From Chthonomonadaceae bacterium (GTDB lineage Bacteria; Armatimonadota; Chthonomonadetes; Chthonomonadales; Chthonomonadaceae), in the NCBI GenBank assembly GCA_035650735.1, contig DASRGZ010000059.1, positions 1 through 64,000 on the forward strand: a DNA stretch of 64,000 bases, written 5' to 3'. The translations under genes and the position numbers were made by a program. Shown here one piece after another: positions 1-64,000 of this stretch; positions within the stretch are counted from its first letter, which is position 1, and each line of letters starts with the position of its first letter. The notes beneath the pieces were generated by a model. It searched no databases. It was not told the DNA's origin and saw only the letters and a program-made list of their open reading frames with translations.

Positions 1-302
1 GCCGAGAGGCTCTCGACCTGAAAGCCTCCGCCGGCGGGAAGCAGAGTAGGAGGTGTCATGCTCTGCTTTACTGGTTCACCTTGCCGACGGTTTCAGCGTC
101 ACCAAATCGTCGGGAGAGCCACTCCTACAAGGCGTTTGACAACGCAGAATACTTAACAGTTTTTAAATTAGGGAAAATGCCTCCCTCCTGATGTCGGAAC
201 AATGCCCGCCGCCGCCGCGTCTTATCTGTGAGCGTCCCTGCCGCTGCTTTCGGCAGGGTTATTTCTCATCACAGCAAGCGTGCAATCCAGAGGGAGGCAT
301 CC

Positions 303-872
303 ATGGCGCTTTCGGACCTTGTATTGAAGGCGAAGGTCAATATGGCCCTGGCGCGCGATCCGCGCGTGGGCGTCCTGGATATCGGCGTTACGGCCAACAA
401 CGGCATCATCACCCTGACCGGGGATGTGGATGATCCGCAACAGTGCGAGGTGGCGGCCCAGATCGCGCAGAGCGTGCCGGGCGTCCAGGGCGTGCAGAAC
501 GAGTTGACCTGCGGGATCGGGCAGACGGAAGATACAGCGGAAATGGTCAAGGAGCGGTTCCTGGCGAAGCTGGATGAAGAGTGGGAGGCCCTGCCGGATC
601 GGACCGCGCTGACGCAAGCGGACTACCTGCGCTGGGCGCTGTGGCTGATTTACAAATTCCATATCCCGGCCAGCCTGCATGTAGAGGATGTGGAGGCGCT
701 GGAGGCGGAGGCGACAGAGGAGGCATTGGAGAAGGTCTCCGGCCATGTGGGCGTGCCGAAGGCGCTGCTGGCGCTGGAGATGTTGCGCCAGGCGGAAGAC
801 GTAGCCGAATCGCCCTATTCGGATGTGCCGGAACCGGAGACGACCACGCTGGCGACAAGCCCGTTATCGTAG
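303..872 (+). CDS. BON-domain protein with an acidic helical C-terminal extension
   Basis: ATG at 303 after AGGGAGG; SDLVLKAKVNMAL...IGVTANNGIITLTGDV...AQSVPGVQGVQNEL is a typical BON domain. Confidence 0.8.
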   Translation: MALSDLVLKAKVNMALARDPRVGVLDIGVTANNGIITLTGDVDDPQQCEVAAQIAQSVPGVQGVQNELTCGIGQTEDTAEMVKERFLAKLDEEWEALPDRTALTQADYLRWALWLIYKFHIPASLHVEDVEALEAEATEEALEKVSGHVGVPKALLALEMLRQAEDVAESPYSDVPEPETTTLATSPLS

Positions 873-965
873 TGCGATGATCTCCTCGTCTGGCTTCTGT
901 TTCCGCCGGTTATTCGAGAGCGCGCCGCCCTTTTCGGCGGCGCGCTGCCGTTCTGGGAGAATAGG

Positions 966-1544
966 TCAGAGGTTGCGCATGATGATGCCCAGACTGCGGG
1001 AGTCGAGCTTGTTGATGTCGGGAAACTCAAAGCGGTTGCCATCCACGTCGGTAAGGATGATGCGCGAGGCGGAAAGCTCCTGAATGTTATCGCGCATATT
1101 GCGGACGATGAGTTCCTTCTCGCCACGGTCGGTTTCGACGCGCCAGTAGACGGTGCCGAACTCCTCCTTGACGCTGAGCACGCGCTCCACCACCGGCACG
1201 AAGTAGCGCTTGTCCAGTTCCTCTTCCATCACGCGGCGGGAGTCCGGGTCGAGCTGGCCGGGGTCCACGATCAGGCCGATATCCTTGCCCGCCCCATCCA
1301 GAAAGCCCATGTAGTGGTCCGGGTCGGAAAGAGGGAAGGCGCGCGCCACGGAAACCTTCGTCCACGACCGCTCGTTCTCCCAGGTCAGGCGGGTGACGCC
1401 CGCGACCCGGAAGAGACGGATGCGTTTGGGGTCGAAAATGCGCAGTTCAAAGGTGGCCGGGTCCGTCGGCAGAGGCGGCGGGATTTCGGACACGACAGAC
1501 TTCTCCGCCTGGTGGTCGCCGTTCTTGTTTCCGTTTCTTTCCAT
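966..1544 (-). CDS. DUF1854-family protein
   Basis: RAFPLSDPDHY, ELDKRYFVPVVERV, WRVETDRG and LTDVDGNRFE motifs; lies downstream of the ABC transporter this family usually accompanies. Confidence 0.85.
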   Translation of the reverse strand: MERNGNKNGDHQAEKSVVSEIPPPLPTDPATFELRIFDPKRIRLFRVAGVTRLTWENERSWTKVSVARAFPLSDPDHYMGFLDGAGKDIGLIVDPGQLDPDSRRVMEEELDKRYFVPVVERVLSVKEEFGTVYWRVETDRGEKELIVRNMRDNIQELSASRIILTDVDGNRFEFPDINKLDSRSLGIIMRNL

Positions 1545-1654
1545 TGTTGATGCTCGTTTATACTCTTCAGGATGTCCCAGGACGCGGCAGGATAGCGCTG
1601 GGACAGTGAAACAATCAAAGGAGGGACGGCATTTACAGAGGTTCTATAGTGACC

Positions 1655-1735
1655 GGTAGACACCCCCAATCGTGTGGATACATCTCAAAAGCGTGCGCTC
1701 CATGAGAAGCGTCAACACGGTTGGGAGGGATTACC
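1655..1735. mobile_element. 81-bp MITE, copy 1, with IS1-like ends
   Basis: Ends GGTAGACAC...GGGATTACC (imperfect inverted repeats); flanked by the 8-bp direct repeat TAGTGACC (1647-1654 and 1736-1743). Confidence 0.85.
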
Positions 1736-1971
1736 TAGTGACCAGGCCGCCATCGGTAACTTGTAGCCGGACATCAGAGCCATCCAGCAGAGACATTCCT
1801 ATGAGCGGTTCGCTGCCCATCGCAAGCACATCTATGTCTCGTTCTGAGCCATCCCAGAGTACCACTGCTCTATAAACATCAAGCAGGATGCGGCTGCCAT
1901 CGGCGAGGGCCGCTGGCATTGGATGCGCAAAAGGCAGCGAGAGAGCCGATACTATTGCAGGCGGTTAGGTA

Positions 1972-2053
1972 GGTAGACACTCCCAGCCGTGTGGATCAAT
2001 CTCACGCAGCCTGCTGCTGAGGAGATACGTCCACACCGTTGGGAGGGATTACC
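1972..2053. mobile_element. 82-bp MITE, copy 2
   Basis: Same ends as copy 1, ~24-bp imperfect terminal inverted repeats; flanked by the 8-bp direct repeat GTTAGGTA (1964-1971 and 2054-2061). Confidence 0.85.
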
Positions 2054-2173
2054 GTTAGGTAGGGAAGCCAGTAAAACCTGTATCGAGAACGGCTTCTATC
2101 TCGCTTTCTTGTCCACTCGGATTCCGTAAAGTAAGCCGAAGGACAGGCCGACGCTTGGTAACGATACCGGTTA

Positions 2174-2446
2174 TCATCGTTTGGTTGGTTCCAACCGTCC
2201 GCCGAACGTGTGAACGGCGTCGTAGCCGATCCGCATCATATAGAGGGCGTGGCCTGGATGCTTTGCCATAGCGCGGCGGCTCGCGGCGATCTCATCGGCA
2301 TCCATCTCATATTCGCCCGTTTCGATGTCTATGACCAGGATTTTCCCGATGTTCTCGTCTGTTTCGACTTTGGCGCGGATGTTCTGGTCATAGAGTTCTT
2401 CTGCGCGCTTTTGGATCTCTTCATTGCTAAATCGTGGGTGAGACAT
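2174..2446 (-). CDS. Small conserved protein coupled to the clan AA protease gene
   Basis: AGGAGG RBS; IRAKVETDENIGKILVIDIETGEYE...RIGYDAV; stop overlaps the protease ATG (ATGA); paralog at 42261-42533. Confidence 0.75.
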   Translation of the reverse strand: MSHPRFSNEEIQKRAEELYDQNIRAKVETDENIGKILVIDIETGEYEMDADEIAASRRAMAKHPGHALYMMRIGYDAVHTFGGRLEPTKR

Positions 2447-2537
2447 TATTCCCACCTCCTACAAAGTTATCCACATAGACATATGAGTGTCTGCCGTTGT
2501 TCAGAAACCTTAGGTACAAGCAGTTCCGGCCGCGGCC

Positions 2538-4937
2538 TTATACGGCGCGGATTTTGTTGACCTCGTTCTGGATTTTGACCAGGTTGGCGTAGACGCCATC
2601 CTGCTCCATCAGTTCATCGTGGGTGCCGCACTCGACCATCTTGCCCTCCTTCATCACGACCAGGCGGCTGGCATGGCGCAGGGTGCTGAGGCGGTGGGCG
2701 ATGGCGAAGGTGGTGCGCCCTTCGACGAGGCGCGCGATGGCCTCCTGGATCTGCTTCTCCGTTTCGGTATCCACGCTGGCGGTAGCCTCGTCGAGGATGA
2801 GGATTTTGGGATCGTGGAGGATGGCGCGCGCGATGGAGATACGCTGGCGCTCGCCGCCGGAGAGCCGCTGGCCTCGATCCCCGACCTGAGCATCGTAGCC
2901 GTCCGGGAACTTCATGATGAACTCATGGCAGTTGGCGGCTTTGGCCGCCCGCATGATCTCCTCAATGGTGGCATCTGGCTTGGCGTAGGCGATATTGTCC
3001 CGGATGGTGCCGGGGAAGAGGAACGGCTCCTGCAGGACGATGCCAAGCTGACGGCGGAAGTCGTCCTGCTTGATCTTGCGGATGTCCACGCCGTCTACCT
3101 TAATGCAGCCTTCGGTCACGTCGTAGAAGCGGGCCAGCAGATTGATGATGGTGGACTTGCCCGCGCCGCTATGGCCTACCAGGCCGATCATTTCGCCCGG
3201 TTCGACCTTGAGGTTGAAATCCTCCAGAACGCGCCGGGCCTTATCGTAGGTGAAAGAGACATCCTCAAACTCGACCGCGCCCTGCATCTGCGGCATGGGC
3301 ACGGCCTTGCTCGACTCCTTGATGTCCGGCTCCGTGTCCAGCACCTCGAAGACGCGCTCCGCCGCCGTCATCGAGCGGGTAGACCAGTCCATCACGCGGC
3401 TGAAGTTCATGAAGGGTGTGTAGAACTGGCCCAGGTAGCCGATGAAGGCAGTCAGGGTGCCGATGGTCATCCCTTCCACTCGATGCATCACTTTGTAGCC
3501 GCCATAGAGCCAGATGATGTAGTAGCCCAGGCTCATCAGAATGTTCATCAGCGGCCAGTAGGTGGCCCACATGGCATTGGCGGAATAGCTGGCTTCAAAG
3601 ACCTGGCGGTTGCTGTTGCGGAAGTTGGTATTCTCGCGCCTCTCCTGCGCGAAGGCCTTGACGACGCGCATACCGTTGAGCGTGCTGCCGAGCGCGGAGT
3701 ACATCTTGCTGATGCGGTGCCAGACGTGACGCCACTTCTTGTGCGCGCGCGGCATGAACCATTTGGTCAGGGCAAAGATGAACGGGGCGGGCGTCAGCAG
3801 CAGCAGCGCCAACTCCCAGTTCATTCGGAACAGGACGACGCCGATGCCGACGAGGGTGAGGGTGTTGGTGACAAACCAGGGGATGCCGTCGGTCAGGAAG
3901 TCCCAGAGTTGGTCGGAGTCGTTGGTGATGCGGGACATGACCGAGCCGATGCTGCGCTTGTCGTAGTAGCCGAGCGAAAGCTGAGTGAACTTATTGTAGA
4001 GGCAGACGCGGATGTCCATCAGCACGCGCGCGCCGAGGAAGGCGTTCAGGCGCCGCTGCATGTACTGGAACACGGCGGCCAGCAGGCGCAGACCAGCCAG
4101 CATGACCACCAGGGTAAACAGCGGCGTCATGGAGTGCGTCGGGTTCAGGCGCGGATTGGTCAGCAGGTCCACGATGCGCCCGCCGATATAGGGCGGGGCG
4201 AGCTCGATGGCGGTCAGGCAGAGCATGATAATCACGCTGCCCGCCGCCGGAACTTTGAACGGCGCGAGGAACTGGAACAGCCGCAGCATGACCGCGCGCT
4301 TGTTGACGCAGGCCGGGCAGACCTCGCTATCCTCCGGCAGCACGCGCTTGCAGCGGGGACAGTGCTTCTTCTTTTCCTCGATCTGCTCCTGTTTGGGCGG
4401 CTGGCCCTTCGCCAGGGCGTTAAGCTGGCGCGCGACCGCGTTGGCCTCTGCGATAGTGGCGTGGGAAAAGCGCACCAGCGGGATGGTCTCGGTGTCGGTG
4501 CGCACTTCCAGCAGGCCGTTGCCGACGTGGACCTCGGCTTTGGCCTCTTTGATGCGCTCGACGGGCACGGCCAGGCGCAGATGGGCGCGCTCGCCTCCGT
4601 TGGGGCTGAAGACGTAGACCTGCTCCTGGTCCACGACCAGCCACTCTGGGCCGAAGACGCCTTCCGCGTTGATGTCGGTCGCAAAGGCGATGGGCTTCTC
4701 GGCGATATTCAGGACTGTGCCCTCTGTCTCCTCCGCGTCAGTCTGCCCGTCCGGGACAGGCCCGCCGTCCCGCATGGCGACGACGGCCTCGGCAGGCTGT
4801 GGGAGAGCGGTGGGGTTGTTGTCGGTGGAGGTGAGTGGAGTGTCGGTGTGGCCGTTGGCCGGTTGGGTCTGGGTTCGTTCGCGCAGTTCGCGCAGGCTGT
4901 TTTCAACGGGTTCGGGAAGCGTTTCAAGCAGTGCCAT
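2538..4937 (-). CDS. ABC exporter (fused TMD+NBD) with a long N-terminal extension and CxxC...CxxC knuckle
   Basis: Walker A GHSGAGKS, signature LSGGERQR, Walker B ILILDEAT, H-loop AHRLST, several TM helices; CPRC...CPAC precedes the TMD. Confidence 0.93.
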   Translation of the reverse strand: MALLETLPEPVENSLRELRERTQTQPANGHTDTPLTSTDNNPTALPQPAEAVVAMRDGGPVPDGQTDAEETEGTVLNIAEKPIAFATDINAEGVFGPEWLVVDQEQVYVFSPNGGERAHLRLAVPVERIKEAKAEVHVGNGLLEVRTDTETIPLVRFSHATIAEANAVARQLNALAKGQPPKQEQIEEKKKHCPRCKRVLPEDSEVCPACVNKRAVMLRLFQFLAPFKVPAAGSVIIMLCLTAIELAPPYIGGRIVDLLTNPRLNPTHSMTPLFTLVVMLAGLRLLAAVFQYMQRRLNAFLGARVLMDIRVCLYNKFTQLSLGYYDKRSIGSVMSRITNDSDQLWDFLTDGIPWFVTNTLTLVGIGVVLFRMNWELALLLLTPAPFIFALTKWFMPRAHKKWRHVWHRISKMYSALGSTLNGMRVVKAFAQERRENTNFRNSNRQVFEASYSANAMWATYWPLMNILMSLGYYIIWLYGGYKVMHRVEGMTIGTLTAFIGYLGQFYTPFMNFSRVMDWSTRSMTAAERVFEVLDTEPDIKESSKAVPMPQMQGAVEFEDVSFTYDKARRVLEDFNLKVEPGEMIGLVGHSGAGKSTIINLLARFYDVTEGCIKVDGVDIRKIKQDDFRRQLGIVLQEPFLFPGTIRDNIAYAKPDATIEEIMRAAKAANCHEFIMKFPDGYDAQVGDRGQRLSGGERQRISIARAILHDPKILILDEATASVDTETEKQIQEAIARLVEGRTTFAIAHRLSTLRHASRLVVMKEGKMVECGTHDELMEQDGVYANLVKIQNEVNKIRAV

Positions 4938-5388
4938 AGCCGTGGTGCCTCTCCGTTCTGGCCCGGTCTACGTCAACCAGGTCGCTGTCACGTAGGGTGT
5001 CCGTGCTTGCCGGGATGGTTCCTGCGGCATACATCCGAATATCCCTGTCCGAGAATCAGGGAGTTCAGGCAGGCAGGAAAAGCGCCGCCGAGTCAATAAA
5101 AGGATACCGTAATGGCCTCAAGGGATTATGTGCGGCGCGGGGTCACTGCCAATTACAAGGAACAGGACACGTTAAGTAGTAAGTAGTATACCCGAAATAG
5201 ATGCAAGGACGTATACCGTTTTTTGCCTGGAAGCAGATTAATAGTCCGTCCCTCCCGCCAGACGGGAACCGCCTGGAAATGTTCCGCCAATAAAGGCAAA
5301 ACAGGCGGGCGCGGCGCGAAATAAACAGAGGGTCACTGGGATTGGGTGACAGGTAGGCGCCTGCCACCGCCGAAACGGAGGAAACGCC

Positions 5389-6810
5389 ATGCTGAAAAGC
5401 TGCGACACGATGGTCGCGCTGGGAAACGCGACGGCCAACGGCCAGACTCTCTTCGCCAAAAACAGCGACCGGCCCGCCAACGAGTGCCAGCCGCTGGTGC
5501 TGCACAAGCGGCGCGCGCATCCTCCGGGCACACTGACGCAGTGCCAGTTTGTCGAGTTGCCGGAGGTCAGCACGACCTATCGCCATATCGGTTCGCGTCC
5601 CTGCTGGTGCTGGGGCTATGAGCACGGCTTCAATGAGCACCAGGTCGCCATCGGCAATGAGGGGCTGCACTCCCGGTTCTCCTTTGATGAGCCGAAGCTG
5701 ATCGGCATGGAGCTGGTGCGGCTGGGCCTGGAGCGGGCGCGCACGGCGGCGGAGGCGGTCGAGGTGATGACCGACCTCATCACGCGCTATGGGCAGGGCG
5801 CCTTTAAAGACGCCCCATTGGATGGCAAGTACGACAACGGCTATCTCGTCGCCGACCCGCATGAGGCGTATGTGATCGAGACTGCGGGGCATCAGTGGGC
5901 GGTCAAGCGGGTGGAGGAAACCGTCGGCATCAGCAACGTCTACTCGCTGGGAACCGATTGGGACAGGCTTTCGCCGGAGGCGGAGCAGGTCGCCGCCGCG
6001 CGGGGCTGGCGGCAGCCGGAGCAGGGACGTCTGCATTTTGCCGCGACGTTCAGCGAGGAGGGCTTCCGTTGGGACGGGGTGGCCCAGGCCCTTGACTTGT
6101 TGGTTAACGAAGTGCGCAGACACGGGGTTCTTCGGGCGGTGGACGAAATCAGGGAGGAAATTCAGGAACTTGCCCTGTTGGGCAGCGGAGCGCGGAGACG
6201 AGCGCGCTCTTGCGCGGTGCTGGCGCAGAAGGAAGGCGCGATTGACGCCGCGACGATGATGGCCTTGTTGAGCGATCACGCGACGGGCACGAAACCCACC
6301 GAGCCGTTCCAGACGCAGCTTGGCGCTCCCGGAGGCATCTGCATCCACTATGACGATGAAAAGACGGGCACCAATACCGCCGCAAGTCTGGTCGCCGACC
6401 TGTGCGCGGACGGCTCCCGGCTGCCGGTCTATTGGTGCAGCTTCTACTCGCCCTGCCTGGGCGTGTTCCTGCCCATTTTCCTGGAGGGAGACCTGCCGCC
6501 CATCCTCTCTGTCGGCGGCGCGGAACCCGATGCGGAGAGTCCCTGGTGGCAGTTCCGCCGCCTGAGTCGGGCCGTGCGGGCCAGGCCGGAGGAGCGCGTG
6601 GGCACGGTGCGGCAGGAGTGGGCGGAGATGCAGGGGCGTCTGCTGAGGTCGGCGTATGATGTGGCGGCGGAGGGCCGTCGTCTGATAGACGCGGGCCGCG
6701 AAGAGGCCGCAGGCCGCCTCGTGGCGGATTACATGAACGAGAACGTAACGGAAATGCGCGCCCGGATTTCCCGGATGCTGAAAGAGTTTGCGCTCACGCC
6801 GGGGACGTGA
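5389..6810 (+). CDS. C69-family dipeptidase (secernin-like Ntn hydrolase)
   Basis: N-terminal SCDTMV nucleophile Cys, FAKNSDRPANECQ, WGYEHGFNEHQVAIGNE, GMELVRLGLER. Confidence 0.88.
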   Translation: MLKSCDTMVALGNATANGQTLFAKNSDRPANECQPLVLHKRRAHPPGTLTQCQFVELPEVSTTYRHIGSRPCWCWGYEHGFNEHQVAIGNEGLHSRFSFDEPKLIGMELVRLGLERARTAAEAVEVMTDLITRYGQGAFKDAPLDGKYDNGYLVADPHEAYVIETAGHQWAVKRVEETVGISNVYSLGTDWDRLSPEAEQVAAARGWRQPEQGRLHFAATFSEEGFRWDGVAQALDLLVNEVRRHGVLRAVDEIREEIQELALLGSGARRRARSCAVLAQKEGAIDAATMMALLSDHATGTKPTEPFQTQLGAPGGICIHYDDEKTGTNTAASLVADLCADGSRLPVYWCSFYSPCLGVFLPIFLEGDLPPILSVGGAEPDAESPWWQFRRLSRAVRARPEERVGTVRQEWAEMQGRLLRSAYDVAAEGRRLIDAGREEAAGRLVADYMNENVTEMRARISRMLKEFALTPGT

Positions 6811-6841
6811 GCACCAGCACAGGAGGATTTTAAGTCAACTA

Positions 6842-7669
6842 ATGAAGGCAACACTCTTAGGGACGGCTTCGGGGCTACCGGCGAGCGACCGGTTCGGACA
6901 GACGATTGTGCTGACGCCGGAGGACGAGGCCGATTCCTTTTTTATTCTGGATTCCGGCGACGGCGCAAGCTCGCTGCTGATGCGGCACGGCTTCGACCAC
7001 CGCAATCTGCGAGGTATCTTCATCTCGCACATGCACGCCGACCATCACGGCGGCTTCGCGCAAGTCGTCAAGACCTGCATGCATCTGAACAAGGCCGATG
7101 ATCTGGTGGTGCTGGCCCCAGAGGAGGGGATCGCTCCGCTCAGGGCCTATCTCGACGCCAGCTATCTGTTCCCGCAATTGCTGGGCTTTCCGATACGCTG
7201 GGTTTCCCTGGCGGAGTGCGTCGGGCAGAGAATCGCGCTGCCGGGCGGGATCGCGCTGGAGGTCTATCCGAACGCGCACCTGGCCTGGTTTCGGGAGCGC
7301 GTCGGCCAGATGGACGCGCCGCCGCGCCCCTGTACGTTTGAGAGCTATAGCGCCGTCTTCGCGCAGAACGGGCATCGCGTGATCTACTCCGGCAACCTGC
7401 ACGGGCCGAAAGGCTCGGACGAGATGGAGCCGTTCGTTGAGCCGTGCGACCTGCTGATCGCCGAGCTGGCCCATGTAGACCCGGTGGAGCTGGGTCGGTT
7501 TCTGGCAGGACGGGCCGTCCGGCATACGGTGGTGACGCACTTCCATCCCAAGTGGAACGGCGTTCCCGACGCCGACATTCTGGCCCTCATTCGGCAGGGA
7601 GCCGGGGAAACCGGCCTGCGCGGCGAGGTGTCCCTGGCGCGAGACGGCCATACCTTCGCCTGTAGGTGA
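6842..7669 (+). CDS. MBL-fold metallo-hydrolase (RNase Z-like)
   Basis: LLGTASG, ILDSGDG, SHMHADH metal motif, THF. Confidence 0.85.
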   Translation: MKATLLGTASGLPASDRFGQTIVLTPEDEADSFFILDSGDGASSLLMRHGFDHRNLRGIFISHMHADHHGGFAQVVKTCMHLNKADDLVVLAPEEGIAPLRAYLDASYLFPQLLGFPIRWVSLAECVGQRIALPGGIALEVYPNAHLAWFRERVGQMDAPPRPCTFESYSAVFAQNGHRVIYSGNLHGPKGSDEMEPFVEPCDLLIAELAHVDPVELGRFLAGRAVRHTVVTHFHPKWNGVPDADILALIRQGAGETGLRGEVSLARDGHTFACR

Positions 7670-7735
7670 CGCTGTAGTCCGCGTTTTGCTCTCTTCGTAG
7701 TGGCGGTTAAGGCAAGCAGGATAAAGAGGATACAG

Positions 7736-8866
7736 ATGAAAGCTATCAACCGTCGCAGTTTCCTGGGCCTGTTGAGCGCCGGATGGCTTGCGTTCCGTTC
7801 CGGCAGGACGCACGCACAGCCGCAGCAGCTAGACGCGCAGGCTTCTCCCGACAAGCGCCCTCCTGAAGAGACGAGGCAGCCGAAGAAACCGCCGCTAGAA
7901 GGGGCCGTCTGGGCAGCGGATACCGAGAACGAGTTGGAAGAAACCTACTTCTGGGCATCGGACCAGCAGGCGCTTTTCCTTCAGCATGTGCCGGAAAGTC
8001 TCTACTTCCAGGCTCTGCTGGTAGACGCAGGCAGCGGAAGGAAGACCCTGCCAGAAGCCTTCAACGCCCGATTCAGTGCTTTGTTGACGGCGAAAATTAT
8101 GCATGTCCGCTTTGCAGACGACCCAAATCGCCACGAGACCCATTACCTGCCTCCCAAATGCGCTCTATCGCCGGATGGAAAGTGGCTCGTCTGGTTAAGC
8201 CAGAATCAAAAATGGATTGCTGCCAGGCTTGACGCCGCCGACAAGGTCGAATGGCCGCGCGCCGGAAAGACCGTTCCTGGTTTTGCGTTATGGATGTTCG
8301 ATAGCCGGCATTGGGTGGAATGTGTTGAAGACTACCATAACGATGCCTTTACTATCCCACGCGCCATCTTCCATGACCTGGAAGCCCCAAGGGCTAATCA
8401 GACCGTGCAATTTACCGGGCTGCCGGACGGTCTCCCGCTGGGAATTACCCACGACAACCATGTACTTCTCTACAAACAAGACTTCGCGGATAGAACAACG
8501 AGGAAGGTTAAGCCGCAAGTGGATTTTTACGAGGCCAGCTTGGACGGCGAATCGGCGTCTGTCCGCGACTATTCGATTTCCTGGCCGCAGTCTATGCGCG
8601 TATGGGACATGGCGCTGTCGCGTCAGGGCGACCGATTAGCCTGGAGACTCATGCCTGATGACCTGGAGCGTGCCACCTGTGAAATCTGGACGAGCGATCT
8701 GAGGGGAGAAGCGAGGCGTAAAATCGGCCAGGTGAAGAATCTAACAAGGCTAACAGGAGACCGTTCCATTCGATCTCCCTTTCCGGTCAAGCTGCGCTGG
8801 CTGCCTGACGGTAAGCGCTTGAGTTTCCTCTACGATAACGCGCTCTGGACGGTGCCGGTGGATTGA
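7736..8866 (+). CDS. Tat-exported TolB-like beta-propeller protein
   Basis: NRRSFL twin-arginine signal; LSPDGKWL and WLPDGKRL repeats. Confidence 0.7.
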   Translation: MKAINRRSFLGLLSAGWLAFRSGRTHAQPQQLDAQASPDKRPPEETRQPKKPPLEGAVWAADTENELEETYFWASDQQALFLQHVPESLYFQALLVDAGSGRKTLPEAFNARFSALLTAKIMHVRFADDPNRHETHYLPPKCALSPDGKWLVWLSQNQKWIAARLDAADKVEWPRAGKTVPGFALWMFDSRHWVECVEDYHNDAFTIPRAIFHDLEAPRANQTVQFTGLPDGLPLGITHDNHVLLYKQDFADRTTRKVKPQVDFYEASLDGESASVRDYSISWPQSMRVWDMALSRQGDRLAWRLMPDDLERATCEIWTSDLRGEARRKIGQVKNLTRLTGDRSIRSPFPVKLRWLPDGKRLSFLYDNALWTVPVD

Positions 8867-8921
8867 GGGGCAGGCGGTGTGCCTTGAGAGGATTCTGACA
8901 GGGAATGAGGAGGACGTAAGG

Positions 8922-10058
8922 GTGAACGAGGCTGGGAAGGTGCGCGTTGGGATTATTGGGCCAAGCTGGTGGGTGGACTATTGGCATCTGCCCGCCATTC
9001 AGAACCACCCGAACGCCATTATCACGGGGGTCTGCGGCGAGAGGCCGCGCGGCGCGGCGGAGGTGAAGGCGAAATACGGCGCGGCGGCTGAGCCGTATAC
9101 GGATATGGAACAGATGCTGGACCGCGCGCCGCTCGATGGCGTCATCGTCTGCACGCCCAACGACCTGCACTACCCGGCGACGATGGCGGCGCTGCGGCGC
9201 GGCCTGCATGTCACCTGCGAAAAGCCGGTGGCGCTGAATGCTGCGCAGGCGCGGGAGATGATGGAGACCGCCCAGGCCAAAGGGCTGATCGGCATGACCA
9301 ACTTTCCCTATCGCGGCAACCCCGCGGTGCAGGCGCTGCGGCGGCTGGTCGCGGAGGGCTATGTCGGCACGCCGCTGCACATGCACGGCCTCTATCATGG
9401 CGGATTCGGGCTGGGACGGCCCCCCGGCTGGCGCGGGCTGCGGGAGCGCAGCGGCGCGGGCATCCTGGGTGATCTTGGCTCGCACCTGATCGATCTGGCG
9501 CGCTTTGCCAGCGGCGATGAGTTCCAGGCCGTCTGCGCCAGTTCCCTGACCGTTCTCTGGGACCAGAACGCCGACAGGCAGCCGACGCCGGTGCCGACGG
9601 AAGATCCGCGCGTCGGCCCCCGCAACGACGACGCCTGCGCGTTCCTGGCCGAGTTTGCCAGCGGCATGCAGGGCGTGTTCCATACAAGCTGGGTGGCCTA
9701 TCAGGGCGCGCTGCGGCAGCGCCAGGAGATCGAGGTCTACGGCACCGAGGGACGGCTGCACTGGACGGCGACCTTCGCCGGAACCCTCCTGCGCGGCCTG
9801 AAGGTGGGAGCGCCCCACTGGGAGACGATCCCGGTAGAAGGCACCGTTCAGCCCGGCCAGATGCCGGAGGAGAACGAGGACTACTTCCGTCCCGGACGCC
9901 TGGATGCCACGAACACGACCTATCGCTGGATCGAGGCCATCCGCACCGGGCAGCGCGCCATCTCGCCCGACCTGGAGGACGGCTGGCGGTCACAGCAGGT
10001 CATTGACGCCGTGCTTCGGGCGAGCGCCGAGCGCCGCTGGGTGGCGGTGGGCGGATAA
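8922..10058 (+). CDS. Gfo/Idh/MocA-family oxidoreductase
   Basis: VGIIG Rossmann start, VCTPNDLH, CEKP, GILGDLGSHLID. Confidence 0.92.
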   Translation: MNEAGKVRVGIIGPSWWVDYWHLPAIQNHPNAIITGVCGERPRGAAEVKAKYGAAAEPYTDMEQMLDRAPLDGVIVCTPNDLHYPATMAALRRGLHVTCEKPVALNAAQAREMMETAQAKGLIGMTNFPYRGNPAVQALRRLVAEGYVGTPLHMHGLYHGGFGLGRPPGWRGLRERSGAGILGDLGSHLIDLARFASGDEFQAVCASSLTVLWDQNADRQPTPVPTEDPRVGPRNDDACAFLAEFASGMQGVFHTSWVAYQGALRQRQEIEVYGTEGRLHWTATFAGTLLRGLKVGAPHWETIPVEGTVQPGQMPEENEDYFRPGRLDATNTTYRWIEAIRTGQRAISPDLEDGWRSQQVIDAVLRASAERRWVAVGG

Positions 10059-10119
10059 AGCCCTCACCTCTATTCCGGCAGGGTTTAGCCTGCCGGGTTT
10101 TAGAAAGGTTCTGAACGCA

Positions 10120-11004
10120 ATGCCTGCCACGGGCACGATCTTAGATGCGACGTTCTTAAAGAAGCTGGAGCGGCTTTCCCTGGCGACCAAGCGGCCTTTT
10201 GCCGGCCAGATGAAGGGCGAAAAGCGCTCCGTGAAGCGGGGAACCAGCGTGGAGTTCGCCGACTACCGCGAATACGCCCTCGGCGACGACCTGCGCTACG
10301 TGGACTGGAACACCGCCGCGCGCCTGGAGAAGATGTTCCTCAAGCTGTTTGTGGAGGAGGAAGACCTCTTCCTGGCACTGCTGCCGGATACCAGCCGCAG
10401 CATGGACTTCGGCGACCCGAAAAAGCTGCACTATGCCATCCAACTGGCGGCGGCGCTCGGCTACATCGGCCTTTCCAACTACGACCGCGTGAGCGTCCAG
10501 CCGTATGCCGCCGCGCTGGGCAAGCCGCTTCCCACGCAGCGCGGCAAGGCAGGCGTGCTGCCGTTCTTCGCCTACCTGGAACAGCTAAAAGCCGGAGGCA
10601 CGACCTCCTTCGCCACGGCGCTGCACCGCTTTGCCGCCTCTGTGCGGTACAAGGGCGTGGCTATCGTCTTCTCGGATTTCTTCGATCCCAACTGGCAGGA
10701 GGGGCTGAAGGCGCTGCTGGCGCGCGGCTTTCAAGTGGCGGTGCTGCATATCCTCTCGGAAGAGGAGATCCATCCGACGCTGCGCGGCGACCTGCGCATC
10801 ATAGATAGCGAGACGGGGGAAAGCAAAGAGATGAGCGTCAATCCACAACTCCTGACGCGCTATCAGCAGACCTTTGACGCCTTCTGCGCCGAGATCGAAA
10901 CGTTCTGCCACCGCTACGGCATTGACTACCTGCGCGCCTCCACGGCCCTGCCCGTCGAGGACCTGGTGTTGAAGTACCTGCGCCGGGGCGGATTGGTGAA
11001 ATAG
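10120..11004 (+). CDS. DUF58 (vWA-like) protein
   Basis: GTSVEFADYREYALGDDLRYVDWN, MIDAS-like DTSRSM, FSDF. Confidence 0.92.
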   Translation: MPATGTILDATFLKKLERLSLATKRPFAGQMKGEKRSVKRGTSVEFADYREYALGDDLRYVDWNTAARLEKMFLKLFVEEEDLFLALLPDTSRSMDFGDPKKLHYAIQLAAALGYIGLSNYDRVSVQPYAAALGKPLPTQRGKAGVLPFFAYLEQLKAGGTTSFATALHRFAASVRYKGVAIVFSDFFDPNWQEGLKALLARGFQVAVLHILSEEEIHPTLRGDLRIIDSETGESKEMSVNPQLLTRYQQTFDAFCAEIETFCHRYGIDYLRASTALPVEDLVLKYLRRGGLVK

Positions 11005-11013
11005 GGAGCCACA

Positions 11014-12726
11014 ATGAAAGCCCTGCGTACCGTCAATATGATCTGGGAGCGGCGTTACCGGGGGACGTACCCGGTGGCGCGCTTTGGCCTGGCCGATGAC
11101 GGCACGGTGGTTCTGGCCGTGCCCCGCCCGCTGGAGGCCCGCGCCTACGACCTGACGCACCTGCGCCCGGACGGCAGCGCCGAAGTCCGGGCCGGCTTCT
11201 CCGTCGAAACGCTGCTCAAGCTGGAGGCCACGCCCTATGCCGACGATTTCCTGGGCATGACCGCCGACGACATCTATCTGTTTCGGGCCGGAAGCAAGAG
11301 CCGTTTCCTGGGCGAGCGCCGCATCTCCTATGTGGACGCGGCCCTGAGCGCCGACGGGCAGCGCCTGGCGGTCGGCTTCTCGGATATCGCGGGCGCAAGC
11401 TACATGCTGGCTTACGGCGAGATCGGGGGGCGTGTCCTCTGGACGCGGGACATGGACTCGGCCTTATCGGCGGTCACCATCAGCCGGGATGGCCGACAGA
11501 TCGTCGCCGGCGCGGAGGATGGGACGATCTGGCGGATGGACGCCGCGATGCAGGATATCTGGCGGTTCATGCAGGAGGAGGCCGTGCGGGCGCTGGCCTG
11601 TTCCGCCGACGGCAGCGCGGTCGCCTACGGCACGGCGGGCGGGGCGGTTGGCCTGATTGATGCGGAGGGGGCGCGGCGCTGGGAGGTGCGCGTAACCGGC
11701 GAGATCGCCGCGCTGGCGCTCTCCGGCGAGGGAACGCTCTGCGCGGTGCTGTGCTGTCCCGCAGAGGGAGGAGGGACGCCGCGCCTCCTCTGCCTGGTCG
11801 GGGAGGGACAGGTCGGCTGGGAGTATGCAGCGGAGAAGCGGCTGGTCGGCCTGTCGGTTTCGGCCAACGGCCTGTATCTGGCGGCGAGCGCGCGGGACGG
11901 CACGCTGGCGGTGTATGAGGTGGTGCCGGGCGAGGCGCAGGGCGTCGTCGGCGGGGCCGGATTGCCGGGCGCGACCGCGCTGGCCCGGTCCGGGGAACAG
12001 GCGGAGGCGGGCGACCTGGAGGGCGCGGTGAGGACGCTGCGCGCTGCACTGGAGGCCAACCCGGCGGATTGCGCGCTGTGCGAGGCGCTGATCGCGCGGC
12101 GGCAGGAGTGGCTTTCGGCGGTGCTGGCGGCGGCAGAGGCGCAGATGGAGGCGGGGGACCTGGATGCCGCCGTAGCCGCGCTGGAATCGGCGCTGCGCCT
12201 GGAACCGCAGGAGTCTTCCGTCGTTTCCCGGCTGGAGGCGGCGCGTCTGCGGCGGGCCGAGCGCCTGCTAGAGACGGCGCGCAGCCACGCGGCTGCCGGA
12301 GAGGGAGAGGCCGCCGAAGCTGCGCTATTGCAGGCCATTGCCGATGCGCCGCTACGGGTCGAGGCGCGTCGGGAACTGGGCGCTTTGCGGCAAGAGCGCG
12401 CCCAGGAGGCAGCCGCTGAGGCCGAGCGCCTGCTGGCCGAGGGCGACCTGGAGGGAGGAGTCGCCGCGCTGGAACGGGCGCAATCTCTGGCGCCCACCCC
12501 GGAAATCGACGAGAAATTGGCCCGCGCGCAGGTGGCGCACGAGTTCATGCAGGGAATCGCGTTCTACAACCAGAAGCGGTATCATGAGGCCGTTTTCCAG
12601 TTTAAGAAGGTGCTGGCGCGTGACCCCGAACACGGCGAAGCCCGGCGCTACCTGGGCTATGCGCAGAAGTTCGCGCAGGATACACTGACCGGCGATCTTA
12701 CCGACCGCTTCAGCCGGCTGGAGTGA
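11014..12726 (+). CDS. WD40/PQQ-type beta-propeller plus C-terminal TPR protein
   Basis: Repeated (L/I)S(A/R)DG blades in the N-half; helical TPR repeats such as YHEAVFQFKKVLARDPEHGEARRYL in the C-half; no signal peptide. Confidence 0.8.
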   Translation: MKALRTVNMIWERRYRGTYPVARFGLADDGTVVLAVPRPLEARAYDLTHLRPDGSAEVRAGFSVETLLKLEATPYADDFLGMTADDIYLFRAGSKSRFLGERRISYVDAALSADGQRLAVGFSDIAGASYMLAYGEIGGRVLWTRDMDSALSAVTISRDGRQIVAGAEDGTIWRMDAAMQDIWRFMQEEAVRALACSADGSAVAYGTAGGAVGLIDAEGARRWEVRVTGEIAALALSGEGTLCAVLCCPAEGGGTPRLLCLVGEGQVGWEYAAEKRLVGLSVSANGLYLAASARDGTLAVYEVVPGEAQGVVGGAGLPGATALARSGEQAEAGDLEGAVRTLRAALEANPADCALCEALIARRQEWLSAVLAAAEAQMEAGDLDAAVAALESALRLEPQESSVVSRLEAARLRRAERLLETARSHAAAGEGEAAEAALLQAIADAPLRVEARRELGALRQERAQEAAAEAERLLAEGDLEGGVAALERAQSLAPTPEIDEKLARAQVAHEFMQGIAFYNQKRYHEAVFQFKKVLARDPEHGEARRYLGYAQKFAQDTLTGDLTDRFSRLE

Positions 12727-12730
12727 GAAA

Positions 12731-13816
12731 ATGCAGACTCCTGTGGCTCAGGCGAAGGCAGTCGAAGAAAGCCTATCACTGATGCAGATAGCGCGCTTGC
12801 TCAACGCCCCGATCCCTTCGGAGGCGCGCGACCGGGCCGTCCGGCAGTTGTTGCCTTTCCTCTGGAGCCGCAAGCCCTGGCTGCGCTACCGCGCGCTCTG
12901 TACGCTGACCACGCGCATCTACCTGCCGTATGGGCTGCATCCGCTGGAGTGGCGGTCGTTCCCCAACATCTTCCGACGCAAGCTCCTCGCCCTCGGCTAT
13001 CGGCAGATGCCGGAGACCCCGGAACAGCGGCGCGCTGCCGTCAATGAGGCCCTGTTCGCGCTGCTGGAACGGATGGTGGCCTCGTTGGGAGTCTGGGTGT
13101 CCGTTTCCCTGGATGTCGCTGTAGATACCTGCGAGGCCGTCGGGCGGCTGGGGCTTTACGAGGGGGAGGCGCACCTGCTGAGTCTGCTATATTATTGCGA
13201 CCGTGGAACGTATGATCTGATGGGCAGCCTGCGCATGGCGATCATGCTGGCGCTGGCCGCGCTGCCGCCGGAGCGCCTGGAGCGCTTCTGGAAACAACTG
13301 AGCCACGGGCGACGCGATCAACGTGAGCTGCTGGCCGCTGCCATTCATTACATGAGCAACCCGGAAGCCGTTCCCTTCCTGATGCACGCCCTGCCCTACC
13401 AGACCGGCGAGTTTCAGGATCAGATCGCCCGACCTATTCTGCTCAAGCTGGGCAGCCTCGGCGACCTGAGGGCCCTGCCCGTGCTGCAAGGGATCGCCCG
13501 CGACGAGGACCATCCGCTGCGTCCGGTCGCGCGCAAGGCCATTCAGCGGCTGATGAAGCAGGCGCAGGGACATGAGGAGGTCACGCTGGTGCGCGCGGCG
13601 CAAGCCTCCACGCCGCATGCCGATACCCTGCTGCGGCCCGCCCGCGAGAGGCCGGAGACGGTCCCGGAGGAGCTGTTGCGCCCTGCCGAGTCGGAGAGTC
13701 AATCCGGCGCGCATTCCCGATCTATGCCGGAGCCGCAGCCAGGCCCCTTCCCTGTGGATGGAAACAATGAGGCCGCGAGAACTCCAGGTTCCAGGGGGTT
13801 AGAGGTGAAGGACTAG
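12731..13816 (+). CDS. HEAT-repeat protein with LLRP tail, paralog 1
   Basis: LAALPPERLERFW, AVPFLMHAL, LGSLGDLRALPVL; tail TLVRA/TLLRP/ELLRP. Confidence 0.8.
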   Translation: MQTPVAQAKAVEESLSLMQIARLLNAPIPSEARDRAVRQLLPFLWSRKPWLRYRALCTLTTRIYLPYGLHPLEWRSFPNIFRRKLLALGYRQMPETPEQRRAAVNEALFALLERMVASLGVWVSVSLDVAVDTCEAVGRLGLYEGEAHLLSLLYYCDRGTYDLMGSLRMAIMLALAALPPERLERFWKQLSHGRRDQRELLAAAIHYMSNPEAVPFLMHALPYQTGEFQDQIARPILLKLGSLGDLRALPVLQGIARDEDHPLRPVARKAIQRLMKQAQGHEEVTLVRAAQASTPHADTLLRPARERPETVPEELLRPAESESQSGAHSRSMPEPQPGPFPVDGNNEAARTPGSRGLEVKD

Positions 13817-13932
13817 AGCCCCTGGCCTGCGGATGGGAGCAATGAGGCCACTGAAACGCCGGCCTCAAGGCGACGGTCTGGCAGAAGGCCAGTACCCTGC
13901 CCTGCGGATGGGAACAATGAGGCCACTGAAAC
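13745..13932 (+). repeat. Three ~38-bp direct repeats at exact 75-bp period
   Basis: Consensus CCCTGCCCTGCGGATGGGAACAATGAGGCCACTGAAAC; the CCTG(C/T)GGATG core starts at 13751, 13826 and 13901. Confidence 0.85.
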
Positions 13933-14007
13933 TGTCAAACCGGTGACACGGGAAGAGAGGCCGCGTCCTGCCCCGCCTGCTGCGCAACGCCGCGCGGAGC
14001 CGTATTA

Positions 14008-14976
14008 ATGCCATTCTGGGATCGCCTGTTTAAAATCAACGTGCCGTCCACTTACCACTGGGAGCGTGTCTTTGCGCGTGCCCATGCCCTGGAACAGCGC
14101 GGGGAAGACCCGCGCCGCAACCCGGACATCGGCGAGGGGCTGGGCCTGCTCTGGGAGGAGAACCTGATCGCCCCGTCCGAATCGGCGACCTCGGCAGACC
14201 AGGCTTTCCTGCGGGATTTTGTCTGGTATCTGCGTCAGCGCACCCCCAAACCGCCGCCTGCGCCGGAAGCGCGATATCAGGCGGTGGTGGAAGCGCTGCG
14301 GGACGCCATCCGAGCCAACACGGAGGAGTTACGGCTGACGGAGGAGCCCTTCCCAATAGATAATCTGCGGCGGGCCATCTGGATGGTCGAGCAGTTGCAG
14401 GCGGCGGAGCTGCACGCTGTCTGCTGCGAACTGCTCGTGACGGTGAACGCCACCCTGATTCGGGAGCGGCAGGGCAATCGCGTTCCCCCATTGGAAAGTC
14501 TGCGCACGGAGCTGCACGGCTGCCTGGCGGCGCTGCCCCCGGACGCGATGCCGCGCTTCTGGGAGATGCTGCAAGCGGAAAGCACCTCCGAGGATTTCTG
14601 GCCGGTGGCCGCGCGGATGCGCGACCGGAGGGCGATGCCCTTCCTGCTGGAGGCGCTGCCGGTTGTGCCGCCGGATGGCCAGGCGATAATCGCCGTGACG
14701 CTGGGCAATATCGGCGATACGCGGGCCTTGCCGGCCTTGCAGCAGTTAGCCGCAGAGGAGACAAGCCTGGTGGCGCCCATTGCGAAGGAAGCCGTAGCGC
14801 GTATCCTGCGCACGAGCGGGGACGACGCCGCGCTGCTGCTGCGCCCCACCGACGCGCCCCACGCGGGCAGCGCCTCGAAAACGCTGCTGCGTCCTGCCGC
14901 CGCAACGCCCGCAGCGGCCAGCCGTCCCGAAGAATTGCTGCGTTCCAGCAACATGCCCCTGGAAAAGGAGCCGTGA
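14008..14976 (+). CDS. HEAT-repeat protein with LLRP tail, paralog 2
   Basis: LAALPPDAMPRFW, AMPFLLEAL, LGNIGDTRALPAL; tail LLLRP/TLLRP/ELLRS. Confidence 0.8.
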   Translation: MPFWDRLFKINVPSTYHWERVFARAHALEQRGEDPRRNPDIGEGLGLLWEENLIAPSESATSADQAFLRDFVWYLRQRTPKPPPAPEARYQAVVEALRDAIRANTEELRLTEEPFPIDNLRRAIWMVEQLQAAELHAVCCELLVTVNATLIRERQGNRVPPLESLRTELHGCLAALPPDAMPRFWEMLQAESTSEDFWPVAARMRDRRAMPFLLEALPVVPPDGQAIIAVTLGNIGDTRALPALQQLAAEETSLVAPIAKEAVARILRTSGDDAALLLRPTDAPHAGSASKTLLRPAAATPAAASRPEELLRSSNMPLEKEP

Positions 14977-14982
14977 CGATCC

Positions 14983-16053
14983 GTGGAGGCCCACGATGAC
15001 ATACGCATCTATCTAAAAGGCACGGAAACGCACCTGGCGCGCGCGTATATCGCGGCCGGGCGCGAGGCGCTGGCGAGTCCGCGCGCGTCACGGGAGCACG
15101 CGGAGGCGCGCACCGTCCCCGGCAGCCGCATCGCCCGGCTTCTGGCCCTGCTCTGGCACCCGGAGGCCGACATCCGCAAAGCGGCGGCGCTGGCCCTGGC
15201 GGGCGGGAATCGGGAATCGCGCTACGTGCCCCAGTACGGCCACTTCGCCAGCGCGTTCTTGAGTTATCTAACGAGCCACGCCCCGCACGCCCCGGCCAGC
15301 CCGGCGGAGCGATACGCGGCGGTCGTCCATGCCCTGCGCGTGCTCCTGGATCGCAACGCCAGCGATATCCGCGCCATGGGCAACATGAGCTACTCCTTCC
15401 TGGGCAGCGCGCTCTATCTGGCCCTGCTATATACGTGCCGGGATGTGATAGAGGCGGTACGCCGCCTGCGCGTCTCCGCTGCCCACACGGAGCTATGCCG
15501 CCTGCTCTGGCACCTATCGCATGTGAATCTCACGCGCCGGCTCAACAGCGAGGACTGGGTGACGCTGGTGCAGACGGCGTGCGCCGCCTTTGCCGCGTTG
15601 CCGCCCGACGAGATACCGGACTTCTGGCACAGCCTGATGCACCGCTCGCTGCCGCGTCGCCTGGCGGTCGCGCCGGTGCTGAGCCATCTGCGCGATGACT
15701 GCGCCGTGCCCTACCTGCTCCATGCGCTGAGGGAACAGCCGCCGTGCATCGCCCAGCCCATCATCGAATGCCTGGGACGGTTGGGCGACCCGCGCGCCCT
15801 GGCGCTGCTCCAGTGCATCGTCGAGGGGAGAGATCGCCTGCTGCGCAACCATGCCCGGCTCGCCATCGCCGCCATCGGGCGCGCCCACGCCAACGGACCG
15901 GCCCGCACGCTGCTGCGCCCTCTGGAGACCAATCCAGACGCCGATCCGGCCAGCCTGCTGCGCCCGGCCCACCCCACCGGGGCGATGGAACCGCCGGAAG
16001 AGATGCTGCGCGTCCCCGATCCGCCCTCCGACCCTGCCGGTGAAGAGCCATGA
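14983..16053 (+). CDS. HEAT-repeat protein with LLRP tail, paralog 3
   Basis: FAALPPDEIPDFW, AVPYLLHAL, LGRLGDPRALALL; tail TLLRP/SLLRP/EMLRV. Confidence 0.8.
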   Translation: MEAHDDIRIYLKGTETHLARAYIAAGREALASPRASREHAEARTVPGSRIARLLALLWHPEADIRKAAALALAGGNRESRYVPQYGHFASAFLSYLTSHAPHAPASPAERYAAVVHALRVLLDRNASDIRAMGNMSYSFLGSALYLALLYTCRDVIEAVRRLRVSAAHTELCRLLWHLSHVNLTRRLNSEDWVTLVQTACAAFAALPPDEIPDFWHSLMHRSLPRRLAVAPVLSHLRDDCAVPYLLHALREQPPCIAQPIIECLGRLGDPRALALLQCIVEGRDRLLRNHARLAIAAIGRAHANGPARTLLRPLETNPDADPASLLRPAHPTGAMEPPEEMLRVPDPPSDPAGEEP

Positions 16054-17336
16054 GCGATCCCAGGCCAGAATCATTTCATTCTGACCCCCACCCCCAAGAA
16101 CAGGGGAGGGGAGAGGCCCTCACCCCCAACCCCTCTCCCGCAGCGCGGGAGAGGGGGAACGGAGAAGCGGGGTTACCCCCTTCCCTAGCGAGCGACGAGC
16201 GGCCAGGGAAGGGGACCGGGGGATTAGGTGCAACTCAGGAGAGAGGAGACTTGGCTTCTCCTCTCCCCTCTCCTTACGAAGGAGAGGGGCCGGGGGGGAG
16301 GTCTTCTAGGGAGAGGGCCACAGGCGTACAGGCGCAGAGCGAGGAGGAGCGCGGCGTCTGGTCTCCGGCGCTCTCCTTTGGCGAGCCGGAGGAAACCCGA
16401 CCCGTCCCTGCCCCTCCGCAGGAGGTGCAGCTGCGCTGGGACGAGCGGCTGATCACGCTCTGGAACGCGCGCCTGAGCGTCGCCATCCAGGCCGCCGGGG
16501 AACTCTATGCCGTCGATAGCGAGGACCTGCTGCCTCTGGAGGACGTGGCCGACGATCTCTCCACGCAGTTCTGGCGCCTCTTGAGCAGCCAGCAGACAAG
16601 CCTGCCGCCCTCGGCCCCGGCCCGCTACTATGCGGTGGTCAGGGCGGTCTGGCAGGTATTGCAGGAGGTCCGTCAGGGGCTGGCGACGCCCGAGCTGCCG
16701 GCGAAGCTGGCGGTGGCGCTGCGCCCGGTACGCAAGCTGCGCCCCGGAATCCTGACGGCGGAAGTCTGCGCGGCGCTCTACTACTATCATCGCGGCGTCT
16801 GGACACCCTACCTGACCAAGCCGGAGCTCTGGATAATTCGGACGGCCCTGGCAAAAACCATTGCCGCGCTGCCGCCGGATGAAATGGACGCTTTCTGGGA
16901 GAACCTGCAAAGCTCCGATACGCTGATTCGCGACGCTATGCGGCTGGGCCTGACGTTCCTGCGCTCGGCTCATGCCGTGCCGCACCTGCTGCGCGGGCTG
17001 GAGCGGATTCCCGATAACGCCACCCGCGCCGCCATCGTGGATTGCCTGGAGGAGATCGCTGACCCGCGCGCGCTGGCCCCGCTGATACGGCTGCGCCAGG
17101 AAACCGCGCAGTATGATTGGCCGCTCTCCCGCCAGATCGCTCGCGCCATTCGCATCATCGAGCAGCAGAATCGCGACAATGGCCACCGCACGCTGCTGCG
17201 TCCCTCGGCGACGCCGGCAGATGACGAAGAGGCGCTGCTGCGCCCTGTCACGGCGGCGCCTGATACCCGGCAAGCTGCTGAAGCCGACCGCGCTCAATTG
17301 CTGCGCCCGGCTTCTGAGGAAGACGAGAAGACCTGA
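16050..17336 (+). CDS. HEAT-repeat protein with LLRP tail, paralog 4 (repeat-derived N-terminus)
   Basis: IAALPPDEMDAFW, AVPHLLRGL, LEEIADPRALAPL; tail TLLRP/ALLRP/QLLRP; ATGA overlap with the upstream gene. Confidence 0.78.
   Translation: MSDPRPESFHSDPHPQEQGRGEALTPNPSPAARERGNGEAGLPPSLASDERPGKGTGGLGATQERGDLASPLPSPYEGEGPGGRSSRERATGVQAQSEEERGVWSPALSFGEPEETRPVPAPPQEVQLRWDERLITLWNARLSVAIQAAGELYAVDSEDLLPLEDVADDLSTQFWRLLSSQQTSLPPSAPARYYAVVRAVWQVLQEVRQGLATPELPAKLAVALRPVRKLRPGILTAEVCAALYYYHRGVWTPYLTKPELWIIRTALAKTIAALPPDEMDAFWENLQSSDTLIRDAMRLGLTFLRSAHAVPHLLRGLERIPDNATRAAIVDCLEEIADPRALAPLIRLRQETAQYDWPLSRQIARAIRIIEQQNRDNGHRTLLRPSATPADDEEALLRPVTAAPDTRQAAEADRAQLLRPASEEDEKT
16117..16301. repeat. Three REP-like CCCCTCTCC...GGAGAGGGG hairpin elements inside a coding region
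   Basis: Copies at about 16117-16156, 16176-16228 and 16263-16301; same family as the intergenic copies at 21809, 22361, 26820 and ~32805. Confidence 0.8.
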
Positions 17337-17354
17337 TCTCCGGCCCGCACGCCT

Positions 17355-18467
17355 ATGAGCTGGAAGGATACAGAGGGAAAAGAGAGAGGCGAAAGTGCGG
17401 CCCGAAGCCGCCTCCAACGCCTGGAAGAGCTTCGCCTGGACCTTAGCCGCAAGAGCGCGGCCCGCCGCGCCTATGCTGTCGAGACGCTGCTCTCCCTGCT
17501 CTGGGTAGAAGAGGGCCGGGAGCGGCTGGCGGTCGCCTGTGCTCTCTGCGGCTACCCGCCGCAGGTTGGCAAGGCGGAAACGCCGCTCTGCGTCACGCGG
17601 CTCTGTTCCCGCCTGAGCCGCACCGTGCCCGACGACGATTTGCCGCTCCCACCCCCGGCCGCAGAGCGCATCGCCTGGGCCGGGCGCGCGGTCACGGCCC
17701 TGCTCACCGAGTCGCTGGATGCCCTCAAGGCGGCGGCGCGGGAGCAGACCGAGACGAATGCCCGTATCATCCACCGCGAAGCCAGGGTCTTGCAGGATGC
17801 GCTCGCGCTGGCGTGGTGTCTGCGCTTTGCCGAGACAGCCGAGCCGTGCGTGCGCCTGCTGCGTTTCCTGCCTGCCGAGCTCGTGCGCGAGCCAGGGCCG
17901 CTGGCGCACTACGTCCCCTTGCTGCGGGAGGCGGCGGCGCACGCACTGGGAGCCCTCGCGCCGGATGACCTCTCCGCCCTCTGGGACGCGATGGGCAGCC
18001 GGGACGCCGCCGCCCGCCGCGACCTGCTGCCGGCGCTGGACTATCTGCACGACCCGCGCGCCGTTCCCTACCTTACGCGCCTGCTGGAACGCCGCAACGA
18101 ATGGCCGGAGGGCGAGCTAATCGGCTGGTTCGTCGTGCGGGCCTTTGAGCGCATCGGCGACAAACGCGCGCTCCCGGCCTTGCGGCGGTTGGAGGCGCAG
18201 GGCCGACGTGGCACGCTGCACCAGGCGATGCGTCGGTTCCTACGCGGGTCCGAGGCGGGCTTAAGTTCCGATCTGAGGCTTGAGGTACAGCGCGTCATTC
18301 GGAGTCTGGAGCAGGGGAAGGACTCGCGCCAACGCAAAGAGTTGCTGCGGCCCGCCCAATCCCAGACCGGAGAACTGCTGCGGCCCGCCGTCGCCGCGCC
18401 GGAGGAGGAAGATTGGCAGGAGCGCGCCCAACTTCTACGTCCGGAGGAGGCTTCCCCCGAATTCTGA
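17355..18467 (+). CDS. HEAT-repeat protein with LLRP tail, paralog 5
   Basis: LGALAPDDLSALW, AVPYLTRLL, FERIGDKRALPAL; tail ELLRP/ELLRP/QLLRP. Confidence 0.8.
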   Translation: MSWKDTEGKERGESAARSRLQRLEELRLDLSRKSAARRAYAVETLLSLLWVEEGRERLAVACALCGYPPQVGKAETPLCVTRLCSRLSRTVPDDDLPLPPPAAERIAWAGRAVTALLTESLDALKAAAREQTETNARIIHREARVLQDALALAWCLRFAETAEPCVRLLRFLPAELVREPGPLAHYVPLLREAAAHALGALAPDDLSALWDAMGSRDAAARRDLLPALDYLHDPRAVPYLTRLLERRNEWPEGELIGWFVVRAFERIGDKRALPALRRLEAQGRRGTLHQAMRRFLRGSEAGLSSDLRLEVQRVIRSLEQGKDSRQRKELLRPAQSQTGELLRPAVAAPEEEDWQERAQLLRPEEASPEF

Positions 18468-18476
18468 ACGAGGATC

Positions 18477-18618
18477 TCCCGTTACGCCGGCGCCCTCTTG
18501 GCGCAGTCGCGGTTCCGTCCGCGAGGACGGTTGGCCGTAGGCCCACCAGACGGGTACTTTCAGTGCCCGGCTCTCAGGCGGTCACGCATGGTCGGAATAA
18601 GCCCGATCGCGTAAGGGA
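18477..18618 (+). ncRNA. Candidate structured RNA or leader (family not recognised)
   Basis: Closing stem TCCCGTTACGC/GCGTAAGGGA with four internal hairpins, including CCGTCC-GCGA-GGACGG (GNRA loop); G-U pairs favour the + strand. Confidence 0.4.
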
Positions 18619-18636
18619 AGTGAGGATAACGAATCG

Positions 18637-19536
18637 GTGTCTCTAGTCAAGCACAAAGCGCAACCGCCCGCTCTCCGGACGCCGCCGCGCCCGGCGCGAG
18701 GGCACGGCTTCGGCGGATGGTGGTACCGCACGGGGCGAATCGGAACTAGCCACGCCGTCCTGTGCCTGCTCGCCGTGACGACCCTGCTGCCCTTCCTCTG
18801 GATGGTGCTGGCCAGCTTCAAGGCCCGCGCCGAAGTCGAGCAGCTCAACCCCTTCCCCACGATCTGGCACCCGGAGAACTACGCCAGGGTTTTTCAGGAG
18901 ATCCCCTTCGCCAAATACTACTTTAACAGCATCTTCATCGCCGCCTGGGTCACGGCGCTGCAATGCCTGACCAGCGCTATGGCCGCCTACGCCTTCTCGC
19001 GCATCCAGTGGAAAGGCCGGGATACCGTCTTCCGGCTCTACCTGGCGACTCTGATGATCCCCGGCGTGGTCACCATGATCCCCAACTTCACGCTGATGGT
19101 CAAGCTGCACCTGCTCGACTCATATGCCGGCCTCATCGTTCCGGCGGCCTTCAGCGCGTTCGGCACGTTCCTGCTGCGCCAGTTCATGCTCACCATCCCG
19201 CGCGCCCTCGACGAGGCCGCCGGCATGGACGGCGCGACCCACTGGCAGATCTTCTGGGACGTGATCCTGCCGCTGGCCCGCCCCGGCCTGATCACCCTGG
19301 CCGTCTTTACCTTCATGGGCACCTACGGCAGCTTTACCTGGCCGCTCATCCTGATCAAGAGCGAGGGCTTGCGGACCCTGCCCATCGGCATGCTCTACTT
19401 CGATAGCGTCTACGGCAAGCAGACGGAGCTCATCATGGCGGCCAGCGTCATGAACATCGTGCCGCTGATCTTGCTGTTTGTCGTCACGCAAAAGTACCTC
19501 GTGGAAGGCATCCAGCTTGGCGCGGTCAAGGGATAA
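18637..19536 (+). CDS. Carbohydrate ABC transporter permease (MalG/UgpE type)
   Basis: Six TM helices; EAA loop IPRALDEAAGMDGA; C-terminal GAVKG. Confidence 0.93.
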   Translation: MSLVKHKAQPPALRTPPRPARGHGFGGWWYRTGRIGTSHAVLCLLAVTTLLPFLWMVLASFKARAEVEQLNPFPTIWHPENYARVFQEIPFAKYYFNSIFIAAWVTALQCLTSAMAAYAFSRIQWKGRDTVFRLYLATLMIPGVVTMIPNFTLMVKLHLLDSYAGLIVPAAFSAFGTFLLRQFMLTIPRALDEAAGMDGATHWQIFWDVILPLARPGLITLAVFTFMGTYGSFTWPLILIKSEGLRTLPIGMLYFDSVYGKQTELIMAASVMNIVPLILLFVVTQKYLVEGIQLGAVKG

Positions 19537-19581
19537 ACCTAATGCGAAACACCAGAACGAAGGCCACGGAGCCGTCTGGGT

Positions 19582-20193
19582 TCAATGGGAATCAGCAATG
19601 ATCTTGCTGCCGCTGGCGCTCTGGACATGAAGATGGAAGCGTCTCAGGCTGGGAGCCGTTTCCAGGCGTGCGGCAAAATCTCGGAGGGAAAGCGTACTGA
19701 GCAACACTTCCGTTTCATAAATCCGAGCATTGTAGTCGCCTGGATTGATTTCCTGGACGCCCTCCAGCTTGCTTAACGCCTTTTCGAGCGCATTAGCCAG
19801 CGAAACGCTGCCGATGCCGCGCACTTCGAGTTCGATATGGCGAGTGGGACTGAGGGCGAGCTTATCGAGCTTGCGCATCAGTCCCTCGCTTATCTCTTCG
19901 CCAAGCTGCTGCAAGCAGATTTTGCTTGCCAATTCCTCCGTCGCATCCGGGGAGCCAGTCTTATGGAGCGCATCGGAGTAGATTTTCTCGCCGGTATCCA
20001 CGCGGATCGCTTTTAGCTCCAGGCGTCCCCGGCACTGGACACGCTCGAGGCGTCCCAGGTCCGTATCCACCATGCGGCGCGTGGCCTCCTGAGTGAACGC
20101 TTCCCCCGTCACCAGAATATCGGCCCCGAACCGGCGTCCTATCTGTATGGCCTCCTTTTTGGCATCCGCGCGGCCTTGGAGGATACGGTCCAT
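19582..20193 (-). CDS. Hypothetical protein, probably the C-terminal fragment of a CsgG/FlgT-like protein
   Basis: IGRRFGADILVTGEA...LKAIRVDTGE pattern; starts mid-domain just after an in-frame TAG and lacks a signal peptide. Confidence 0.5.
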   Translation of the reverse strand: MDRILQGRADAKKEAIQIGRRFGADILVTGEAFTQEATRRMVDTDLGRLERVQCRGRLELKAIRVDTGEKIYSDALHKTGSPDATEELASKICLQQLGEEISEGLMRKLDKLALSPTRHIELEVRGIGSVSLANALEKALSKLEGVQEINPGDYNARIYETEVLLSTLSLRDFAARLETAPSLRRFHLHVQSASGSKIIADSH

Positions 20194-20276
20194 CTAGGCT
20201 GAATAGCGCAATTCCTGGTAGCCGTTTGGCCTCTCTATGGAAGCGGCATCTAGCCTTCCTGTTCTCTCTTCCCTTT

Positions 20277-21638
20277 TCAGGCGGCGTGCGGCAGGCGTTG
20301 CGGCGCGGCATCCGAAGGAGCGCTCTTGCTCTGAGCCAGCGCGGCAAGCGGTGCAGGCTCCCGGGCGTCGCGCGGATAGATCGCCGATCCCAGACCCAGC
20401 CGCAGGGGCGCGCGGCCCGCATGCCAGCCCTGCTCCTCCAGCCAATCACCCAGGGCAACGGCCAGACGCGCCTGGACGACCCGCACCTTCTCGCCCGTGA
20501 ACGGCAAGATCAGGGCAAAGGTATCCTCGCTATAACGGGTCAGGATGTCCACGCGGCGCACCGTCTGGCGGATGATCTCCGCCGTGCCCAGCACCGCGTT
20601 GTCCGCCTTGAGCGTTCCCTGGGCGCGGGCAAAGCTCTCCAGCCCGCCCAGCACCACGAACAGGAGCGCCAATTCGCTCTCCATCCGGCTCGCCCGGCTC
20701 AATTCCTCTTCCAGGCGGCTCTCGAAATAGTTGCAGTTATAGAGCCGGGTCTGGCTATCCACGACGGAGACCTGATCGAGCAGCGCCTGCTGCTCCTCCA
20801 GGCGCTTGCGCATCTGCGCCATCTTCATCTGCGCGTCGCGCAACTCGTCCGTGACCAGGATCTTCTTGAGCTTGCGGGTGGAGTTGCGCAGGATATGCGA
20901 GACGTAATTACAGGAGATGCCAAGCTGCCGGGCTATCTCGGTCTGGTTCAAATCCTTGTAATAGAACTCGAAGAGGACCGTCTGCTCCAGGTCTTTGAGC
21001 TTATCCATCGCCGTTTCCAGCACGATCCGGTCTTCGACGGGCAGTTGGAAGGAGACGGCGACATCCGCGCCGGCCTGCCGCTCCATATCAATGGCCCCGC
21101 CGCCATCGTCTTCGCTTTCGCTGCCACCGTCAATGGATTGGACTTTGAAGACCTCCCGCGTGGTCAGCATCTCCGTGACCGTCTCTTCGGACAGGCCCAT
21201 CATCTGGGCTATCTCGGCGTTGGTGGGCGGACGGCTGAACTGTTGGGCCAGCGAGTCGATGACCCGCGTCATCCTCTGGTTCAACTCCTGCAGCCAGGCC
21301 GGTTCCTTGATGATCTTGCCCCGGTCGCGCAGGTAGTGCTTGATCTGTCCAATGATAAAATGAGTGGCGTAGGTCGAAAATTTAACGTTCTTGGTTGGGT
21401 CGTAGAGATCGATAGCCGTAATCAGGCCGATATAGCCTTCCTGCGCCAGATCCTCGACCGGCTCGGCGGAGCCGGAGAAGCGGCGAGCCACGCTCTCCAC
21501 CAGGCCGGTATACCGCAGCACGATCCGGTCGCGCAGGGCAGAATTGCCGGTCTGCCGGTACTCCAGCAGCAGCTGCAAAACCTCTTCTTCCGTGCGCTTG
21601 CGTTGGGCCTGATTCGGTTTTGGGTTTTCTATGAGCAT
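20277..21638 (-). CDS. SigB/SigF-type sigma-70 factor fused to a degenerate GGDEF domain
   Basis: Region 2 EDLAQEGYIGLITAIDLYDP...FSTYA...IKHYLRD; region 4 LNQTEIARQLGISCNYVS; C-terminal DSQTRLYN...RRVDILTRYSEDTF. Confidence 0.9.
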   Translation of the reverse strand: MLIENPKPNQAQRKRTEEEVLQLLLEYRQTGNSALRDRIVLRYTGLVESVARRFSGSAEPVEDLAQEGYIGLITAIDLYDPTKNVKFSTYATHFIIGQIKHYLRDRGKIIKEPAWLQELNQRMTRVIDSLAQQFSRPPTNAEIAQMMGLSEETVTEMLTTREVFKVQSIDGGSESEDDGGGAIDMERQAGADVAVSFQLPVEDRIVLETAMDKLKDLEQTVLFEFYYKDLNQTEIARQLGISCNYVSHILRNSTRKLKKILVTDELRDAQMKMAQMRKRLEEQQALLDQVSVVDSQTRLYNCNYFESRLEEELSRASRMESELALLFVVLGGLESFARAQGTLKADNAVLGTAEIIRQTVRRVDILTRYSEDTFALILPFTGEKVRVVQARLAVALGDWLEEQGWHAGRAPLRLGLGSAIYPRDAREPAPLAALAQSKSAPSDAAPQRLPHAA

Positions 21639-21808
21639 CTTCCTTAACTTTGGTCACACGGCTGCGTTGGCGTTTATGGCGCGAAGCCTCAAGGCCGCAC
21701 TCATTATTGCCCAAAGCGCCCGGTAGCTTTAGCGTTACGGCGCGCCCATAGGCCCGCAGGACCTCTTCCGCGTGCAACCAGCGTCCTCTGCGGCTCGCCG
21801 ACTCTTTT

Positions 21809-22042
21809 CTCCCCTCTCCTTGCGAAGGAGAGGGAGCAGGGGGTGAGGTCTCTCCCCTCTCCCGCAGCGTGGATCGCCAGGCGGAGGGCTGTCGCAAGGC
21901 AGAGCCGTGTCGCAAGGTGTCGCTAGGCGGAGCCGGAGGCCGTAACTCCGGCGACCCTAAGCAGTGGCCCAACCATTGCAGGCGCGACCCTTGCAGTCCA
22001 TTGCAGGGCCGACCCTGGCAGTAGGGGACAGGGGGTGAGGGC
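21809..22042. repeat. Composite REP-like element interrupted by ~150 bp of nested short repeats
   Basis: CTCCCCTCTCCTTGCGAAGGAGAGGG...CCCCTCTCCCGCAGCGTGG, then the insert, then AGGGGACAGGGGGTGAGGGC. Confidence 0.7.
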
Positions 22043-22237
22043 TACATGAGAAAACAGGAGGACTCTGTGGGCGTAGAGGAAAGGAAGGAACAGCGAGGGG
22101 CTCTTGCCGGGGCGTTAGACAGCGAAAATTTGCAGCCCAGCCCTGCGTATAGAATAGAGAAAAACGGGCCTCGGTCGGCCATTGCGCCTCCGTTTATGCC
22201 AGCGCATGTGAAATGGTACACAACCGAGCAGGAATCG

Positions 22238-22266
22238 TTGACAATCGTTTCGAAAAGTGTGATAAT
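22238..22266 (+). promoter_or_regulatory. Sigma-70-type promoter upstream of pspA
   Basis: TTGACA-17 bp-GATAAT with extended -10 TG. Confidence 0.65.
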
Positions 22267-22360
22267 ACAATTTCATAGGAACAAAGCGGGCTGCGCCAGA
22301 TAGGGTGTAAATAGCCTGCAGAGTAGCGAAACAACGACCGAAGACACAATTCACAATTGG

Positions 22361-22432
22361 CCCTCACCCCGGCCTTGTGGGAGAGGGGAGAGACCTCGCC
22401 CCCAGCCCCTCTCCTTCGTAAGGAAAGGGGAG
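22361..22432. repeat. Composite REP-like element, inverted relative to the 21809 copy
   Basis: Reverse complement matches 21809-21863 with 5 differences in 55 nt. Confidence 0.75.
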
Positions 22433-22588
22433 TTTGAAAACACAAGAATTCCTCGCACGCGCGGGGGTGAACCGAGATCGCTATGAGGGCTTGACGCCGA
22501 GCCCGCGCGCAGACCGCGCGGTTGCCCGGAGAGGCGCGCTCGCGCCGCGCCGTCCGCTAGAGCCAGGCGCGAAAGGAGACCGGCTGCA

Positions 22589-23407
22589 ATGTTTAAACGC
22601 ATAATGCGCTACCTACGGGCACTGATAATGGGTAAGCTCGATCAATGGGAAGACCCAGAACTGATCATTAACGAAGCCGTTCGCGAGATGAAGGAAAACC
22701 AGATCAAGAACCGCGAGCTGGCCGTGCAAGCCATTACCCAGAAGAATAACCTGCAGGCCGAGGTAGACAAGGAAGAGCGGCTTATCGCCGAGTTGGAGCG
22801 CAAGGCGACCCTGGCCCTGCAATCCGGCAACCGGGAACTCGCCAAGCAGTTCCTGAAAGAAAGGGCCCTGCATGATCAGACCCTGCAGAGCATGAAGGCC
22901 AACCTGGCTGCCGCCACCGAAGCAGCCGAAAAGGTCAAGCAAGCCATCCGTCAGGAAGAGGAGCGCATTCGCGTGCGCACCGCCGAGGCGCTGGCCATGA
23001 AGGCCAACATGAAGCAGGCCCAGATCCAGATCAAGATCAATAAGGCCCTCGACCAGTTCCAGTTCAGCGAGAACGAGCAGCAGTGGTCGCACGTGCAGGA
23101 GCGCATCCAGACCATGCAATCGGAGGCCTCGGCCCGCGCGGAAGTCGCCAATACCAGCATCGACTCGAAGCTGCGCGAGATGGAGGTCTCCCAGATGGAT
23201 GCAGAGGCCGAGCGCCAGCTGGCCGAGCTGGAGGCCAAGATGGCTATCGGCGGCACCACCGCCACCAACTACGCCACCGCCAATGTCCAGCAGGTGCAGA
23301 CGGTCGGCGGCGGTGCCGTCAACTCCAACGGCGCTGGCGGCGCGCAGGAGAGCGAGCTCGACCGGCAGCTGCGCGAGCTCGAAGCCAAGCTGGGCGGCCA
23401 GAAGTAA
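22589..23407 (+). CDS. pspA: PspA/IM30 (bacterial ESCRT-III) family protein with a Vipp1-like C-terminal extension
   Basis: N-terminal amphipathic helix, EDPELII, long coiled coils, GNRELAK; extra C-terminal helix after a Gly/Asn-rich linker. Confidence 0.9.
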   Translation: MFKRIMRYLRALIMGKLDQWEDPELIINEAVREMKENQIKNRELAVQAITQKNNLQAEVDKEERLIAELERKATLALQSGNRELAKQFLKERALHDQTLQSMKANLAAATEAAEKVKQAIRQEEERIRVRTAEALAMKANMKQAQIQIKINKALDQFQFSENEQQWSHVQERIQTMQSEASARAEVANTSIDSKLREMEVSQMDAEAERQLAELEAKMAIGGTTATNYATANVQQVQTVGGGAVNSNGAGGAQESELDRQLRELEAKLGGQK

Positions 23408-23513
23408 TCGGTAGAAGGCAGGGCATTGGGGCGATGGCGTGGGCAGGGCCTCAATGCCCTGTTTGCGCCTGCCGCCCGGTATCGCCCGGCAGCACCCCAC
23501 CTAACCGTGGTTT

Positions 23514-23583
23514 AAGGCGGAAGGAGGAAGGAGGAAGAGAGCAAGAGCTTTTCTTCATCCTTCATCCTTCCTCCTTCCGCCTT
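23514..23583. repeat. Inverted heptamer repeats (GGAAGGA / TTCATCC) forming a hairpin
   Basis: AAGGCGGAAGGAGGAAGGAGGAAG ... CTTCATCCTTCATCCTTCCTCCTTCCGCCTT. Confidence 0.7.
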
Positions 23584-23644
23584 TCAAGAGGCAGCCACGC
23601 TTTCGCGCTGTGCCATCTATTTCCCGAAATTTGGAATCAATTCC

Positions 23645-24229
23645 ATGAGTATCCCACAACGTCTCTATCGTATTGCCAAGTCTAAACTCAACGAGCTTAA
23701 GGATCGCATCGAGCAGCTCGACGCAGAAACCCAGCTGGACCCGGAAACCGAGCGGAAGCTCCAGCAGGCCCAGTATCGCCGGGATGCCCGCCGCGAACTG
23801 GAGGATGCGCTCTCGACGCCGGCCCCGGCTCCGCCTCCCGCCTCGTCTCCGCCACATCCGAGCGACCGTTCTACCGTTCCCTCGCAGCCGTCCCTGCCGC
23901 GCCGCACGCCGGAAGAGATCGCGCGCGGGACCTTTTCTAAGACCGCTCCTCCGCCCACCAGCGCGCCCACCACAACCACGCCAACGGCCCAATCAGACCC
24001 GCTGGCCTACCACTACAGGCTGCTCGGACTGGAGCCGGGAGCCGATTGGGTCGCCGTGCAGAACGCCTATAACAACCTGGCAGCCCGCGCCGAGCCGGGC
24101 CGTTTTGCCGCCGGTTCCGAGGAGGAGCGCACGGCCCAGGAGATCCGCAAGCGCCTGGATGCTTCTTACCAGGTGCTGCGGGATGCCCTGGACCCGACCG
24201 CGCGCCGTTTCGATCTTATCGAGTACTGA
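23645..24229 (+). CDS. Protein with a C-terminal J-domain-like fold lacking HPD
   Basis: YRLLGLEPGADWVAVQNAYNNLAARAEPGRF...LDASYQVL; Pro-rich linker. Confidence 0.7.
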   Translation: MSIPQRLYRIAKSKLNELKDRIEQLDAETQLDPETERKLQQAQYRRDARRELEDALSTPAPAPPPASSPPHPSDRSTVPSQPSLPRRTPEEIARGTFSKTAPPPTSAPTTTTPTAQSDPLAYHYRLLGLEPGADWVAVQNAYNNLAARAEPGRFAAGSEEERTAQEIRKRLDASYQVLRDALDPTARRFDLIEY

Positions 24230-24340
24230 CCGCTGTAGAATTTATTCCATCGCCCTAAGGCGTGGGAGAATCAGGGTACTTCCGTTTTCCTTGTAGGGAC
24301 CCTGGGGAAGTACGAGGAGCCAGGAGAGACTCGGCAGACG

Positions 24341-24784
24341 CTACGGGTTGGCGGGGCCAAAGGATTGGCCTGAGTTCCAGACCCGAATGTTGTTCTGGAG
24401 AACGCCGTGCCAGCGGACTTGTTCGGGAGTAAGCTTGCCGCGCCGGTGCCGGGAATGCTTGTAGTTGCCCATAGTGTTGCGCATCATCTGGCGGCGCTCG
24501 GCCAGCGTAAAGACATGGATAGAGCGGGCATGATAGGGGCGGATACTGTGGCCTCGGAAGGAGCGGAGGGAATGGCTGCGCACCGGACGGACGGGCTGCG
24601 CGTGAAACTCCTTAACGGGCTGGCTATGGATTGGCTGGAGCGTCTGCGCATGGAATTCCTGAATCGGTTGGGCCTGATGGGACTTGATGGTTTGCGCGGA
24701 GGCGCAGACGGGCATCAGCGCGCCCATCAATCCGAACAGCGAGAGCTTACCAACCGGGCCAATCGTCTTGTTGAGGGGAGTCAT
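24341..24784 (-). CDS. Secreted hypothetical protein with His-containing 8-residue repeats
   Basis: Signal peptide ending ASA-Q; QAQPIQEF/HAQTLQPI/HSQPVKEF/HAQPVRPV. Confidence 0.6.
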   Translation of the reverse strand: MTPLNKTIGPVGKLSLFGLMGALMPVCASAQTIKSHQAQPIQEFHAQTLQPIHSQPVKEFHAQPVRPVRSHSLRSFRGHSIRPYHARSIHVFTLAERRQMMRNTMGNYKHSRHRRGKLTPEQVRWHGVLQNNIRVWNSGQSFGPANP

Positions 24785-24912
24785 TAAGATAACCTTCCTA
24801 AGGTGAAGTGAACTGGCACTTTGAAGTATCGCGTAAAGCTAGGCGCCATTTGACAGAGAAAAGCACCGGAGTTGCACCACGCCAGGCCGAGCTTCTCGGC
24901 CTGGAACCTACT

Positions 24913-24952
24913 CGAAACAAGAACGCCTCCCAGGCTGCCTGAGGAGGCGTTC
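24913..24952 (-). terminator. Probable intrinsic terminator of the oxidoreductase gene
   Basis: GAACGCCTCC...GGAGGCGTTC stem followed by TTGTTT on the minus strand. Confidence 0.55.
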
Positions 24953-25005
24953 TCGCTAGATTGTCCCTTTATTGGGCCTCTCCAGCGGAGACGGCCAGGC
25001 GGAGA

Positions 25006-26088
25006 CTACTTGAAGTAGACCGGCTCGCCCGTTCGAGCAGAGGTGTAGATGGCTTCCAGGATTTCGGAGACCACACACGCCTGCTCAGGCAGGGTCACCG
25101 GCTGCTTGTCGTTGACAATGGCATCAATCCAGAGCCGCGCCTCCATATCCGAATCGCTTTCCGATTTGCCGGCATAGAAGGCCACGCCCCCGGCGCTCAG
25201 ATCGATCTTGGTCTCATAGAGCCGGCTAAGGTTCTCCCCGTTGATGCGCAGGCCGTTGAGCATATCGGCGCCGCCCTCGGTGCCGCACAGCGTACACATG
25301 GCTTCACCCACCTGCAGGGTATTGAGCGCCCAGCTCGACTCGAGGACGATGGTGGCACCATTCTTCATAACGATGAAGCCAAAGGCGGAATCCTCCACGG
25401 TGAACTTCTTAGGATCCCACGGCCCCCAGGCGTTGGCGGCGTTCTTGCGCTGGGAGAGCTTGTGATAGGCGGTTCCCACGACCATGCGGGGCTCGTAGTT
25501 GTTCATCATCCAGAGGGTCAGATCCAGCGCGTGGGTGCCGATGTCAATGAGCGGGCCGCCTCCCTGCTTCTCCTCATCCAGGAACACGCCCCAGGTCGGC
25601 ACGGCCCGCCGACGGATGGCGTGCGCCTTGGCGAAATAGATCTCGCCCAGGTCGCCCCGGCGGCAAACCTGATGTAGATACTGGCTGTCGGGACGAAATC
25701 GGTTGTTGTAGCCGACCGTTAGCTTCTTGCCGGTGCGCTTGGCCGCCTCAACCATGCGGCGGGCATCCGCCGCCGTCTTGGCCATCGGCTTTTCCGACAT
25801 GACGTGCTTGCCAGCCTCCAGGGCCGCGATGGTGATCTCGGCGTGCGAGTCGTTGGGCGTGCAGACATGGACGACATCAATCGTCTTATCCTCAAGGAGC
25901 TTACGGTAGTCCGTATAGACCTTCGCGTTCTCTTTGCCGTACTCTTTCGCCGCCTTCTGCGCGCGCTCCGGGATAATATCGCAGAACGCAACTAGCTCCA
26001 CGTTGTCCAGTTTCGACAGGCTGGGCATGTGCTTGCCGTTGGCGATGCCGCCGCATCCGACAATACCAATGCGGACTGTTTTTGCCAT
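25006..26088 (-). CDS. Gfo/Idh/MocA-family oxidoreductase
   Basis: IGIVGCGGIA, VCTPNDSH, EKPMA, GGGPLIDIGTHALD; AAGGAG RBS. Confidence 0.93.
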   Translation of the reverse strand: MAKTVRIGIVGCGGIANGKHMPSLSKLDNVELVAFCDIIPERAQKAAKEYGKENAKVYTDYRKLLEDKTIDVVHVCTPNDSHAEITIAALEAGKHVMSEKPMAKTAADARRMVEAAKRTGKKLTVGYNNRFRPDSQYLHQVCRRGDLGEIYFAKAHAIRRRAVPTWGVFLDEEKQGGGPLIDIGTHALDLTLWMMNNYEPRMVVGTAYHKLSQRKNAANAWGPWDPKKFTVEDSAFGFIVMKNGATIVLESSWALNTLQVGEAMCTLCGTEGGADMLNGLRINGENLSRLYETKIDLSAGGVAFYAGKSESDSDMEARLWIDAIVNDKQPVTLPEQACVVSEILEAIYTSARTGEPVYFK

Positions 26089-26356
26089 AGGGATCTCCTT
26101 CATCGGATAACTAGGGTGTGGGCCCTTCGCGGGCATAGCTTGGGGTAACACAGAGTATACCTAATTCGGGACGGGAAAGAAAAGCCTCCCTTCACCCCCT
26201 CTTCTTTGACAATCGAATTCAGGGAACCTCACTGCTTGCTATTTCGTCCGACAACAGGCATCCTACGAGGAGGCGTGTGCAAGGAAGTAAATAGAGAGCG
26301 TCCTTGCCCCAGAGCAAAGGCACGCCGATCAAGGTTGAAAGGAGAGGTGTTCTACA

Positions 26357-26734
26357 ATGGCAGAGAACAAGAAGAACCAGGATGAGCAGGGCATGACCGT
26401 CCAGGAGGCTGGCCGCAAGGGTGGCGAGGCCACTGCCAAGACCCATGGCCATGAGTTCTATGAGGAAATCGGCCACAAGGGCGGCGAGGCCCGCAAGGAA
26501 GAGCTCGGCCCTGAGGGCTACAGCGAGCTGGGTCGCAAGGGCGGCGAAGCTACTGCCCAATCCCATGGCAAAGAGTTCTATCAGGAGATCGGCCACAAGG
26601 GCGGCGAAGCTACCGCCCAGTCCCACGGCCACGAGTTTTATGAGGAGATCGGCCACAAGGGTGGCGAAAAGGGCGGTCAGCGCGTCAAAGAGCTGATCGA
26701 GGAAGGCAAGCGCGCCGAGCAGGAGAACAAGTAA
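26357..26734 (+). CDS. GsiB-like general stress protein (KGG / group-1 LEA 20-mer repeats)
   Basis: Tandem 20-aa units such as GGEATAQSHGHEFYEEIGHK; strong RBS. Confidence 0.9.
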   Translation: MAENKKNQDEQGMTVQEAGRKGGEATAKTHGHEFYEEIGHKGGEARKEELGPEGYSELGRKGGEATAQSHGKEFYQEIGHKGGEATAQSHGHEFYEEIGHKGGEKGGQRVKELIEEGKRAEQENK

Positions 26735-26756
26735 TCTCTTCTGCCCGCGCAGCCTA

Positions 26757-26795
26757 TTTTTGAGGCAGGTCTGATGCACAGACCTGCCTCATTTT
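26757..26795. terminator. Intrinsic terminator after the stress gene
   Basis: TGAGGCAGGTCTG-ATGCA-CAGACCTGCCTCA followed by TTTT. Confidence 0.75.
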
Positions 26796-26819
26796 GGGTG
26801 GACCTAACCCTCCGTCCCT

Positions 26820-26882
26820 ATCGCCCTCACCCCCTGCCCCCTCTCCCACGCTGCGGGAGAGGGGGCAGGGGGTGAGGGCGAT
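26820..26882. repeat. Perfect 28-bp-arm palindrome of the REP-like family
   Basis: ATCGCCCTCACCCCCTGCCCCCTCTCCC, 7-nt loop, then its exact reverse complement; abuts the acs stop codon. Confidence 0.9.
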
Positions 26883-28877
<1,995 letters not shown>

Positions 28878-28968
28878 CGTCTCGTCTCTCCTGACTATGT
28901 CACAGCGTTGTGCTTGCTGTCTCTTTCGACAGGGACGCCGACGAGTCCTCCCCTTCCTGGTGGAGAGA

Positions 28969-29142
28969 GAATCCACCGATGACACCGATTAACCCAAGAT
29001 TTCAACAACCTAAACGCGGATGGGATGGATCGGACGGATACCACGGATTCCAGGCCCTTATCCGTTGCATCCGTGTCATCCGTCCTATCCGTGTTCTTCT
29101 TGGTCTTTATAATCTGTGTTAATCGGTGTCATCGGTGGATTC
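28969..29142. repeat. Nested inverted repeat built from ~9-bp CACGGAT/CACCGAT units
   Basis: GAATCCACCGATGACACCGATTAAC ... GTTAATCGGTGTCATCGGTGGATTC, with inner CGGAT/ATCCG arrays. Confidence 0.85.
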
Positions 29143-29146
29143 AGCT

Positions 29147-30067
29147 TTATCCTGTGCCGGCGTAGATGTCCATGATCTGGCCGAGCAGGCGCAGGGCATC
29201 CTGTTTAGGACGCTGGAAGGAGTTACGCCCGATAATCGAGCCAAAGCCGCCGCCCTCCTTAATCGCGCGCACCTCGTTTAAGATCGCATCGTCGGAGGCG
29301 GTCGGCCCGCCGGAAAAGATGACGATGCGCCGCCCGTTAAAGGCGCATTGCACTACATGACGTACCCGTTCCGCCAGCGTCGCGATCGGAATATGCTGAT
29401 CTTGGATGACCTTGCGCGCCGCCTCCTGCGCGACATGCTCGGTGGGCAGCTTCACCTTGATAATATGCGCGCCCAGCTGCGCGGCAATGTGGGCCGCATA
29501 GCCTACGACGTCAATGGCTGTCTCATCCTCCTCGCGCAAGCTGGAACCACGCGGGTAGGACCAAATGACTACTGCCAGCCCGCACCGCTTGGCCTCATCC
29601 GCGTAGGCCCGTATCTGCTCGTACATCTCGTAGCGGTGGATGGAGCCGGGATAGATGGTGAACCCGATGGCCACGCAACCCAGCCGGAGTGCATCCTCCA
29701 CGCTGCCCGTCAACGCCTGGGTCGGGTCGCGCTCGTCATGCAGGACATCGCGGTCGTTGACCTTGAGAATCAGCGGAATGTCGCCGGCAAACTCACGCGC
29801 GCCCGCCTCCAGAAAGCCCAGCGGCGCGGCGTAGGCGTTGCAGCCCGCCTCAAGGGCCAGCTCAAAATGATAGCGCGGATCGTAGGCCGGAGGGTTCGGG
29901 CCGAAGCTGCGCACCGGGCCATGCTCAAAGCCCTGGTCCACCGGCAGGATGACCATTTTGCCGGTGCCGGAGAGCCGGCCGTGGTTGAGCAGGCGGGCCA
30001 GGCTCGTCAGCGTGCCGGGATTATCGCTGCCGTACCAGCTCAATATCTCACGCACACGTTCTGTCAT
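29147..30067 (-). CDS. fbaB: Class I fructose-bisphosphate aldolase (DhnA type)
   Basis: ILPVDQGFEHGP, FTIYPGS, WSYPRG, AHIIKVK, GSIIGRNSFQRP. Confidence 0.93.
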   Translation of the reverse strand: MTERVREILSWYGSDNPGTLTSLARLLNHGRLSGTGKMVILPVDQGFEHGPVRSFGPNPPAYDPRYHFELALEAGCNAYAAPLGFLEAGAREFAGDIPLILKVNDRDVLHDERDPTQALTGSVEDALRLGCVAIGFTIYPGSIHRYEMYEQIRAYADEAKRCGLAVVIWSYPRGSSLREEDETAIDVVGYAAHIAAQLGAHIIKVKLPTEHVAQEAARKVIQDQHIPIATLAERVRHVVQCAFNGRRIVIFSGGPTASDDAILNEVRAIKEGGGFGSIIGRNSFQRPKQDALRLLGQIMDIYAGTG

Positions 30068-30386
30068 AATGCCTCCTCAACGGCCATAGCCGGATGCCCC
30101 GCTCTGGGCCGAAGCAGGCGCATCCCGGCTAGAGCCAATACCATGAGCGCACAAGCCAATGTCAGAAGCACAAGAGTCTTTTATGCTCTTTTGGTTATCT
30201 ATACGCTGTATGCCGGGCGCTTACGTCACGCGGGCCAGAATTTGGCAAACTCGGAGAACTTCCCGGCGCTTGCAGAACGCCCGCTCTGCCCCGGCAGGCT
30301 CCTTGCCTGTCCCTTTTGCCAGGCAGAAAACGCATCGGGCTACTGCCGGTGCTCGGATTTTTTTGCGCTTTTTTTCACGATCACCC

Positions 30387-30415
30387 TAGAGATAACCTGG
30401 TATTCGTGCTATAAT
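30387..30415 (+). promoter_or_regulatory. Probable promoter of the NlpC/P60 gene
   Basis: TAGAGA-17 bp-TATAAT with extended -10 TG. Confidence 0.5.
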
Positions 30416-30500
30416 CCTCTGTTACCTTTGGTAAGCACCAGACCTTTCTCGTTTTCGCTCCGGATGGTGGAGACCTGAAAAGGCGAGCTAAAGAAAGGAA

Positions 30501-31220
30501 GTGATGTTATTGAAGTGGACGCCACTTCAGGCTGCGGCCGGTGCCGCAGCGATCTCCCTGGTGGCTCTAGTGCAAATTCGCGTTAGCGCCGACCAATCTT
30601 CCCCCCAATCGGTTCCTCCCGCAGAGCGAGGCGCGGTGTCTTCCCCGACGAAGCCCTCTTCATCCTCCGCTCCCAAGGCCATAACAAAAACGAATTCAGC
30701 CCTTGATCGTCACGCCACGCGCGGGCAATACCTGGCGCGTACAGCGCTCTCCTATCGCGGCGTGCCGTATCGCTGGGGCGGGCGCTCGCCCCGTACCGGT
30801 TTTGACTGCTCGGGGCTAGTACAGAGCGTCTACGCCAAGTGGGGCCTGTATCTGCCGCGCGTCGCCAGCGCCCAGATCAAGAAAGGCGTGCCGGTCAAGC
30901 CGGATAAGCTGCTGCCCGGCGATCTGGTGTTCTTCAAGAACACCTACAAGCGCGGCATCTCGCATGTCGGCATCTACATCGGCAACAACTATTTCATCCA
31001 TGCTGCCGGGCGCGGCAAGGGGGTCTGTGTGAGCCGATTGGCGGGCTACCACAAAAGACACTGGGCCGGCGCGCGCCGCCTGAACCTGTCGAAGCTGCCG
31101 CCCGTACCGGGCGAGGAGACCCCGCCCACGCGCATCATCCTCCAGGAAACCCCGGATGCCCCGGCGCAGTCCATTGATATGCCGGCGCCCCAACAACCAA
31201 ACGCAAATCCAGCCCGTTGA
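30501..31220 (+). CDS. NlpC/P60 (C40) cell-wall peptidase
   Basis: GVPYRWGG, GFDCSGLV, PGDLVFF, HVGIY, FIHA; N-terminal hydrophobic segment. Confidence 0.93.
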   Translation: MMLLKWTPLQAAAGAAAISLVALVQIRVSADQSSPQSVPPAERGAVSSPTKPSSSSAPKAITKTNSALDRHATRGQYLARTALSYRGVPYRWGGRSPRTGFDCSGLVQSVYAKWGLYLPRVASAQIKKGVPVKPDKLLPGDLVFFKNTYKRGISHVGIYIGNNYFIHAAGRGKGVCVSRLAGYHKRHWAGARRLNLSKLPPVPGEETPPTRIILQETPDAPAQSIDMPAPQQPNANPAR

Positions 31221-31302
31221 TCGAAGGCAAGCAAGCGACATGCAAGAGGGAGAGGCAATTGCCTCTCCCCTCCGCGTTTTACCGGGTTCCCTGCCCTGGC
31301 CA

Positions 31303-32004
31303 CTATTGGTGGAGCGTGAAGTTGCCGGTATCGTCGGCGCCGGAATAGGTGCCGCTCATCTGGGTGCCGTTAACCGTAGCGGTATAGCTGAACTGCGCTC
31401 CCCCACCTGAAGCCACGCCATAGGTAATTTTGTTGCCGATGATCGTTCCGGTAACGGTGCCGTTGACGGTCTGCCCGGCAACGACCGCGGAACCGTTTCC
31501 GGTCAGCGCATTTCCGTTCTGCGTAAAGTTGACGCTTAACGCCCCTGTGCCCCCGCCCGCGGTGGAAGTGTAGCTTCCAGTCCATGCGCCCGCTACGTTC
31601 GCCGTCGTTACGGGGGATTTCGCGAGGGACAAGTTTCCGTGCTCGGCGCCCAGGTCATACGTGCCGGTCAAAGTCGTGCCGTTCAGGTCGCCGGTATAAG
31701 AAAAGTTCTGTCCGTTAAAGGTGGTCGTTACCGTTAAATGGTTGTTGGCATCCAACGTGCCGGTAAGCGTGCCTGTGAACGGCTGATTGCCGCTGGTAAG
31801 CCGTCCGGTTCCCGTGACGTTGGTTCCGTCTTGATGGAATTCTATTTCGATTGTGTCGCCGGCAACTCGGCCCAAAGTGCCTGTCCAGACGCCACTTAGA
31901 CCCGGCGCTGGGTTCTGGGTAGTTTCCTCGCCTCCCCCGCACCCAGGAAAGGCCAAAGCAATCAACATGCAGACAACCGATGCAATTCCCCATTGACGAT
32001 GCAT
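31303..32004 (-). CDS. Lipoprotein with two tandem Gly/Thr-rich beta domains
   Basis: Signal ending FPGC-GGG; duplicated (L/V)xGxWTG...F(H/T)Q(D/N)G...TG unit. Confidence 0.75.
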   Translation of the reverse strand: MHRQWGIASVVCMLIALAFPGCGGGEETTQNPAPGLSGVWTGTLGRVAGDTIEIEFHQDGTNVTGTGRLTSGNQPFTGTLTGTLDANNHLTVTTTFNGQNFSYTGDLNGTTLTGTYDLGAEHGNLSLAKSPVTTANVAGAWTGSYTSTAGGGTGALSVNFTQNGNALTGNGSAVVAGQTVNGTVTGTIIGNKITYGVASGGGAQFSYTATVNGTQMSGTYSGADDTGNFTLHQ

Positions 32005-32017
32005 CTTGTTCTCCTTT

Positions 32018-32731
32018 TCAAGATTTGCCGCTTACTTTGCGGCGCCGGCAATGCAGGCCCACACCGAATGCTCCGGTTCCAACGAGCAGGGCCAGGCTGC
32101 CCGGCTCGGGAACCGCCGTGAAGCGAATATTATCCACGGCCACATAATCTCCTTCCCATCCTGGCGTGACCACAATCGCGCCGATGAAATCGTCCTTGTT
32201 GGGCGTGATGGATACCGTTTCTATGTCCCCCGTGCTCACTACGCCGGCCGCTTTCATGAACTGGCCGTAGGGATTGTAGGCGTAGAGGCTGGAGAACCCA
32301 TCGGTGTCGCCAATGAAGTCCAGGGAAAAATCGGTGACCGGCTTGTCGAACTTGATCTCAAAATTAGCGTCTCCATACTCGCTCAGCCAGCCAAAGCCCT
32401 GATAGACCAGGCCGTAGGCGTGCAGCACGTTGCCCAGCCTGGGGTCGTAGCCGTCTCCGGTATCTATGGAGGTCGCCGTCATGTCGGTATTGAAGGCGAA
32501 AAAGTAGCCGGAGACCGTATTGGGCTCAAAAACAAACGGGTCCGGGATAAAGTGCGCTCCAAACCCGGCATACTGCTCATCAATGAAGGTGCCTTCCGCA
32601 ATGGGATTGCCGTCGGCATCGGTATCGAAGTTCATCAGGAAGGAGCGCTGGGCGCTGGCGGCGGCGCAAAGGCAGAGCAGGCCGCAGAGGCCAAGCAGCA
32701 GAGTGAGCTTGCTCCACAATCGAAGGCGCAT
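32018..32731 (-). CDS. PEP-CTERM sorting-signal protein
   Basis: Signal peptide; C-terminal AVPEPGSLALL + TM + RRRK. Confidence 0.9.
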   Translation of the reverse strand: MRLRLWSKLTLLLGLCGLLCLCAAASAQRSFLMNFDTDADGNPIAEGTFIDEQYAGFGAHFIPDPFVFEPNTVSGYFFAFNTDMTATSIDTGDGYDPRLGNVLHAYGLVYQGFGWLSEYGDANFEIKFDKPVTDFSLDFIGDTDGFSSLYAYNPYGQFMKAAGVVSTGDIETVSITPNKDDFIGAIVVTPGWEGDYVAVDNIRFTAVPEPGSLALLVGTGAFGVGLHCRRRKVSGKS

Positions 32732-32881
32732 GGAAACCATCCTTATGCGTAAAGTCCGGCGGCGAAGGCGGTTAAAGTCCCTAACACAACGTGGCTGTGA
32801 GGCTCTCCCCTCACCCCGGCTCTCTCCCTGCAAGGGAGAACGGTTGTGTTAGACGCTCTTAGTTCTTCGCCGCCGGCGCCC

Positions 32882-34840
32882 CTAGAAGCCGTGGACGCGA
32901 CTGCGGTCGGCCCGGTGCGCCTTCCAGGTATCCGTGAACTTGGACCCATGCTGCTGGAATATCCGCATGAGCGTGGTCAATGGCGGACGGCGTGGGCCTA
33001 CAGGCAGCGAGGGAAACGGCTTGACGATAATGCCAAGCGCCTCGGCCGCAGAGCGCACGGCATCATAGGCCCGCTTGGCGCTAAAGGCAGCCGCCGCGTA
33101 GTCCATGTTCTCATAGGAGGCCACGGCATCGGCGGCGTAGGTATCGGCCTGGAGCAGTGTGGCGCTGACCTGCCCGGCATGGGGATTGGCATAGATCGGA
33201 ACCAAAATGTTGTTGGCCTGGTTGATATAGGTGGTAGTCATGTACCGGTTCATGTTATCCCGGTCAAACTGGCTGAAGCCCAGGCTCAGGTCCATGTAGT
33301 TCATGATGGTATCCGACTCATCGCCCGATTGAGCAAACCAGAAAAAGCCGTCCGGACCGTAATCAAAATCAAACACCCAGTCGTAGCCGTCATGCGGATG
33401 CGACAGGCCCAGATGGTGTCCCACCTCATGAATCATGTCCGTGGTGAAGCCGTAGCCCGCACTACGAGCATCAGGCCAATCGAACCCGAAGGAGAACGTC
33501 TGGGTCCCATTGATCAGATTATCCACGGAGATGCCCAGCAGAAAGCTGGCGGCATCATCGGTGGCGTTGTATTCTACGGTCACCAGCTCATAATCGCCCC
33601 GGCCCGTGAGGAAAGAACGCCGCAGATCGTTGTGGAAGCGGAACAGGTCATCCTCGGTGACGAAGCCATAGACCATAGAGGCAAAGCCGGTATAAAAGGC
33701 GATCTCGCGGCGCATGTTGGGCGAATCGCGCAGCAGCGTTCCAAAAGAATTATAGGGCTGGAGCCTGCGCCATGCATCGGCCATCAGTAAGGGCTTGAAG
33801 AACTGTTTGCCGTCGGTCGTCGGGTCATATTGAACCACGTTGAGATCGACCAGAATTTTGGTCGGCAGCCTGGGAGGCGATAGGGCCGGATCATAGAGCG
33901 GCGAGGTCGTGAAGAGCAGATTAATAGCCACAAAGCGGGCGATCAGCCCTAAATCGAAGGAGACCGAATCGAAGGGCCGGTAGGTGGGCAGAGGATTGCC
34001 ATACTCCCAGATCGGCGGCATCCGATAGAGGGTATCGAATGGGTCGAAATCCGAGGGATCGAAGGGGTTGAGGTCGTCCACGTCCCAGTTCTCGGTCCAG
34101 GCTTCCGGGCCTGCGGAGAGATCGTAGAACCAGATGCGCTGCAGCGAGCCCACGTCCTCGGAGGGAAAGCCGCCATAGGCTATCATCTTGCGCGCGTCTT
34201 CAACAACGCCGCGAGGGTAGCCGGTGTCCGGGTCAACGAAGCTAGATTTGACGTAGACGTGCGGTTGGAAATCCGGGCGGGAATACCAGTTGATAAAGAA
34301 AATCGTGTAGCTGCGCGTATCTATGCCTAGGCGCGCCGGCGCGTTGTCGGCCAGCCACTTCTCCACGCTTAAGGCTTCAATCCAGAGGTTGCTGGTCGGC
34401 GTGTCCGGCAGCAGGATCGCGTTGTTGAAGTTATAGTAGTTGTATAAGAGTTGGTAGAGGGTGAGCGGTTTGGGCGTGCCGATGGCGGATAGATAGGCAA
34501 AGAAATCGTCCTCAAAGCTCTGGTCGGCGTAGACGACGTTGTAGTCGAAGTGAAAAGAGTTGCCCACAAACTGGCGGATGCCGAGGAAATTGCGGAAGCG
34601 GACCAGATCCCGGTATTCCTGGGGCAAAATGCTGCGTAATCGCCCTTCATCAATCTCCTGGGGTCCGGTGCCCTGCCGGTAGCCCACAAAGACAAGATTG
34701 ATAGTCAGGTTTTGCCGGAGATCCAGAAAGTCGCCTGGCTGCAGCGTGCTCAACGGCGGTCCTGGTTGCGTCCATGCCGCTGGCATCAGGAGGCACAAAA
34801 GCGCGAACAGACCGCAGAGAGTGGTGAGGATTCGTTTCAT
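32882..34840 (-). CDS. Secreted zinc metalloprotease (metzincin-like)
   Basis: Signal peptide MKRILTTLCG...; HEVGHHLGLSH (HExxHxxGxxH) and Met-turn TIMNY. Confidence 0.82.
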   Translation of the reverse strand: MKRILTTLCGLFALLCLLMPAAWTQPGPPLSTLQPGDFLDLRQNLTINLVFVGYRQGTGPQEIDEGRLRSILPQEYRDLVRFRNFLGIRQFVGNSFHFDYNVVYADQSFEDDFFAYLSAIGTPKPLTLYQLLYNYYNFNNAILLPDTPTSNLWIEALSVEKWLADNAPARLGIDTRSYTIFFINWYSRPDFQPHVYVKSSFVDPDTGYPRGVVEDARKMIAYGGFPSEDVGSLQRIWFYDLSAGPEAWTENWDVDDLNPFDPSDFDPFDTLYRMPPIWEYGNPLPTYRPFDSVSFDLGLIARFVAINLLFTTSPLYDPALSPPRLPTKILVDLNVVQYDPTTDGKQFFKPLLMADAWRRLQPYNSFGTLLRDSPNMRREIAFYTGFASMVYGFVTEDDLFRFHNDLRRSFLTGRGDYELVTVEYNATDDAASFLLGISVDNLINGTQTFSFGFDWPDARSAGYGFTTDMIHEVGHHLGLSHPHDGYDWVFDFDYGPDGFFWFAQSGDESDTIMNYMDLSLGFSQFDRDNMNRYMTTTYINQANNILVPIYANPHAGQVSATLLQADTYAADAVASYENMDYAAAAFSAKRAYDAVRSAAEALGIIVKPFPSLPVGPRRPPLTTLMRIFQQHGSKFTDTWKAHRADRSRVHGF

Positions 34841-35200
34841 ACTGCTGCCCTCCCGACTGTGCGTCCAAGCTGCTGGAGCGCACCCGATCCTGTGATGAGG
34901 TTGCTGGGTTCTGCTAGCAAATGCAGCCCTGGCGCTCCAGGTATCCTGCCAGGCCGCGAGATGAGGCGGGGGCATCGAGGCGCTCAAAAGCGTGGGTCTC
35001 CCTCCTGGGTGTTGCTGAGGGTGCTAGAGTATAGCGTGGGCGGAGACGAAGTATTGCGTTCAGAAAGTTAGCTTACATTCAGCCCTGCTCAGCCTCAAAA
35101 AGGCTCAATGGACATCCTTTTCTGGTCACAATCGAACGATACCCCTGTCAGAGTTACGAGGCTGCAAGAACTGTGCCAAAATGGATGAGGAGAAACAGCG

Positions 35201-35713
35201 ATGTCCTTTATCATTCGGGAAGCGGTCGCTTCCGACATACCCGCTCTGGCCCGTCTGCACGTCGAGACCTGGAAGGCAACCTATCCGCATGTGCCCAATC
35301 CCCCGACTTACGCGATCCGTGAGCGGCAGTGGCGCGAGGCGTTTGCGGTAACCGACGGAAGCTGGTTCTGCTTCGTCGTCGAAGAGCGCGACGGCCAGCT
35401 GATAGGATTTGCCAAAGGGGTGCCCTATGCTCACTCTGATCTTCCCGAGTTTTCGGGCGAGTTGAGCAAGATCTATCTCCTGGGGGAATACCAGCGCCAG
35501 GGCCTGGGGCGTCGCCTGGTCGGTCACGTCGTCCGCCGATTTCTGCGCCAGGGCATCACCTCCATGGTGTTGTTCGCCGATCCGGGCAATCCCTCCTGTG
35601 CCTTTTATGAAGCGTTGGGGGCTGAAAGGCTGCTCGACAAGGCAGGCAATTTCCGCGGTGGTTACGGCTGGCGCGACCTGCGGCGGCTCGCCTCCCTTTG
35701 CCCTGACGAATGA
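35201..35713 (+). CDS. GNAT acetyltransferase
   Basis: IYLLGEYQRQGLGRRL, N...FYEALG. Confidence 0.88.
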   Translation: MSFIIREAVASDIPALARLHVETWKATYPHVPNPPTYAIRERQWREAFAVTDGSWFCFVVEERDGQLIGFAKGVPYAHSDLPEFSGELSKIYLLGEYQRQGLGRRLVGHVVRRFLRQGITSMVLFADPGNPSCAFYEALGAERLLDKAGNFRGGYGWRDLRRLASLCPDE

Positions 35714-35789
35714 GAAGCCGTAGATTATCGGACAGCAGGAGCATGGTCGGGGAATGTTGTAAGGCAGAGTCTCCTGTCAGGCAAGCGCC

Positions 35790-36731
35790 TCAGGGTCCTA
35801 CTGCGCGCTCCAGTGTGGGCAGCAGCTCGGAGAGCCTCCGGTATTCCCCGGGCATCCAATCCGCCGCCTCCGGGTCCCGGCCCCACCAGGCGATACATTC
35901 CAGGCACAAGAGCAGGCGGTAGAAGTCAACCTTCAGCCGGTGCTGCTCGCTCAGGGGAGAGATACTCGCATAGCCCGCATAGAACGGCGCGACGCTCCCG
36001 GCACACTCCGCCAGGGTCTCGTCAATCCGGCAGTCGAAGGCGGGATCGCCCGACATGGCCCACTCGAAGTCTATAATCCCGGTGATCTTGCCCTCCTGCT
36101 GGAGAAGGTTTTCAAAGTGGTAGTCCCGGTGCAGCAGGCAGCCGGTCGTCACCGCGCCCAGCAGCGGTTGGAACCCCACGAGAAGCTGTTCTATCCGCGC
36201 GGTTGTTGCCGTGTCAAGAAGGTTCTCATTGCGCGCCTGGCGGACGTGTCGGGCGGTATAATCCTCCAGATAAGCCCTCCACGTAGGAAAGCCGCCTTCC
36301 GCCAGTTGGCTCAGGCCCCCAAAAGCAGGCAGCGTGTGCTGGTGCAGCAGAGCCTGGTAACGCCCGGCCTCGAAGGCAAGATGCTCACGCGTTCTACTAT
36401 CCAGACCGCTCCAACTGTCGTAAACGGTCTCCCCCGGCAGGCGCGTCGTGACCAGGAAGGCATACGGAACCAGCGTCTGGGATTCATCGAGCACGAGGAC
36501 TTCCGGGACCGGCAAGGCGCTGCCGCGAAGCAGGTCGTAGGCGATCTTCTCGGTGCGGAATTTGTGGTGGGGCAGTTCCGTTACCTGGAAGCGCACGACC
36601 CGATCCTCATTGACGAGAAAGCAGGCGTTGCTGCAACCGCGCTGAGGAACGGTAATCGTCCGCACCGTGCCCAGCCCAAATGCCTGCCAGATGGCTGCAA
36701 TGTGTCCGCTTGTAATAGGCTCTGCATTCAT
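35790..36731 (-). CDS. Aminoglycoside phosphotransferase (APH/choline kinase) family protein
   Basis: LPVPEVL, LLHRDYHFENLL, IIDFEWA. Confidence 0.88.
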   Translation of the reverse strand: MNAEPITSGHIAAIWQAFGLGTVRTITVPQRGCSNACFLVNEDRVVRFQVTELPHHKFRTEKIAYDLLRGSALPVPEVLVLDESQTLVPYAFLVTTRLPGETVYDSWSGLDSRTREHLAFEAGRYQALLHQHTLPAFGGLSQLAEGGFPTWRAYLEDYTARHVRQARNENLLDTATTARIEQLLVGFQPLLGAVTTGCLLHRDYHFENLLQQEGKITGIIDFEWAMSGDPAFDCRIDETLAECAGSVAPFYAGYASISPLSEQHRLKVDFYRLLLCLECIAWWGRDPEAADWMPGEYRRLSELLPTLERAVGP

Positions 36732-36832
36732 GCTATGAAGCTCGCTCGTGCCCTCCGACCGACGAACGCCCCGCCTTGCAGCAAGGCAATAATCTCCTCG
36801 GTCGTTCCTTCTATCACCTGGGGCTGTGTCAT
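36728..36832 (-). CDS. 34-aa ORF or remnant of an 'EGTxEEI...GRR' small-protein family
   Basis: GGAGG RBS; MTQPQVIEGTTEEIIALLQGGAFVGRRARASFIA*; stop overlaps the APH ATG; related to 55319. Confidence 0.5.
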   Translation of the reverse strand: MTQPQVIEGTTEEIIALLQGGAFVGRRARASFIA

Positions 36833-37032
36833 ATTCTTTCCTCCGGGTTCGGTTTCTCCCATTATAATATGAGCGGACAATCCGTGAGGGGAATCGGTGA
36901 CGGTCAAGCGGGCGCTGCGGCCTGGTGCTTCTCGTCTCTCCAGGCATTCTAGAGGCTCGCTTTCCGGCTTGTCTTCCCTTGCTTGAGTGAGGTAATATCC
37001 CACTCGAGGGAAAATCGCCGGAGGTCTTCCCC

Positions 37033-37791
37033 ATGACTGCGCTCGAACTCCAACTCATTTATGCCTTCGATGTCCACTCGGTCGAGGAAGTGCGCGCCGT
37101 CCTCGACGCCGGACTCGATCCCCGTCTGCCCATTGAGGGCAAGACACCCATTAACCGGTTGACCGAAGCCTACCTCAGATCGGATCGGTTTCCAGAGTGT
37201 CTGCGCTTACTGCTGGATCGCGGAGCGGTTCTGGATGACCCGATACTCTTGCCGGTGCTGCTCAACGACGCGGGCGGGCTGGCGGCGGCCCTGGATGCCG
37301 ATCCTTGCCTGCTCGAACACCGGACAACGATGATTTCGTCCTTCACCCCCCTGATCGGGGCGACGCTGCTGCACGTGGCCGCCGAGTATGGCCATTTGAA
37401 CGCAGCCCGTGTCCTCGTTGAGAAGGGAGCCGACGTGAACGCAACGGCAGCTAGAGACGAGTACGGTCTCAATGGTCACACGCCTCTGTTCCATACCGTC
37501 AACTCCCATGATAACCGCTCTGAGCCGATCATGCGCCTGCTGCTGGAAGCCGGAGCGAAGGCGGATGTACGTCTTGCGGGCCTGGTGTGGGGTCAGGGGT
37601 ACGACTGGGAGACGACCTTCTTTGACGTGACGCCGATCTCCTACTGCCAGTGTGGGCTGCTGCCCCAGGTACATCGTCGCGAACAGGATATTTATGCCAA
37701 CATTGGGCGGTTGCTCGAAGCGGCAGGACGGACTATGCCGCCCCTGGAGAATGTCCCAAATCGTTATCTGCAACCAAAGGCGAAACATTAG
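37033..37791 (+). CDS. Ankyrin-repeat protein
   Basis: GATLLHVAAEYGHLNAARVLVEKGADVNA; GHTPLFH. Confidence 0.88.
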   Translation: MTALELQLIYAFDVHSVEEVRAVLDAGLDPRLPIEGKTPINRLTEAYLRSDRFPECLRLLLDRGAVLDDPILLPVLLNDAGGLAAALDADPCLLEHRTTMISSFTPLIGATLLHVAAEYGHLNAARVLVEKGADVNATAARDEYGLNGHTPLFHTVNSHDNRSEPIMRLLLEAGAKADVRLAGLVWGQGYDWETTFFDVTPISYCQCGLLPQVHRREQDIYANIGRLLEAAGRTMPPLENVPNRYLQPKAKH

Positions 37792-38160
37792 CGGACGGCA
37801 TCGCCTGGCAGCGTTCGTCTTTAGATATAGTCTCCGAAAAGAACAGACCTCCGCCCAATCCGGCAATCGAACGTTTTTGACACCCAAAACGGTCCTTTTC
37901 AATTACGGCAGGCTGGCCTGATCTATTGAGCATTTTAGACTGCCTTCTCAATAATAGGTCTTTGGTCCCATGCGACTGCCTTAGGTCTCGGTTATAATGG
38001 AAACAATCTCCCGTCCAACGCCCTCGGGAATGATTGCTCATATAGCCGGCTTTGTCCCATTCCGGCCTACGGATGACGGTAACTTGGACGGTAACGGCAG
38101 GAAGATAGCGTTCGGCTTATTCTGCTCGGGCAGAACTCCGGAAAGGCAAGGTTTACCAGA

Positions 38161-39309
38161 ATGTACCGATTCTCTCTTTTCGTACTCGCCGCCACAGCCT
38201 TTATAGGCATCGGACGCGTGTGTGGCGCCCAGGCGTCCAAAGGCGTAGATTATTCCAGGCTGCAAGCCTATCGGACGCTGCAACATCCACGCAGCCTCGA
38301 ACCAGAGGTTCCAGGTTCGTACGCAAATGTCGAAGCCCTCGCCTTCTCCCCGGACGGGAAACTTCTCGCAAGCGGCGCTATGGACGTGCATAACGTGGTG
38401 CGGCTGTGGGAGGTTGCCACAGGCAAGATGGTCGCCGCCTTCCCCGTGGAGACAACGCCGGAAGGCAGTATTGTCTATGAGGTCCTCTTCTCCCCGAACG
38501 GGAAGACCCTGGCCGTTGTCAGCCAGAGTGGAGGGAGAATACCTGCCGATACGATTCTGTTGTGGAACGTGCGAACCCGGCAGTTACAGCGGAGATGGAC
38601 GGGGCAGCCAGGGACGGCCCTGTGGCTCGGCTTCACGCGCGACGGACGCGCCCTGGCGAGTGAAGCTCCTAGCATCTCCTCAGGAAGCGCGGCCAAGCCG
38701 GAGGGTTGGGTGAACGTGTGGGATGTGCAGGCCCAAAAGCGGTTGCAACAGATCAAAACGGCGGACCCGTTTCCGCCGGTGGCCTTCTCTCCGGATGGCA
38801 GTCTGCTGGCTATCCTCAGCGCTCCCCCGCTCAAGCTTCCCCTCCATGAAGTCAAGGAAGCTGTAGAGTTGTGGATGATTGCCCAGGGGAACCGCTTAGT
38901 AACGCTGCCGATGCAAGGCGATATTGCCCCGGTAATCGTCTTTGCTTCCGACGGAAAGCGCCTGGCGTGCCGGAGCACGATCTTTGGAAGTGCGCGTCCT
39001 GGAGAACCAGCTTCTCCGCTGCGGAGTGAAGTGCAGTTATGGGACATCGCCACGGGCAAACCGGTGCAAACGCTAATAGCGGCGCATACAACAGAGTTTA
39101 GCGCGGCCTGTTTCTGTCCGAACGGGCGCGCGTTTGTGACCGGCGGTCAGGACGGCACCGTAATCCTCTGGGATGTGCAAACGGCGGCGCAATCACGAGT
39201 GCTGACCCAACACCGCCAGCGGGTTACCTCGCTGACGTTCTCTGCCGACGGCCACCTGCTTGCCAGCGGCAGCGAGGACGGCAAGATTCAGCTCTGGCGG
39301 ATGCCCTAA
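38161..39309 (+). CDS. Secreted WD40-repeat protein
   Basis: Signal peptide; repeated AFSPDG..LASG...LW(D/E)V blades. Confidence 0.9.
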   Translation: MYRFSLFVLAATAFIGIGRVCGAQASKGVDYSRLQAYRTLQHPRSLEPEVPGSYANVEALAFSPDGKLLASGAMDVHNVVRLWEVATGKMVAAFPVETTPEGSIVYEVLFSPNGKTLAVVSQSGGRIPADTILLWNVRTRQLQRRWTGQPGTALWLGFTRDGRALASEAPSISSGSAAKPEGWVNVWDVQAQKRLQQIKTADPFPPVAFSPDGSLLAILSAPPLKLPLHEVKEAVELWMIAQGNRLVTLPMQGDIAPVIVFASDGKRLACRSTIFGSARPGEPASPLRSEVQLWDIATGKPVQTLIAAHTTEFSAACFCPNGRAFVTGGQDGTVILWDVQTAAQSRVLTQHRQRVTSLTFSADGHLLASGSEDGKIQLWRMP

Positions 39310-39457
39310 CAGTTATTGAGTAGGCGATTTCCGTTTTTAACGAACGAGCGTCCAACCCAGGGATCGAAGGTTTTTTCGACGGCCACAAATGCAAGCAAGC
39401 CATCAGCGGCTTCCTATCCTTACTCGTGAAGGTAGAAAGACTGCCTTCTCCGCTGTT

Positions 39458-40012
39458 CTAACACAGGTCGGCAGTCTTTTCTGTGAGGGACGGGTTTCGG
39501 AGCTCATAGTCATGATACGTATTCCCGCCGCCCTCCCCGGTATAAACCCAGACCATGCCGATCTTCTGGAGCACCCGGTTGGAAGCTACATTCAAGACAT
39601 TAGCGCCCGCAACAATCCGAGACAGGCCCAGTTCCTTGAACCCGTAATTGAGGAAGGCGCGGGCTGCCTCCGTTGCCAACCCACGCCCCCAATACGGACG
39701 CGCCAGATAATAGGCAAGAACACCCTCTCCTGGGATCACTGCGTTATCGTCGTTTCGGGGCGGATAGAGGCCGCACCGACCAATGTAACGGCCCTCTGGC
39801 TTATAGACCGTTGCCAGCAACGTCATCGGTCTGGGTGCAAGGGTACCATTACTCAGAATATGACGGAAGGACTTTTCTGCCTCCTCGCGCGATAGCGGCA
39901 GCCCCCCGCAAAGGCTGCGAAACTCAGGATCAGCCATCATCTCAGAATAGGCGTCCAGATCGCCCTCCTCATGATAACGAAAGAGTAGCCTCTCGGTTTC
40001 CAGAATGCTCAT
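39458..40012 (-). CDS. GNAT acetyltransferase (RimJ/RimL type)
   Basis: ILETERL, YWGRGLATEAA, NVASNRVLQKIGM. Confidence 0.9.
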   Translation of the reverse strand: MSILETERLLFRYHEEGDLDAYSEMMADPEFRSLCGGLPLSREEAEKSFRHILSNGTLAPRPMTLLATVYKPEGRYIGRCGLYPPRNDDNAVIPGEGVLAYYLARPYWGRGLATEAARAFLNYGFKELGLSRIVAGANVLNVASNRVLQKIGMVWVYTGEGGGNTYHDYELRNPSLTEKTADLC

Positions 40013-40118
40013 GCTGTAACTCTCCCCTCGAAGAGGACAACGCCCCTACTACTTGCTGCCTATCAGAACAACAAGGGTACTATCGCGCGCTCTGGTGCGG
40101 CAAGAACATCGGCGCTGG

Positions 40119-41966
40119 CTAGCCGCGTGTGGCGTCGTGGAGATAGTCGTAGACGATTTCGGCCAGTTTGAGGTTCATGCCGGGCGCAGCGGCGAGTTCG
40201 GCCAGCGTGGCCGCTTTCATCTTGCTGACCGAGCCGAAGTACATTTGCAGTGCCTTACGCCGCTTCGGGCCGATGCCGGGAATATCGTCCAGCAGGGAGC
40301 GCGTGTTCCGCTTGTCGCGCACGTTGGCCTGGTAGGTATTGGCGAAGCGGTGCGCCTCATCTCGGATGCGCTGCACCAGGTAGAGCGCCTGGGAGGTACG
40401 CGGCAGGATCACCGGGTCGGGCTCGTCCGGCAGGAACAGGTGCTCGAACTGCTTGGCCAGCCCGCAGACTGGCACGCGCACGCCCGTCTCCTCCATTGCC
40501 GCCACCGCCGAGGAGACCTGCCCGCGTCCGCCATCCACGATGATCAGGTCCGGCAGGCGGCTGAACTTGGGGTTGTTGGCTTGCGCCTCCCTCAGGCGGC
40601 GCGTAAGGACCTCGCGCATAGAGGCGAAGTCGTTGGGCTTCTCATCCTCCCGCCGTATCTTGAAGCGCCGGTACTCCTGCTTGCTCATCTCGCCCTTCTC
40701 GCAGACCACCATCGAGGCGACCTGGTTCTGCCCCTGTGTGTTGGAGATGTCGTAGCATTCGATGCGCTGCGGCGGCTCCGACAGGCCCAGCGCCTCCGCC
40801 AGTTCGGATAGCGCCCGCTCCGTATTGCCCAGCTTGGCCCGCATCTCCGCCTTGATCTGCTCTAAGGCGTGGACGGCGTTCTCGGTTGCCATCTCCACCA
40901 GCTTCTTCTTGTCGCCGCGCGCCGGAACCTGGATTTCGACCTTCCGGCCCTTCTTCTGCCGCAGCCAGCTCTGGATAATGAGGACTTCGTCCATATCGCA
41001 GGGCAGCAGGATCTCCTGCGGGATAAAGCTGGCGTTCTGGTAATACTGCTTGACGAACTCCTGCACCACGTCGGCGGGCGTCTCCTCGCCCGTGCCCTCC
41101 ACCAGGAAGTGGTTCTGGCCGATCAGCTTGCCGCCGCGAATGAAGAACATCTGCACGCACGCGCCGTTGAGGCCGGTATTGTCCTCCACAACGGCGATCA
41201 CGTCCTGATCGATCATCTCCGTCGTGATAACCTTCTGCCGCTGTAAGACCTCCTCGACGCCCTGCAACCGGTCGCGCAGCCGCGCCGCCCGCTCAAACTC
41301 CAGCGCCTCCGCCGCCGCTTCCATCTGCTGGCGCAGCTTCTTGATGATCTGCTCCTGCCGTCCCTCCAGGAAATCGGCGACATCTTTGACAACGGCAGCG
41401 TACTCCTGCCTATCTGCCAGGCCCGCGCACGGCGCCAGGCACTGCCCCATATGGTAGTACAGGCACGGCTTCTGAACCGGGGCGCCGTCGAAGCTCTTGC
41501 CGCAGCTAATCAGCGGGAAGATACGCTTGATCAACTCCATCGTGGCGTAGACGGCGCGGGAACCGGGGTAGGGACCGAAATAGCGGTTGCCATCCTGGCG
41601 CACGCGGCGCACCAGAACCAGGCGCGGGAACGGCTCGCTGGTGGTCAGACACAGGTAGGGGTACTGCTTATCGTCGCGCAGGCGCACGTTGTAGTGCGGC
41701 TGATGCTTCTTGATCAGCGAGCACTCCAGCACCAGGGCTTCCAGTTCGCTGTCGGTGACCATATACTCCAGGTCGGCGATATGGCTGACCAGGCGGCGCA
41801 CCTTCGGCGGGTGGCTGGCCGACTTCTGGAAGTAGGAGCGGACGCGATTGCGCAGGTTGACCGCCTTGCCGACGTAGATGATCGTGCCGCTGCTGTCCTT
41901 ATAAAGATAACAGCCCGGCTTGGTCGGCAGCGTTGCCAGTTTTTCTTCTACTGCTTGCGTAGGCAT
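40119..41966 (-). CDS. uvrC: Excinuclease ABC subunit C
   Basis: PGCY...YVGKAVNLRNRVRSYF GIY-YIG domain, RIECYDISN, PDLIIVDGGRGQ, RIRDEAHRFA, HhH GIGPKRR. Confidence 0.97.
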   Translation of the reverse strand: MPTQAVEEKLATLPTKPGCYLYKDSSGTIIYVGKAVNLRNRVRSYFQKSASHPPKVRRLVSHIADLEYMVTDSELEALVLECSLIKKHQPHYNVRLRDDKQYPYLCLTTSEPFPRLVLVRRVRQDGNRYFGPYPGSRAVYATMELIKRIFPLISCGKSFDGAPVQKPCLYYHMGQCLAPCAGLADRQEYAAVVKDVADFLEGRQEQIIKKLRQQMEAAAEALEFERAARLRDRLQGVEEVLQRQKVITTEMIDQDVIAVVEDNTGLNGACVQMFFIRGGKLIGQNHFLVEGTGEETPADVVQEFVKQYYQNASFIPQEILLPCDMDEVLIIQSWLRQKKGRKVEIQVPARGDKKKLVEMATENAVHALEQIKAEMRAKLGNTERALSELAEALGLSEPPQRIECYDISNTQGQNQVASMVVCEKGEMSKQEYRRFKIRREDEKPNDFASMREVLTRRLREAQANNPKFSRLPDLIIVDGGRGQVSSAVAAMEETGVRVPVCGLAKQFEHLFLPDEPDPVILPRTSQALYLVQRIRDEAHRFANTYQANVRDKRNTRSLLDDIPGIGPKRRKALQMYFGSVSKMKAATLAELAAAPGMNLKLAEIVYDYLHDATRG

Positions 41967-41971
41967 AGGAC

Positions 41972-42191
41972 TTACTTACGGAGGACGGGACCGACGCCTT
42001 CCAACATAACGTGCCGTAAGGTTTCTTCGCCGCCGAACCGTTGGGTTGCATCCAGTATCTCGATGCCGGCTAGCTGCCCATCGGCATCGTACTCAGCGGT
42101 GATTCCTTTCGGCCAGGTCTTCTGTCGTTACCGTAGTATCGCGGAAGATAATGCTGAGCGCATCCACTTCTTGATCATAGACTATCCTTAT
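41972..42191 (-). pseudogene. DUF2283-family pseudogene
   Basis: (ATA)RIVYDQEVDALSIIF...LAE, then a frameshift, then GITAEYDADGQLAGIEILDA; 3' limit approximate. Confidence 0.7.
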
Positions 42192-42204
42192 GACGCCACT
42201 CCCT

Positions 42205-42264
42205 TTAGATTTGGAAGGGTAACCCGACACGCGCCTCCAGTCTAGATACACTGCCTGTAATCAT
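42205..42264 (-). pseudogene. 19-codon stub of a clan AA protease gene
   Basis: MITGSVSRLEARVGLPFQI*, with the same ATGA coupling and MITGxV start as at 2177. Confidence 0.55.
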
Positions 42265-42533
42265 GGCGTTGTCCGCGTCAACATGCCGCCAACAGCATAT
42301 ACGGCATCATAGCCTATTCTTACGCCCCAGATGGCGGCGTCAGGATGCTTATCGCGAAGAACTCGTGCTGCTTTGATTCCCATATCGGCAATCGCATAGT
42401 TGCCTGTCTCAATGTCAATGCAGCATATTTTACCGATGTTTTCCTCAGTTTCTACCTTAGCGCGAATATATCGGTCGTAGAGTTCCTGTCCGCGCTTTTC
42501 TATCTCTTCGGCGCTAAATCGTGGGTGTGGCAT
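42261..42533 (-). CDS. Small conserved protein, paralog of 2174-2446
   Basis: HPRFSAEEIEKRGQELYD..IRAKVETEENIGKI..IDIETG..RIGYDAV. Confidence 0.75.
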   Translation of the reverse strand: MPHPRFSAEEIEKRGQELYDRYIRAKVETEENIGKICCIDIETGNYAIADMGIKAARVLRDKHPDAAIWGVRIGYDAVYAVGGMLTRTTP

Positions 42534-42600
42534 CCGCTTGACCTCCATCCCCTATTCTGGCCCTACGCTTATTGTACCACAGGCGGCAGACATCAGACGA

Positions 42601-43491
42601 TTACTTTGCGCTGCACATGGCGGCGATAAAGGCCCGTACTGCCGCACGGCGCACTCCGGCTTTCTTGACCAGCAGGCCCTCCGGGCGGCGGAACGAATCC
42701 GAGGGTGCGAGCGGCACGCTGGCAAGCAGTCCCTCTCGTACCTCCCGGCGCACCGTATCCGCCGGCAGGAGCGCCACGCCGCTGCCGATCTCGACCAGGT
42801 TCTTGATCGTCTCGATGTTGTCGAAGGCCATGAGGATATGCACCTTAGCGCCCGCCGCGCGCAGGCGCTCGTCCACTAGGTGCCGCGTCGGAATGTCGTC
42901 GGCGAAGGCGATGAAGGGCTGCCCCTCCAACTGCGCCAGCCTCAGCTTAGACTCCTGGGCGAACGGATGCTCCGGCGCGCAGACGACCACCATCTCCTCA
43001 TCACCGAAGGGAACTATTTCCACACCGCTGCGCTCGGTCGGGCAGGCGACAATCCCCACGTCCACTGCGCCCGACAGCACATCCTGATAGACCTTCGCCG
43101 TCTGGCTGTACTCCAGGTGGACATTGACCTTCGGATGCGCTGCTAGAAACGGCTTTAACCGCCCCGGCAGCGCGTGCAGCCCCACCGAATAGACCGTCGC
43201 CACGCGCACCGTGCCCGCGATCTCCTCCGAGAGACCCCGCAGCCTGGCTTCTAGCTCCTCCGCCTCGGCCAGCAGGGCTTTCCCGCCCTCATAGAGGATG
43301 CGTCCCGCCTCGGTCGGCACCACCCGCCCCTTACCCTTGCCGCGATCAAGAAGCACCTGCCCGTACTCATGCTCCAGGGCGCGCAGGCGCTGGCTCACCG
43401 CCGATTGGGATACGAAATTGCGCTCCGCCGCCCGCGTAAAGGAGCCGGTCTCCACCAGGTCACAGAACAGTTTCAAGGCCGCCATATCCAT
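42601..43491 (-). CDS. LysR-family transcriptional regulator
   Basis: GSFTRAAERNFVSQSAVSQRLRALE HTH plus substrate-binding domain; divergent from the sdh operon. Confidence 0.93.
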   Translation of the reverse strand: MDMAALKLFCDLVETGSFTRAAERNFVSQSAVSQRLRALEHEYGQVLLDRGKGKGRVVPTEAGRILYEGGKALLAEAEELEARLRGLSEEIAGTVRVATVYSVGLHALPGRLKPFLAAHPKVNVHLEYSQTAKVYQDVLSGAVDVGIVACPTERSGVEIVPFGDEEMVVVCAPEHPFAQESKLRLAQLEGQPFIAFADDIPTRHLVDERLRAAGAKVHILMAFDNIETIKNLVEIGSGVALLPADTVRREVREGLLASVPLAPSDSFRRPEGLLVKKAGVRRAAVRAFIAAMCSAK

Positions 43492-43511
43492 CGTAGCTCT
43501 TGCCCATAACA

Positions 43512-43526
43512 ATTAGAAACGCTTAT
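43512..43526. promoter_or_regulatory. Putative LysR box (T-N11-A dyad)
   Basis: ATTAG-AAACG-CTTAT just upstream of the LysR start. Confidence 0.45.
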
Positions 43527-43725
43527 TATTCCTATCTTAACATTTCATTTTACTTTTGGCAACCTCCTGTGCCAGAATAACCCGGTCAACTTTGCGGCCC
43601 GCACGAAGAGGAAGCGCCTGCCGGACGCGCTTCGTCCCTTGCGGTTGATACTCCTGCCTGGCAGCAACCTCGCAACCGCAGGGATAGCTTGCCGCTAAAA
43701 TGGCGGGCCGTTGGAGAAGAGAGAA

Positions 43726-44544
43726 ATGGCAATCAATACGGCGCAACGAGCGCAAACTCGCGCAGGCGACATACCTAAAACTAAACGGCAAAACGTTCCG
43801 GTAACACGGCGGGACGCCTGGTGGATCGAGCCGGTGCTCACGGTCGTCGCGTTCATCGCCTTCAGCCTCTACGCGCTCTGGCGTGCCCTGGAAGCCCGCT
43901 ACATCAATACCTATGCGCTAGGCTCGCACTACCTGTCGCCCTTCTACTCGCCGCCGATCCAGGAGTGGGTACACATTACGTTGCCTATCTCCCCGGCGCT
44001 CTTCGTGCTGCTCTTCCCGCTGAGCTTCCGGGCAAGCTGCTACTTCTGCCGCCGCTCCTACTACCGGGCGTTTTTCTGGGACCCGCCCGCCTGCGCCGTG
44101 CCGGAGAGTGTGCGCCGCCCGCACTATACCGGCGAGCGCACGTTTCCATTTGTCTTGCAAAATTTACATAGATACGTCCTATATGCTATATTCATATGGG
44201 TCGTTTTTCACTGGATACATCTTTATCAGGCCTGCGTATTTACCGGCGCGGCAGGGACGCATTTTGGTATTGGGCTGGGCACTCTGGTGCTGTTATTTGA
44301 CACCCTGATGCTGACCGCCTATGTCGTCTCGTGCCATTCCTTCCGGCATCTGGCCGGCGGCGTGGTCAACAGGTTCTCGCGCTCCGGCGCGAGCCAGGCG
44401 CGCTTTAGGCTGTGGAAGGGAGTTTCGGCGCTCAATGCGCGGCACGGCCTGTTCTTCTGGCTCAGCCTGCTCTCGGTTGGCCTGGCCGACTTTTATGTGC
44501 GGATGGTCGCCAGCGGCGTCCTTCATGACCTGCGGCTGCTTTAG
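43726..44544 (+). CDS. Succinate dehydrogenase membrane anchor, Sdh1/Rv0249c type
   Basis: YLSPFYSP, FRASCYFCRRSYYRAFFWDPPACAV, QNLHRY, SCHSFRH; about five TM helices. Confidence 0.85.
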   Translation: MAINTAQRAQTRAGDIPKTKRQNVPVTRRDAWWIEPVLTVVAFIAFSLYALWRALEARYINTYALGSHYLSPFYSPPIQEWVHITLPISPALFVLLFPLSFRASCYFCRRSYYRAFFWDPPACAVPESVRRPHYTGERTFPFVLQNLHRYVLYAIFIWVVFHWIHLYQACVFTGAAGTHFGIGLGTLVLLFDTLMLTAYVVSCHSFRHLAGGVVNRFSRSGASQARFRLWKGVSALNARHGLFFWLSLLSVGLADFYVRMVASGVLHDLRLL

Positions 44545-44556
44545 AGGTATCATTGC

Positions 44557-46374
44557 ATGGAAGCCTACGAAACCTATGAATATGATGTTCTGATCATCGG
44601 CGCGGGAGGGGCCGGCCTGCGCGCCGCAATCGCCGCGCGTGAGGCGGGCTGCTCCGTCGGCATGATTTGCAAATCACTTTTAGGGAAGGCGCACACGGTG
44701 ATGGCGGAGGGGGGCGTGGCGGCGGCGCTCGGCAATATGACCACGCCCGACGGGCAGAAGGAGCCGGACGACTGGAAGGTTCACTTTGTGGACACGATGA
44801 AGGGCGGCGCGTTCCTGAACAACTGGCGCACGGTGGAGATCTTTGCGAAGGAGGCGCCGGAGCGCGTGCTGGAGCTAGAGCAGTACGGCGCGGTGTTCGA
44901 CCGGACGCCGGAGGGGCTGATCGCGCAGCGGCCCTTCGGGGGGCACAAGTACCGCCGCCTCAACCATGTGGGGGACCGGACGGGGCTGGAGTTGATCCGC
45001 ACGCTGCAAGATAAGGCCGTCGGTGTGGGGATGGATGTCCACATGGAGGTGACGCTGTCCCGGCTCCTCAAAGACGGGGATCGAGTGGTCGGCGCGTTTG
45101 GGTACCACCGCGAGTCGGGGCGGTTTGTGGCCTTCCGGGCGAAGGCGGTGGTGCTGGCGACGGGGGGCTGGGGCCGGATGTATATGTATACCTCCAATTC
45201 GTGGGAGGGCACCGGCGACGGCGTAATGATGGCCTACGAGGCGGGCGCGGAACTGATGGATATGGAGATGGTCCAGTTCCACCCGACGGGCATGATCTGG
45301 CCGCCGGGAATGCGGGGCATCCTGGTGACGGAGGGGGTGCGCGGCGAGGGCGGCATCCTGCGGAACAGCCAGGGCGAGCGCTTTATGTTCAAGCCGGAGT
45401 ATATGCCGCCGCTCTACAAGGGACAGTTTGCCGAGACGGAGGAGGAGGCAGCCCGCTGGCTGGACGATAAGAAGAACAACCGCCGTCCGCCGGAACTGCT
45501 GCCGCGCGATGTGGTGTCGCGCTGCATCTATAAAGAGGTAGAGGCGGGCCGGGGCAGCGAACATGGCGGGGTCTATCTGGATGTGTCGCATCGCGGCGCG
45601 GACTATATCAAGCGGAAGCTGCCCTCGATGTACGAGCAGTTTCATGCGCTGGGCGACGTGGACATCACCAGAGAGCCGATGGAGGTGTATCCGACCATCC
45701 ACTATACGATGGGGGGCATCTGGGCCGATCCGGAGACCTGCGCGACGACCGTGCCGGGCCTATATGCGGCGGGCGAGGTCGCGGCGGGCCTGCACGGGGC
45801 CAATCGGCTCGGCGGCAACTCGCTCTCGGATATTCTGGTGTTTGGGAAGCGGGCGGGGGAAGGCGCGGCGGCCTACGCAAAAACAGCGGCACAGGGAAGT
45901 CTGGATGAGGCGCAGATTGCCGAGGAGGCGCAAATTTTACTCGCGCCGCTGGAGAGCGCGTCGGGCGAGAATCCGTACAAAATTCACCAGGAGCTTCAGG
46001 AGACCATGCAGAAGCACTGCATGATCGCGCGCACGGAACAGGGTCTGCTGGAGGCGCTGGAGAAAATTCAGGAACTACAGCGGCGCGCGCAGAATCTGAA
46101 GGTGGAGGGCGACCGTATCTTTAATCCGGGCTGGCACGCGGCGCGGGAGATCCGCTCGATGCTGCGCACGTCGGAGGTCATTGTGCGGTGCGCGCTGGAG
46201 CGCAAGGAGAGCCGGGGCGCGCAGTGGCGTCTGGATTACCCGGAGAAGGATGACGCCTTCTGGGGCAAACATAACCTGATCGCCGTCAAGGAGGCCGATC
46301 GCGTGAAGATCACGACGCGCCTTCTGCCGGAGATGCCCGCAGAATTGAAAGCGCTGTTTGAGGAGAATAAGTAG
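44557..46374 (+). CDS. sdhA: Succinate dehydrogenase/fumarate reductase flavoprotein
   Basis: GAGGAG, KAHTVMAEGG, QFHPTG, TEGVRGEGG, HYTMGG, HGANRLGGNSL. Confidence 0.95.
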   Translation: MEAYETYEYDVLIIGAGGAGLRAAIAAREAGCSVGMICKSLLGKAHTVMAEGGVAAALGNMTTPDGQKEPDDWKVHFVDTMKGGAFLNNWRTVEIFAKEAPERVLELEQYGAVFDRTPEGLIAQRPFGGHKYRRLNHVGDRTGLELIRTLQDKAVGVGMDVHMEVTLSRLLKDGDRVVGAFGYHRESGRFVAFRAKAVVLATGGWGRMYMYTSNSWEGTGDGVMMAYEAGAELMDMEMVQFHPTGMIWPPGMRGILVTEGVRGEGGILRNSQGERFMFKPEYMPPLYKGQFAETEEEAARWLDDKKNNRRPPELLPRDVVSRCIYKEVEAGRGSEHGGVYLDVSHRGADYIKRKLPSMYEQFHALGDVDITREPMEVYPTIHYTMGGIWADPETCATTVPGLYAAGEVAAGLHGANRLGGNSLSDILVFGKRAGEGAAAYAKTAAQGSLDEAQIAEEAQILLAPLESASGENPYKIHQELQETMQKHCMIARTEQGLLEALEKIQELQRRAQNLKVEGDRIFNPGWHAAREIRSMLRTSEVIVRCALERKESRGAQWRLDYPEKDDAFWGKHNLIAVKEADRVKITTRLLPEMPAELKALFEENK

Positions 46375-46409
46375 CCTTCACCTTGGGGAAGGGAGTGAGG
46401 ATAACGACG

Positions 46410-47213
46410 ATGGATAAGATTACGCTGCGCGTGTTTCGCGGCGATGTCTGCGAGGGCAAGCTGGTCGCCTATGAGGTGCCGACCTTCCCCGGCATGGTCG
46501 TGCTGGACGCGATCCACTATATTCAGAAGAACCTGGACACGACGCTGGCCTGCCGCTGGAACTGCAAGGCGGCCAAGTGCGGCTCGTGTAGCGCCGAGAT
46601 TGACGGCAGGCCGAGGCTGCTGTGCAAGTCGCGAATAGACCAGTACCCTACGGGCGTGATTACTGTGGGGCCGATGCGGGCCTTCCCGCTGGTCAAAGAC
46701 CTGGTCACCGATGTCTCCTGGAACTATCGCACGGCTGCCAAGATCCCGCCCCTGGTGCCTAAGCCGGAGGTGGCGGGCAAGCCGTTTGTGATGCAGCAGG
46801 AGGATGTGGACCGCATTCAGGAGTTCCGCAAGTGCATCGAGTGCTTCCTGTGCCAGAACGTCTGTCATATCATCAGGGACCATCAGCGCACGGATGGCTT
46901 CTTCGGCCCCCGGCAGATGTGCCGGATAGGGGCGCTGGAGATGCATCCGATGGATGCGCTTAACCGCCGGGAGCAGCTTAAGGGCGATGCGGGCGTGGGC
47001 TTCTGCAACATTACGAAGTGCTGCACGGAGGTCTGCCCGGAACATATCCACATCACGGATAACGCGATCATTCCCTTGAAGGAGCGGGTGGCGGACGATT
47101 ACTTTGATCCGGTGCAGGGCATTCTGCGCAAGATTGGCGTGCTCAAGCGGGAGAAGAAGCAGCCGATGGAGAGCGTTCCCAACGAGCAGACCAGGATCCA
47201 TGACGGCAAGTAG
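46410..47213 (+). CDS. sdhB: Succinate dehydrogenase/fumarate reductase Fe-S subunit
   Basis: CKAAKCGSC...C, CIECFLCQNVC, CNITKCCTEVCP. Confidence 0.95.
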   Translation: MDKITLRVFRGDVCEGKLVAYEVPTFPGMVVLDAIHYIQKNLDTTLACRWNCKAAKCGSCSAEIDGRPRLLCKSRIDQYPTGVITVGPMRAFPLVKDLVTDVSWNYRTAAKIPPLVPKPEVAGKPFVMQQEDVDRIQEFRKCIECFLCQNVCHIIRDHQRTDGFFGPRQMCRIGALEMHPMDALNRREQLKGDAGVGFCNITKCCTEVCPEHIHITDNAIIPLKERVADDYFDPVQGILRKIGVLKREKKQPMESVPNEQTRIHDGK

Positions 47214-47533
47214 CCGACGGCAAACGCCTTTGTGCTTTCAGCAAAGGAGGATCTGCCAACAATTTTACAGGAAGACTCGACACAATCGCTTTTTTATGCT
47301 ATGGTGTTTATATCTGTTCGACGACATCACGTTCCGATTGAACTGCGATCTATGTACGTCGTGGGATAGCCTGCCTGTTGTCCTTTGTACATTCTTCTGG
47401 TTCCTCCGGCTCTCTTGGCGCTCGCATCAGATGGTGAAGCTACTCAAGGCTTCATCCACTTTAGGTGTCGCTAAGATTCTATATCTCGACACTGCGCTTT
47501 TCCTAGAGGGAAAGAACTCAAAGGAGCCAAGAG

Positions 47534-48223
47534 ATGAACGAGTATGAGGTCGGGCGGGATGTCCAGATGCTGCGCGCGCGCATCGAGCGCCTGGAGCGTG
47601 TTTGTGACGGGCATTCGCCTGAGGCGTCGGGGCGACACCAGGGAGTTTCCGCGCCACACGCGGAATCGGCGGGCGTGGCGCGGCATCACGCTCCGCTGCA
47701 CTGGAAGCCGGAAAAGGCCATGCAGTTGCCCCCGTTCTTGTACCCACTGCTGGGTGTGCCCGAGCGGCTAAGGCAATTTGATCTGATGCCGGAATCCAAA
47801 ACATGGATATGCCAGCCGGAGCCCCTGGTTTTGTTCGTCAACTGGTTTGCCGGCGGCAGCGATGAGTTTTATCGATTGCAGAACCAGGTATTCTCGGTCA
47901 TTCGCCTCATCGAACCAAACTCAGGACACATCAGTTGCACGGCGACCTATTCGGCCAGACTGGTAGCTTCCGGCAAAGCCCGTTCGCACTATTTTCCGGC
48001 AACGAGCGGCCAGACAGGTTTCCTCCCTACCTCTCAGTTCAATATCACCCTGCGCGATTCTCAGGGCGGCTCCCTCGGAGTGTACGTAAGCCCTGGCTAC
48101 TCGATTGCCTGCCAAGACAACCATGAGTTCGTGCAGCTTTGGGACTTTAATGCCGGACTCTATGATCTGGTTGCCGGTGCGACCTGGGAAGTCACCGGCG
48201 CCCAAGCAGTGGATGGTTGCTGA
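47534..48223 (+). CDS. Hypothetical protein (short N-terminal coiled coil, beta-rich C-domain)
   Basis: AAGGAG RBS; 229-aa ORF; no recognised family. Confidence 0.65.
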   Translation: MNEYEVGRDVQMLRARIERLERVCDGHSPEASGRHQGVSAPHAESAGVARHHAPLHWKPEKAMQLPPFLYPLLGVPERLRQFDLMPESKTWICQPEPLVLFVNWFAGGSDEFYRLQNQVFSVIRLIEPNSGHISCTATYSARLVASGKARSHYFPATSGQTGFLPTSQFNITLRDSQGGSLGVYVSPGYSIACQDNHEFVQLWDFNAGLYDLVAGATWEVTGAQAVDGC

Positions 48224-48334
48224 TCTTTTCTCGGCGTTGTCTGGAGCAACCCGGACGCTTCAAAAGAGTGAACCCCTCTTTCCGGTATTGGGAGGAGGGG
48301 TTGTGTGTTTGTGCCGGGCAATTGGAAGGATTTT

Positions 48335-49234
48335 TTACAACCTCCGTGCCCAATCCAGATTACGGCCGATAAGTAGCTCTGTCATCTCCGCATGATGGGT
48401 ATTTTTCATGACGATGGCCTGGGTATCAAACTCGTGCCGATCTGCCAGTTCCTGGACGCCCTCTGCATTGTCATAGGTCATCAGGAAATCCCCTTGCAGC
48501 GTCTCACAGAGGGCAAATAAGGCTTCGTGATCGAGTTCATTGTACATATAGAGGCGCTTGCCCGCCTTCTTTCCGGCCGCTGTATAGGGCGGATCAATGA
48601 AAAAGACCGCATCCCTGCGGTGGGCGTTTTCCCGAAGGTAGCCCAGTCCGTCGCCAGGAACGAAGGCTATCCTGTTTTTTATTTCTCCGATATGGAGAAT
48701 CCGCCTTGCAAGCGTTTTAGGATACCAGCGCGATTTTATGCCCTTTCCGTTTTCACCGTACTTGAGCACTCCACTGCCGGGCGCTAAAATGCCGCCGTGA
48801 TTAATCCGGTTGCGAAGGATCGTCTGAAAAGCAAGTTCTTCGCCTGTTATACCCTCTTTAGAAAGCTCAGCTTCCACCGTTTCAGGGGTAAGGTCAAAAT
48901 GCTGGATACGCTCGGCTAGTCGTCGCCCGCCACCATTTAAGACCGTCTCCCATACGGCGGATACCTGCTCATCAAGCTCGATCATGGTTACATGGTTCGC
49001 CAATCCTTCAAAAGCTACGGTAAGGCTGACAATACCCCCCCCGGCAAACGGCTCTATGAACTCAGAAGGCTTTTCGGGAAGGCTCCATAGCCATTGGCGT
49101 ATTCGCGGAACAAGCCATGTCTTTCCGCCAGGGTAGCGAAAGGGGCTCCGCTGCGGTACAGAAGCGACGTTCACTATTTGGGTGAAGGTGTCGTCCTGGG
49201 TAAAGTCATCTTCAGGGAAAAGGCTTGGTTGCAT
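48335..49234 (-). CDS. D12/Dam-class DNA adenine methyltransferase
   Basis: SPFRYPGGK, EPFAGGG, FIDPPY. Confidence 0.92.
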   Translation of the reverse strand: MQPSLFPEDDFTQDDTFTQIVNVASVPQRSPFRYPGGKTWLVPRIRQWLWSLPEKPSEFIEPFAGGGIVSLTVAFEGLANHVTMIELDEQVSAVWETVLNGGGRRLAERIQHFDLTPETVEAELSKEGITGEELAFQTILRNRINHGGILAPGSGVLKYGENGKGIKSRWYPKTLARRILHIGEIKNRIAFVPGDGLGYLRENAHRRDAVFFIDPPYTAAGKKAGKRLYMYNELDHEALFALCETLQGDFLMTYDNAEGVQELADRHEFDTQAIVMKNTHHAEMTELLIGRNLDWARRL

Positions 49235-49249
49235 CCTAATGCACTCTGA

Positions 49250-50173
49250 CTAGAGGTTTTCCAGTTGGTCAATCAGGTCCGTCTCGTCCGCCGGTACGTC
49301 CGGGGGAACATCGGCAAGCTGGGCGTCGGTTGCGCCCTCTAATTTCGCATCGAGCTTCGTTTGAAGATTTGCAAGGAAGCCTTCCATCGGCCCCGGCTCG
49401 GAGAGGGTTATCTTATCCAGCGACGGTTTGAACTGTGTATAGACTGTGCGCGCTGGCGTAAGAACATAGCGGTTAAGCGCCTCATTATGAACAAGGTCAT
49501 AGATGAGCCATGCAATGTCTGCCTCTTCTCTGGATACCTCTGGCAGTTCTGGAAGGGTGGCGTAAAAGGCGCTATGAACTGCGACCGCCTGTTTTCTTCC
49601 CCATGTCTTCAAAATCCCGCCTTTGTAGATTAACTGAGGTGCAAGGCGCTTTCGGGAAGAGGAAAGATAATCCGGCCTGGGTTCTTTCTTCCGGCTCTTT
49701 GTCCAATCGGTTGCTAGGTAGGCTGTGGGGTCATCCATATAGGGCTTGAAGAAAGACTTCCGCAGATTGCCGCTGATATAGACCGCCTGAACTTCTAAAG
49801 CTCCAAAGTCTATTACTTGGCCGTCGCCGTTATATGCGACGACGACCACATCAATATTTCCGGCCGATTTCCCATACTTATCATTCAGCCTGACCTCGAC
49901 AAGTGTTGTCCAGTGTGTTCCTTCAGGAAAGAAAAACTCGGCGGCTTGCTCGGCAATAAGCCATCCCTCGCGTAGTCTTACCGGGCAGATAATAGCGGGG
50001 CGATCTCCATCGTAAAGCGAACAGACACCGAGTGGATCAGTCACGCTGTCTTTTGTACAGTTGGGTACTTTGTTGTTAAACGGACAGAGCCGGTTTTTCC
50101 GGTATCGCTCGGCCTCCGGCGAATTAATATCAATGGGAAAGCCGAACACTTCGGCAAGCGGCTGCTTAGGCAA
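49250..50173 (-). CDS. NotI-family restriction endonuclease
   Basis: CPF...CTK...GVCS...CPVR Cys4 site, GNIDVV...LEVQAVYISG, SSRKRLAPQL; co-oriented with the methylase. Confidence 0.85.
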   Translation of the reverse strand: MPKQPLAEVFGFPIDINSPEAERYRKNRLCPFNNKVPNCTKDSVTDPLGVCSLYDGDRPAIICPVRLREGWLIAEQAAEFFFPEGTHWTTLVEVRLNDKYGKSAGNIDVVVVAYNGDGQVIDFGALEVQAVYISGNLRKSFFKPYMDDPTAYLATDWTKSRKKEPRPDYLSSSRKRLAPQLIYKGGILKTWGRKQAVAVHSAFYATLPELPEVSREEADIAWLIYDLVHNEALNRYVLTPARTVYTQFKPSLDKITLSEPGPMEGFLANLQTKLDAKLEGATDAQLADVPPDVPADETDLIDQLENL

Positions 50174-50288
50174 AGGGATTGTCCTCTTCGTAGGTTGCCC
50201 GGTAGTTCGCCAGTGATACCGTATATCCTTGCAGTCCAGCGGGCAAGATTTATATTGCGAAACAATTGTCTCCTGCTTCTCTATTTCT

Positions 50289-50318
50289 ATTATAGCAAGT
50301 CAGGCTGTCTTGTGTCGA
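50289..50318 (-). promoter_or_regulatory. Probable promoter of the R-M operon
   Basis: TCGACA-18 bp-TATAAT with extended -10 TG on the minus strand. Confidence 0.55.
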
Positions 50319-50439
50319 GAACCACAGGTTTTGTGTTCTTGTTGCTGGGTTTGTCGGGAGGGATGCGTAAAAGGGCGTTCTCGGCGCACTGAGAGCGAAA
50401 GAGCCAATTCGTGGGAGTGCGCTGAGGAGGGAAAACACG

Positions 50440-51372
50440 GTGGGGCGGAAGGTAGAGATGTATAGGCCGCAGGATGGGCAGGACTGGATTGATACCGGGG
50501 AGGCGGCGGCAATTTTGAAGTTGACGCGGGAGAGAGTACAGCAGATGGCGAAGAAAGGCACTCTGCCCTGCTATCGTCCGCCAAAAAAGCGCGCGCCGCA
50601 CTATTTTCTGCGGGCGGACGTCGAGGCGCTGGCGACGCAGCGCGAAGAGGCCGAAGCAAAGCGGCGGCAGGTGGCGTTTTACAAGACGTGGGACTTGAGC
50701 GCGGCGCGGCAGGCAGCGGAGGAGGGGGAGGAGCCACTGCTGAGCACGCGGGAGGCGGCGGCGATGCTGGAGGTCGCGCCGGTAACGCTGCTTCTGATGG
50801 CCTATCGTGGGCGGATCGCCTGTTATCAGGAGCGGGCGGGAAAGTCGGGGTCGCCGCTACGGTTTGCCCGGAGCGAGGTGGAGCGTCTGGCGGAGGATAG
50901 GGAGCGGCTGAAGCGGCGGGAGGCGTACAAGAGGCGGGGCCGTGGGAATGGAAAGGCCGATGACCTGCCGTATCCGGGTTATTTGACGCCGAGCCAGACG
51001 TTTTGGAGCGCCGACGAGCTGGAGGGCAGTCCGTGGCTGACAACGAAGCAGGTGGCGGCGAAGATGGGGGTAAATAACAATCGCATATTGCAGTGGGTGA
51101 AAGCGGGACGGCTGCGGGCGTATCGCCTGCCGAGGAAGTACTACAATCGTCCGCCCTGGTGCTTTCTGAAGACGGATATAGAAGCGCTGATGGCCGATCC
51201 GACTTATCAGCGCTACCGGGCGCGCTGGCTGGAGGCGAACAGTCCGGAGCGACAGGAACAGCGCGAGTTGGAGCGCTGCGAGGCGATCCTGGAGTGGATG
51301 GTACGGGCGAACGGCTGGGACGATCCCAATTATGAGCCTGCTTACCAGGCGTGGCCGGGCGGTATCTGGTGA
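50440..51372 (+). CDS. Protein with three tandem excisionase-like (HTH_17/MerR-type) domains
   Basis: IDTGEAAAILKL...GTL, LSTREAAAMLEV...GRI, LTTKQVAAKMGV...GRL, each followed by F.(R/K).(D/E)(V/I)E.L; start 50440 or 50458. Confidence 0.8.
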   Translation: MGRKVEMYRPQDGQDWIDTGEAAAILKLTRERVQQMAKKGTLPCYRPPKKRAPHYFLRADVEALATQREEAEAKRRQVAFYKTWDLSAARQAAEEGEEPLLSTREAAAMLEVAPVTLLLMAYRGRIACYQERAGKSGSPLRFARSEVERLAEDRERLKRREAYKRRGRGNGKADDLPYPGYLTPSQTFWSADELEGSPWLTTKQVAAKMGVNNNRILQWVKAGRLRAYRLPRKYYNRPPWCFLKTDIEALMADPTYQRYRARWLEANSPERQEQRELERCEAILEWMVRANGWDDPNYEPAYQAWPGGIW

Positions 51373-51447
51373 CGACACTAAATATGCCGATTTTTTGCGG
51401 CTGCCTCTCTACGGGCAGGAACTCGCCTTTCCCGCGCCGAAAAACTG

Positions 51448-51596
51448 CAACCGGATGAACAGGATTTTGCAGGATTGACAGGATTAAGACTAAAGAGACA
51501 GAAGCCTTGAGCCTAAGAGGAACAGAGGCATAGGTATTCGGTTGGTTGGGTTGTAGAAATCCTGTTTAATCCTGAGAAATCTTGTTCATCCTGTTG
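51448..51596. repeat. Inverted repeat built from ~9-10-bp CAGGAT units
   Basis: CAACCGGATGAACAGGATTTTGCAGGATTGACAGGATT ... AATCCTGTTTAATCCTGAGAAATCTTGTTCATCCTGTTG. Confidence 0.8.
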
Positions 51597-51623
51597 AAGG
51601 ATTGGGGTTTAGAAGGAACGCGC

Positions 51624-54600
51624 GTGCAACTCAAGAAGCTTCAGCTCGTCGGCTTTAAGACGTTCGCGGATAAGACCGAGATCGAGATAGATGGCGGCCT
51701 GACGGCCATCGTCGGCCCCAACGGCAGCGGCAAGTCCAATATCGTGGATGCGCTGCTGTGGGTGCTGGGCGAGCAGAACCCGCGCCTGCTGCGGGGCAAC
51801 TCGGCGCAGGACGTCATCTTTGCCGGCACCGATAAGCGCAAGCCGCTCGGCATGGCGGAAGTCCGCCTTACCCTCGACAACAGCGACCGCACACTGCCCA
51901 TCCACTTCTCCGAAGTCACCATCACCCGCCGCGTCTACCGCTCCGGCGAGAGCCAGTACCTGCTCAACGGCTCGCCCTGCCGCCTCAAGGACATCGTGGA
52001 GCTCTTCCTCGATACCGGGCTGGGCAAGGGGGCCTACGCCTTCGTCAGCCAGAACGAGATAGACGCCGTCCTCTCGGCGCGGCCCGAAGATCGGCGCACG
52101 CTGTTCGAGGAGGCCGCGGGCATCAAGAAGTACCGGGTCAAAAAGAAAGAGGCGCTGAGCAAGCTGGAGTCCGCCGAAGCTAATTTGACCCGCGTGCGTG
52201 ATATTCTCCACGAGTTGGAGGGCCAGCGGGAGCCGATGGAGCGGCAGGCGCTGGCGGCGCGCCGGTATCTGCTGCTACAGGAGCGCCTGCATGAGATCGA
52301 GGTTGGGCTACTGATCGCGGAATTAAAGAAGGACGATTATGAGCTTTACGCGGCCCAGCAGGAGCGCGAGGACGACCAGGCCCGCCTGCTCAAGTACGAC
52401 GCCGAACTGGCCCATCTGGAGCGCGTGGCGGAGAACGTCGGGGAGCGGCTGGCGCAGACCGAGGGCGAGATGGAATCGGCGCGCATTACCCGGCAGAACG
52501 CGCTGTCGCTGGTCGAGCGCACGGAGAGTCAGTTGGCGCTGATGACCGAGCGCAGCCAGACGGCCCGCAAAAGCCAGGCCCAGCTTGCCGAAGAGTTGGC
52601 CGATATCGCCGAGCGCGCCGAGCGCCTGACGGAAGACATGGGGCGCGACCGGGCGGAACTGGAGGCAACGGAGGCGGAGGAGGCGGCGCGGCGCGAGGAG
52701 TGGGCCGGGCAGAGGGCCGTCCTGAGCGAACTGGAAGAGGCCGTGCAGGAAGCTGTGCGGCAGGTCGAGGAGCGGCAGGGCGAACGGATGCGTCTGGCGC
52801 AGGAGCGGGCCAGCCGCGAGGCGGCGCTAAAAGCCGCGCAGGAGCGCCTGGCGGATGCTAGGCAGCGCTCGGAACGCCTTTCCGACCAGATCACGGCACT
52901 GGCCGAGACGCTGCGCGACGCACAGGCGCGGGAGGCGCAGGCGCAGGCGACGCGCGAGGAACGTTCTGCCCGGCGTGAGCAGCTAGCGCAAGCCCGCGCG
53001 GAGGTCGAAAGCAGGCTACAGCAGAGGCAAACGCAGCAGTCCACACTGCGGGCCGCGCTGGAGGCCGCGCGCCGCACACAGGCCGAGCAGTCGGCGCGGC
53101 TCGCTACATTGACGGAGCTCCAGGAAAGCCATGAGGGGTTCTATCAGGGCGTGCGCGCCGTTCTCAACGCGCGCAAGAAGGGCCAGCTTACAGGCCACTA
53201 TACCGCTGTGGTGGATTTGCTGACCGTGCCGGAACCCTATCGCATCGCCATCGAGGTCGCGCTGGGCGGCAGCCTCCAGGACGTCGTGACGGAGACGGAG
53301 GCCGAGGCGAAGGCGGGCATCCAGTGGCTCAAGCAGAACCGTGCGGGCCGGGCGACCTTCCTGCCGCTGCCGCTGCTGCGCCCAAATTCAAAACTGCAAA
53401 TAGAAGCCCAGAGGCACGGAGGCACGGAGGACACACAGAGAAAAGCAAAGAGAGGGATTGAGGGTATAGCGAGTGAGTTGGTGCGGTTTGCGCCGCAGTA
53501 TGAGAAGGTGGCCCAACTTCTGCTGGGGCGCGTGCTGGTCGTGGCGGATATGGATTCGGCCCTTGCCGTCTCGCGCCAGGTTAACGGCTGGAGCAAAATC
53601 GTCACGCTGGAGGGCGAGCTTCTGACGCCGGGGGGCGCGCTGACGGGCGGCTCCTTGCAGGGGCGTGGGGCGCATCTGGTGGGGCGCAAGGGCGAGATGG
53701 ACGACCTGCGGGCGGCGCTGCCTGAGACAAAGGCCGAGGTGGAGCGGCTGACAGCACAGGTGGAGGGCAATGCCCGCGCCCTGCAAGCGCTGGAGGCAGA
53801 GCGCGCGGCGCTGGTCCGGGAGGAGGCTGAAACCCAGGCCGAGTTCGCCGCCGCCGAAAGCGCCCGCGCCGCCGCCGAGCGCGAGCGCGCGCGCCTGACT
53901 CAAGACAAGGCCGACCGGGACGCTGTGCAGACAGCCCTGGTCGCCGAGATCGCCGCGCTGGAGGCCGAAACGAAGCGCCTGGTGGCCGCCCTGGAATCGG
54001 GCCGGGTCGAAAACGATAGCGCCGACGATGCGCTGGCGGCGCTGAATACGGAGACACGCGCCCTGGCAGCCAAGCGGGATGCCTGCCGCGCCCGCGCTAC
54101 CGCCCTGGAAGTGGAGGTCAGCCGATTGCAGGAGAAGCGCGAGGGACTGATGCGCGCCCTGGCCTCCAACCGCGTCGCTCTGGCCTCCCTGCATAACCAG
54201 CACTTGCAGAAGAGCGCCCAGCGTGCCGCCGCCGAAACGGAGGGCGCGGACGCCGCCGCCGAGCGTGAACGCCTGATCGCTCGGCTAGAAGAGGCGCGTC
54301 GGCATCTGGCGGAGGGGGAGGCGGAATTGGCGCGATGGCGGGAGCGCAGACAGGCATTGCTGGGGGAGAGCTTTGAGACCAATAACGCCATCAAGGAGAC
54401 GACGCAGCGGCGCGCGCAGGTGACCGAGAACCTGCACGCCGCCGAGCTGGCCCTGGCCCGTCTGGAGGTGCAGATCGCCCAGATCACGGAGCGGCTTGAG
54501 AACGAGTACGGCATCGCGCGCGAAGAGGCTCTGGCCCGACCCGACGAGGTGGAGGTGGACAAGAACACGGCGATGGAGGTCGGGCGGCTGCGGCGGGAAC

Positions 54601-55250
54601 TGCGCGGCATGGGGCAGGTCAATACGGGCGCGGTTGAGGAGTACGAGCGCCTGACCGAGCGCTACGAGTTCCTGTCGGCGCAGCAGGCCGATCTGGAAAA
54701 GAGCCGGGAGTCGCTGCTGGCGACCATCGCCGAGATAGACGAGAGCACGCGGGGGGTCTTCCTGGAGACGTTCGACGCCGTACGCGCCGAGTTCGACAGG
54801 CTGTTCACGCGCCTGTTCGAGGGCGGCAGCACGAAGCTTGTCCTCACCAATCCCGACGACCTGCAGGAGACGGGCATCGAGGTGATCGCGCAGCCTCCCG
54901 GCAAGAAGCCGCAGAGCCTGTCGCTGCTCTCCGGCGGGGAGCGCGCCCTGACGGCCACGGCGCTGCTGTTTGCGTTCCTGGCGGTCAAGCCCAGCCCATT
55001 CGTACTCCTGGATGAAGTGGACGCTCCCCTGGATGGAGCCAACGTGGAGAAGTTCACCCAGTTGGTGGGCGAGTTCAGCCAGCGCAGCCAGTTCTTGATC
55101 ATCACCCACAACCCCACCACGATGGAGGCGGCGCCGATCTGGTACGGGGTGACGATGAAGGAGCCGGGGGTCAGCAGCCTGCTCTCCTACCGGATGCCTT
55201 CGGAGACAATCGCCTCCGAAGCCGAGACCACCCTCCTCTTCACCCGGTAG
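51624..55250 (+). CDS. smc: Chromosome segregation protein SMC
   Basis: GFKTF, GPNGSGKSN, hinge GRATFLPL, LSGGE, LDEVDAPLD. Confidence 0.97.
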   Translation: MQLKKLQLVGFKTFADKTEIEIDGGLTAIVGPNGSGKSNIVDALLWVLGEQNPRLLRGNSAQDVIFAGTDKRKPLGMAEVRLTLDNSDRTLPIHFSEVTITRRVYRSGESQYLLNGSPCRLKDIVELFLDTGLGKGAYAFVSQNEIDAVLSARPEDRRTLFEEAAGIKKYRVKKKEALSKLESAEANLTRVRDILHELEGQREPMERQALAARRYLLLQERLHEIEVGLLIAELKKDDYELYAAQQEREDDQARLLKYDAELAHLERVAENVGERLAQTEGEMESARITRQNALSLVERTESQLALMTERSQTARKSQAQLAEELADIAERAERLTEDMGRDRAELEATEAEEAARREEWAGQRAVLSELEEAVQEAVRQVEERQGERMRLAQERASREAALKAAQERLADARQRSERLSDQITALAETLRDAQAREAQAQATREERSARREQLAQARAEVESRLQQRQTQQSTLRAALEAARRTQAEQSARLATLTELQESHEGFYQGVRAVLNARKKGQLTGHYTAVVDLLTVPEPYRIAIEVALGGSLQDVVTETEAEAKAGIQWLKQNRAGRATFLPLPLLRPNSKLQIEAQRHGGTEDTQRKAKRGIEGIASELVRFAPQYEKVAQLLLGRVLVVADMDSALAVSRQVNGWSKIVTLEGELLTPGGALTGGSLQGRGAHLVGRKGEMDDLRAALPETKAEVERLTAQVEGNARALQALEAERAALVREEAETQAEFAAAESARAAAERERARLTQDKADRDAVQTALVAEIAALEAETKRLVAALESGRVENDSADDALAALNTETRALAAKRDACRARATALEVEVSRLQEKREGLMRALASNRVALASLHNQHLQKSAQRAAAETEGADAAAERERLIARLEEARRHLAEGEAELARWRERRQALLGESFETNNAIKETTQRRAQVTENLHAAELALARLEVQIAQITERLENEYGIAREEALARPDEVEVDKNTAMEVGRLRRELRGMGQVNTGAVEEYERLTERYEFLSAQQADLEKSRESLLATIAEIDESTRGVFLETFDAVRAEFDRLFTRLFEGGSTKLVLTNPDDLQETGIEVIAQPPGKKPQSLSLLSGGERALTATALLFAFLAVKPSPFVLLDEVDAPLDGANVEKFTQLVGEFSQRSQFLIITHNPTTMEAAPIWYGVTMKEPGVSSLLSYRMPSETIASEAETTLLFTR

Positions 55251-55318
55251 GGGTCTCGCCAGCACGCGCCGCGCAATCTCGTGTATAATGAAGCAGTTCG
55301 CTTCGTGGAGGGCAAGCC

Positions 55319-55442
55319 ATGACTACTCCCTTGATGGAATTGGAAGGGACTTGGGAAGAGATTGCCGCGCATGGACCCGAACGTTGCCGGCCGCAGAGTC
55401 CGCCAGATCGTGCTGCCCCTTAATTGCCATAAGCAGGATTGA
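55319..55442 (+). pseudogene. Frameshifted remnant of the 'EGTWEEI...AGRRVR' small-protein family
   Basis: TATAAT at 55284, GGAGG RBS; MTTPLMELEGTWEEIAAHGPE, then +1 frame AGRRVRQIVLP. Confidence 0.5.
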
Positions 55443-55522
55443 TATCGCCGTCGCCCTTGCCCGGTAGCCTATCCAGGCGTGTCTATTCGCGGGTGAGGTC
55501 GGCGCTGGCAGGGCAGGGCGCA

Positions 55523-56854
55523 TTAAGGCGATGGGAGGAAACCGGGCGGCAACGCGGCGGAAGAGGGTTCGTTCTGACCGGGCGGCCAGAGCCTGGGCGC
55601 AGCAGCCGGGCCGACCAGCAGGAAGCGCGTTGAGTCTAGCTGACGGGCCGATTTTGCCGTGGATGTATCCACATCGCCCAGGTTCCAGGCCAGGATGCAG
55701 GGATGGGAGCGGTCGCGCAGGATGAGTTCGCGCATCTCCTCCCCGGCTTTGGCGTCCTGGCGCGGCCCCTCCACGACCAGCAGCCCTTCCTCGTCGGCCA
55801 ACCGCAGCAGCACGGGCGGCGGCGCCTCCAGGTAGATCAGGTTCGTTCCCTTCTCCTTGAGACGGCGCAGCGAGTCGCGGGTACGCACGGCGTCCTCGGT
55901 GGTGGCGATGACGATGGGCTGGGATGGGCGTGGAGCGATGGCTGCCAGTTGGAGGGGTTGGCCGTTGAGGGTGATCGCGCTCTCCTTCCAATCAAACTGC
56001 CGGAAGCCGAACGTGACCTCCAGAAGATCGAGGATATCAGCCTCCTGGTGGAAGACTAGCTGCAGCCGGTAGAGGAACGGCGTCTGAGGCGACCAGCGTT
56101 GCAGGCGCTTGCCGCGCAGGGTCAGGAGCAGCGTGGCCAGGTTCCGGCCCGGCGTTACGTGCAGCTCCTGATGCGTGCGCAGGATGTCGCGGGTGGGGGC
56201 GTTGGCGGCGACGACGCGGCCATCCAGCGTAGCGTCCCCGGTCTTCGCGGAGGTATTGCGGAGGGTTACGGCGGCGTTCAGGTGGCCCAGGGCATCGCCC
56301 TGGGCGACGGCATCGGCGATATAGGCCTCGTCGTGTGCCATCAGCAGCACGCCCTGCCAGAGGCCGGCCCCGGTCCTGGCGTCGCCCTCCACACGCACGG
56401 CCAGCGTATTCTTCGCTCCCGTTCGCACCGTTCCGGTAACGTTGAACTCAAAGGGCGTCGCGCCGTCCGTGTGCTCGCCAAGCGGCAGGCCGTTCAGCCA
56501 GACGCGCGCCTTGTCTGCCGCCGCCTCAAAGCGCAGGCGTACCGTCTGCCCCTTCCAGCCAGCAGGCGCCTCAAACTCCCGCCAGTACCAGGCAACCCCA
56601 CTATACCCCGGCGCGGCGCTCGTATTCCACAATCCGGGAACCGTTATCTCCTTTGCCTGCGCGGGCGCGGCCTGTGTCCAGTCCTGCCGCTCTCCCTTGT
56701 TCTCCGGGTCGGTCAGGAACTTCCAGACCCCGTCGATCACGAGCGTGTCGCGCCCCTTCCGCTCAGGCGGCTTGGCGGCAGCGCAGAGACATAACGCGAC
56801 GAGCCACAGCGCAGCCAGCGCGCGCAGCACAGCAGAACGGCCCAGGAGAAACAT
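55523..56854 (-). CDS. Secreted GH2-like protein with a shortened, degenerate catalytic barrel
   Basis: DGVWKF, VPGLWN, YSGVAWY.R.F, LRFEA, WSPQTPFLY, FGFR, ADEEGLLV, RDRSHPCILAWNLGD. Confidence 0.8.
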   Translation of the reverse strand: MFLLGRSAVLRALAALWLVALCLCAAAKPPERKGRDTLVIDGVWKFLTDPENKGERQDWTQAAPAQAKEITVPGLWNTSAAPGYSGVAWYWREFEAPAGWKGQTVRLRFEAAADKARVWLNGLPLGEHTDGATPFEFNVTGTVRTGAKNTLAVRVEGDARTGAGLWQGVLLMAHDEAYIADAVAQGDALGHLNAAVTLRNTSAKTGDATLDGRVVAANAPTRDILRTHQELHVTPGRNLATLLLTLRGKRLQRWSPQTPFLYRLQLVFHQEADILDLLEVTFGFRQFDWKESAITLNGQPLQLAAIAPRPSQPIVIATTEDAVRTRDSLRRLKEKGTNLIYLEAPPPVLLRLADEEGLLVVEGPRQDAKAGEEMRELILRDRSHPCILAWNLGDVDTSTAKSARQLDSTRFLLVGPAAAPRLWPPGQNEPSSAALPPGFLPSP

Positions 56855-57084
56855 ACAGCGGCACTTCCTTTCGACAGGCATACCGAACGAAGCACACGGG
56901 CAAGCCAGCGATGCATGGGTCCCTGCAAAGAGCAACGCACGCGCCGCGTTGCCGTGACAAGCGCCTTATTCGCGTTTCGAAAGCCGGTTTCCTTGTCAGG
57001 CCCCCAGGGGCATTGCATCAAAAAGCGGCAGGGGGCAACAACCCCTCTGCCGCTTCTCAACGCGCCCGCCAAACGAGGCGGCTT

Positions 57085-57561
57085 TCACGACATATCGCCG
57101 TAGAGTACCTGGGTGTAGTTGACCTGGCCCTCATGGTAGACCGTGTTCCAGTAGAAGAAATCCGCAAACTCGGCCCAGGTAGCGGGCTTGCCGGTAAAGG
57201 GGTTGGTGATCGTGTCCCCGAACTTGTTGGCCGGGAACGCCGCGACGGCGTCCGCCAGGGCGCTGGTGCCGTCTTGGAGCCACTTCAGCGCCGCCTGCCG
57301 GTTGCGATGGGCGTCCTTTTGCTTTTTGTAATCGTTGTCATCGAAGGCAGGCAGAGAGCCGGCACGGAAGGCATTGGCTGCCCATGCGTTGAGGTAGCCG
57401 CACTCCACAAGCTGGTCAAGCGCATCCCGGCCCTGGTTGCCCTCGGTGACCGGGTGCCAGGTGAGGCGGTCATCCGGCATCTTCTCGCAGGCCGTGTAGA
57501 GGGCATTGCCGGCGGCGCGCAGCCGATTGGCGAGAAACTGCGCCAGGTTGACTTCAGACAT
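57085..57561 (-). CDS. DinB/YfiT-family protein
   Basis: MPDDRLTWHP...YHEGQVNYTQ; AGGAGG RBS. Confidence 0.8.
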   Translation of the reverse strand: MSEVNLAQFLANRLRAAGNALYTACEKMPDDRLTWHPVTEGNQGRDALDQLVECGYLNAWAANAFRAGSLPAFDDNDYKKQKDAHRNRQAALKWLQDGTSALADAVAAFPANKFGDTITNPFTGKPATWAEFADFFYWNTVYHEGQVNYTQVLYGDMS

Positions 57562-57842
57562 GGTCTTCCTACCTCCTTGTGAGAAGTAAATACGCGACGG
57601 CAGCGGGCAGAGGCGGCAGCGGCCCTGCCCTGCGGCCTGGAAGCGGCGTATCTTCCTGCCGAAGCGCCGCGACTATAGAAAACGTTCGCAACTTCGAACG
57701 AACAATCCTGCCAGAAATACCGGCAACGCGGGCTTAATTCAGGCGATTTTTGCGGCCTGTTCTCACCAGGAATTGCAGGCCCGCCCGGCGCAGGATGGAA
57801 GGTTGTCGAAAGGGCGCTCTGGCGTCAGAACCCGGCTGGCCT

Positions 57843-59411
57843 CTAGGTTCTGGCAGTCAGATGAATTTCATAGGCCGCGCGCAAGCCCGATTCGATGGCC
57901 CCCTGAATCCAGCGGTGATTGAGCGAGGTGTGCTCTCCCGCGAAGTGGATGCGGCCTTCCGGCTGCTTGATGAACTGATGCAGTAGGGTTTCCTGGGTCG
58001 GGTTAAACAGAGCAAAGGCTCCTCCGGCAAAGGGCTCATTCTGCCACATGACCGACGTGCCGCCTTCGATGAGGTCGTCTTCCTGGCTTACCTGCGGGTG
58101 CAGCCGGGCCAGGTCCTGGACCGCCTCCCGCAGCCGTTCTTCCGGCGACAGATTGCCCCAGACGACCGCATCGCGACCCCAGGTATAGCTGACCAGCAGC
58201 ACGCCCCGTCCGGTTTCCTGGCTGTGATCGGGATACCAGGTGCTACGGATGGCAAGGTCCGATTCCGTACCGCCGCCGAAGATGTGCTCGTCTTCCTCCC
58301 AGAAACGCCGGCGGCATTGCAGCAATATCTTTGCCGAGGCATCGTAGTTGAGCTCTTGAATGGCGTCTTGCTTGCCATAGGAAAAGCGCTCGATCCCCTC
58401 CACATGGCGCAATAGCGGGAACGGGATGGCGATAATGGCATGGTCGCCCTGCACCTGTTTCAGGCTGCCGCTCGTGTCCCGGTAGGTGACGGTTACTTTT
58501 TGGGGAGACTGCTCGATAGCCTCCATCTTGGCCCCGAAGTATATTGAGCGCTGGAGCGTGGGCAGAAACGAGCGGGGCAGTTGGTCCATGCCCCCTTTGA
58601 GTTCCACCAGGTCCTGGAACGAACCGGTCAGCTTTTCGCGCAGCAGAGAGACGACGGAGTTGTTCAAGCGGGCCTGCTGGTTCTCCACCAGGCCGAACAT
58701 CTGGATGGCCTCCTCCGACCACTTCGCCTGTTCCAGAAAGCTGCGCGTGGAGTACTTATCGTACTCGGCCACAATCGCTCGCCAGGCCGCTTTGCCCCCG
58801 GTTTTCAGGCGCTCGCGCAGCGGGGCGACCGTCTCGTTCCAGAGTTGAGCGGGGGTTTTGCCGCGCTCATCGAAACCTCCCATCGCCCGACGATCTTCCA
58901 GGCTGAACCCCAGGCAGCCAGGATTGGCCGTGACTTCGCTCCAGCGGTGCTTCTTGTTGCGAACGAAGCAGTAGGCGTTGGGATTGGTCATGGTGAAGGG
59001 CGCGGTCTCGATTTTCGGGGCGCCGCGCTCCGGGGCGTTGTGCACGTAGGCCAGCGTCAGCGTATGGGCAGCCGGAATGCGCATTGCACCGGCCTCGGCA
59101 TAGAGACCGAACGTGAACGGCTCGCGCAAGGTGCGCACGCGCCCTCCGACCCGATCCTGCGCTTCGATAAGGAGAGGTCTATGCCCTGCCCGCCGCAGTT
59201 CGTAGGCGGCCACCAGGCCCGCCATCCCCGCTCCAATCACGATTACGGTTTGAGGATTCGTGGTCTTTCCCAGCCCCATGCGGACGATCTTGAGCATGTC
59301 TTCGTCCTCGAGTTCGGGAATCTCGACACGTCTGGGGGTGCGCGCAAAACAGGGGGTTACTGCCATTAAGGAAGCACCGCCCACCAGTTTAAGAAACTCA
59401 CGCCTGTTCAT
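57843..59411 (-). CDS. Tat-exported flavin monoamine / L-amino-acid oxidase
   Basis: NRREFLK Tat signal; GAGMAGL, RVGGRV, EAGAMRIP, FAGEHTS...WIQGAIESG. Confidence 0.9.
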   Translation of the reverse strand: MNRREFLKLVGGASLMAVTPCFARTPRRVEIPELEDEDMLKIVRMGLGKTTNPQTVIVIGAGMAGLVAAYELRRAGHRPLLIEAQDRVGGRVRTLREPFTFGLYAEAGAMRIPAAHTLTLAYVHNAPERGAPKIETAPFTMTNPNAYCFVRNKKHRWSEVTANPGCLGFSLEDRRAMGGFDERGKTPAQLWNETVAPLRERLKTGGKAAWRAIVAEYDKYSTRSFLEQAKWSEEAIQMFGLVENQQARLNNSVVSLLREKLTGSFQDLVELKGGMDQLPRSFLPTLQRSIYFGAKMEAIEQSPQKVTVTYRDTSGSLKQVQGDHAIIAIPFPLLRHVEGIERFSYGKQDAIQELNYDASAKILLQCRRRFWEEDEHIFGGGTESDLAIRSTWYPDHSQETGRGVLLVSYTWGRDAVVWGNLSPEERLREAVQDLARLHPQVSQEDDLIEGGTSVMWQNEPFAGGAFALFNPTQETLLHQFIKQPEGRIHFAGEHTSLNHRWIQGAIESGLRAAYEIHLTART

Positions 59412-59428
59412 CGGGTCGCTCCTTTCGT

Positions 59429-60808
59429 TCATCTCACCGCTCCTTTCGTTGGGCCTGATAGGATTCCTTCCCGCTCTAGGGCTTTCTCACAGGGCTCTAC
59501 CGTTTTGCCGCCGTCGAGCATGATCGCGACGAGCATATCGCTCATGACATTGACCCCGGAGCGGCACCGGGCGATGATCCAGTCCACGGGCAGGAGCAAC
59601 GGCAGGGCGGCCACGATGATGGATTCGGGCAAGCCCGCCGCGCCCAGCACCAACGGCAGGACGATCAGTCCCGCTTCGGGAACGCCCGCGACCCCTGCGC
59701 CTGCCATGATGGCGGCCAGAACGACGGTGATCTGCTGCGCCACTCCCAGGTCACGGCCAATGGCCTGTGCCAGAAACAGGGCGGCCATGGCCTCATAGAG
59801 CGTGATGCCATCGTTATTCAGATTGGTTCCGACGCAAGCTGCCAGGCGCGCTGACGCCTCGGAGACGCCCATCTTCTTCAGACAGCGCAGCGTCACCGGA
59901 ACCGTCGCTAAGCTGCTGTTGGTGGACAACCCGGTGAGGATGGCATCCAGGCCCTTGTCCAGGTACGTGCGCGGGGACTTCTTTCCGACGACCCACGCGG
60001 CCAGGGGATAGTAGAACAGCGCGTGCACCGCCAGCCCCAACAGCATCACCGCCAGAAACACCCACAGGATCTTGAACACGCCCAGTCCAACGCTGCCGAC
60101 CACCTGCGCCACGACCCCGAGCACGGCCAGGGGGACCGCCAGCACCACCCACTCTAGCATCTGGAGCAAAATATGGTAGACCGCTTCGATGAACTTTTCC
60201 ACCGTCCGGAGGCTATCCAGGCCCTCCTCGCGCTGCCGCTCCTGCACGCGGCGCAGGGCGGCCCCGGCCAGGAGCCCGATCAGCACGACGGTGATGATGT
60301 TGTTGTAGAGAAGCGGCTTCATGAGGCTGCTCGGGACGTAGTAGGAGACGTTTTCCAGGAAATCTAGGGTGGCTGCCGGCGCCTCGGGGTCGTCCACCTT
60401 CCTGTCCTTCATCTGAGGATTGCCTAGCTCGGTGCGGATCTGATCCAGATGGCCGCGCCACCGGACGCCGGGCTTGAGGGTGTTCATCAGCAGCAGTCCG
60501 ATGCACATAGCGACCGAGACATTGACCAGGCAGATCAGGACCAGCTTGCCGCCGCGCCGCGCCGAGATGCGGGTGCGGGCGAAAGCGTCCAGAATGGCGA
60601 ACAGCACCAGCGGCACGGCCAGCGTGCGTAATAGCTTGATCACCAGCATCCCCAACCGACCCAGGTGCTCGTTCTTGATGCCCAAAGCGATAACGTCCTT
60701 GCCGAAGATCGCCCCTAAGCCTGCGCCCAGAAACACGCCGATCAGGACCCGCACGTAGAGCGGGACGCTGATGCGCTTGCCCGCCGGTTTCTCGCAGAGC
60801 TCCATCAT
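59429..60808 (-). CDS. Dicarboxylate/amino acid:cation symporter (DAACS)
   Basis: STNSSLATVP, NLNNDG, AGVPEAG, VDWIIARCRSGVNVMSD. Confidence 0.92.
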   Translation of the reverse strand: MMELCEKPAGKRISVPLYVRVLIGVFLGAGLGAIFGKDVIALGIKNEHLGRLGMLVIKLLRTLAVPLVLFAILDAFARTRISARRGGKLVLICLVNVSVAMCIGLLLMNTLKPGVRWRGHLDQIRTELGNPQMKDRKVDDPEAPAATLDFLENVSYYVPSSLMKPLLYNNIITVVLIGLLAGAALRRVQERQREEGLDSLRTVEKFIEAVYHILLQMLEWVVLAVPLAVLGVVAQVVGSVGLGVFKILWVFLAVMLLGLAVHALFYYPLAAWVVGKKSPRTYLDKGLDAILTGLSTNSSLATVPVTLRCLKKMGVSEASARLAACVGTNLNNDGITLYEAMAALFLAQAIGRDLGVAQQITVVLAAIMAGAGVAGVPEAGLIVLPLVLGAAGLPESIIVAALPLLLPVDWIIARCRSGVNVMSDMLVAIMLDGGKTVEPCEKALEREGILSGPTKGAVR

Positions 60809-61097
60809 GGTCGTCTCTCCTTTTCCCAAGCACTTCGTTTCATGGCAGGGGCCAAGTTCTATGGCCGCCGGGTTGGTCTGTTCCGCTTTTTGTGGGTGCC
60901 TCTCCCCAAGAAGGGGGACACCGCGTGCTCTTGTCAGCAGGGCGCATTGCGCGTATAATATGTCCGCAAGGGAGCGGCGTGCCTCTCTGGAAGCCATTAT
61001 AAGAGGAAGTGCGCGGGAAACAAGGGCATGATAAGCCGTTTTAGCTAACTCGTCTTCTCGTAGCTTATCGTGCGGCCTGGAGAGGGTACGAGGAGGA

Positions 61098-62801
61098 ATG
61101 CGCATGGAAGCACAGGACCCGTGCCAGAGCCGGCAGCGGGGCGGCAGTGTAGTTCCCGGTCCCGAGGTGGTCGAAGCCATCCATCTCTGGCTGGGCCAGA
61201 AGCGGGAGGATGGGCGGCAGCGCACACGGATGGATCTGGCTCTCCTTTCGGGATTAGGCGAGTCGACTATCAAGAAGATCCTCAACCGCGAACCGGTCCG
61301 GCTGGAGACGCTTCATCGTGTGTGCGAGACGGTAGATTTTAAGCTAAGACCAAAGCACTACGCAAAGGTCCTGGTTCCCCCGGACGATCCACCTCATGAG
61401 ACCACCGAGCAAGCCTTCGGTGCCCACGGCCAAGAAGAGGTTCCTGGAGCGGCAGAGAATACGGCCCCGCCGCTCCCGCCGAAGGCATCGAACGCCGGCC
61501 CTGCGGCTTTGCCTTCGCGCCGTGCCTTCTTGCTGACTTCGATGGGCGTCGGGGGTCTGGCTTTCGGTGGCGGGTATTTGGCGGCGCGCCTCGACATTCC
61601 TGACGAGTACGAGCAGCAGACTCAGAAGGCCCATTTTATAATGGGAGAGCGCAGCGAGGCGGCCATTCGTGAGGCCGGGGAACTCTATGAGGCGGCCCGG
61701 CAGCGTGAGCCGAAACGTCCCCAAGCCTACCTGGGGCTCGCCACCTCTCTCAGTCTTTTGCGCTACTACGGTTATGAGCCCAACTACCACTACGACCCGG
61801 CTAGCGGGCGCAAAAGCAGCATCGCTCTAGAGGCGGATAAGGTAGGCTCCTGGCTGCGGAAGGCGGAACAGTACAGCCGTAACGATGAACTGGCCCTGTG
61901 TCAATTCTATACGTTACGCGCCTGGGTGAACCTGCTGCGTTGGGAGATGAATAATAGCGGCAGTGACTTCGATATCGCTCTCCTTCATGAGAACAACTTG
62001 CCCGCCCGCGACCCGCACAGCCCAGCCTCCCAGTATGCGACCCTGCATCAATGGTACTCGCTCTTTTTGATCATTAAAAATCAGCGCACCAGCGACTTTT
62101 ACGAGAGCTTTACCGAGATTGGCCGCGCGGAAGGGATCGCGCCAAAGGAGCCGGTCATCCCCAAAAGCCTGGCGCAACGGTTCTACTATGCGAAGGCGTA
62201 CGAAACCGCCCTCAAAAAGCTGAGCGCTTTAGTTGGAAAGGAGGCCGACAATCCTTTGGTTCATTACTGGCTGGGGCTGGCCTATGAGCAGCTGGCCCTT
62301 CAGCACCGCCACAGCCTGCCGGAGAACCGGAAAACAGAGCAAGACTATTTCACGCAGGCTCGCAATCATCTCGCTTATGCCAGTAATGCGAACCAATTCG
62401 GGCATGAAGACTATAATATGCTGGGCGCCTATATCCACGCTTGCGCGATCTCAGGCGATCTTAAGACCGCTCAGCCGCAATGGGATAACCTGAAAAGCCG
62501 GCGCGAGGCATGGACGACCTGGGAAGCGCAGGGGCAGAAGGTTGCCCCGCCCCCCAGCTATGTTTCACCGGCTGCACTCTCCATTGCCGCCATCGGTCTC
62601 TATGACGCAACCCATCAGCCGACCTGGCGGGATAAAGCATTCGATTATTTACGAGATAAAGCCTTGGGTTATTTAGAAGATGCTGAGCAGGAGTATTGTA
62701 GCGATATGCTGTTCCTGTCACTGGAACCACGCTACGAGAGTCTGCGTAAGGAGCCCCGCTTCGTGCAGCTTCAAAACCGAATGAGTCGTGTCTGGGCCTG
62801 A
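61098..62801 (+). CDS. Membrane-anchored regulator: XRE-type HTH, TM segment, TPR domain
   Basis: TRMDLALLSGLGESTIKKILNREPVRLETLHRV; hydrophobic segment after SRRAFL; TPR repeats; terminal EPRYESLRKEPRFVQL. Confidence 0.72.
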   Translation: MRMEAQDPCQSRQRGGSVVPGPEVVEAIHLWLGQKREDGRQRTRMDLALLSGLGESTIKKILNREPVRLETLHRVCETVDFKLRPKHYAKVLVPPDDPPHETTEQAFGAHGQEEVPGAAENTAPPLPPKASNAGPAALPSRRAFLLTSMGVGGLAFGGGYLAARLDIPDEYEQQTQKAHFIMGERSEAAIREAGELYEAARQREPKRPQAYLGLATSLSLLRYYGYEPNYHYDPASGRKSSIALEADKVGSWLRKAEQYSRNDELALCQFYTLRAWVNLLRWEMNNSGSDFDIALLHENNLPARDPHSPASQYATLHQWYSLFLIIKNQRTSDFYESFTEIGRAEGIAPKEPVIPKSLAQRFYYAKAYETALKKLSALVGKEADNPLVHYWLGLAYEQLALQHRHSLPENRKTEQDYFTQARNHLAYASNANQFGHEDYNMLGAYIHACAISGDLKTAQPQWDNLKSRREAWTTWEAQGQKVAPPPSYVSPAALSIAAIGLYDATHQPTWRDKAFDYLRDKALGYLEDAEQEYCSDMLFLSLEPRYESLRKEPRFVQLQNRMSRVWA

Positions 62802-62924
62802 AATAGCCCTTGAAAAGCCGGACGGTTACGACAGTGCGGTTGACAGCAAAGAGGCTAGTTTTGGGAAGGGTAAGGTACTCTATTGGCTTAAAATTGCAGA
62901 TACGGAGAATTGTTAGGAGGAGCT

Positions 62925-63857
62925 ATGGCAACCCACCACTTTACCCCCGAACGCTACTATACCGCGATGGGAACCTATGAGTCCGTGCTGCGGATCGCCG
63001 ACGGTGATACGGTCTTCACCACGACGGTAGACGCAGGCGGACAGGACGCCTCCGGCAAGAAGGTCACCCCAGGCGGAAACCCGCAGACGGGGCCTTTCTA
63101 CATCGAAGGCGCGGAACCGGGCGATATGTTGGCCGTCCATTTCGACCGGCTCTGGCCCAATCGGCGGATCGGATATACCTCTACCCAACTGGCTTCGAAC
63201 GTCGTCGATCCCTGGCACGTCTTTGAGTTCAGCCGCGAACCGCCGATGGCCGCATGGGAGCTTGACCTGGAACGGGGCACGGCCACGCTGGCCAAGCCGG
63301 AAACAAAGCTCGGACGGCTGACGCTGCCCCTGCGTCCGATGCTGGGCTGCTTCGGGGTGGCCCCGCCCGGCGGCCAGGCGATCTCGACAGCTACCTCCGC
63401 CACGCACGGCGGCAATATGGACTACAAAGGCTTCGAGCAGGGCGTGACCGTCTACTTCCCCGTCTTTGTCGAAGGCGCGCTGCTGTTTGTAGGGGATGGG
63501 CACGCCATCCAGGGCGACGGCGAGATCGTGGGAACGGGCATCGAGGTTTCCTTCGATGTCCAGTTTACGGTGAAGCTGCGGAAAGGCAAGCGCATCCACT
63601 GGCCGCGCGCCGAAAATGCTACACACATCATTGCCGTCGGCAACGCCCGCCCGCTGGATCAGGCGCTTCAACATGCCACCTCGGAGATGGTGCGCTGGCT
63701 TGAGGACGACTACGGCCTGGACCCGGTCGGCACGCATACACTGCTGGGGCAGTGCGTGGAATACGAAGTCGGCAACGTTTTCGACCCGGCCTACACGATG
63801 GTGTGCAAGGTCTCCAAAAAGCTGCTGGAGCAGATCGGGGCCAACGCCGCACCCTAG
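62925..63857 (+). CDS. Acetamidase/formamidase-family protein
   Basis: NPQTGPFYIEGAEPGD, GGNMDY, GDGHAIQGDGE. Confidence 0.92.
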   Translation: MATHHFTPERYYTAMGTYESVLRIADGDTVFTTTVDAGGQDASGKKVTPGGNPQTGPFYIEGAEPGDMLAVHFDRLWPNRRIGYTSTQLASNVVDPWHVFEFSREPPMAAWELDLERGTATLAKPETKLGRLTLPLRPMLGCFGVAPPGGQAISTATSATHGGNMDYKGFEQGVTVYFPVFVEGALLFVGDGHAIQGDGEIVGTGIEVSFDVQFTVKLRKGKRIHWPRAENATHIIAVGNARPLDQALQHATSEMVRWLEDDYGLDPVGTHTLLGQCVEYEVGNVFDPAYTMVCKVSKKLLEQIGANAAP

Positions 63858-64000
63858 CCCCTCAGCCGGTTTGCGGGAGGACGGCGGTACCTCGCCCTCC
63901 TCTTTTTCTATAGCCTCAAATCCATCCAAAGTCCGATACCGTCGCCAGATTTTGCCCGTCTTATCCTTACCTGCGACGATGGCAGCGTCCTTCGGCGCCC

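Follow-up and report, generated by a model that had tools for sequence, protein, structure and literature searches.

HEAT-like repeats of the PBS-lyase type are the natural basis of the designed alphaRep binders, and docking triplets repeated for avidity are known from CsoS2. In the MoxR-vWA-propeller ternary conflict systems, the MoxR, vWA and propeller genes are linked in one conserved locus. These systems are mentioned, and the MoxR-DUF58-vWA gene set of the MoxR proper (MRP) type is described, in a single article (PMC12067865, citing Snider and Houry, 2006 for the gene set), and a disorganised genome is described for the type species of the Chthonomonadaceae in another (PMC4959169).

The locus studied here lies in a window of 64,000 nucleotides (the whole stretch of DNA analysed, on contig C59) from the genome of a soil-dwelling member of the Chthonomonadaceae and comprises a DUF58 gene, a propeller/TPR gene (PROP) and five HEAT-repeat genes, H1 to H5 (Table 1). 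A preliminary description had read these as seven co-oriented, tightly spaced genes, and all seven ORFs were indeed found to be contiguous on the plus strand, separated, from DUF58 to H5, by 9, 4, 191, 6, −4 and 18 bp (five of the six gaps below 20 bp). The stretch from DUF58 through PROP, H1 and H2 to H3 is bridged without differences by single public contigs in three of four sequencing runs (three studies), all three of which are possibly the source of the window DNA; because these contigs bridge DUF58 through H3, the DUF58-PROP-H junction is not an assembly error and misassembly was ruled out. None of the nine sequencing runs listed was of RNA. A promoter and terminator scan gave five weak sigma-70-like sites in all, none of them between the seven genes. 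A 75-nt repeat is located between H1 and H2; a CRISPR reading of it was rejected, as the whole unit including the ‘spacer’ is 73.5% alike and occurs nowhere else in the genome. Although all seven genes exist and are contiguous, they do not make up a single conserved system, a case showing that close packing of genes is poor evidence for an operon in Chthonomonadaceae.

Table 1. Genes and C-terminal tails of the locus, with positions in the window.
Feature	Position	Strand	Description	Remarks
DUF58	10120..11004	+	PF01882, 117.7 bits, DTSRS	ATG start; open frame from 9904
PROP	11014..12726	+	WD40-like propeller + TPR (Pfam)	
H1	12731..13816	+	soluble HEAT paralog, class 1	
H1 triple-LLR tail	13571..13696	+		
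H2	14008..14976	+	soluble HEAT paralog, class 2	
H2 triple-LLR tail	14821..14958	+		
H3	14983..16053	+	soluble HEAT paralog, class 3	HEAT_2 30.1 bits, above cut-off
H3 triple-LLR tail	15898..16026	+		pLDDT 53-64, model without regular structure
H4	16050..17336	+	soluble HEAT paralog, class 4	
H4 triple-LLR tail	17178..17321	+		
H5	17355..18467	+	soluble HEAT paralog, class 5	
H5 triple-LLR tail	18327..18452	+		
sigma-GGDEF gene	20277..21638	−	SigB/F/G-like sigma factor fused to GGDEF domain	

The proposal that the five HEAT genes are divergent paralogs was confirmed by their mutual similarity (25-39% local identity, E 1e-5 to 1e-23) and by comparison of the H3 and H4 profiles (99.9% probability over 294 columns). 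Among the shared motifs first described, AL[PA]P[DE]x4[FL]W, A[VM]P[FYH]L and [GA]DxRAL recur in all five proteins, whereas the P-x-P..R..AV pattern is present in four and diverges in H5. HEAT_2 matches were obtained for all five, the curated cut-off being passed by H3 alone, and no membrane anchor was detected in any of them (maximal 19-residue hydropathy of 1.64). In a quick tree of 53 rows, H1 to H5 correspond to five orthologue classes of the Chthonomonadaceae (clade SH-aLRT 96-100), the tree and the counts leaving aside three loci (G009:C137, G015:C717 and G005:C529) and the genomes first found in a later H-class search. The order from 1 to 5 is kept in all 16 multi-gene arrays, and class-specific invariant patches are present in H3 and in H4. 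Among the 19 H-bearing genomes, H4 is present in all, H3 in 14, H5 in nine, H2 in seven and H1 in four; complements such as 3+4, 4+5 and 2+4 occur, and near-complete genomes encode just H3 and H4 (G004, about 1 Mb apart) or H4 and H5 (G012, G022). Because the complements vary between genomes, a fixed five-subunit hetero-oligomer, as first put forward, is unlikely. What stands of that interpretation is a set of cytoplasmic, non-enzymatic, alpha-helical paralogs in conserved order, forming an undescribed subfamily. Literature searches (most subscription journals lying outside them) found no report on HEAT-repeat proteins in Armatimonadetes, and those on Armatimonadota C-terminal motifs, Chthonomonadaceae, Ycf46 and linear motifs gave none on the H family among the listed matches. 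The novelty here is an ordered, soluble, five-class subfamily of HEAT proteins.

The H3 model (pTM 0.82) predicts an N-terminal helical bundle (residues ~45-205) with a near-invariant hairpin (130-154), followed by three HEAT repeats (205-303) and a disordered tail. In structure the HEAT part comes closest to an alphaRep chain (Z 11.7, rmsd 2.3 over 94 residues), and an Atlas search with H3 returned generic HEAT_2 clusters. Searched alone, the front domain matched nothing in Foldseek with an E of 0.001 or lower, and its best score in a VIA search (Z 8.5, to syntaxin-type bundles) is within the range for any helical bundle. Identity with the phycobilin lyases CpcE/CpcF or with NblB was rejected: H3 scores 27.8 bits against NblB (cut-off 300), H1, H2, H4 and H5 have no NCBIfam matches, and no whole-protein match to these curated families was found. 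In a comparison with defence-system models, two of the seven proteins aligned with a single generic HEAT-ARM model across some 100 of its 1,972 positions. The first ~100 codons of H4 are an in-frame insertion of a genome-wide palindromic repeat that is missing from a same-genus orthologue. A complex prediction for H4 with H3, built on shallow alignments of 19 and 30 rows, scored 0.00 against a mark of 0.32, which speaks neither for nor against a complex.

The C-terminal tail had been described simply as disordered. It is so in the H3 model, but it is not featureless: three conserved L[LV]R motifs are present in all five proteins. These triple-LLR tails score 36-50 bits against a tail profile that had H1 to H5 among its seeds. 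The strict three-motif pattern occurs in the last 120 residues of 19 of the 10,551 six-frame ORFs of the genome, versus 0-1 in 20 shuffles, and has no internal match in the same ORFs; a search for single copies of the strict motif among the remaining proteins of the genome found none. The profile itself detects 28 members in this genome with scores of at least 22 bits, and two further members that are weaker or shorter (28-30 proteins). In sequence libraries, 1,904 clusters (50% identity) match the 43-position profile. Among the best 150 of these clusters, the tail is at most 40 residues from the end in 148, and the arginine is invariant in all three motifs of the 145 that could be parsed. The spacing of the motifs in these 145 clusters is 14 (121 clusters), then 15 or 16 (143 clusters), with looser values in H4 (14/21) and H5 (11/19), and the tail is worn in three genomes (G006, G003 and G013). 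Carriers beyond HEAT proteins include a DUF6487 zinc ribbon, a Spo0M-domain protein and HEAT-less membrane hairpins (twice in P0002). Membrane helices are predicted in 73 of the 99 longer library matches and in 12 members of this genome, and in none of H1 to H5.

The tail is present in 21 of 22 genomes of one family and in 13 of 16 of another, both belonging to the same order, and in none of 262 other genomes of the phylum, as seen with a profile built from one genome and at most 24 candidates scored per genome, by which distant forms elsewhere may be missed. No conserved neighbour common to tail-bearing genes was found across 40 extra loci; searches of the tail against solved structures gave a best E of 2.1, and the Atlas search gave no usable match. 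A microcompartment shell was considered as tail partner and rejected, PF00936 not being found in this 97.6% complete genome. The FtsZ of the genome ends in a motif of a proline, two hydrophobic residues and an arginine, shifted by one residue relative to the register of the tail; mimicry of the FtsZ tail by the triple-LLR tail is a weak lead.

The reading that we favour, with some reserve, is that H1 to H5 are a soluble sister set of adaptors whose tail acts as a portable, multivalent docking tag. The tail would bind one cytoplasmic partner through three weak simultaneous contacts, and since the motif spacing is fixed at 14 and 15 residues, we infer that this partner is oligomeric; in the membrane members the tail would face the cytoplasm. 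Each predicted front domain would probably select its own binding partner, different from paralog to paralog. DUF58 and PROP, for their part, would have reached the front of the H array through rearrangement in this genome. A tag of 40 residues with invariant positions and fixed spacing, carried by ~30 proteins per genome, points to a single unrecognised hub in a little-studied bacterial order, for which the H array supplies soluble, easily expressed tag carriers in five classes that have been separate since early in the family. A more speculative extension, to which we give little credence, is an intracellular sorting or coat system of the Chthonomonadales, in which the tail would label dozens of inner-membrane HEAT proteins, H1 to H5 would be soluble adaptors, ordered as a set and added by one family, and an AAA+/NHL/PROP module, formerly their neighbour, would disassemble them.

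PROP, a conserved gene of the family, is normally the third gene of such a module, in which an AAA+ ATPase (PF00004) and an NHL propeller are its usual partners: NHL lies directly upstream of PROP in 13 of the 19 orthologue loci fetched and, by coordinates, in three more genomes. In this genome the AAA+ and NHL genes are on contig C22, away from PROP, which probably still works with their products. PROP-related loci had no match in a genome-contig collection, and literature on Ycf46, NHL and AAA together was not found in a search that left most subscription journals outside. The co-oriented PROP-H1 junction was observed in this genome alone. H genes neighbour PROP or the sigma-GGDEF gene on the opposite strand, tail to tail, in five of 18 H-bearing relatives: an H gene is about 5 kb or less from PROP in three of 19 PROP loci (G013, G015 and G016) and adjoins sigma-GGDEF in two genomes (G007 and G017). 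Here and in four relatives, the sigma-GGDEF gene runs convergently towards the 3′ end of the H array. This proximity of H genes to PROP and sigma-GGDEF suggests an excess over the expectation from free shuffling, so that the H genes may have a functional tie to PROP, and the opposite-strand neighbourhood is a remnant of an old arrangement.

These data bear on the possibility that the AAA+/NHL/PROP module has the H proteins as its subunits or clients, with the propeller or TPR part of PROP binding their specific front domains and the AAA+ ATPase, in place of MoxR, remodelling the assembly, perhaps under control of sigma-GGDEF. The neighbourhood in the five relatives, together with the closeness of the H array to both PROP and sigma-GGDEF here, speaks for it, as does the confinement, or near confinement, of full-length H genes, NHL (38 of 41) and full-length PROP to the same family. 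Such a shared range, however, follows from kinship, the linked H and PROP genes of other genomes lie on opposite strands, and both PROP and NHL persist where no H-class match exists, as in G005 (97% complete), G008 (95%), G011 (92%), G002, G024 and G025. We therefore regard this possibility as unlikely, even if it fares best among the alternatives. PROP, NHL and sigma-GGDEF were also rejected as universal tail receptor: none of their distributions follows that of the tail, and in the sister family, where the tail occurs, the thresholds applied revealed neither full-length PROP nor NHL.

Hardly behind it in plausibility, and doubtful in the same way, is a tail that binds the HEAT domains of its own family head to tail, giving a lattice or coat with H4 as core and H1, H2, H3 and H5 interchangeable. 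Binding of Arg-rich peptides is common among HEAT and armadillo solenoids, and complexes of this kind occur among the fold matches of H3. HEAT repeats immediately precede the tail in most carriers, the members often stand in tandem arrays, and H4, present in every H-bearing genome, has a strongly conserved HEAT surface. Yet the tail is undocked in the single-chain model, H3 and H4 lie far apart in G004, and the HEAT surfaces differ widely between membrane and soluble members while the tail remains constant.

A third alternative, which we judge improbable, is that the tail is no localisation tag but a signal for processing or turnover, i.e., a degron or the site of an Arg-directed modifying enzyme or protease. 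A strictly terminal, disordered, Arg-invariant element, portable among unrelated domains, would agree with such a role. The stretch beyond the third motif is, however, variable in sequence and in length (1 to ~50 residues), unlike typical C-terminal degrons, and three copies at fixed spacing better fit a patterned binding surface.

The DUF58 protein exceeds the Pfam cut-off (23.4 bits) widely, and its MIDAS-like DTSRS, reported as intact, is located at residue 90. MoxR genes (PF07726), already noted as absent from the window, are absent from its whole contig, and a search elsewhere in the genome found five. In the sister family the gene order is rhomboid-DUF58-BatA/vWA (G031 and G026), with MoxR in the same G026 locus, and here the set is scattered: the vWA orthologue is found at C206:6574-8472 and the MoxR orthologue at C175:24466-25467, away from DUF58 on C59. 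The conserved linkage of DUF58, PROP and HEAT genes, on which the preliminary description had staked its proposal, breaks down at DUF58, which adjoins PROP in none of the 17 family genomes having both genes and an H gene in none of 20 DUF58 loci (of 21, the G003 locus being left out) or 20 H-array loci. Seven of the 24 family genomes, including the H-bearing G012 and G022, have no DUF58 orthologue at E 1e-40. The window DUF58 is a displaced member of the MoxR-DUF58-BatA/vWA set and no conserved part of the H array, and it probably still acts alongside a MoxR and a BatA/vWA partner whose genes lie elsewhere in the genome. A complex in which PROP organises five solenoid subunits and DUF58 services them with a trans-encoded MoxR, consistent with the tight co-orientation of the seven bridged genes and with the five MoxR genes, is already contradicted by this synteny, in the family as in the sister family, and by the varying H complement, and appears very improbable.

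Compared with the described systems, the window DUF58 is thus an ordinary member of the MRP set, whose orthologues in the sister family adjoin BatA/vWA and MoxR and to which the HEAT genes are foreign. In place of the MoxR and vWA genes of the ternary conflict systems, PROP has genes for an AAA+ ATPase and an NHL protein as its conserved neighbours. The likeness to eukaryote-like coats (a propeller with a long alpha-solenoid), suggested in the preliminary description, is not borne out by the H3 model, which has three HEAT repeats behind a bundle in place of a long stacked solenoid and TM-scores of 0.31 or less against solenoids over the whole chain. With the PBS-lyase-type HEAT-like proteins (HEAT_2, PF13646; HEAT_PBS, PF03130), the H proteins have in common three short two-helix repeats with [GA]DxRAL; H3 matches them over its repeats alone, nothing clearly matches its N-terminal bundle, and the triple-LLR tail is covered by none of the Pfam models that matched and has no solved relative. 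The closest parallels to the tail would be the C-terminal peptides of FtsZ and SSB and the triplet repeats of CsoS2, where a conserved short motif likewise ends a disordered linker; the triple-LLR tail differs from them in sequence and in having about 30 carriers per genome rather than one.

The seven plus-strand ORFs of the preliminary description, encoding a DUF58 protein, a propeller/TPR protein (PROP) and five HEAT-repeat proteins (H1 to H5), were all found as described, with intergenic gaps of 9, 4, 191, 6, -4 and 18 bp. The first product matches Pfam DUF58 (117.7 bits), PROP contains WD40-like and TPR families according to Pfam, and H1 to H5 are indeed paralogs (25-39% local identity); all five match HEAT_2 (Pfam), above the cut-off for H3 only, and none contains a hydrophobic segment. 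Public contigs of three studies, among them possibly the source of the window DNA, run from DUF58 to H3 without a break. The interpretation of these genes as one assembly system was borne out in part only: the five HEAT genes are related, and the seven-gene system as a whole is not conserved. A DUF58 orthologue was found in 17 of 24 genomes of the window's family (f1, taken as Chthonomonadaceae from that label on two named H3 orthologues) and lies beside PROP in none, no H-class gene occurs in the 20 DUF58 loci examined (of 21), and neither DUF58 nor PROP was found in 20 H loci. In two of these 20 DUF58 loci, a generic HEAT protein without the tail is encoded 2-5 kb from DUF58. The isolated ABC permease gene past H5 is likely another displaced gene; the PspA/IM30 pair further downstream was not seen close to PROP at any of 20 loci.

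Features of the window and of its genome (G000) discussed in the text
Feature	Location	Strand
Palindromic repeat, first ~100 codons of H4	16050-16350	+
Relatives of this repeat, in gaps	10059-10119; 18468-18636	
75-nt unit, three head-to-tail copies, H1 end and H1-H2 gap	13743-13967	+
Sugar-type ABC permease	18637-19536	+
SigB/F/G-like sigma factor with C-terminal GGDEF-type domain (sigma-GGDEF)	20277-21638	-
PspA/IM30, then protein with weak C-terminal DnaJ-like match	22589-24229	+
AAA+ ATPase / NHL propeller / WD40-TPR three-gene module, family-wide	G000 contig C22:15142-17898; fetched loci L027, L028, L031, L033	
Four soluble triple-LLR HEAT proteins, second array (L148)	G000 contig C97:10760-15905	
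ECF-type sigma factor, probable anti-sigma, tail-bearing membrane protein	G000 contig C40:19958-23714 (L138); L162	

In a quick tree of 48 proteins (from 20 H loci of 16 relatives, with three from PROP loci) plus H1-H5, the H proteins form five classes, each a clade with one window protein (SH-aLRT 96-100). All 16 multi-gene arrays have their genes on a single strand, ordered from class 1 to class 5, although arrays from kin are not independent. H4 is present in all 19 genomes counted, H3 in 14, H5 in nine, H2 in seven and H1 in four; full-length H3 occurs in 23 of the 42 genomes of the family and in none of the 26 remaining genomes of the order. H1 of the same-genus genome G001 is 5'-truncated, with upstream genes differing from those of the window. 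The repeat opening H4 is genome-wide (161 copies of one arm, ≤3 mismatches), inserted in frame, marked by a read depth spike and missing from an H4 orthologue of the same genus. The 75-nt unit occurs nowhere else in the genome; it resembles a CRISPR at first sight only, and the likelier origin is local triplication of a 25-codon segment. The second array is headed by a 665-residue member kept across the family.

The H3 model (41 rows; pLDDT 89, pTM 0.82) is all helical up to residue 303, and residues 205-299 align structurally with the HEAT repeats of alphaRep, with Z 11.7 and rmsd 2.3. The front domain modelled by itself (pTM 0.88) gave no distinctive match in a fold search. H3 orthologues share a nearly invariant hairpin (residues 130-154) missing from H4, whose orthologues have their own conserved patch on the HEAT repeats. 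Since the invariant columns of both are mostly hydrophobic or structural, with no catalytic residue set among them, they would fit binding surfaces.

The tail, described initially as disordered, is modelled with low confidence in H3, where it follows the HEAT domain; in all five paralogs it carries three L[LV]R motifs. This element is conserved, terminal and portable: the strict pattern matches 19 of 10,551 ORFs (0-1 in 20 shuffles) with no internal match, and a profile finds 28 carriers in the genome plus two marginal ones. Of the genome's carriers, 12 have predicted membrane helices. Against 1.84 billion representatives, the profile yielded 1,904 matches; in the best 150 the Arg is invariant and the motifs are spaced by 14 and 15-16 residues, the tail being terminal in 148. 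Across 301 genomes of the phylum (profile from one genome, 24 candidates scored per genome), it occurs in 21 of 22 from f1, 13 of 16 from the sister family f3 and 0 of 262 others. The order ECF-type sigma / probable anti-sigma / tail-bearing membrane protein is identical in f1 and f3. We lean slightly towards reading the tail as a multivalent linear motif that would bind a patterned, oligomeric cytoplasmic partner, H1-H5 being soluble adaptors whose front domains would each pick a different cargo.

PROP has a match in 24 of 24 family genomes (weak, 27%, in G001). Of the 19 loci retrieved that hold a true PROP orthologue, 13 have an NHL-repeat gene immediately upstream, and ahead of that gene there is usually a PF00004 AAA+ ATPase, which we take to be Ycf46-like; coordinates indicate the same arrangement in three further genomes. 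In G000 the AAA and NHL genes lie on contig C22, apart from PROP. A literature search found no description of this module. Its ATPase carries a long, intein-like insertion in L028 and L041. Because H genes lie tail-to-tail with PROP or sigma-GGDEF in five relatives (G007, G013, G015, G016 and G017) and sigma-GGDEF lies 1.8 kb past H5 in the window, an ancient AAA-NHL-PROP-sigma neighbourhood facing the H array is likely. Sigma-GGDEF, kept in 29 of 40 relatives, is from its domains a possible nucleotide-linked sigma factor. Five family genomes with no H-class match nevertheless retain PROP, a counterpoint to this tie. That the H proteins are clients of the module is unlikely.

Tail carriers are mostly HEAT proteins, often in tandem arrays, and they also include a DUF6487 zinc ribbon, a Spo0M-domain protein and plain membrane hairpins; self-assembly of H proteins through tail-HEAT contacts is, like the client role, improbable. 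No conserved neighbour fit to be the tail's partner is common to the carrier loci examined, and a turnover or modification signal seems a distinctly poor candidate. The initially proposed pentamer serviced by DUF58 and MoxR is very improbable. Five MoxR genes exist in the genome, all on other contigs. A fixed five-subunit oligomer is unlikely because H3 and H4 lie ~1 Mb apart in the single contig of G004, and because G012 and G022, each assembled in five contigs, carry H4 and H5 without H3.

No matched Pfam or NCBIfam model covers the tail or the H subfamily, and the parts of the literature reached by our searches gave no description of either. As general types, HEAT-like repeats, DUF58 gene sets and docking peptides at protein termini were already known. 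Scattered genes are reported for the type species of the family in PMC4959169. In all four f3 loci a rhomboid gene stands before DUF58; a BatA/vWA gene comes after DUF58 in two, and MoxR occurs in the same locus in one. This layout of DUF58 with BatA/vWA and MoxR matches the MRP gene arrangement described in PMC12067865.

Follow-up and report, generated by a model that had tools for sequence, protein, structure and literature searches.

A fusion between a group-3 sigma factor and a degenerate GGDEF domain in Armatimonadota, with a predicted c-di-GMP-binding site

Introduction

Can a sigma factor read cyclic di-GMP (c-di-GMP) within its own polypeptide chain? To our knowledge, the routes from this messenger to transcription run, in every studied case, by way of activators, repressors or riboswitches or, where a sigma factor is concerned (one case), by way of a separate anti-sigma factor. 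The question is raised by a single gene in a 64,000-nucleotide stretch of DNA from a Chthonomonadaceae bacterium (contig DASRGZ010000059.1, positions 1 to 64,000; hereafter the window), in which a sigma factor precedes a GGDEF domain of unusual sequence. A preliminary description, made from the sequence without database searches, had proposed that this gene encodes a one-component, c-di-GMP-gated sigma factor; our own search of the literature (open-access papers and bioRxiv) found no description of a sigma-GGDEF fusion.

Results and Discussion

Domain architecture and reality of the fusion

The open reading frame begins with ATG, just 5' of which lies the ribosome-binding site AAGGAAG, and the gene is present in one copy in the source genome. 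Its product comprises Sigma70 regions 2, 3 and 4, a helical linker and a C-terminal GGDEF domain (Table 1), the Pfam scores of all four domains exceeding the curated cut-offs. The GGDEF part is modelled by AlphaFold2 with pLDDT mostly above 90 and superposes on 4urs and 4urg with TM scores of 0.76-0.78 and rmsd values of 2.6-3.0 (Foldseek), and both halves of the architecture first proposed, i.e. a complete SigB/F-like sigma factor with regions 2-4 and a GGDEF fold at its C-terminus, are thereby upheld.

Table 1. Features of the sigma-GGDEF gene and its upstream region, in window coordinates.
Feature	Residues	Coordinates	Strand	Basis or remark
Whole gene, sigma factor and degenerate GGDEF domain	453 aa + stop	20277..21638	-	ORF and translation
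Disordered tail KSAPSDAAPQRLPHAA		20280..20327	-	predicted ClpXP degron; Ala-Ala end at 20280-20285; pLDDT 55-58
Degenerate GGDEF (PF00990)	292-433	20340..20765	-	Pfam E 1.5e-16; 61 bits (cut-off 23.8)
R391, third primary I-site residue by position	391	20466..20468	-	spacing match to PleD R390
RYSEDTF, degenerate GG[DE]EF signature	368-374	20517..20537	-	aligned to RYGGDEF/RYGGEEF
RRVD, RxxD core of I-site	361-364	20547..20558	-	aligned to 6d9m REVD and WspR R242-S-S-D245
Lost A-site segment FVVLGGLESFARAQG		20616..20660	-	takes the place of the usual metal-site residues, Lys, Asn and Asp; aligned to 6d9m
R318, equivalent of secondary I-site Arg (WspR R198)	318	20685..20687	-	3bre alignment
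Helical linker	260-291	20766..20861	-	runs on from last region 4 helix; heptad pattern
Sigma70_r4 (PF04545)	210-259	20862..21011	-	Pfam E 6.1e-15
Sigma70_r3 (PF04539)	118-182	21093..21287	-	Pfam E 1.4e-10
Sigma70_r2 (PF04542)	40-108	21315..21521	-	Pfam E 4.4e-19
Sigma-28-type promoter-like site TAAAG-N15-GGCAATAAT		21703..21731	-	exact match; -10 box ends 64 nt 5' of ATG

Among NCBIfam models the SigB/F/G model TIGR02980 scores highest (182.6 bits, below its cut-off of 234.35), the FliA_WhiG model gives 119.7 bits (cut-off 189.6) and the SigF model NF005644 gives 173 bits (cut-off 261), against at most 105 bits for the last of these on the other sigma factors of the genome. Judged from its sequence, the protein belongs to a distinct subfamily of group-3 sigma factors. 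Region 3 is followed by an acidic loop (residues 166-196) that is disordered in the AlphaFold2 model, with pLDDT below 50, and the recognition helix of region 4 reads GISCNYVSHILRN, of which S242, N244, Y245, V246, S247 and H248 are invariant in an 88-row alignment (A1).

The fusion is not confined to the window. Matches to the sigma-GGDEF protein occur in 302 of 401 Armatimonadota genomes, the best genome matches covering both domains, and 319 representatives were found at E values up to 1e-30; among the best 80 of 291 matches every named record belongs to the Armatimonadota, and the fusion is found in species that are named and in culture, as a record of Chthonomonas calidirosea exemplifies. 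The preliminary description had suggested a domain-architecture search, and the same arrangement of Sigma70 r2, r3, r4 and GGDEF was found in 120/120 best matches; it had also named absence from reads and relatives as grounds for rejecting the fusion, but the junction is bridged, with 0 or 1 differences, by contigs from four runs of three studies. The notion that the fusion reflects faulty assembly or gene calling, or a pseudogene in decay, is therefore refuted by the shared architecture, the phylum-wide matches and the bridging contigs, the reading frame being moreover single and uninterrupted; nothing was found in favour of this explanation, and we assign it a negligible probability.

A lost active site and a conserved I-site

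Residues were placed by HMMER alignment of the protein to solved GGDEF domains, 6d9m and WspR (3bre) among them. In these alignments V329 and G331 occupy the positions of the two metal-site aspartates, E334 that of the canonical lysine, and A337 and R338 those of the guanine-binding asparagine and aspartate; the lost A-site columns vary among homologs, both in a set of 120 close homologs and in 41 phylum-wide sequences at 38-70% identity. The GG[DE]EF signature is kept in 0/120 of the former and 0/41 of the latter. With signature, metal and substrate residues all lost, the sigma-GGDEF protein is not a diguanylate cyclase.

The residues of the inhibitory site (I-site) behave otherwise. PleD is reported to bind c-di-GMP through R359, D362 and R390 together with R313 from a partner domain (PMC7288161), and a corresponding role is described for WspR R242xxD245 with R198 from its partner (PMC2270323). 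The counterparts of the RxxD pair, R361 and D364, are kept in 120/120 close homologs and each in 41/41 phylum-wide; R318 is kept in 118/120 and 39/41, being F or S in the other two of the 41 (L026 and L027); and R391, which is equated with PleD R390 by spacing alone (30 residues after the RxxD arginine, 31 in PleD), is kept in 119/120 and 41/41 and is invariant in A1. Within the GGDEF part, A1 has no more than 11 invariant columns, and three of these are I-site residues. The residues of this domain lie where the preliminary description placed them: RYSEDTF does stand in place of the GGDEF signature, the metal-binding segment is lost, RRVD, five residues before the degenerate signature, falls on the RxxD of WspR and 6d9m, and the conservation of RxxD, which it had proposed to examine in homologs, is complete.

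Degenerate GGDEF domains that retain RxxD are established receptors, PopA of Caulobacter and PelD of Pseudomonas being examples (PMC12564702). The two share with the present domain a dead A-site and an intact RxxD I-site, and in them the GGDEF fold reads the ligand and does not make it, as is predicted here. PopA and PelD, however, act on a separate protein or on a membrane synthase, whereas here a sigma factor lies in the same chain. The genome itself encodes enzymes that make c-di-GMP, with ten GGDEF matches, six of them above 140 bits, and one EAL match.

Linker and proposed mechanism

The coiled-coil-like linker of the preliminary description is matched in the AlphaFold2 model by a single helix (residues 243-290) that spans the end of region 4 and the linker, and in 120 homologs the hydrophobic positions 266, 269, 273, 276, 280 and 287 recur at the 3-4 spacing of a heptad pattern. 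The best stalk-bearing GGDEF neighbour found by Foldseek is 3i5c, a zipper-WspR chimera, whose GCN4 zipper aligns with the linker. The length of the linker differs by -17 to +8 residues among families, differences that are not whole heptads and that speak against a single rigid coiled-coil register throughout the phylum, and the pTM of 0.42 leaves the domain-to-domain arrangement of the model without confidence. The likeness to PleD and WspR extends to the fold, to the four I-site residues (RxxD, a downstream arginine and a helix 1 arginine given to the partner) and to a helical stalk before the GGDEF domain; those proteins are nonetheless active enzymes with receiver domains, whereas the sigma-GGDEF protein carries a sigma factor in the place of the receivers and is without the GG[DE]EF, metal and substrate residues.

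We consider it somewhat better than an even chance that this complete group-3 sigma factor, with its dead GGDEF domain predicted to bind c-di-GMP, is switched by the messenger without a separate anti-sigma factor. In the mechanism envisaged, an intercalated c-di-GMP dimer would, as it does in PleD and WspR, bind R361, D364 and R391 of one domain together with R318 from another, thereby locking two sigma-GGDEF chains together. Since the last helix of region 4 runs on without a break into the linker, locking of the chains would be expected to change the access of region 4 to the flap of RNA polymerase and to the -35 element. Our guess, by analogy with other motility regulators, is that high c-di-GMP would switch the sigma factor off; ligand binding might also gate a predicted turnover of the protein by ClpXP.

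The C-terminal tail and control by proteolysis

The Ala-Ala with which the chain ends is one of three features on which the preliminary description was silent, the others being the promoter of sigma-28 type, together with the co-occurrence of the gene with flagellar genes, and its place in type IV pilus operons of other classes (see below). Ala-Ala is found at the end of an otherwise unconserved tail in 119/120 close homologs, against a background of 2.2% among long ORFs in the genome (86 of 3941), and in 24/41 sequences phylum-wide. The organism's own ssrA tag (ANTQQYALAA) ends in ALAA, and clpX (613 bits) adjoins clpP on contig C111; the tail is therefore predicted to be a ClpXP degron in the window's clade.

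Taken together with the low pLDDT of the tail, these observations also count towards a reading in which proteolysis is the main control, ClpXP acting via Ala-Ala to keep the sigma factor short-lived and the dead GGDEF domain serving chiefly to expose or hide the tail, or to dock an adaptor; c-di-GMP might be the signal to which it responds. Such an arrangement would unite in one chain the roles of PopA and of CtrA, which itself ends in Ala-Ala. PopA is reported to feed ClpXP proteolysis of a transcription factor, the degradation of CtrA by ClpXP being PopA-dependent (PMC12564702), although the degron-like tail sits here on the receptor itself. A further precedent is sigma-AntA of Streptomyces, which is likewise described as being without a cognate anti-sigma and as keeping a C-terminal Ala-Ala in 67/71 orthologues (PMC7142297); it is, however, a two-domain ECF sigma factor with no sensor domain in that account, and its degradation by ClpXP via Ala-Ala has been demonstrated (PMC7142297), whereas that of the present protein is predicted. 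An Ala-Ala end is by itself no proof of recognition by ClpX, and the 17/41 phylum-wide sequences from which it is absent keep the I-site nevertheless, which makes the predicted degron something added at the level of a clade; it does not explain why the fusion exists. Proteolysis is therefore not the universal control of the family, and we think it unlikely to be the main one.

Alternative roles for the GGDEF-like domain

A second alternative, which we regard as distinctly improbable, is that the GGDEF-like domain serves as a ligand-free module for dimerisation or for docking to a cyclase, a pilus ATPase or some other partner, and that its I-site is kept for structure or contacts. The linker does resemble the dimerising stalk of cyclases, and a degenerate GGDEF domain without ligand binding is described in Campylobacter (PMC9239204). 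In that same case, however, the I-site is reported to be degenerate too (PMC9239204), which that of the sigma-GGDEF protein is not; here invariance falls precisely on the four side chains by which PleD and WspR bind c-di-GMP, whereas neighbouring columns and the whole A-site drift.

It is very unlikely that the pocket holds a different nucleotide, such as 3'3'-cGAMP, pGpG or GTP. The nearest solved relative by sequence is the Geobacter GGDEF domain 6d9m, which belongs to the cGAMP-making Hypr class, and to this extent the suggestion has something in its favour. Against it, the substrate-site residues that would hold GTP are lost, canonical GGDEF and EAL proteins are encoded in the genome, and a pocket of RxxD with arginines is the known site for c-di-GMP as described for PleD and WspR (PMC7288161, PMC2270323).

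Promoter, flagellar and pilus context

Promoters of sigma-28 (FliA) have a bipartite consensus resembling TAAA-N15-GCCGATAA. The promoter-like site upstream of the sigma-GGDEF gene (Table 1) is the top match in the genome to a position weight matrix (PWM) whose other matches include flhA, fliM, flgB and csrA, and the chance expectation for such a site is 0.13 at up to 2 mismatches. The -10 core occurs on the coding strand in 44/108 homologous upstream regions, against 6/108 on the opposite strand, and one clade carries GTAAAAA-N15-TGCCGATAATACC upstream of the fusion gene. The genome encodes two FliA/WhiG sigma factors that score above the cut-off, and the site may be read either in a FliA cascade or by autoregulation. 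A search for sequencing runs that contain the gene listed none from RNA.

In the order to which the window belongs, the fusion gene occurs solely in lineages that retain flagellar genes. FliA is present in 37/37 genomes with the fusion and in 1/16 without it, and FlhA in 33/37 and 1/16, respectively, counts that overstate the number of events since related genomes are not independent. The flagellar link fails across the phylum as a whole: one family (f6) has fusion-like matches in 26/27 genomes and FliA in 0/27, and in three others (f25, f21 and f15) FliA is present while matches to the fusion are few or absent. Of five genomes sampled from f6, three carry the fused form, and the promoter motif lies upstream in none. 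A connection to type IV pili is seen elsewhere, pilC lying directly upstream on the same strand in 22/40 loci, with a divergent neighbour in 2 more, and in other classes the fusion gene is the last of a type IV pilus operon. In the pilus-linked loci the promoter motif is found on the operon strand in 3/22 and on the other strand in 0. With a sigma-28-type promoter and flagellar lineages in the order, and pilus operons outside it, the most likely role of the sigma-GGDEF protein is that of a regulator linked to motility.

Cyanobacterial SigF offers a parallel, in that it is described as a SigB/F-like group-3 sigma factor associated with motility and with type IV pili (PMC2532724), but it has no GGDEF domain. 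The SigF promoter TAGGC-N13-18-GGTAA was tried and set aside: it has 33 matches in the genome, and of the 29 with a downstream ORF none precedes a pilin-like ORF.

For 25 hairpin candidates from the 5' untranslated regions of relatives, RNAalifold yielded no consensus structure, because their stems are out of register. Folded singly, most of the 25 form hairpins, with a mean z of -1.43 against flank shuffles and 7/25 below -2, in a set that includes one segment (L122) cut at the wrong place. An Rfam scan of the whole window gave no match, and no conserved DNA was detected when the 1 kb upstream of the gene was compared by blastn with the loci of relatives.

Anti-sigma factors and the neighbourhood

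That no anti-sigma gene is adjacent, as the preliminary description had it, agrees with a Pfam search of the ten neighbouring ORFs, which found no anti-sigma-like domain and none of the RsbW/SpoIIAB type with a STAS antagonist. An anti-sigma factor may act in trans, since an RsbW-like and STAS pair, the only clear one of the genome, lies on another contig (C184). The downstream ORF at 19582-20193 (203 aa) is without a Pfam match, adjoins the gene in none of 11 relatives and was placed outside the system.

A close regulatory parallel is RsiG-(c-di-GMP)-WhiG of Streptomyces, in which c-di-GMP controls a FliA/WhiG-type sigma factor of group 3 (PMC7005675). There, a separate anti-sigma, RsiG, is reported to hold the ligand and to sequester the sigma factor (PMC7005675); here, in contrast, no such partner lies among the ten neighbouring ORFs and the predicted pocket is fused to the sigma factor.

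Implications

A fuller scheme, which we put forward only tentatively, would combine the predicted c-di-GMP switch with the tail and the genomic context. c-di-GMP would cross-link two copies of a one-protein switch, and the same event would hide the Ala-Ala tail from ClpXP or expose it; the switch would sit under a sigma-28 cascade or at the ends of pilus operons and would serve the choice between motile and attached life throughout the phylum. The model predicts loss of binding in an RxxD mutant, ligand-dependent dimerisation and Ala-Ala-dependent degradation.

The sigma-GGDEF family is large, old and spans the phylum. A receptor within the sigma chain, if confirmed, would connect c-di-GMP to promoter choice by a shorter path than any now known and would show one way in which a sigma factor can be controlled without an anti-sigma. 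In the barely studied Armatimonadota, the links of the family with flagella and with type IV pili provide a first handle on the regulation of motility.

Domain composition and predicted fold

Pfam assigns four domains to the fusion protein, each above its curated cut-off (see the table), so that sigma regions 2 to 4 and a GGDEF domain do share one chain, as the preliminary description had proposed. The best NCBIfam model is SigB/SigF/SigG (182.6 bits, below its cut-off of 234), followed by SigF NF005644 (171.6 bits), with the FliA/WhiG model at approximately 118-120 bits, also under its cut-off. Because regions 2, 3 and 4 are complete and these group-3 scores fall below cut-offs, the sigma part is, on sequence grounds, a complete group-3 sigma factor of its own subfamily. 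The region 4.2 helix, GISCNYVSHILRN, is unvarying across the family in an 88-row alignment comprising 67 of the 119 homologs (picked for spread), 20 proteins from loci of other genomes and the query.

Features of the fusion gene and its surroundings (nucleotides of the window, or residues of the protein)
Feature	Position	Strand	Remark
Fusion gene	20277-21638	-	single open frame, 453 codons
Sigma70 region 2	residues 40-108		Pfam
Sigma70 region 3	residues 118-182		Pfam
Sigma70 region 4	residues 210-259		Pfam
GGDEF	residues 292-433		Pfam
Sigma-28-type promoter-like site	21703-21731	-	64 nt before ATG
203-aa ORF			downstream of fusion gene; no Pfam match
ABC permease			neighbour of fusion gene
Four consecutive HEAT-repeat protein genes	14008-18467	+	
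PspA/IM30 and DnaJ-like genes	22589-24229	+	upstream, divergent from fusion gene

An AlphaFold2 model built from this alignment (mean pLDDT 84.9, pTM 0.42) is confident for the sigma and GGDEF domains and not for their mutual arrangement; it contains one helix (residues 243-290) running from region 4.2 into the linker, with disorder at residues 166-196 and in the tail (438-453). Foldseek matched the sigma part to SigB and SigA in holoenzyme structures (e.g. 8x6g_H), the C-terminal part to the T. maritima GGDEF structures 4urs/4urg (TM 0.76-0.78), and the C-terminal part with the linker to the GCN4-zipper-WspR chimera 3i5c (TM 0.68). Linker length varies between families by -17 to +8 residues, and the 3-4 spacing of hydrophobic positions 266/269/273/276/280/287 is kept in an alignment of 120 sequences.

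A degenerate catalytic site and a conserved I-site

Residue equivalences were taken from HMMER alignments to solved GGDEF domains. At the catalytic site RYSEDTF occupies the place of RYGG[DE]EF, the two metal-site Asp residues are replaced by V329 and G331, the Lys position by E334, and the guanine-binding Asn and Asp by A337 and R338. RRVD (361-364), in contrast, aligns with the RxxD of WspR (R242-D245) and of 6d9m. R318 takes the position of WspR R198 (3bre chain numbering), the Arg given to the I-site by the partner GGDEF domain (PMC2270323, in extract). R391 lies 30 residues past R361 and was equated, by spacing alone, with PleD R390, which lies 31 residues past R359 (PMC7288161, in extract).

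Among 119 distinct best hits plus the query (n=120, leaving out P0002, a homolog identical to the query), R361 and D364 are each present in 120/120, R391 in 119 and R318 in 118, with free variation at signature positions 370-373 and catalytic columns 329-340. Across 41 sequences of 38-70% identity (40 phylum-wide loci and the window), R361, D364 and R391 are found in all 41 and R318 in 39; none contains GG[DE]EF. In the 88-row alignment the GGDEF part has just 11 invariant columns: D294, Y300, Y304, R308, L309, E311, E312, R361, D364, P379 and R391. At the level of sequence, these alignments establish that catalysis has been lost and that selection falls on exactly the four positions whose side chains grip the ligand in PleD and WspR; both the dead catalytic site and the conserved I-site of the preliminary description are upheld.

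Distribution of the fusion

The same four domains recur in all 120 best hits, as an architecture search was expected to reveal were the fusion genuine, and 302 of the 401 sampled genomes of the phylum contain a match (E up to 1e-40), those listed spanning residues ~12-440 at identities down to 37%. A scan of named genome records returned 291 relatives; named records in the best 80 of these are all Armatimonadota (Chthonomonadaceae, Chthonomonadales, a Chthonomonas calidirosea MAG and Fimbriimonadales). A representative library yielded 319 proteins with E no higher than 1e-30; many are fused forms of full length (33-69% identity). In 4 runs drawn from 3 studies, some of them possibly source data, contigs cross the sigma-GGDEF junction with 0 or 1 differences. 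The fusion is not an artefact, and is as old as the phylum. No sigma-GGDEF fusion is described in the open-access papers and bioRxiv preprints searched.

Ten related group-3 sigmas of 398-559 aa (P0137, P0191, P0192, P0195, P0197, P0208, P0210, P0217, P0218, P0234) bear C-terminal extensions of ~130-200 residues that give no Pfam GGDEF match at E up to 1e-5, and could represent either receptor domains that have diverged strongly or fusions of another kind. Loci L142-L144, from family f6 genomes with no FliA match, encode a diverged fusion whose weakly matching C-terminal domain keeps R-x-x-D (RGID, RDVD, RGVD) ahead of a degenerate signature.

Genomic context and motility

By Pfam, the window neighbours bear no relation to the fusion gene, and the PspA/IM30 and DnaJ-like pair was not found beside it in the relatives examined. 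The DnaJ-like protein has a long Pro/Ser/Thr-rich linker, and the HEAT-repeat proteins have Glu/Pro-rich tails ending in LLRP-like repeats. GC-rich hairpin repeats (cccctctcc...ggagagggg) at 21800-22450 fill much of the 950-bp upstream region and recur inside ORFs at ~16050-16400, where they are translated as SPLP/GEG peptide stretches; their appearance is that of a REP- or MITE-like element.

Elsewhere a type IV pilus association is evident. Across 40 loci fetched from other genomes, pilC lies directly upstream on the same strand in 22, many with pilT, pilB (with MshEN domain) and a secretin further upstream; two adjoin a divergent pilT-pilC pair, and 16, including 8/8 of the window's order, have no pilus gene within 6 kb. 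The MshEN-bearing pilB occurs in operons ending with the fusion gene (L020:1763-3487, L022:487-2310 and equivalents); MshEN being described as a high-affinity c-di-GMP receptor (PMC5013675), each such operon would therefore encode two predicted c-di-GMP receptors.

In 108 non-redundant 250-nt upstream regions, GNC[AG]ATAA occurs in 44 on the coding strand and in 6 on the opposite strand. The site reads CTAAAG-N15-(CT)GGCAATAAT in the window's order and, in another clade, GTAAAAA-N15-TGCCGATAATACC, the classical sigma-28 form. For the window copy, chance alone would produce 0.13 matches when as many as 2 mismatches are allowed. We derived a weight matrix from 36 sites; across the genome it gave 24 hits at or above 14 bits, the best being the fusion gene's own promoter. 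Others precede ORFs in which Pfam recognises CsrA, flagellar rod protein, FliM or FlhA. Two FliA/WhiG sigmas of the genome score above cut-off, and the promoter could be read either by a FliA paralog or by the fused sigma itself.

Within the order, FliA is found in 37/37 genomes with the fusion and 1/16 without, and FlhA in 33/37 and 1/16, respectively. Six of the seven genera without the fusion have none of the three genes in any genome, so that this co-occurrence goes back to only a few losses. At phylum level the flagellar link is not strict: fusion-like matches and FliA number 26/27 and 0/27 in family f6, 0/13 and 13/13 in f25, 1/11 and 11/11 in f21, and 0/4 and 4/4 in f15, and no sigma-28-type site was found upstream of the fused genes in the FliA-less f6 genomes (L142-L144). 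The fusion stands in a motility context.

Many relatives (loci L055-L059, L061, L062, L064, L068, L070, L072, L084, L087, L122 and others) carry a 5'UTR hairpin 20-40 nt before the start codon, its stem changing from genome to genome with complementarity kept, its near-constant loop CGTACGATGGGAACGAAGG showing GGA at the tip, with a ribosome site of the AAGGAG type following. It is not evident in the window at 21639-21702; folded singly, the hairpins averaged a z of -1.43, and RNAalifold on an unregistered alignment gave no consensus. The hairpin might serve as a binding site of the CsrA type; in the window's genome csrA itself lies behind a sigma-28-type promoter.

A conserved Ala-Ala end

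A feature absent from the preliminary description is the C-terminal Ala-Ala, present in 119/120 close homologs following an otherwise unconserved tail and in 24/41 sequences phylum-wide (9/9 of the window's order), against 86 of 3941 long non-overlapping ORFs (2.2%) in the genome. The Streptomyces orphan sigma Sigma-AntA ends likewise in 67/71 orthologues, and its degradation by ClpXP needs this end (PMC7142297, in extract). Given this precedent, the conserved end, a similarly ending tmRNA tag in the same genome (ANTQQYALAA) and clpP adjoining clpX on contig C111, the fused sigma is predicted to be a ClpXP substrate in the window's clade. As the main control of the protein, such turnover is unlikely, because 17 of the 41 members lack the tail.

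The 86 ORFs include three GGDEF-domain proteins and another sigma-70 paralog (C142:50147-52084, C152:17745-20657, C152:26790-29369, C76:53046-54320), and turnover of the ClpXP type may thus extend more widely through the organism's c-di-GMP and sigma network. Beside the ANTQQYALAA tmRNA, aragorn reports an overlapping 'permuted' one with a 25-residue tag (G000, the window's own genome, 10890-11757), probably a false call.

Predicted mode of control

Enzymes of c-di-GMP metabolism are present in the genome, which encodes 10 GGDEF matches and one EAL match. We infer that the fused GGDEF domain would bind an intercalated c-di-GMP dimer, that the ligand would tie two chains together via R318, and that this tying, through the continuous helix, would alter what region 4 can do, a prediction we hold a little likelier to be right than wrong; that the switch is off at high c-di-GMP is a guess. 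Instead, the domain could be a ligand-free scaffold, which seems improbable, or its pocket could bind another nucleotide, which we consider very improbable; that the fusion is an artefact has next to no probability.

The domain is predicted to function in the manner of PopA and PelD, whose GGDEF domains are of the receptor type, with a putative pocket the same as that of PleD and WspR. In RsiG-WhiG c-di-GMP likewise controls a group-3 sigma, although there a separate anti-sigma carries the ligand; Sigma-AntA offers a precedent for Ala-Ala control and cyanobacterial SigF for the pilus link (PMC2532724, in extract). Unlike the fusion, none of these combines sigma factor and receptor in one chain. 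To control by c-di-GMP dimer binding the Ala-Ala tail would add, in the clade of the window, a predicted turnover by ClpXP that the ligand might gate.
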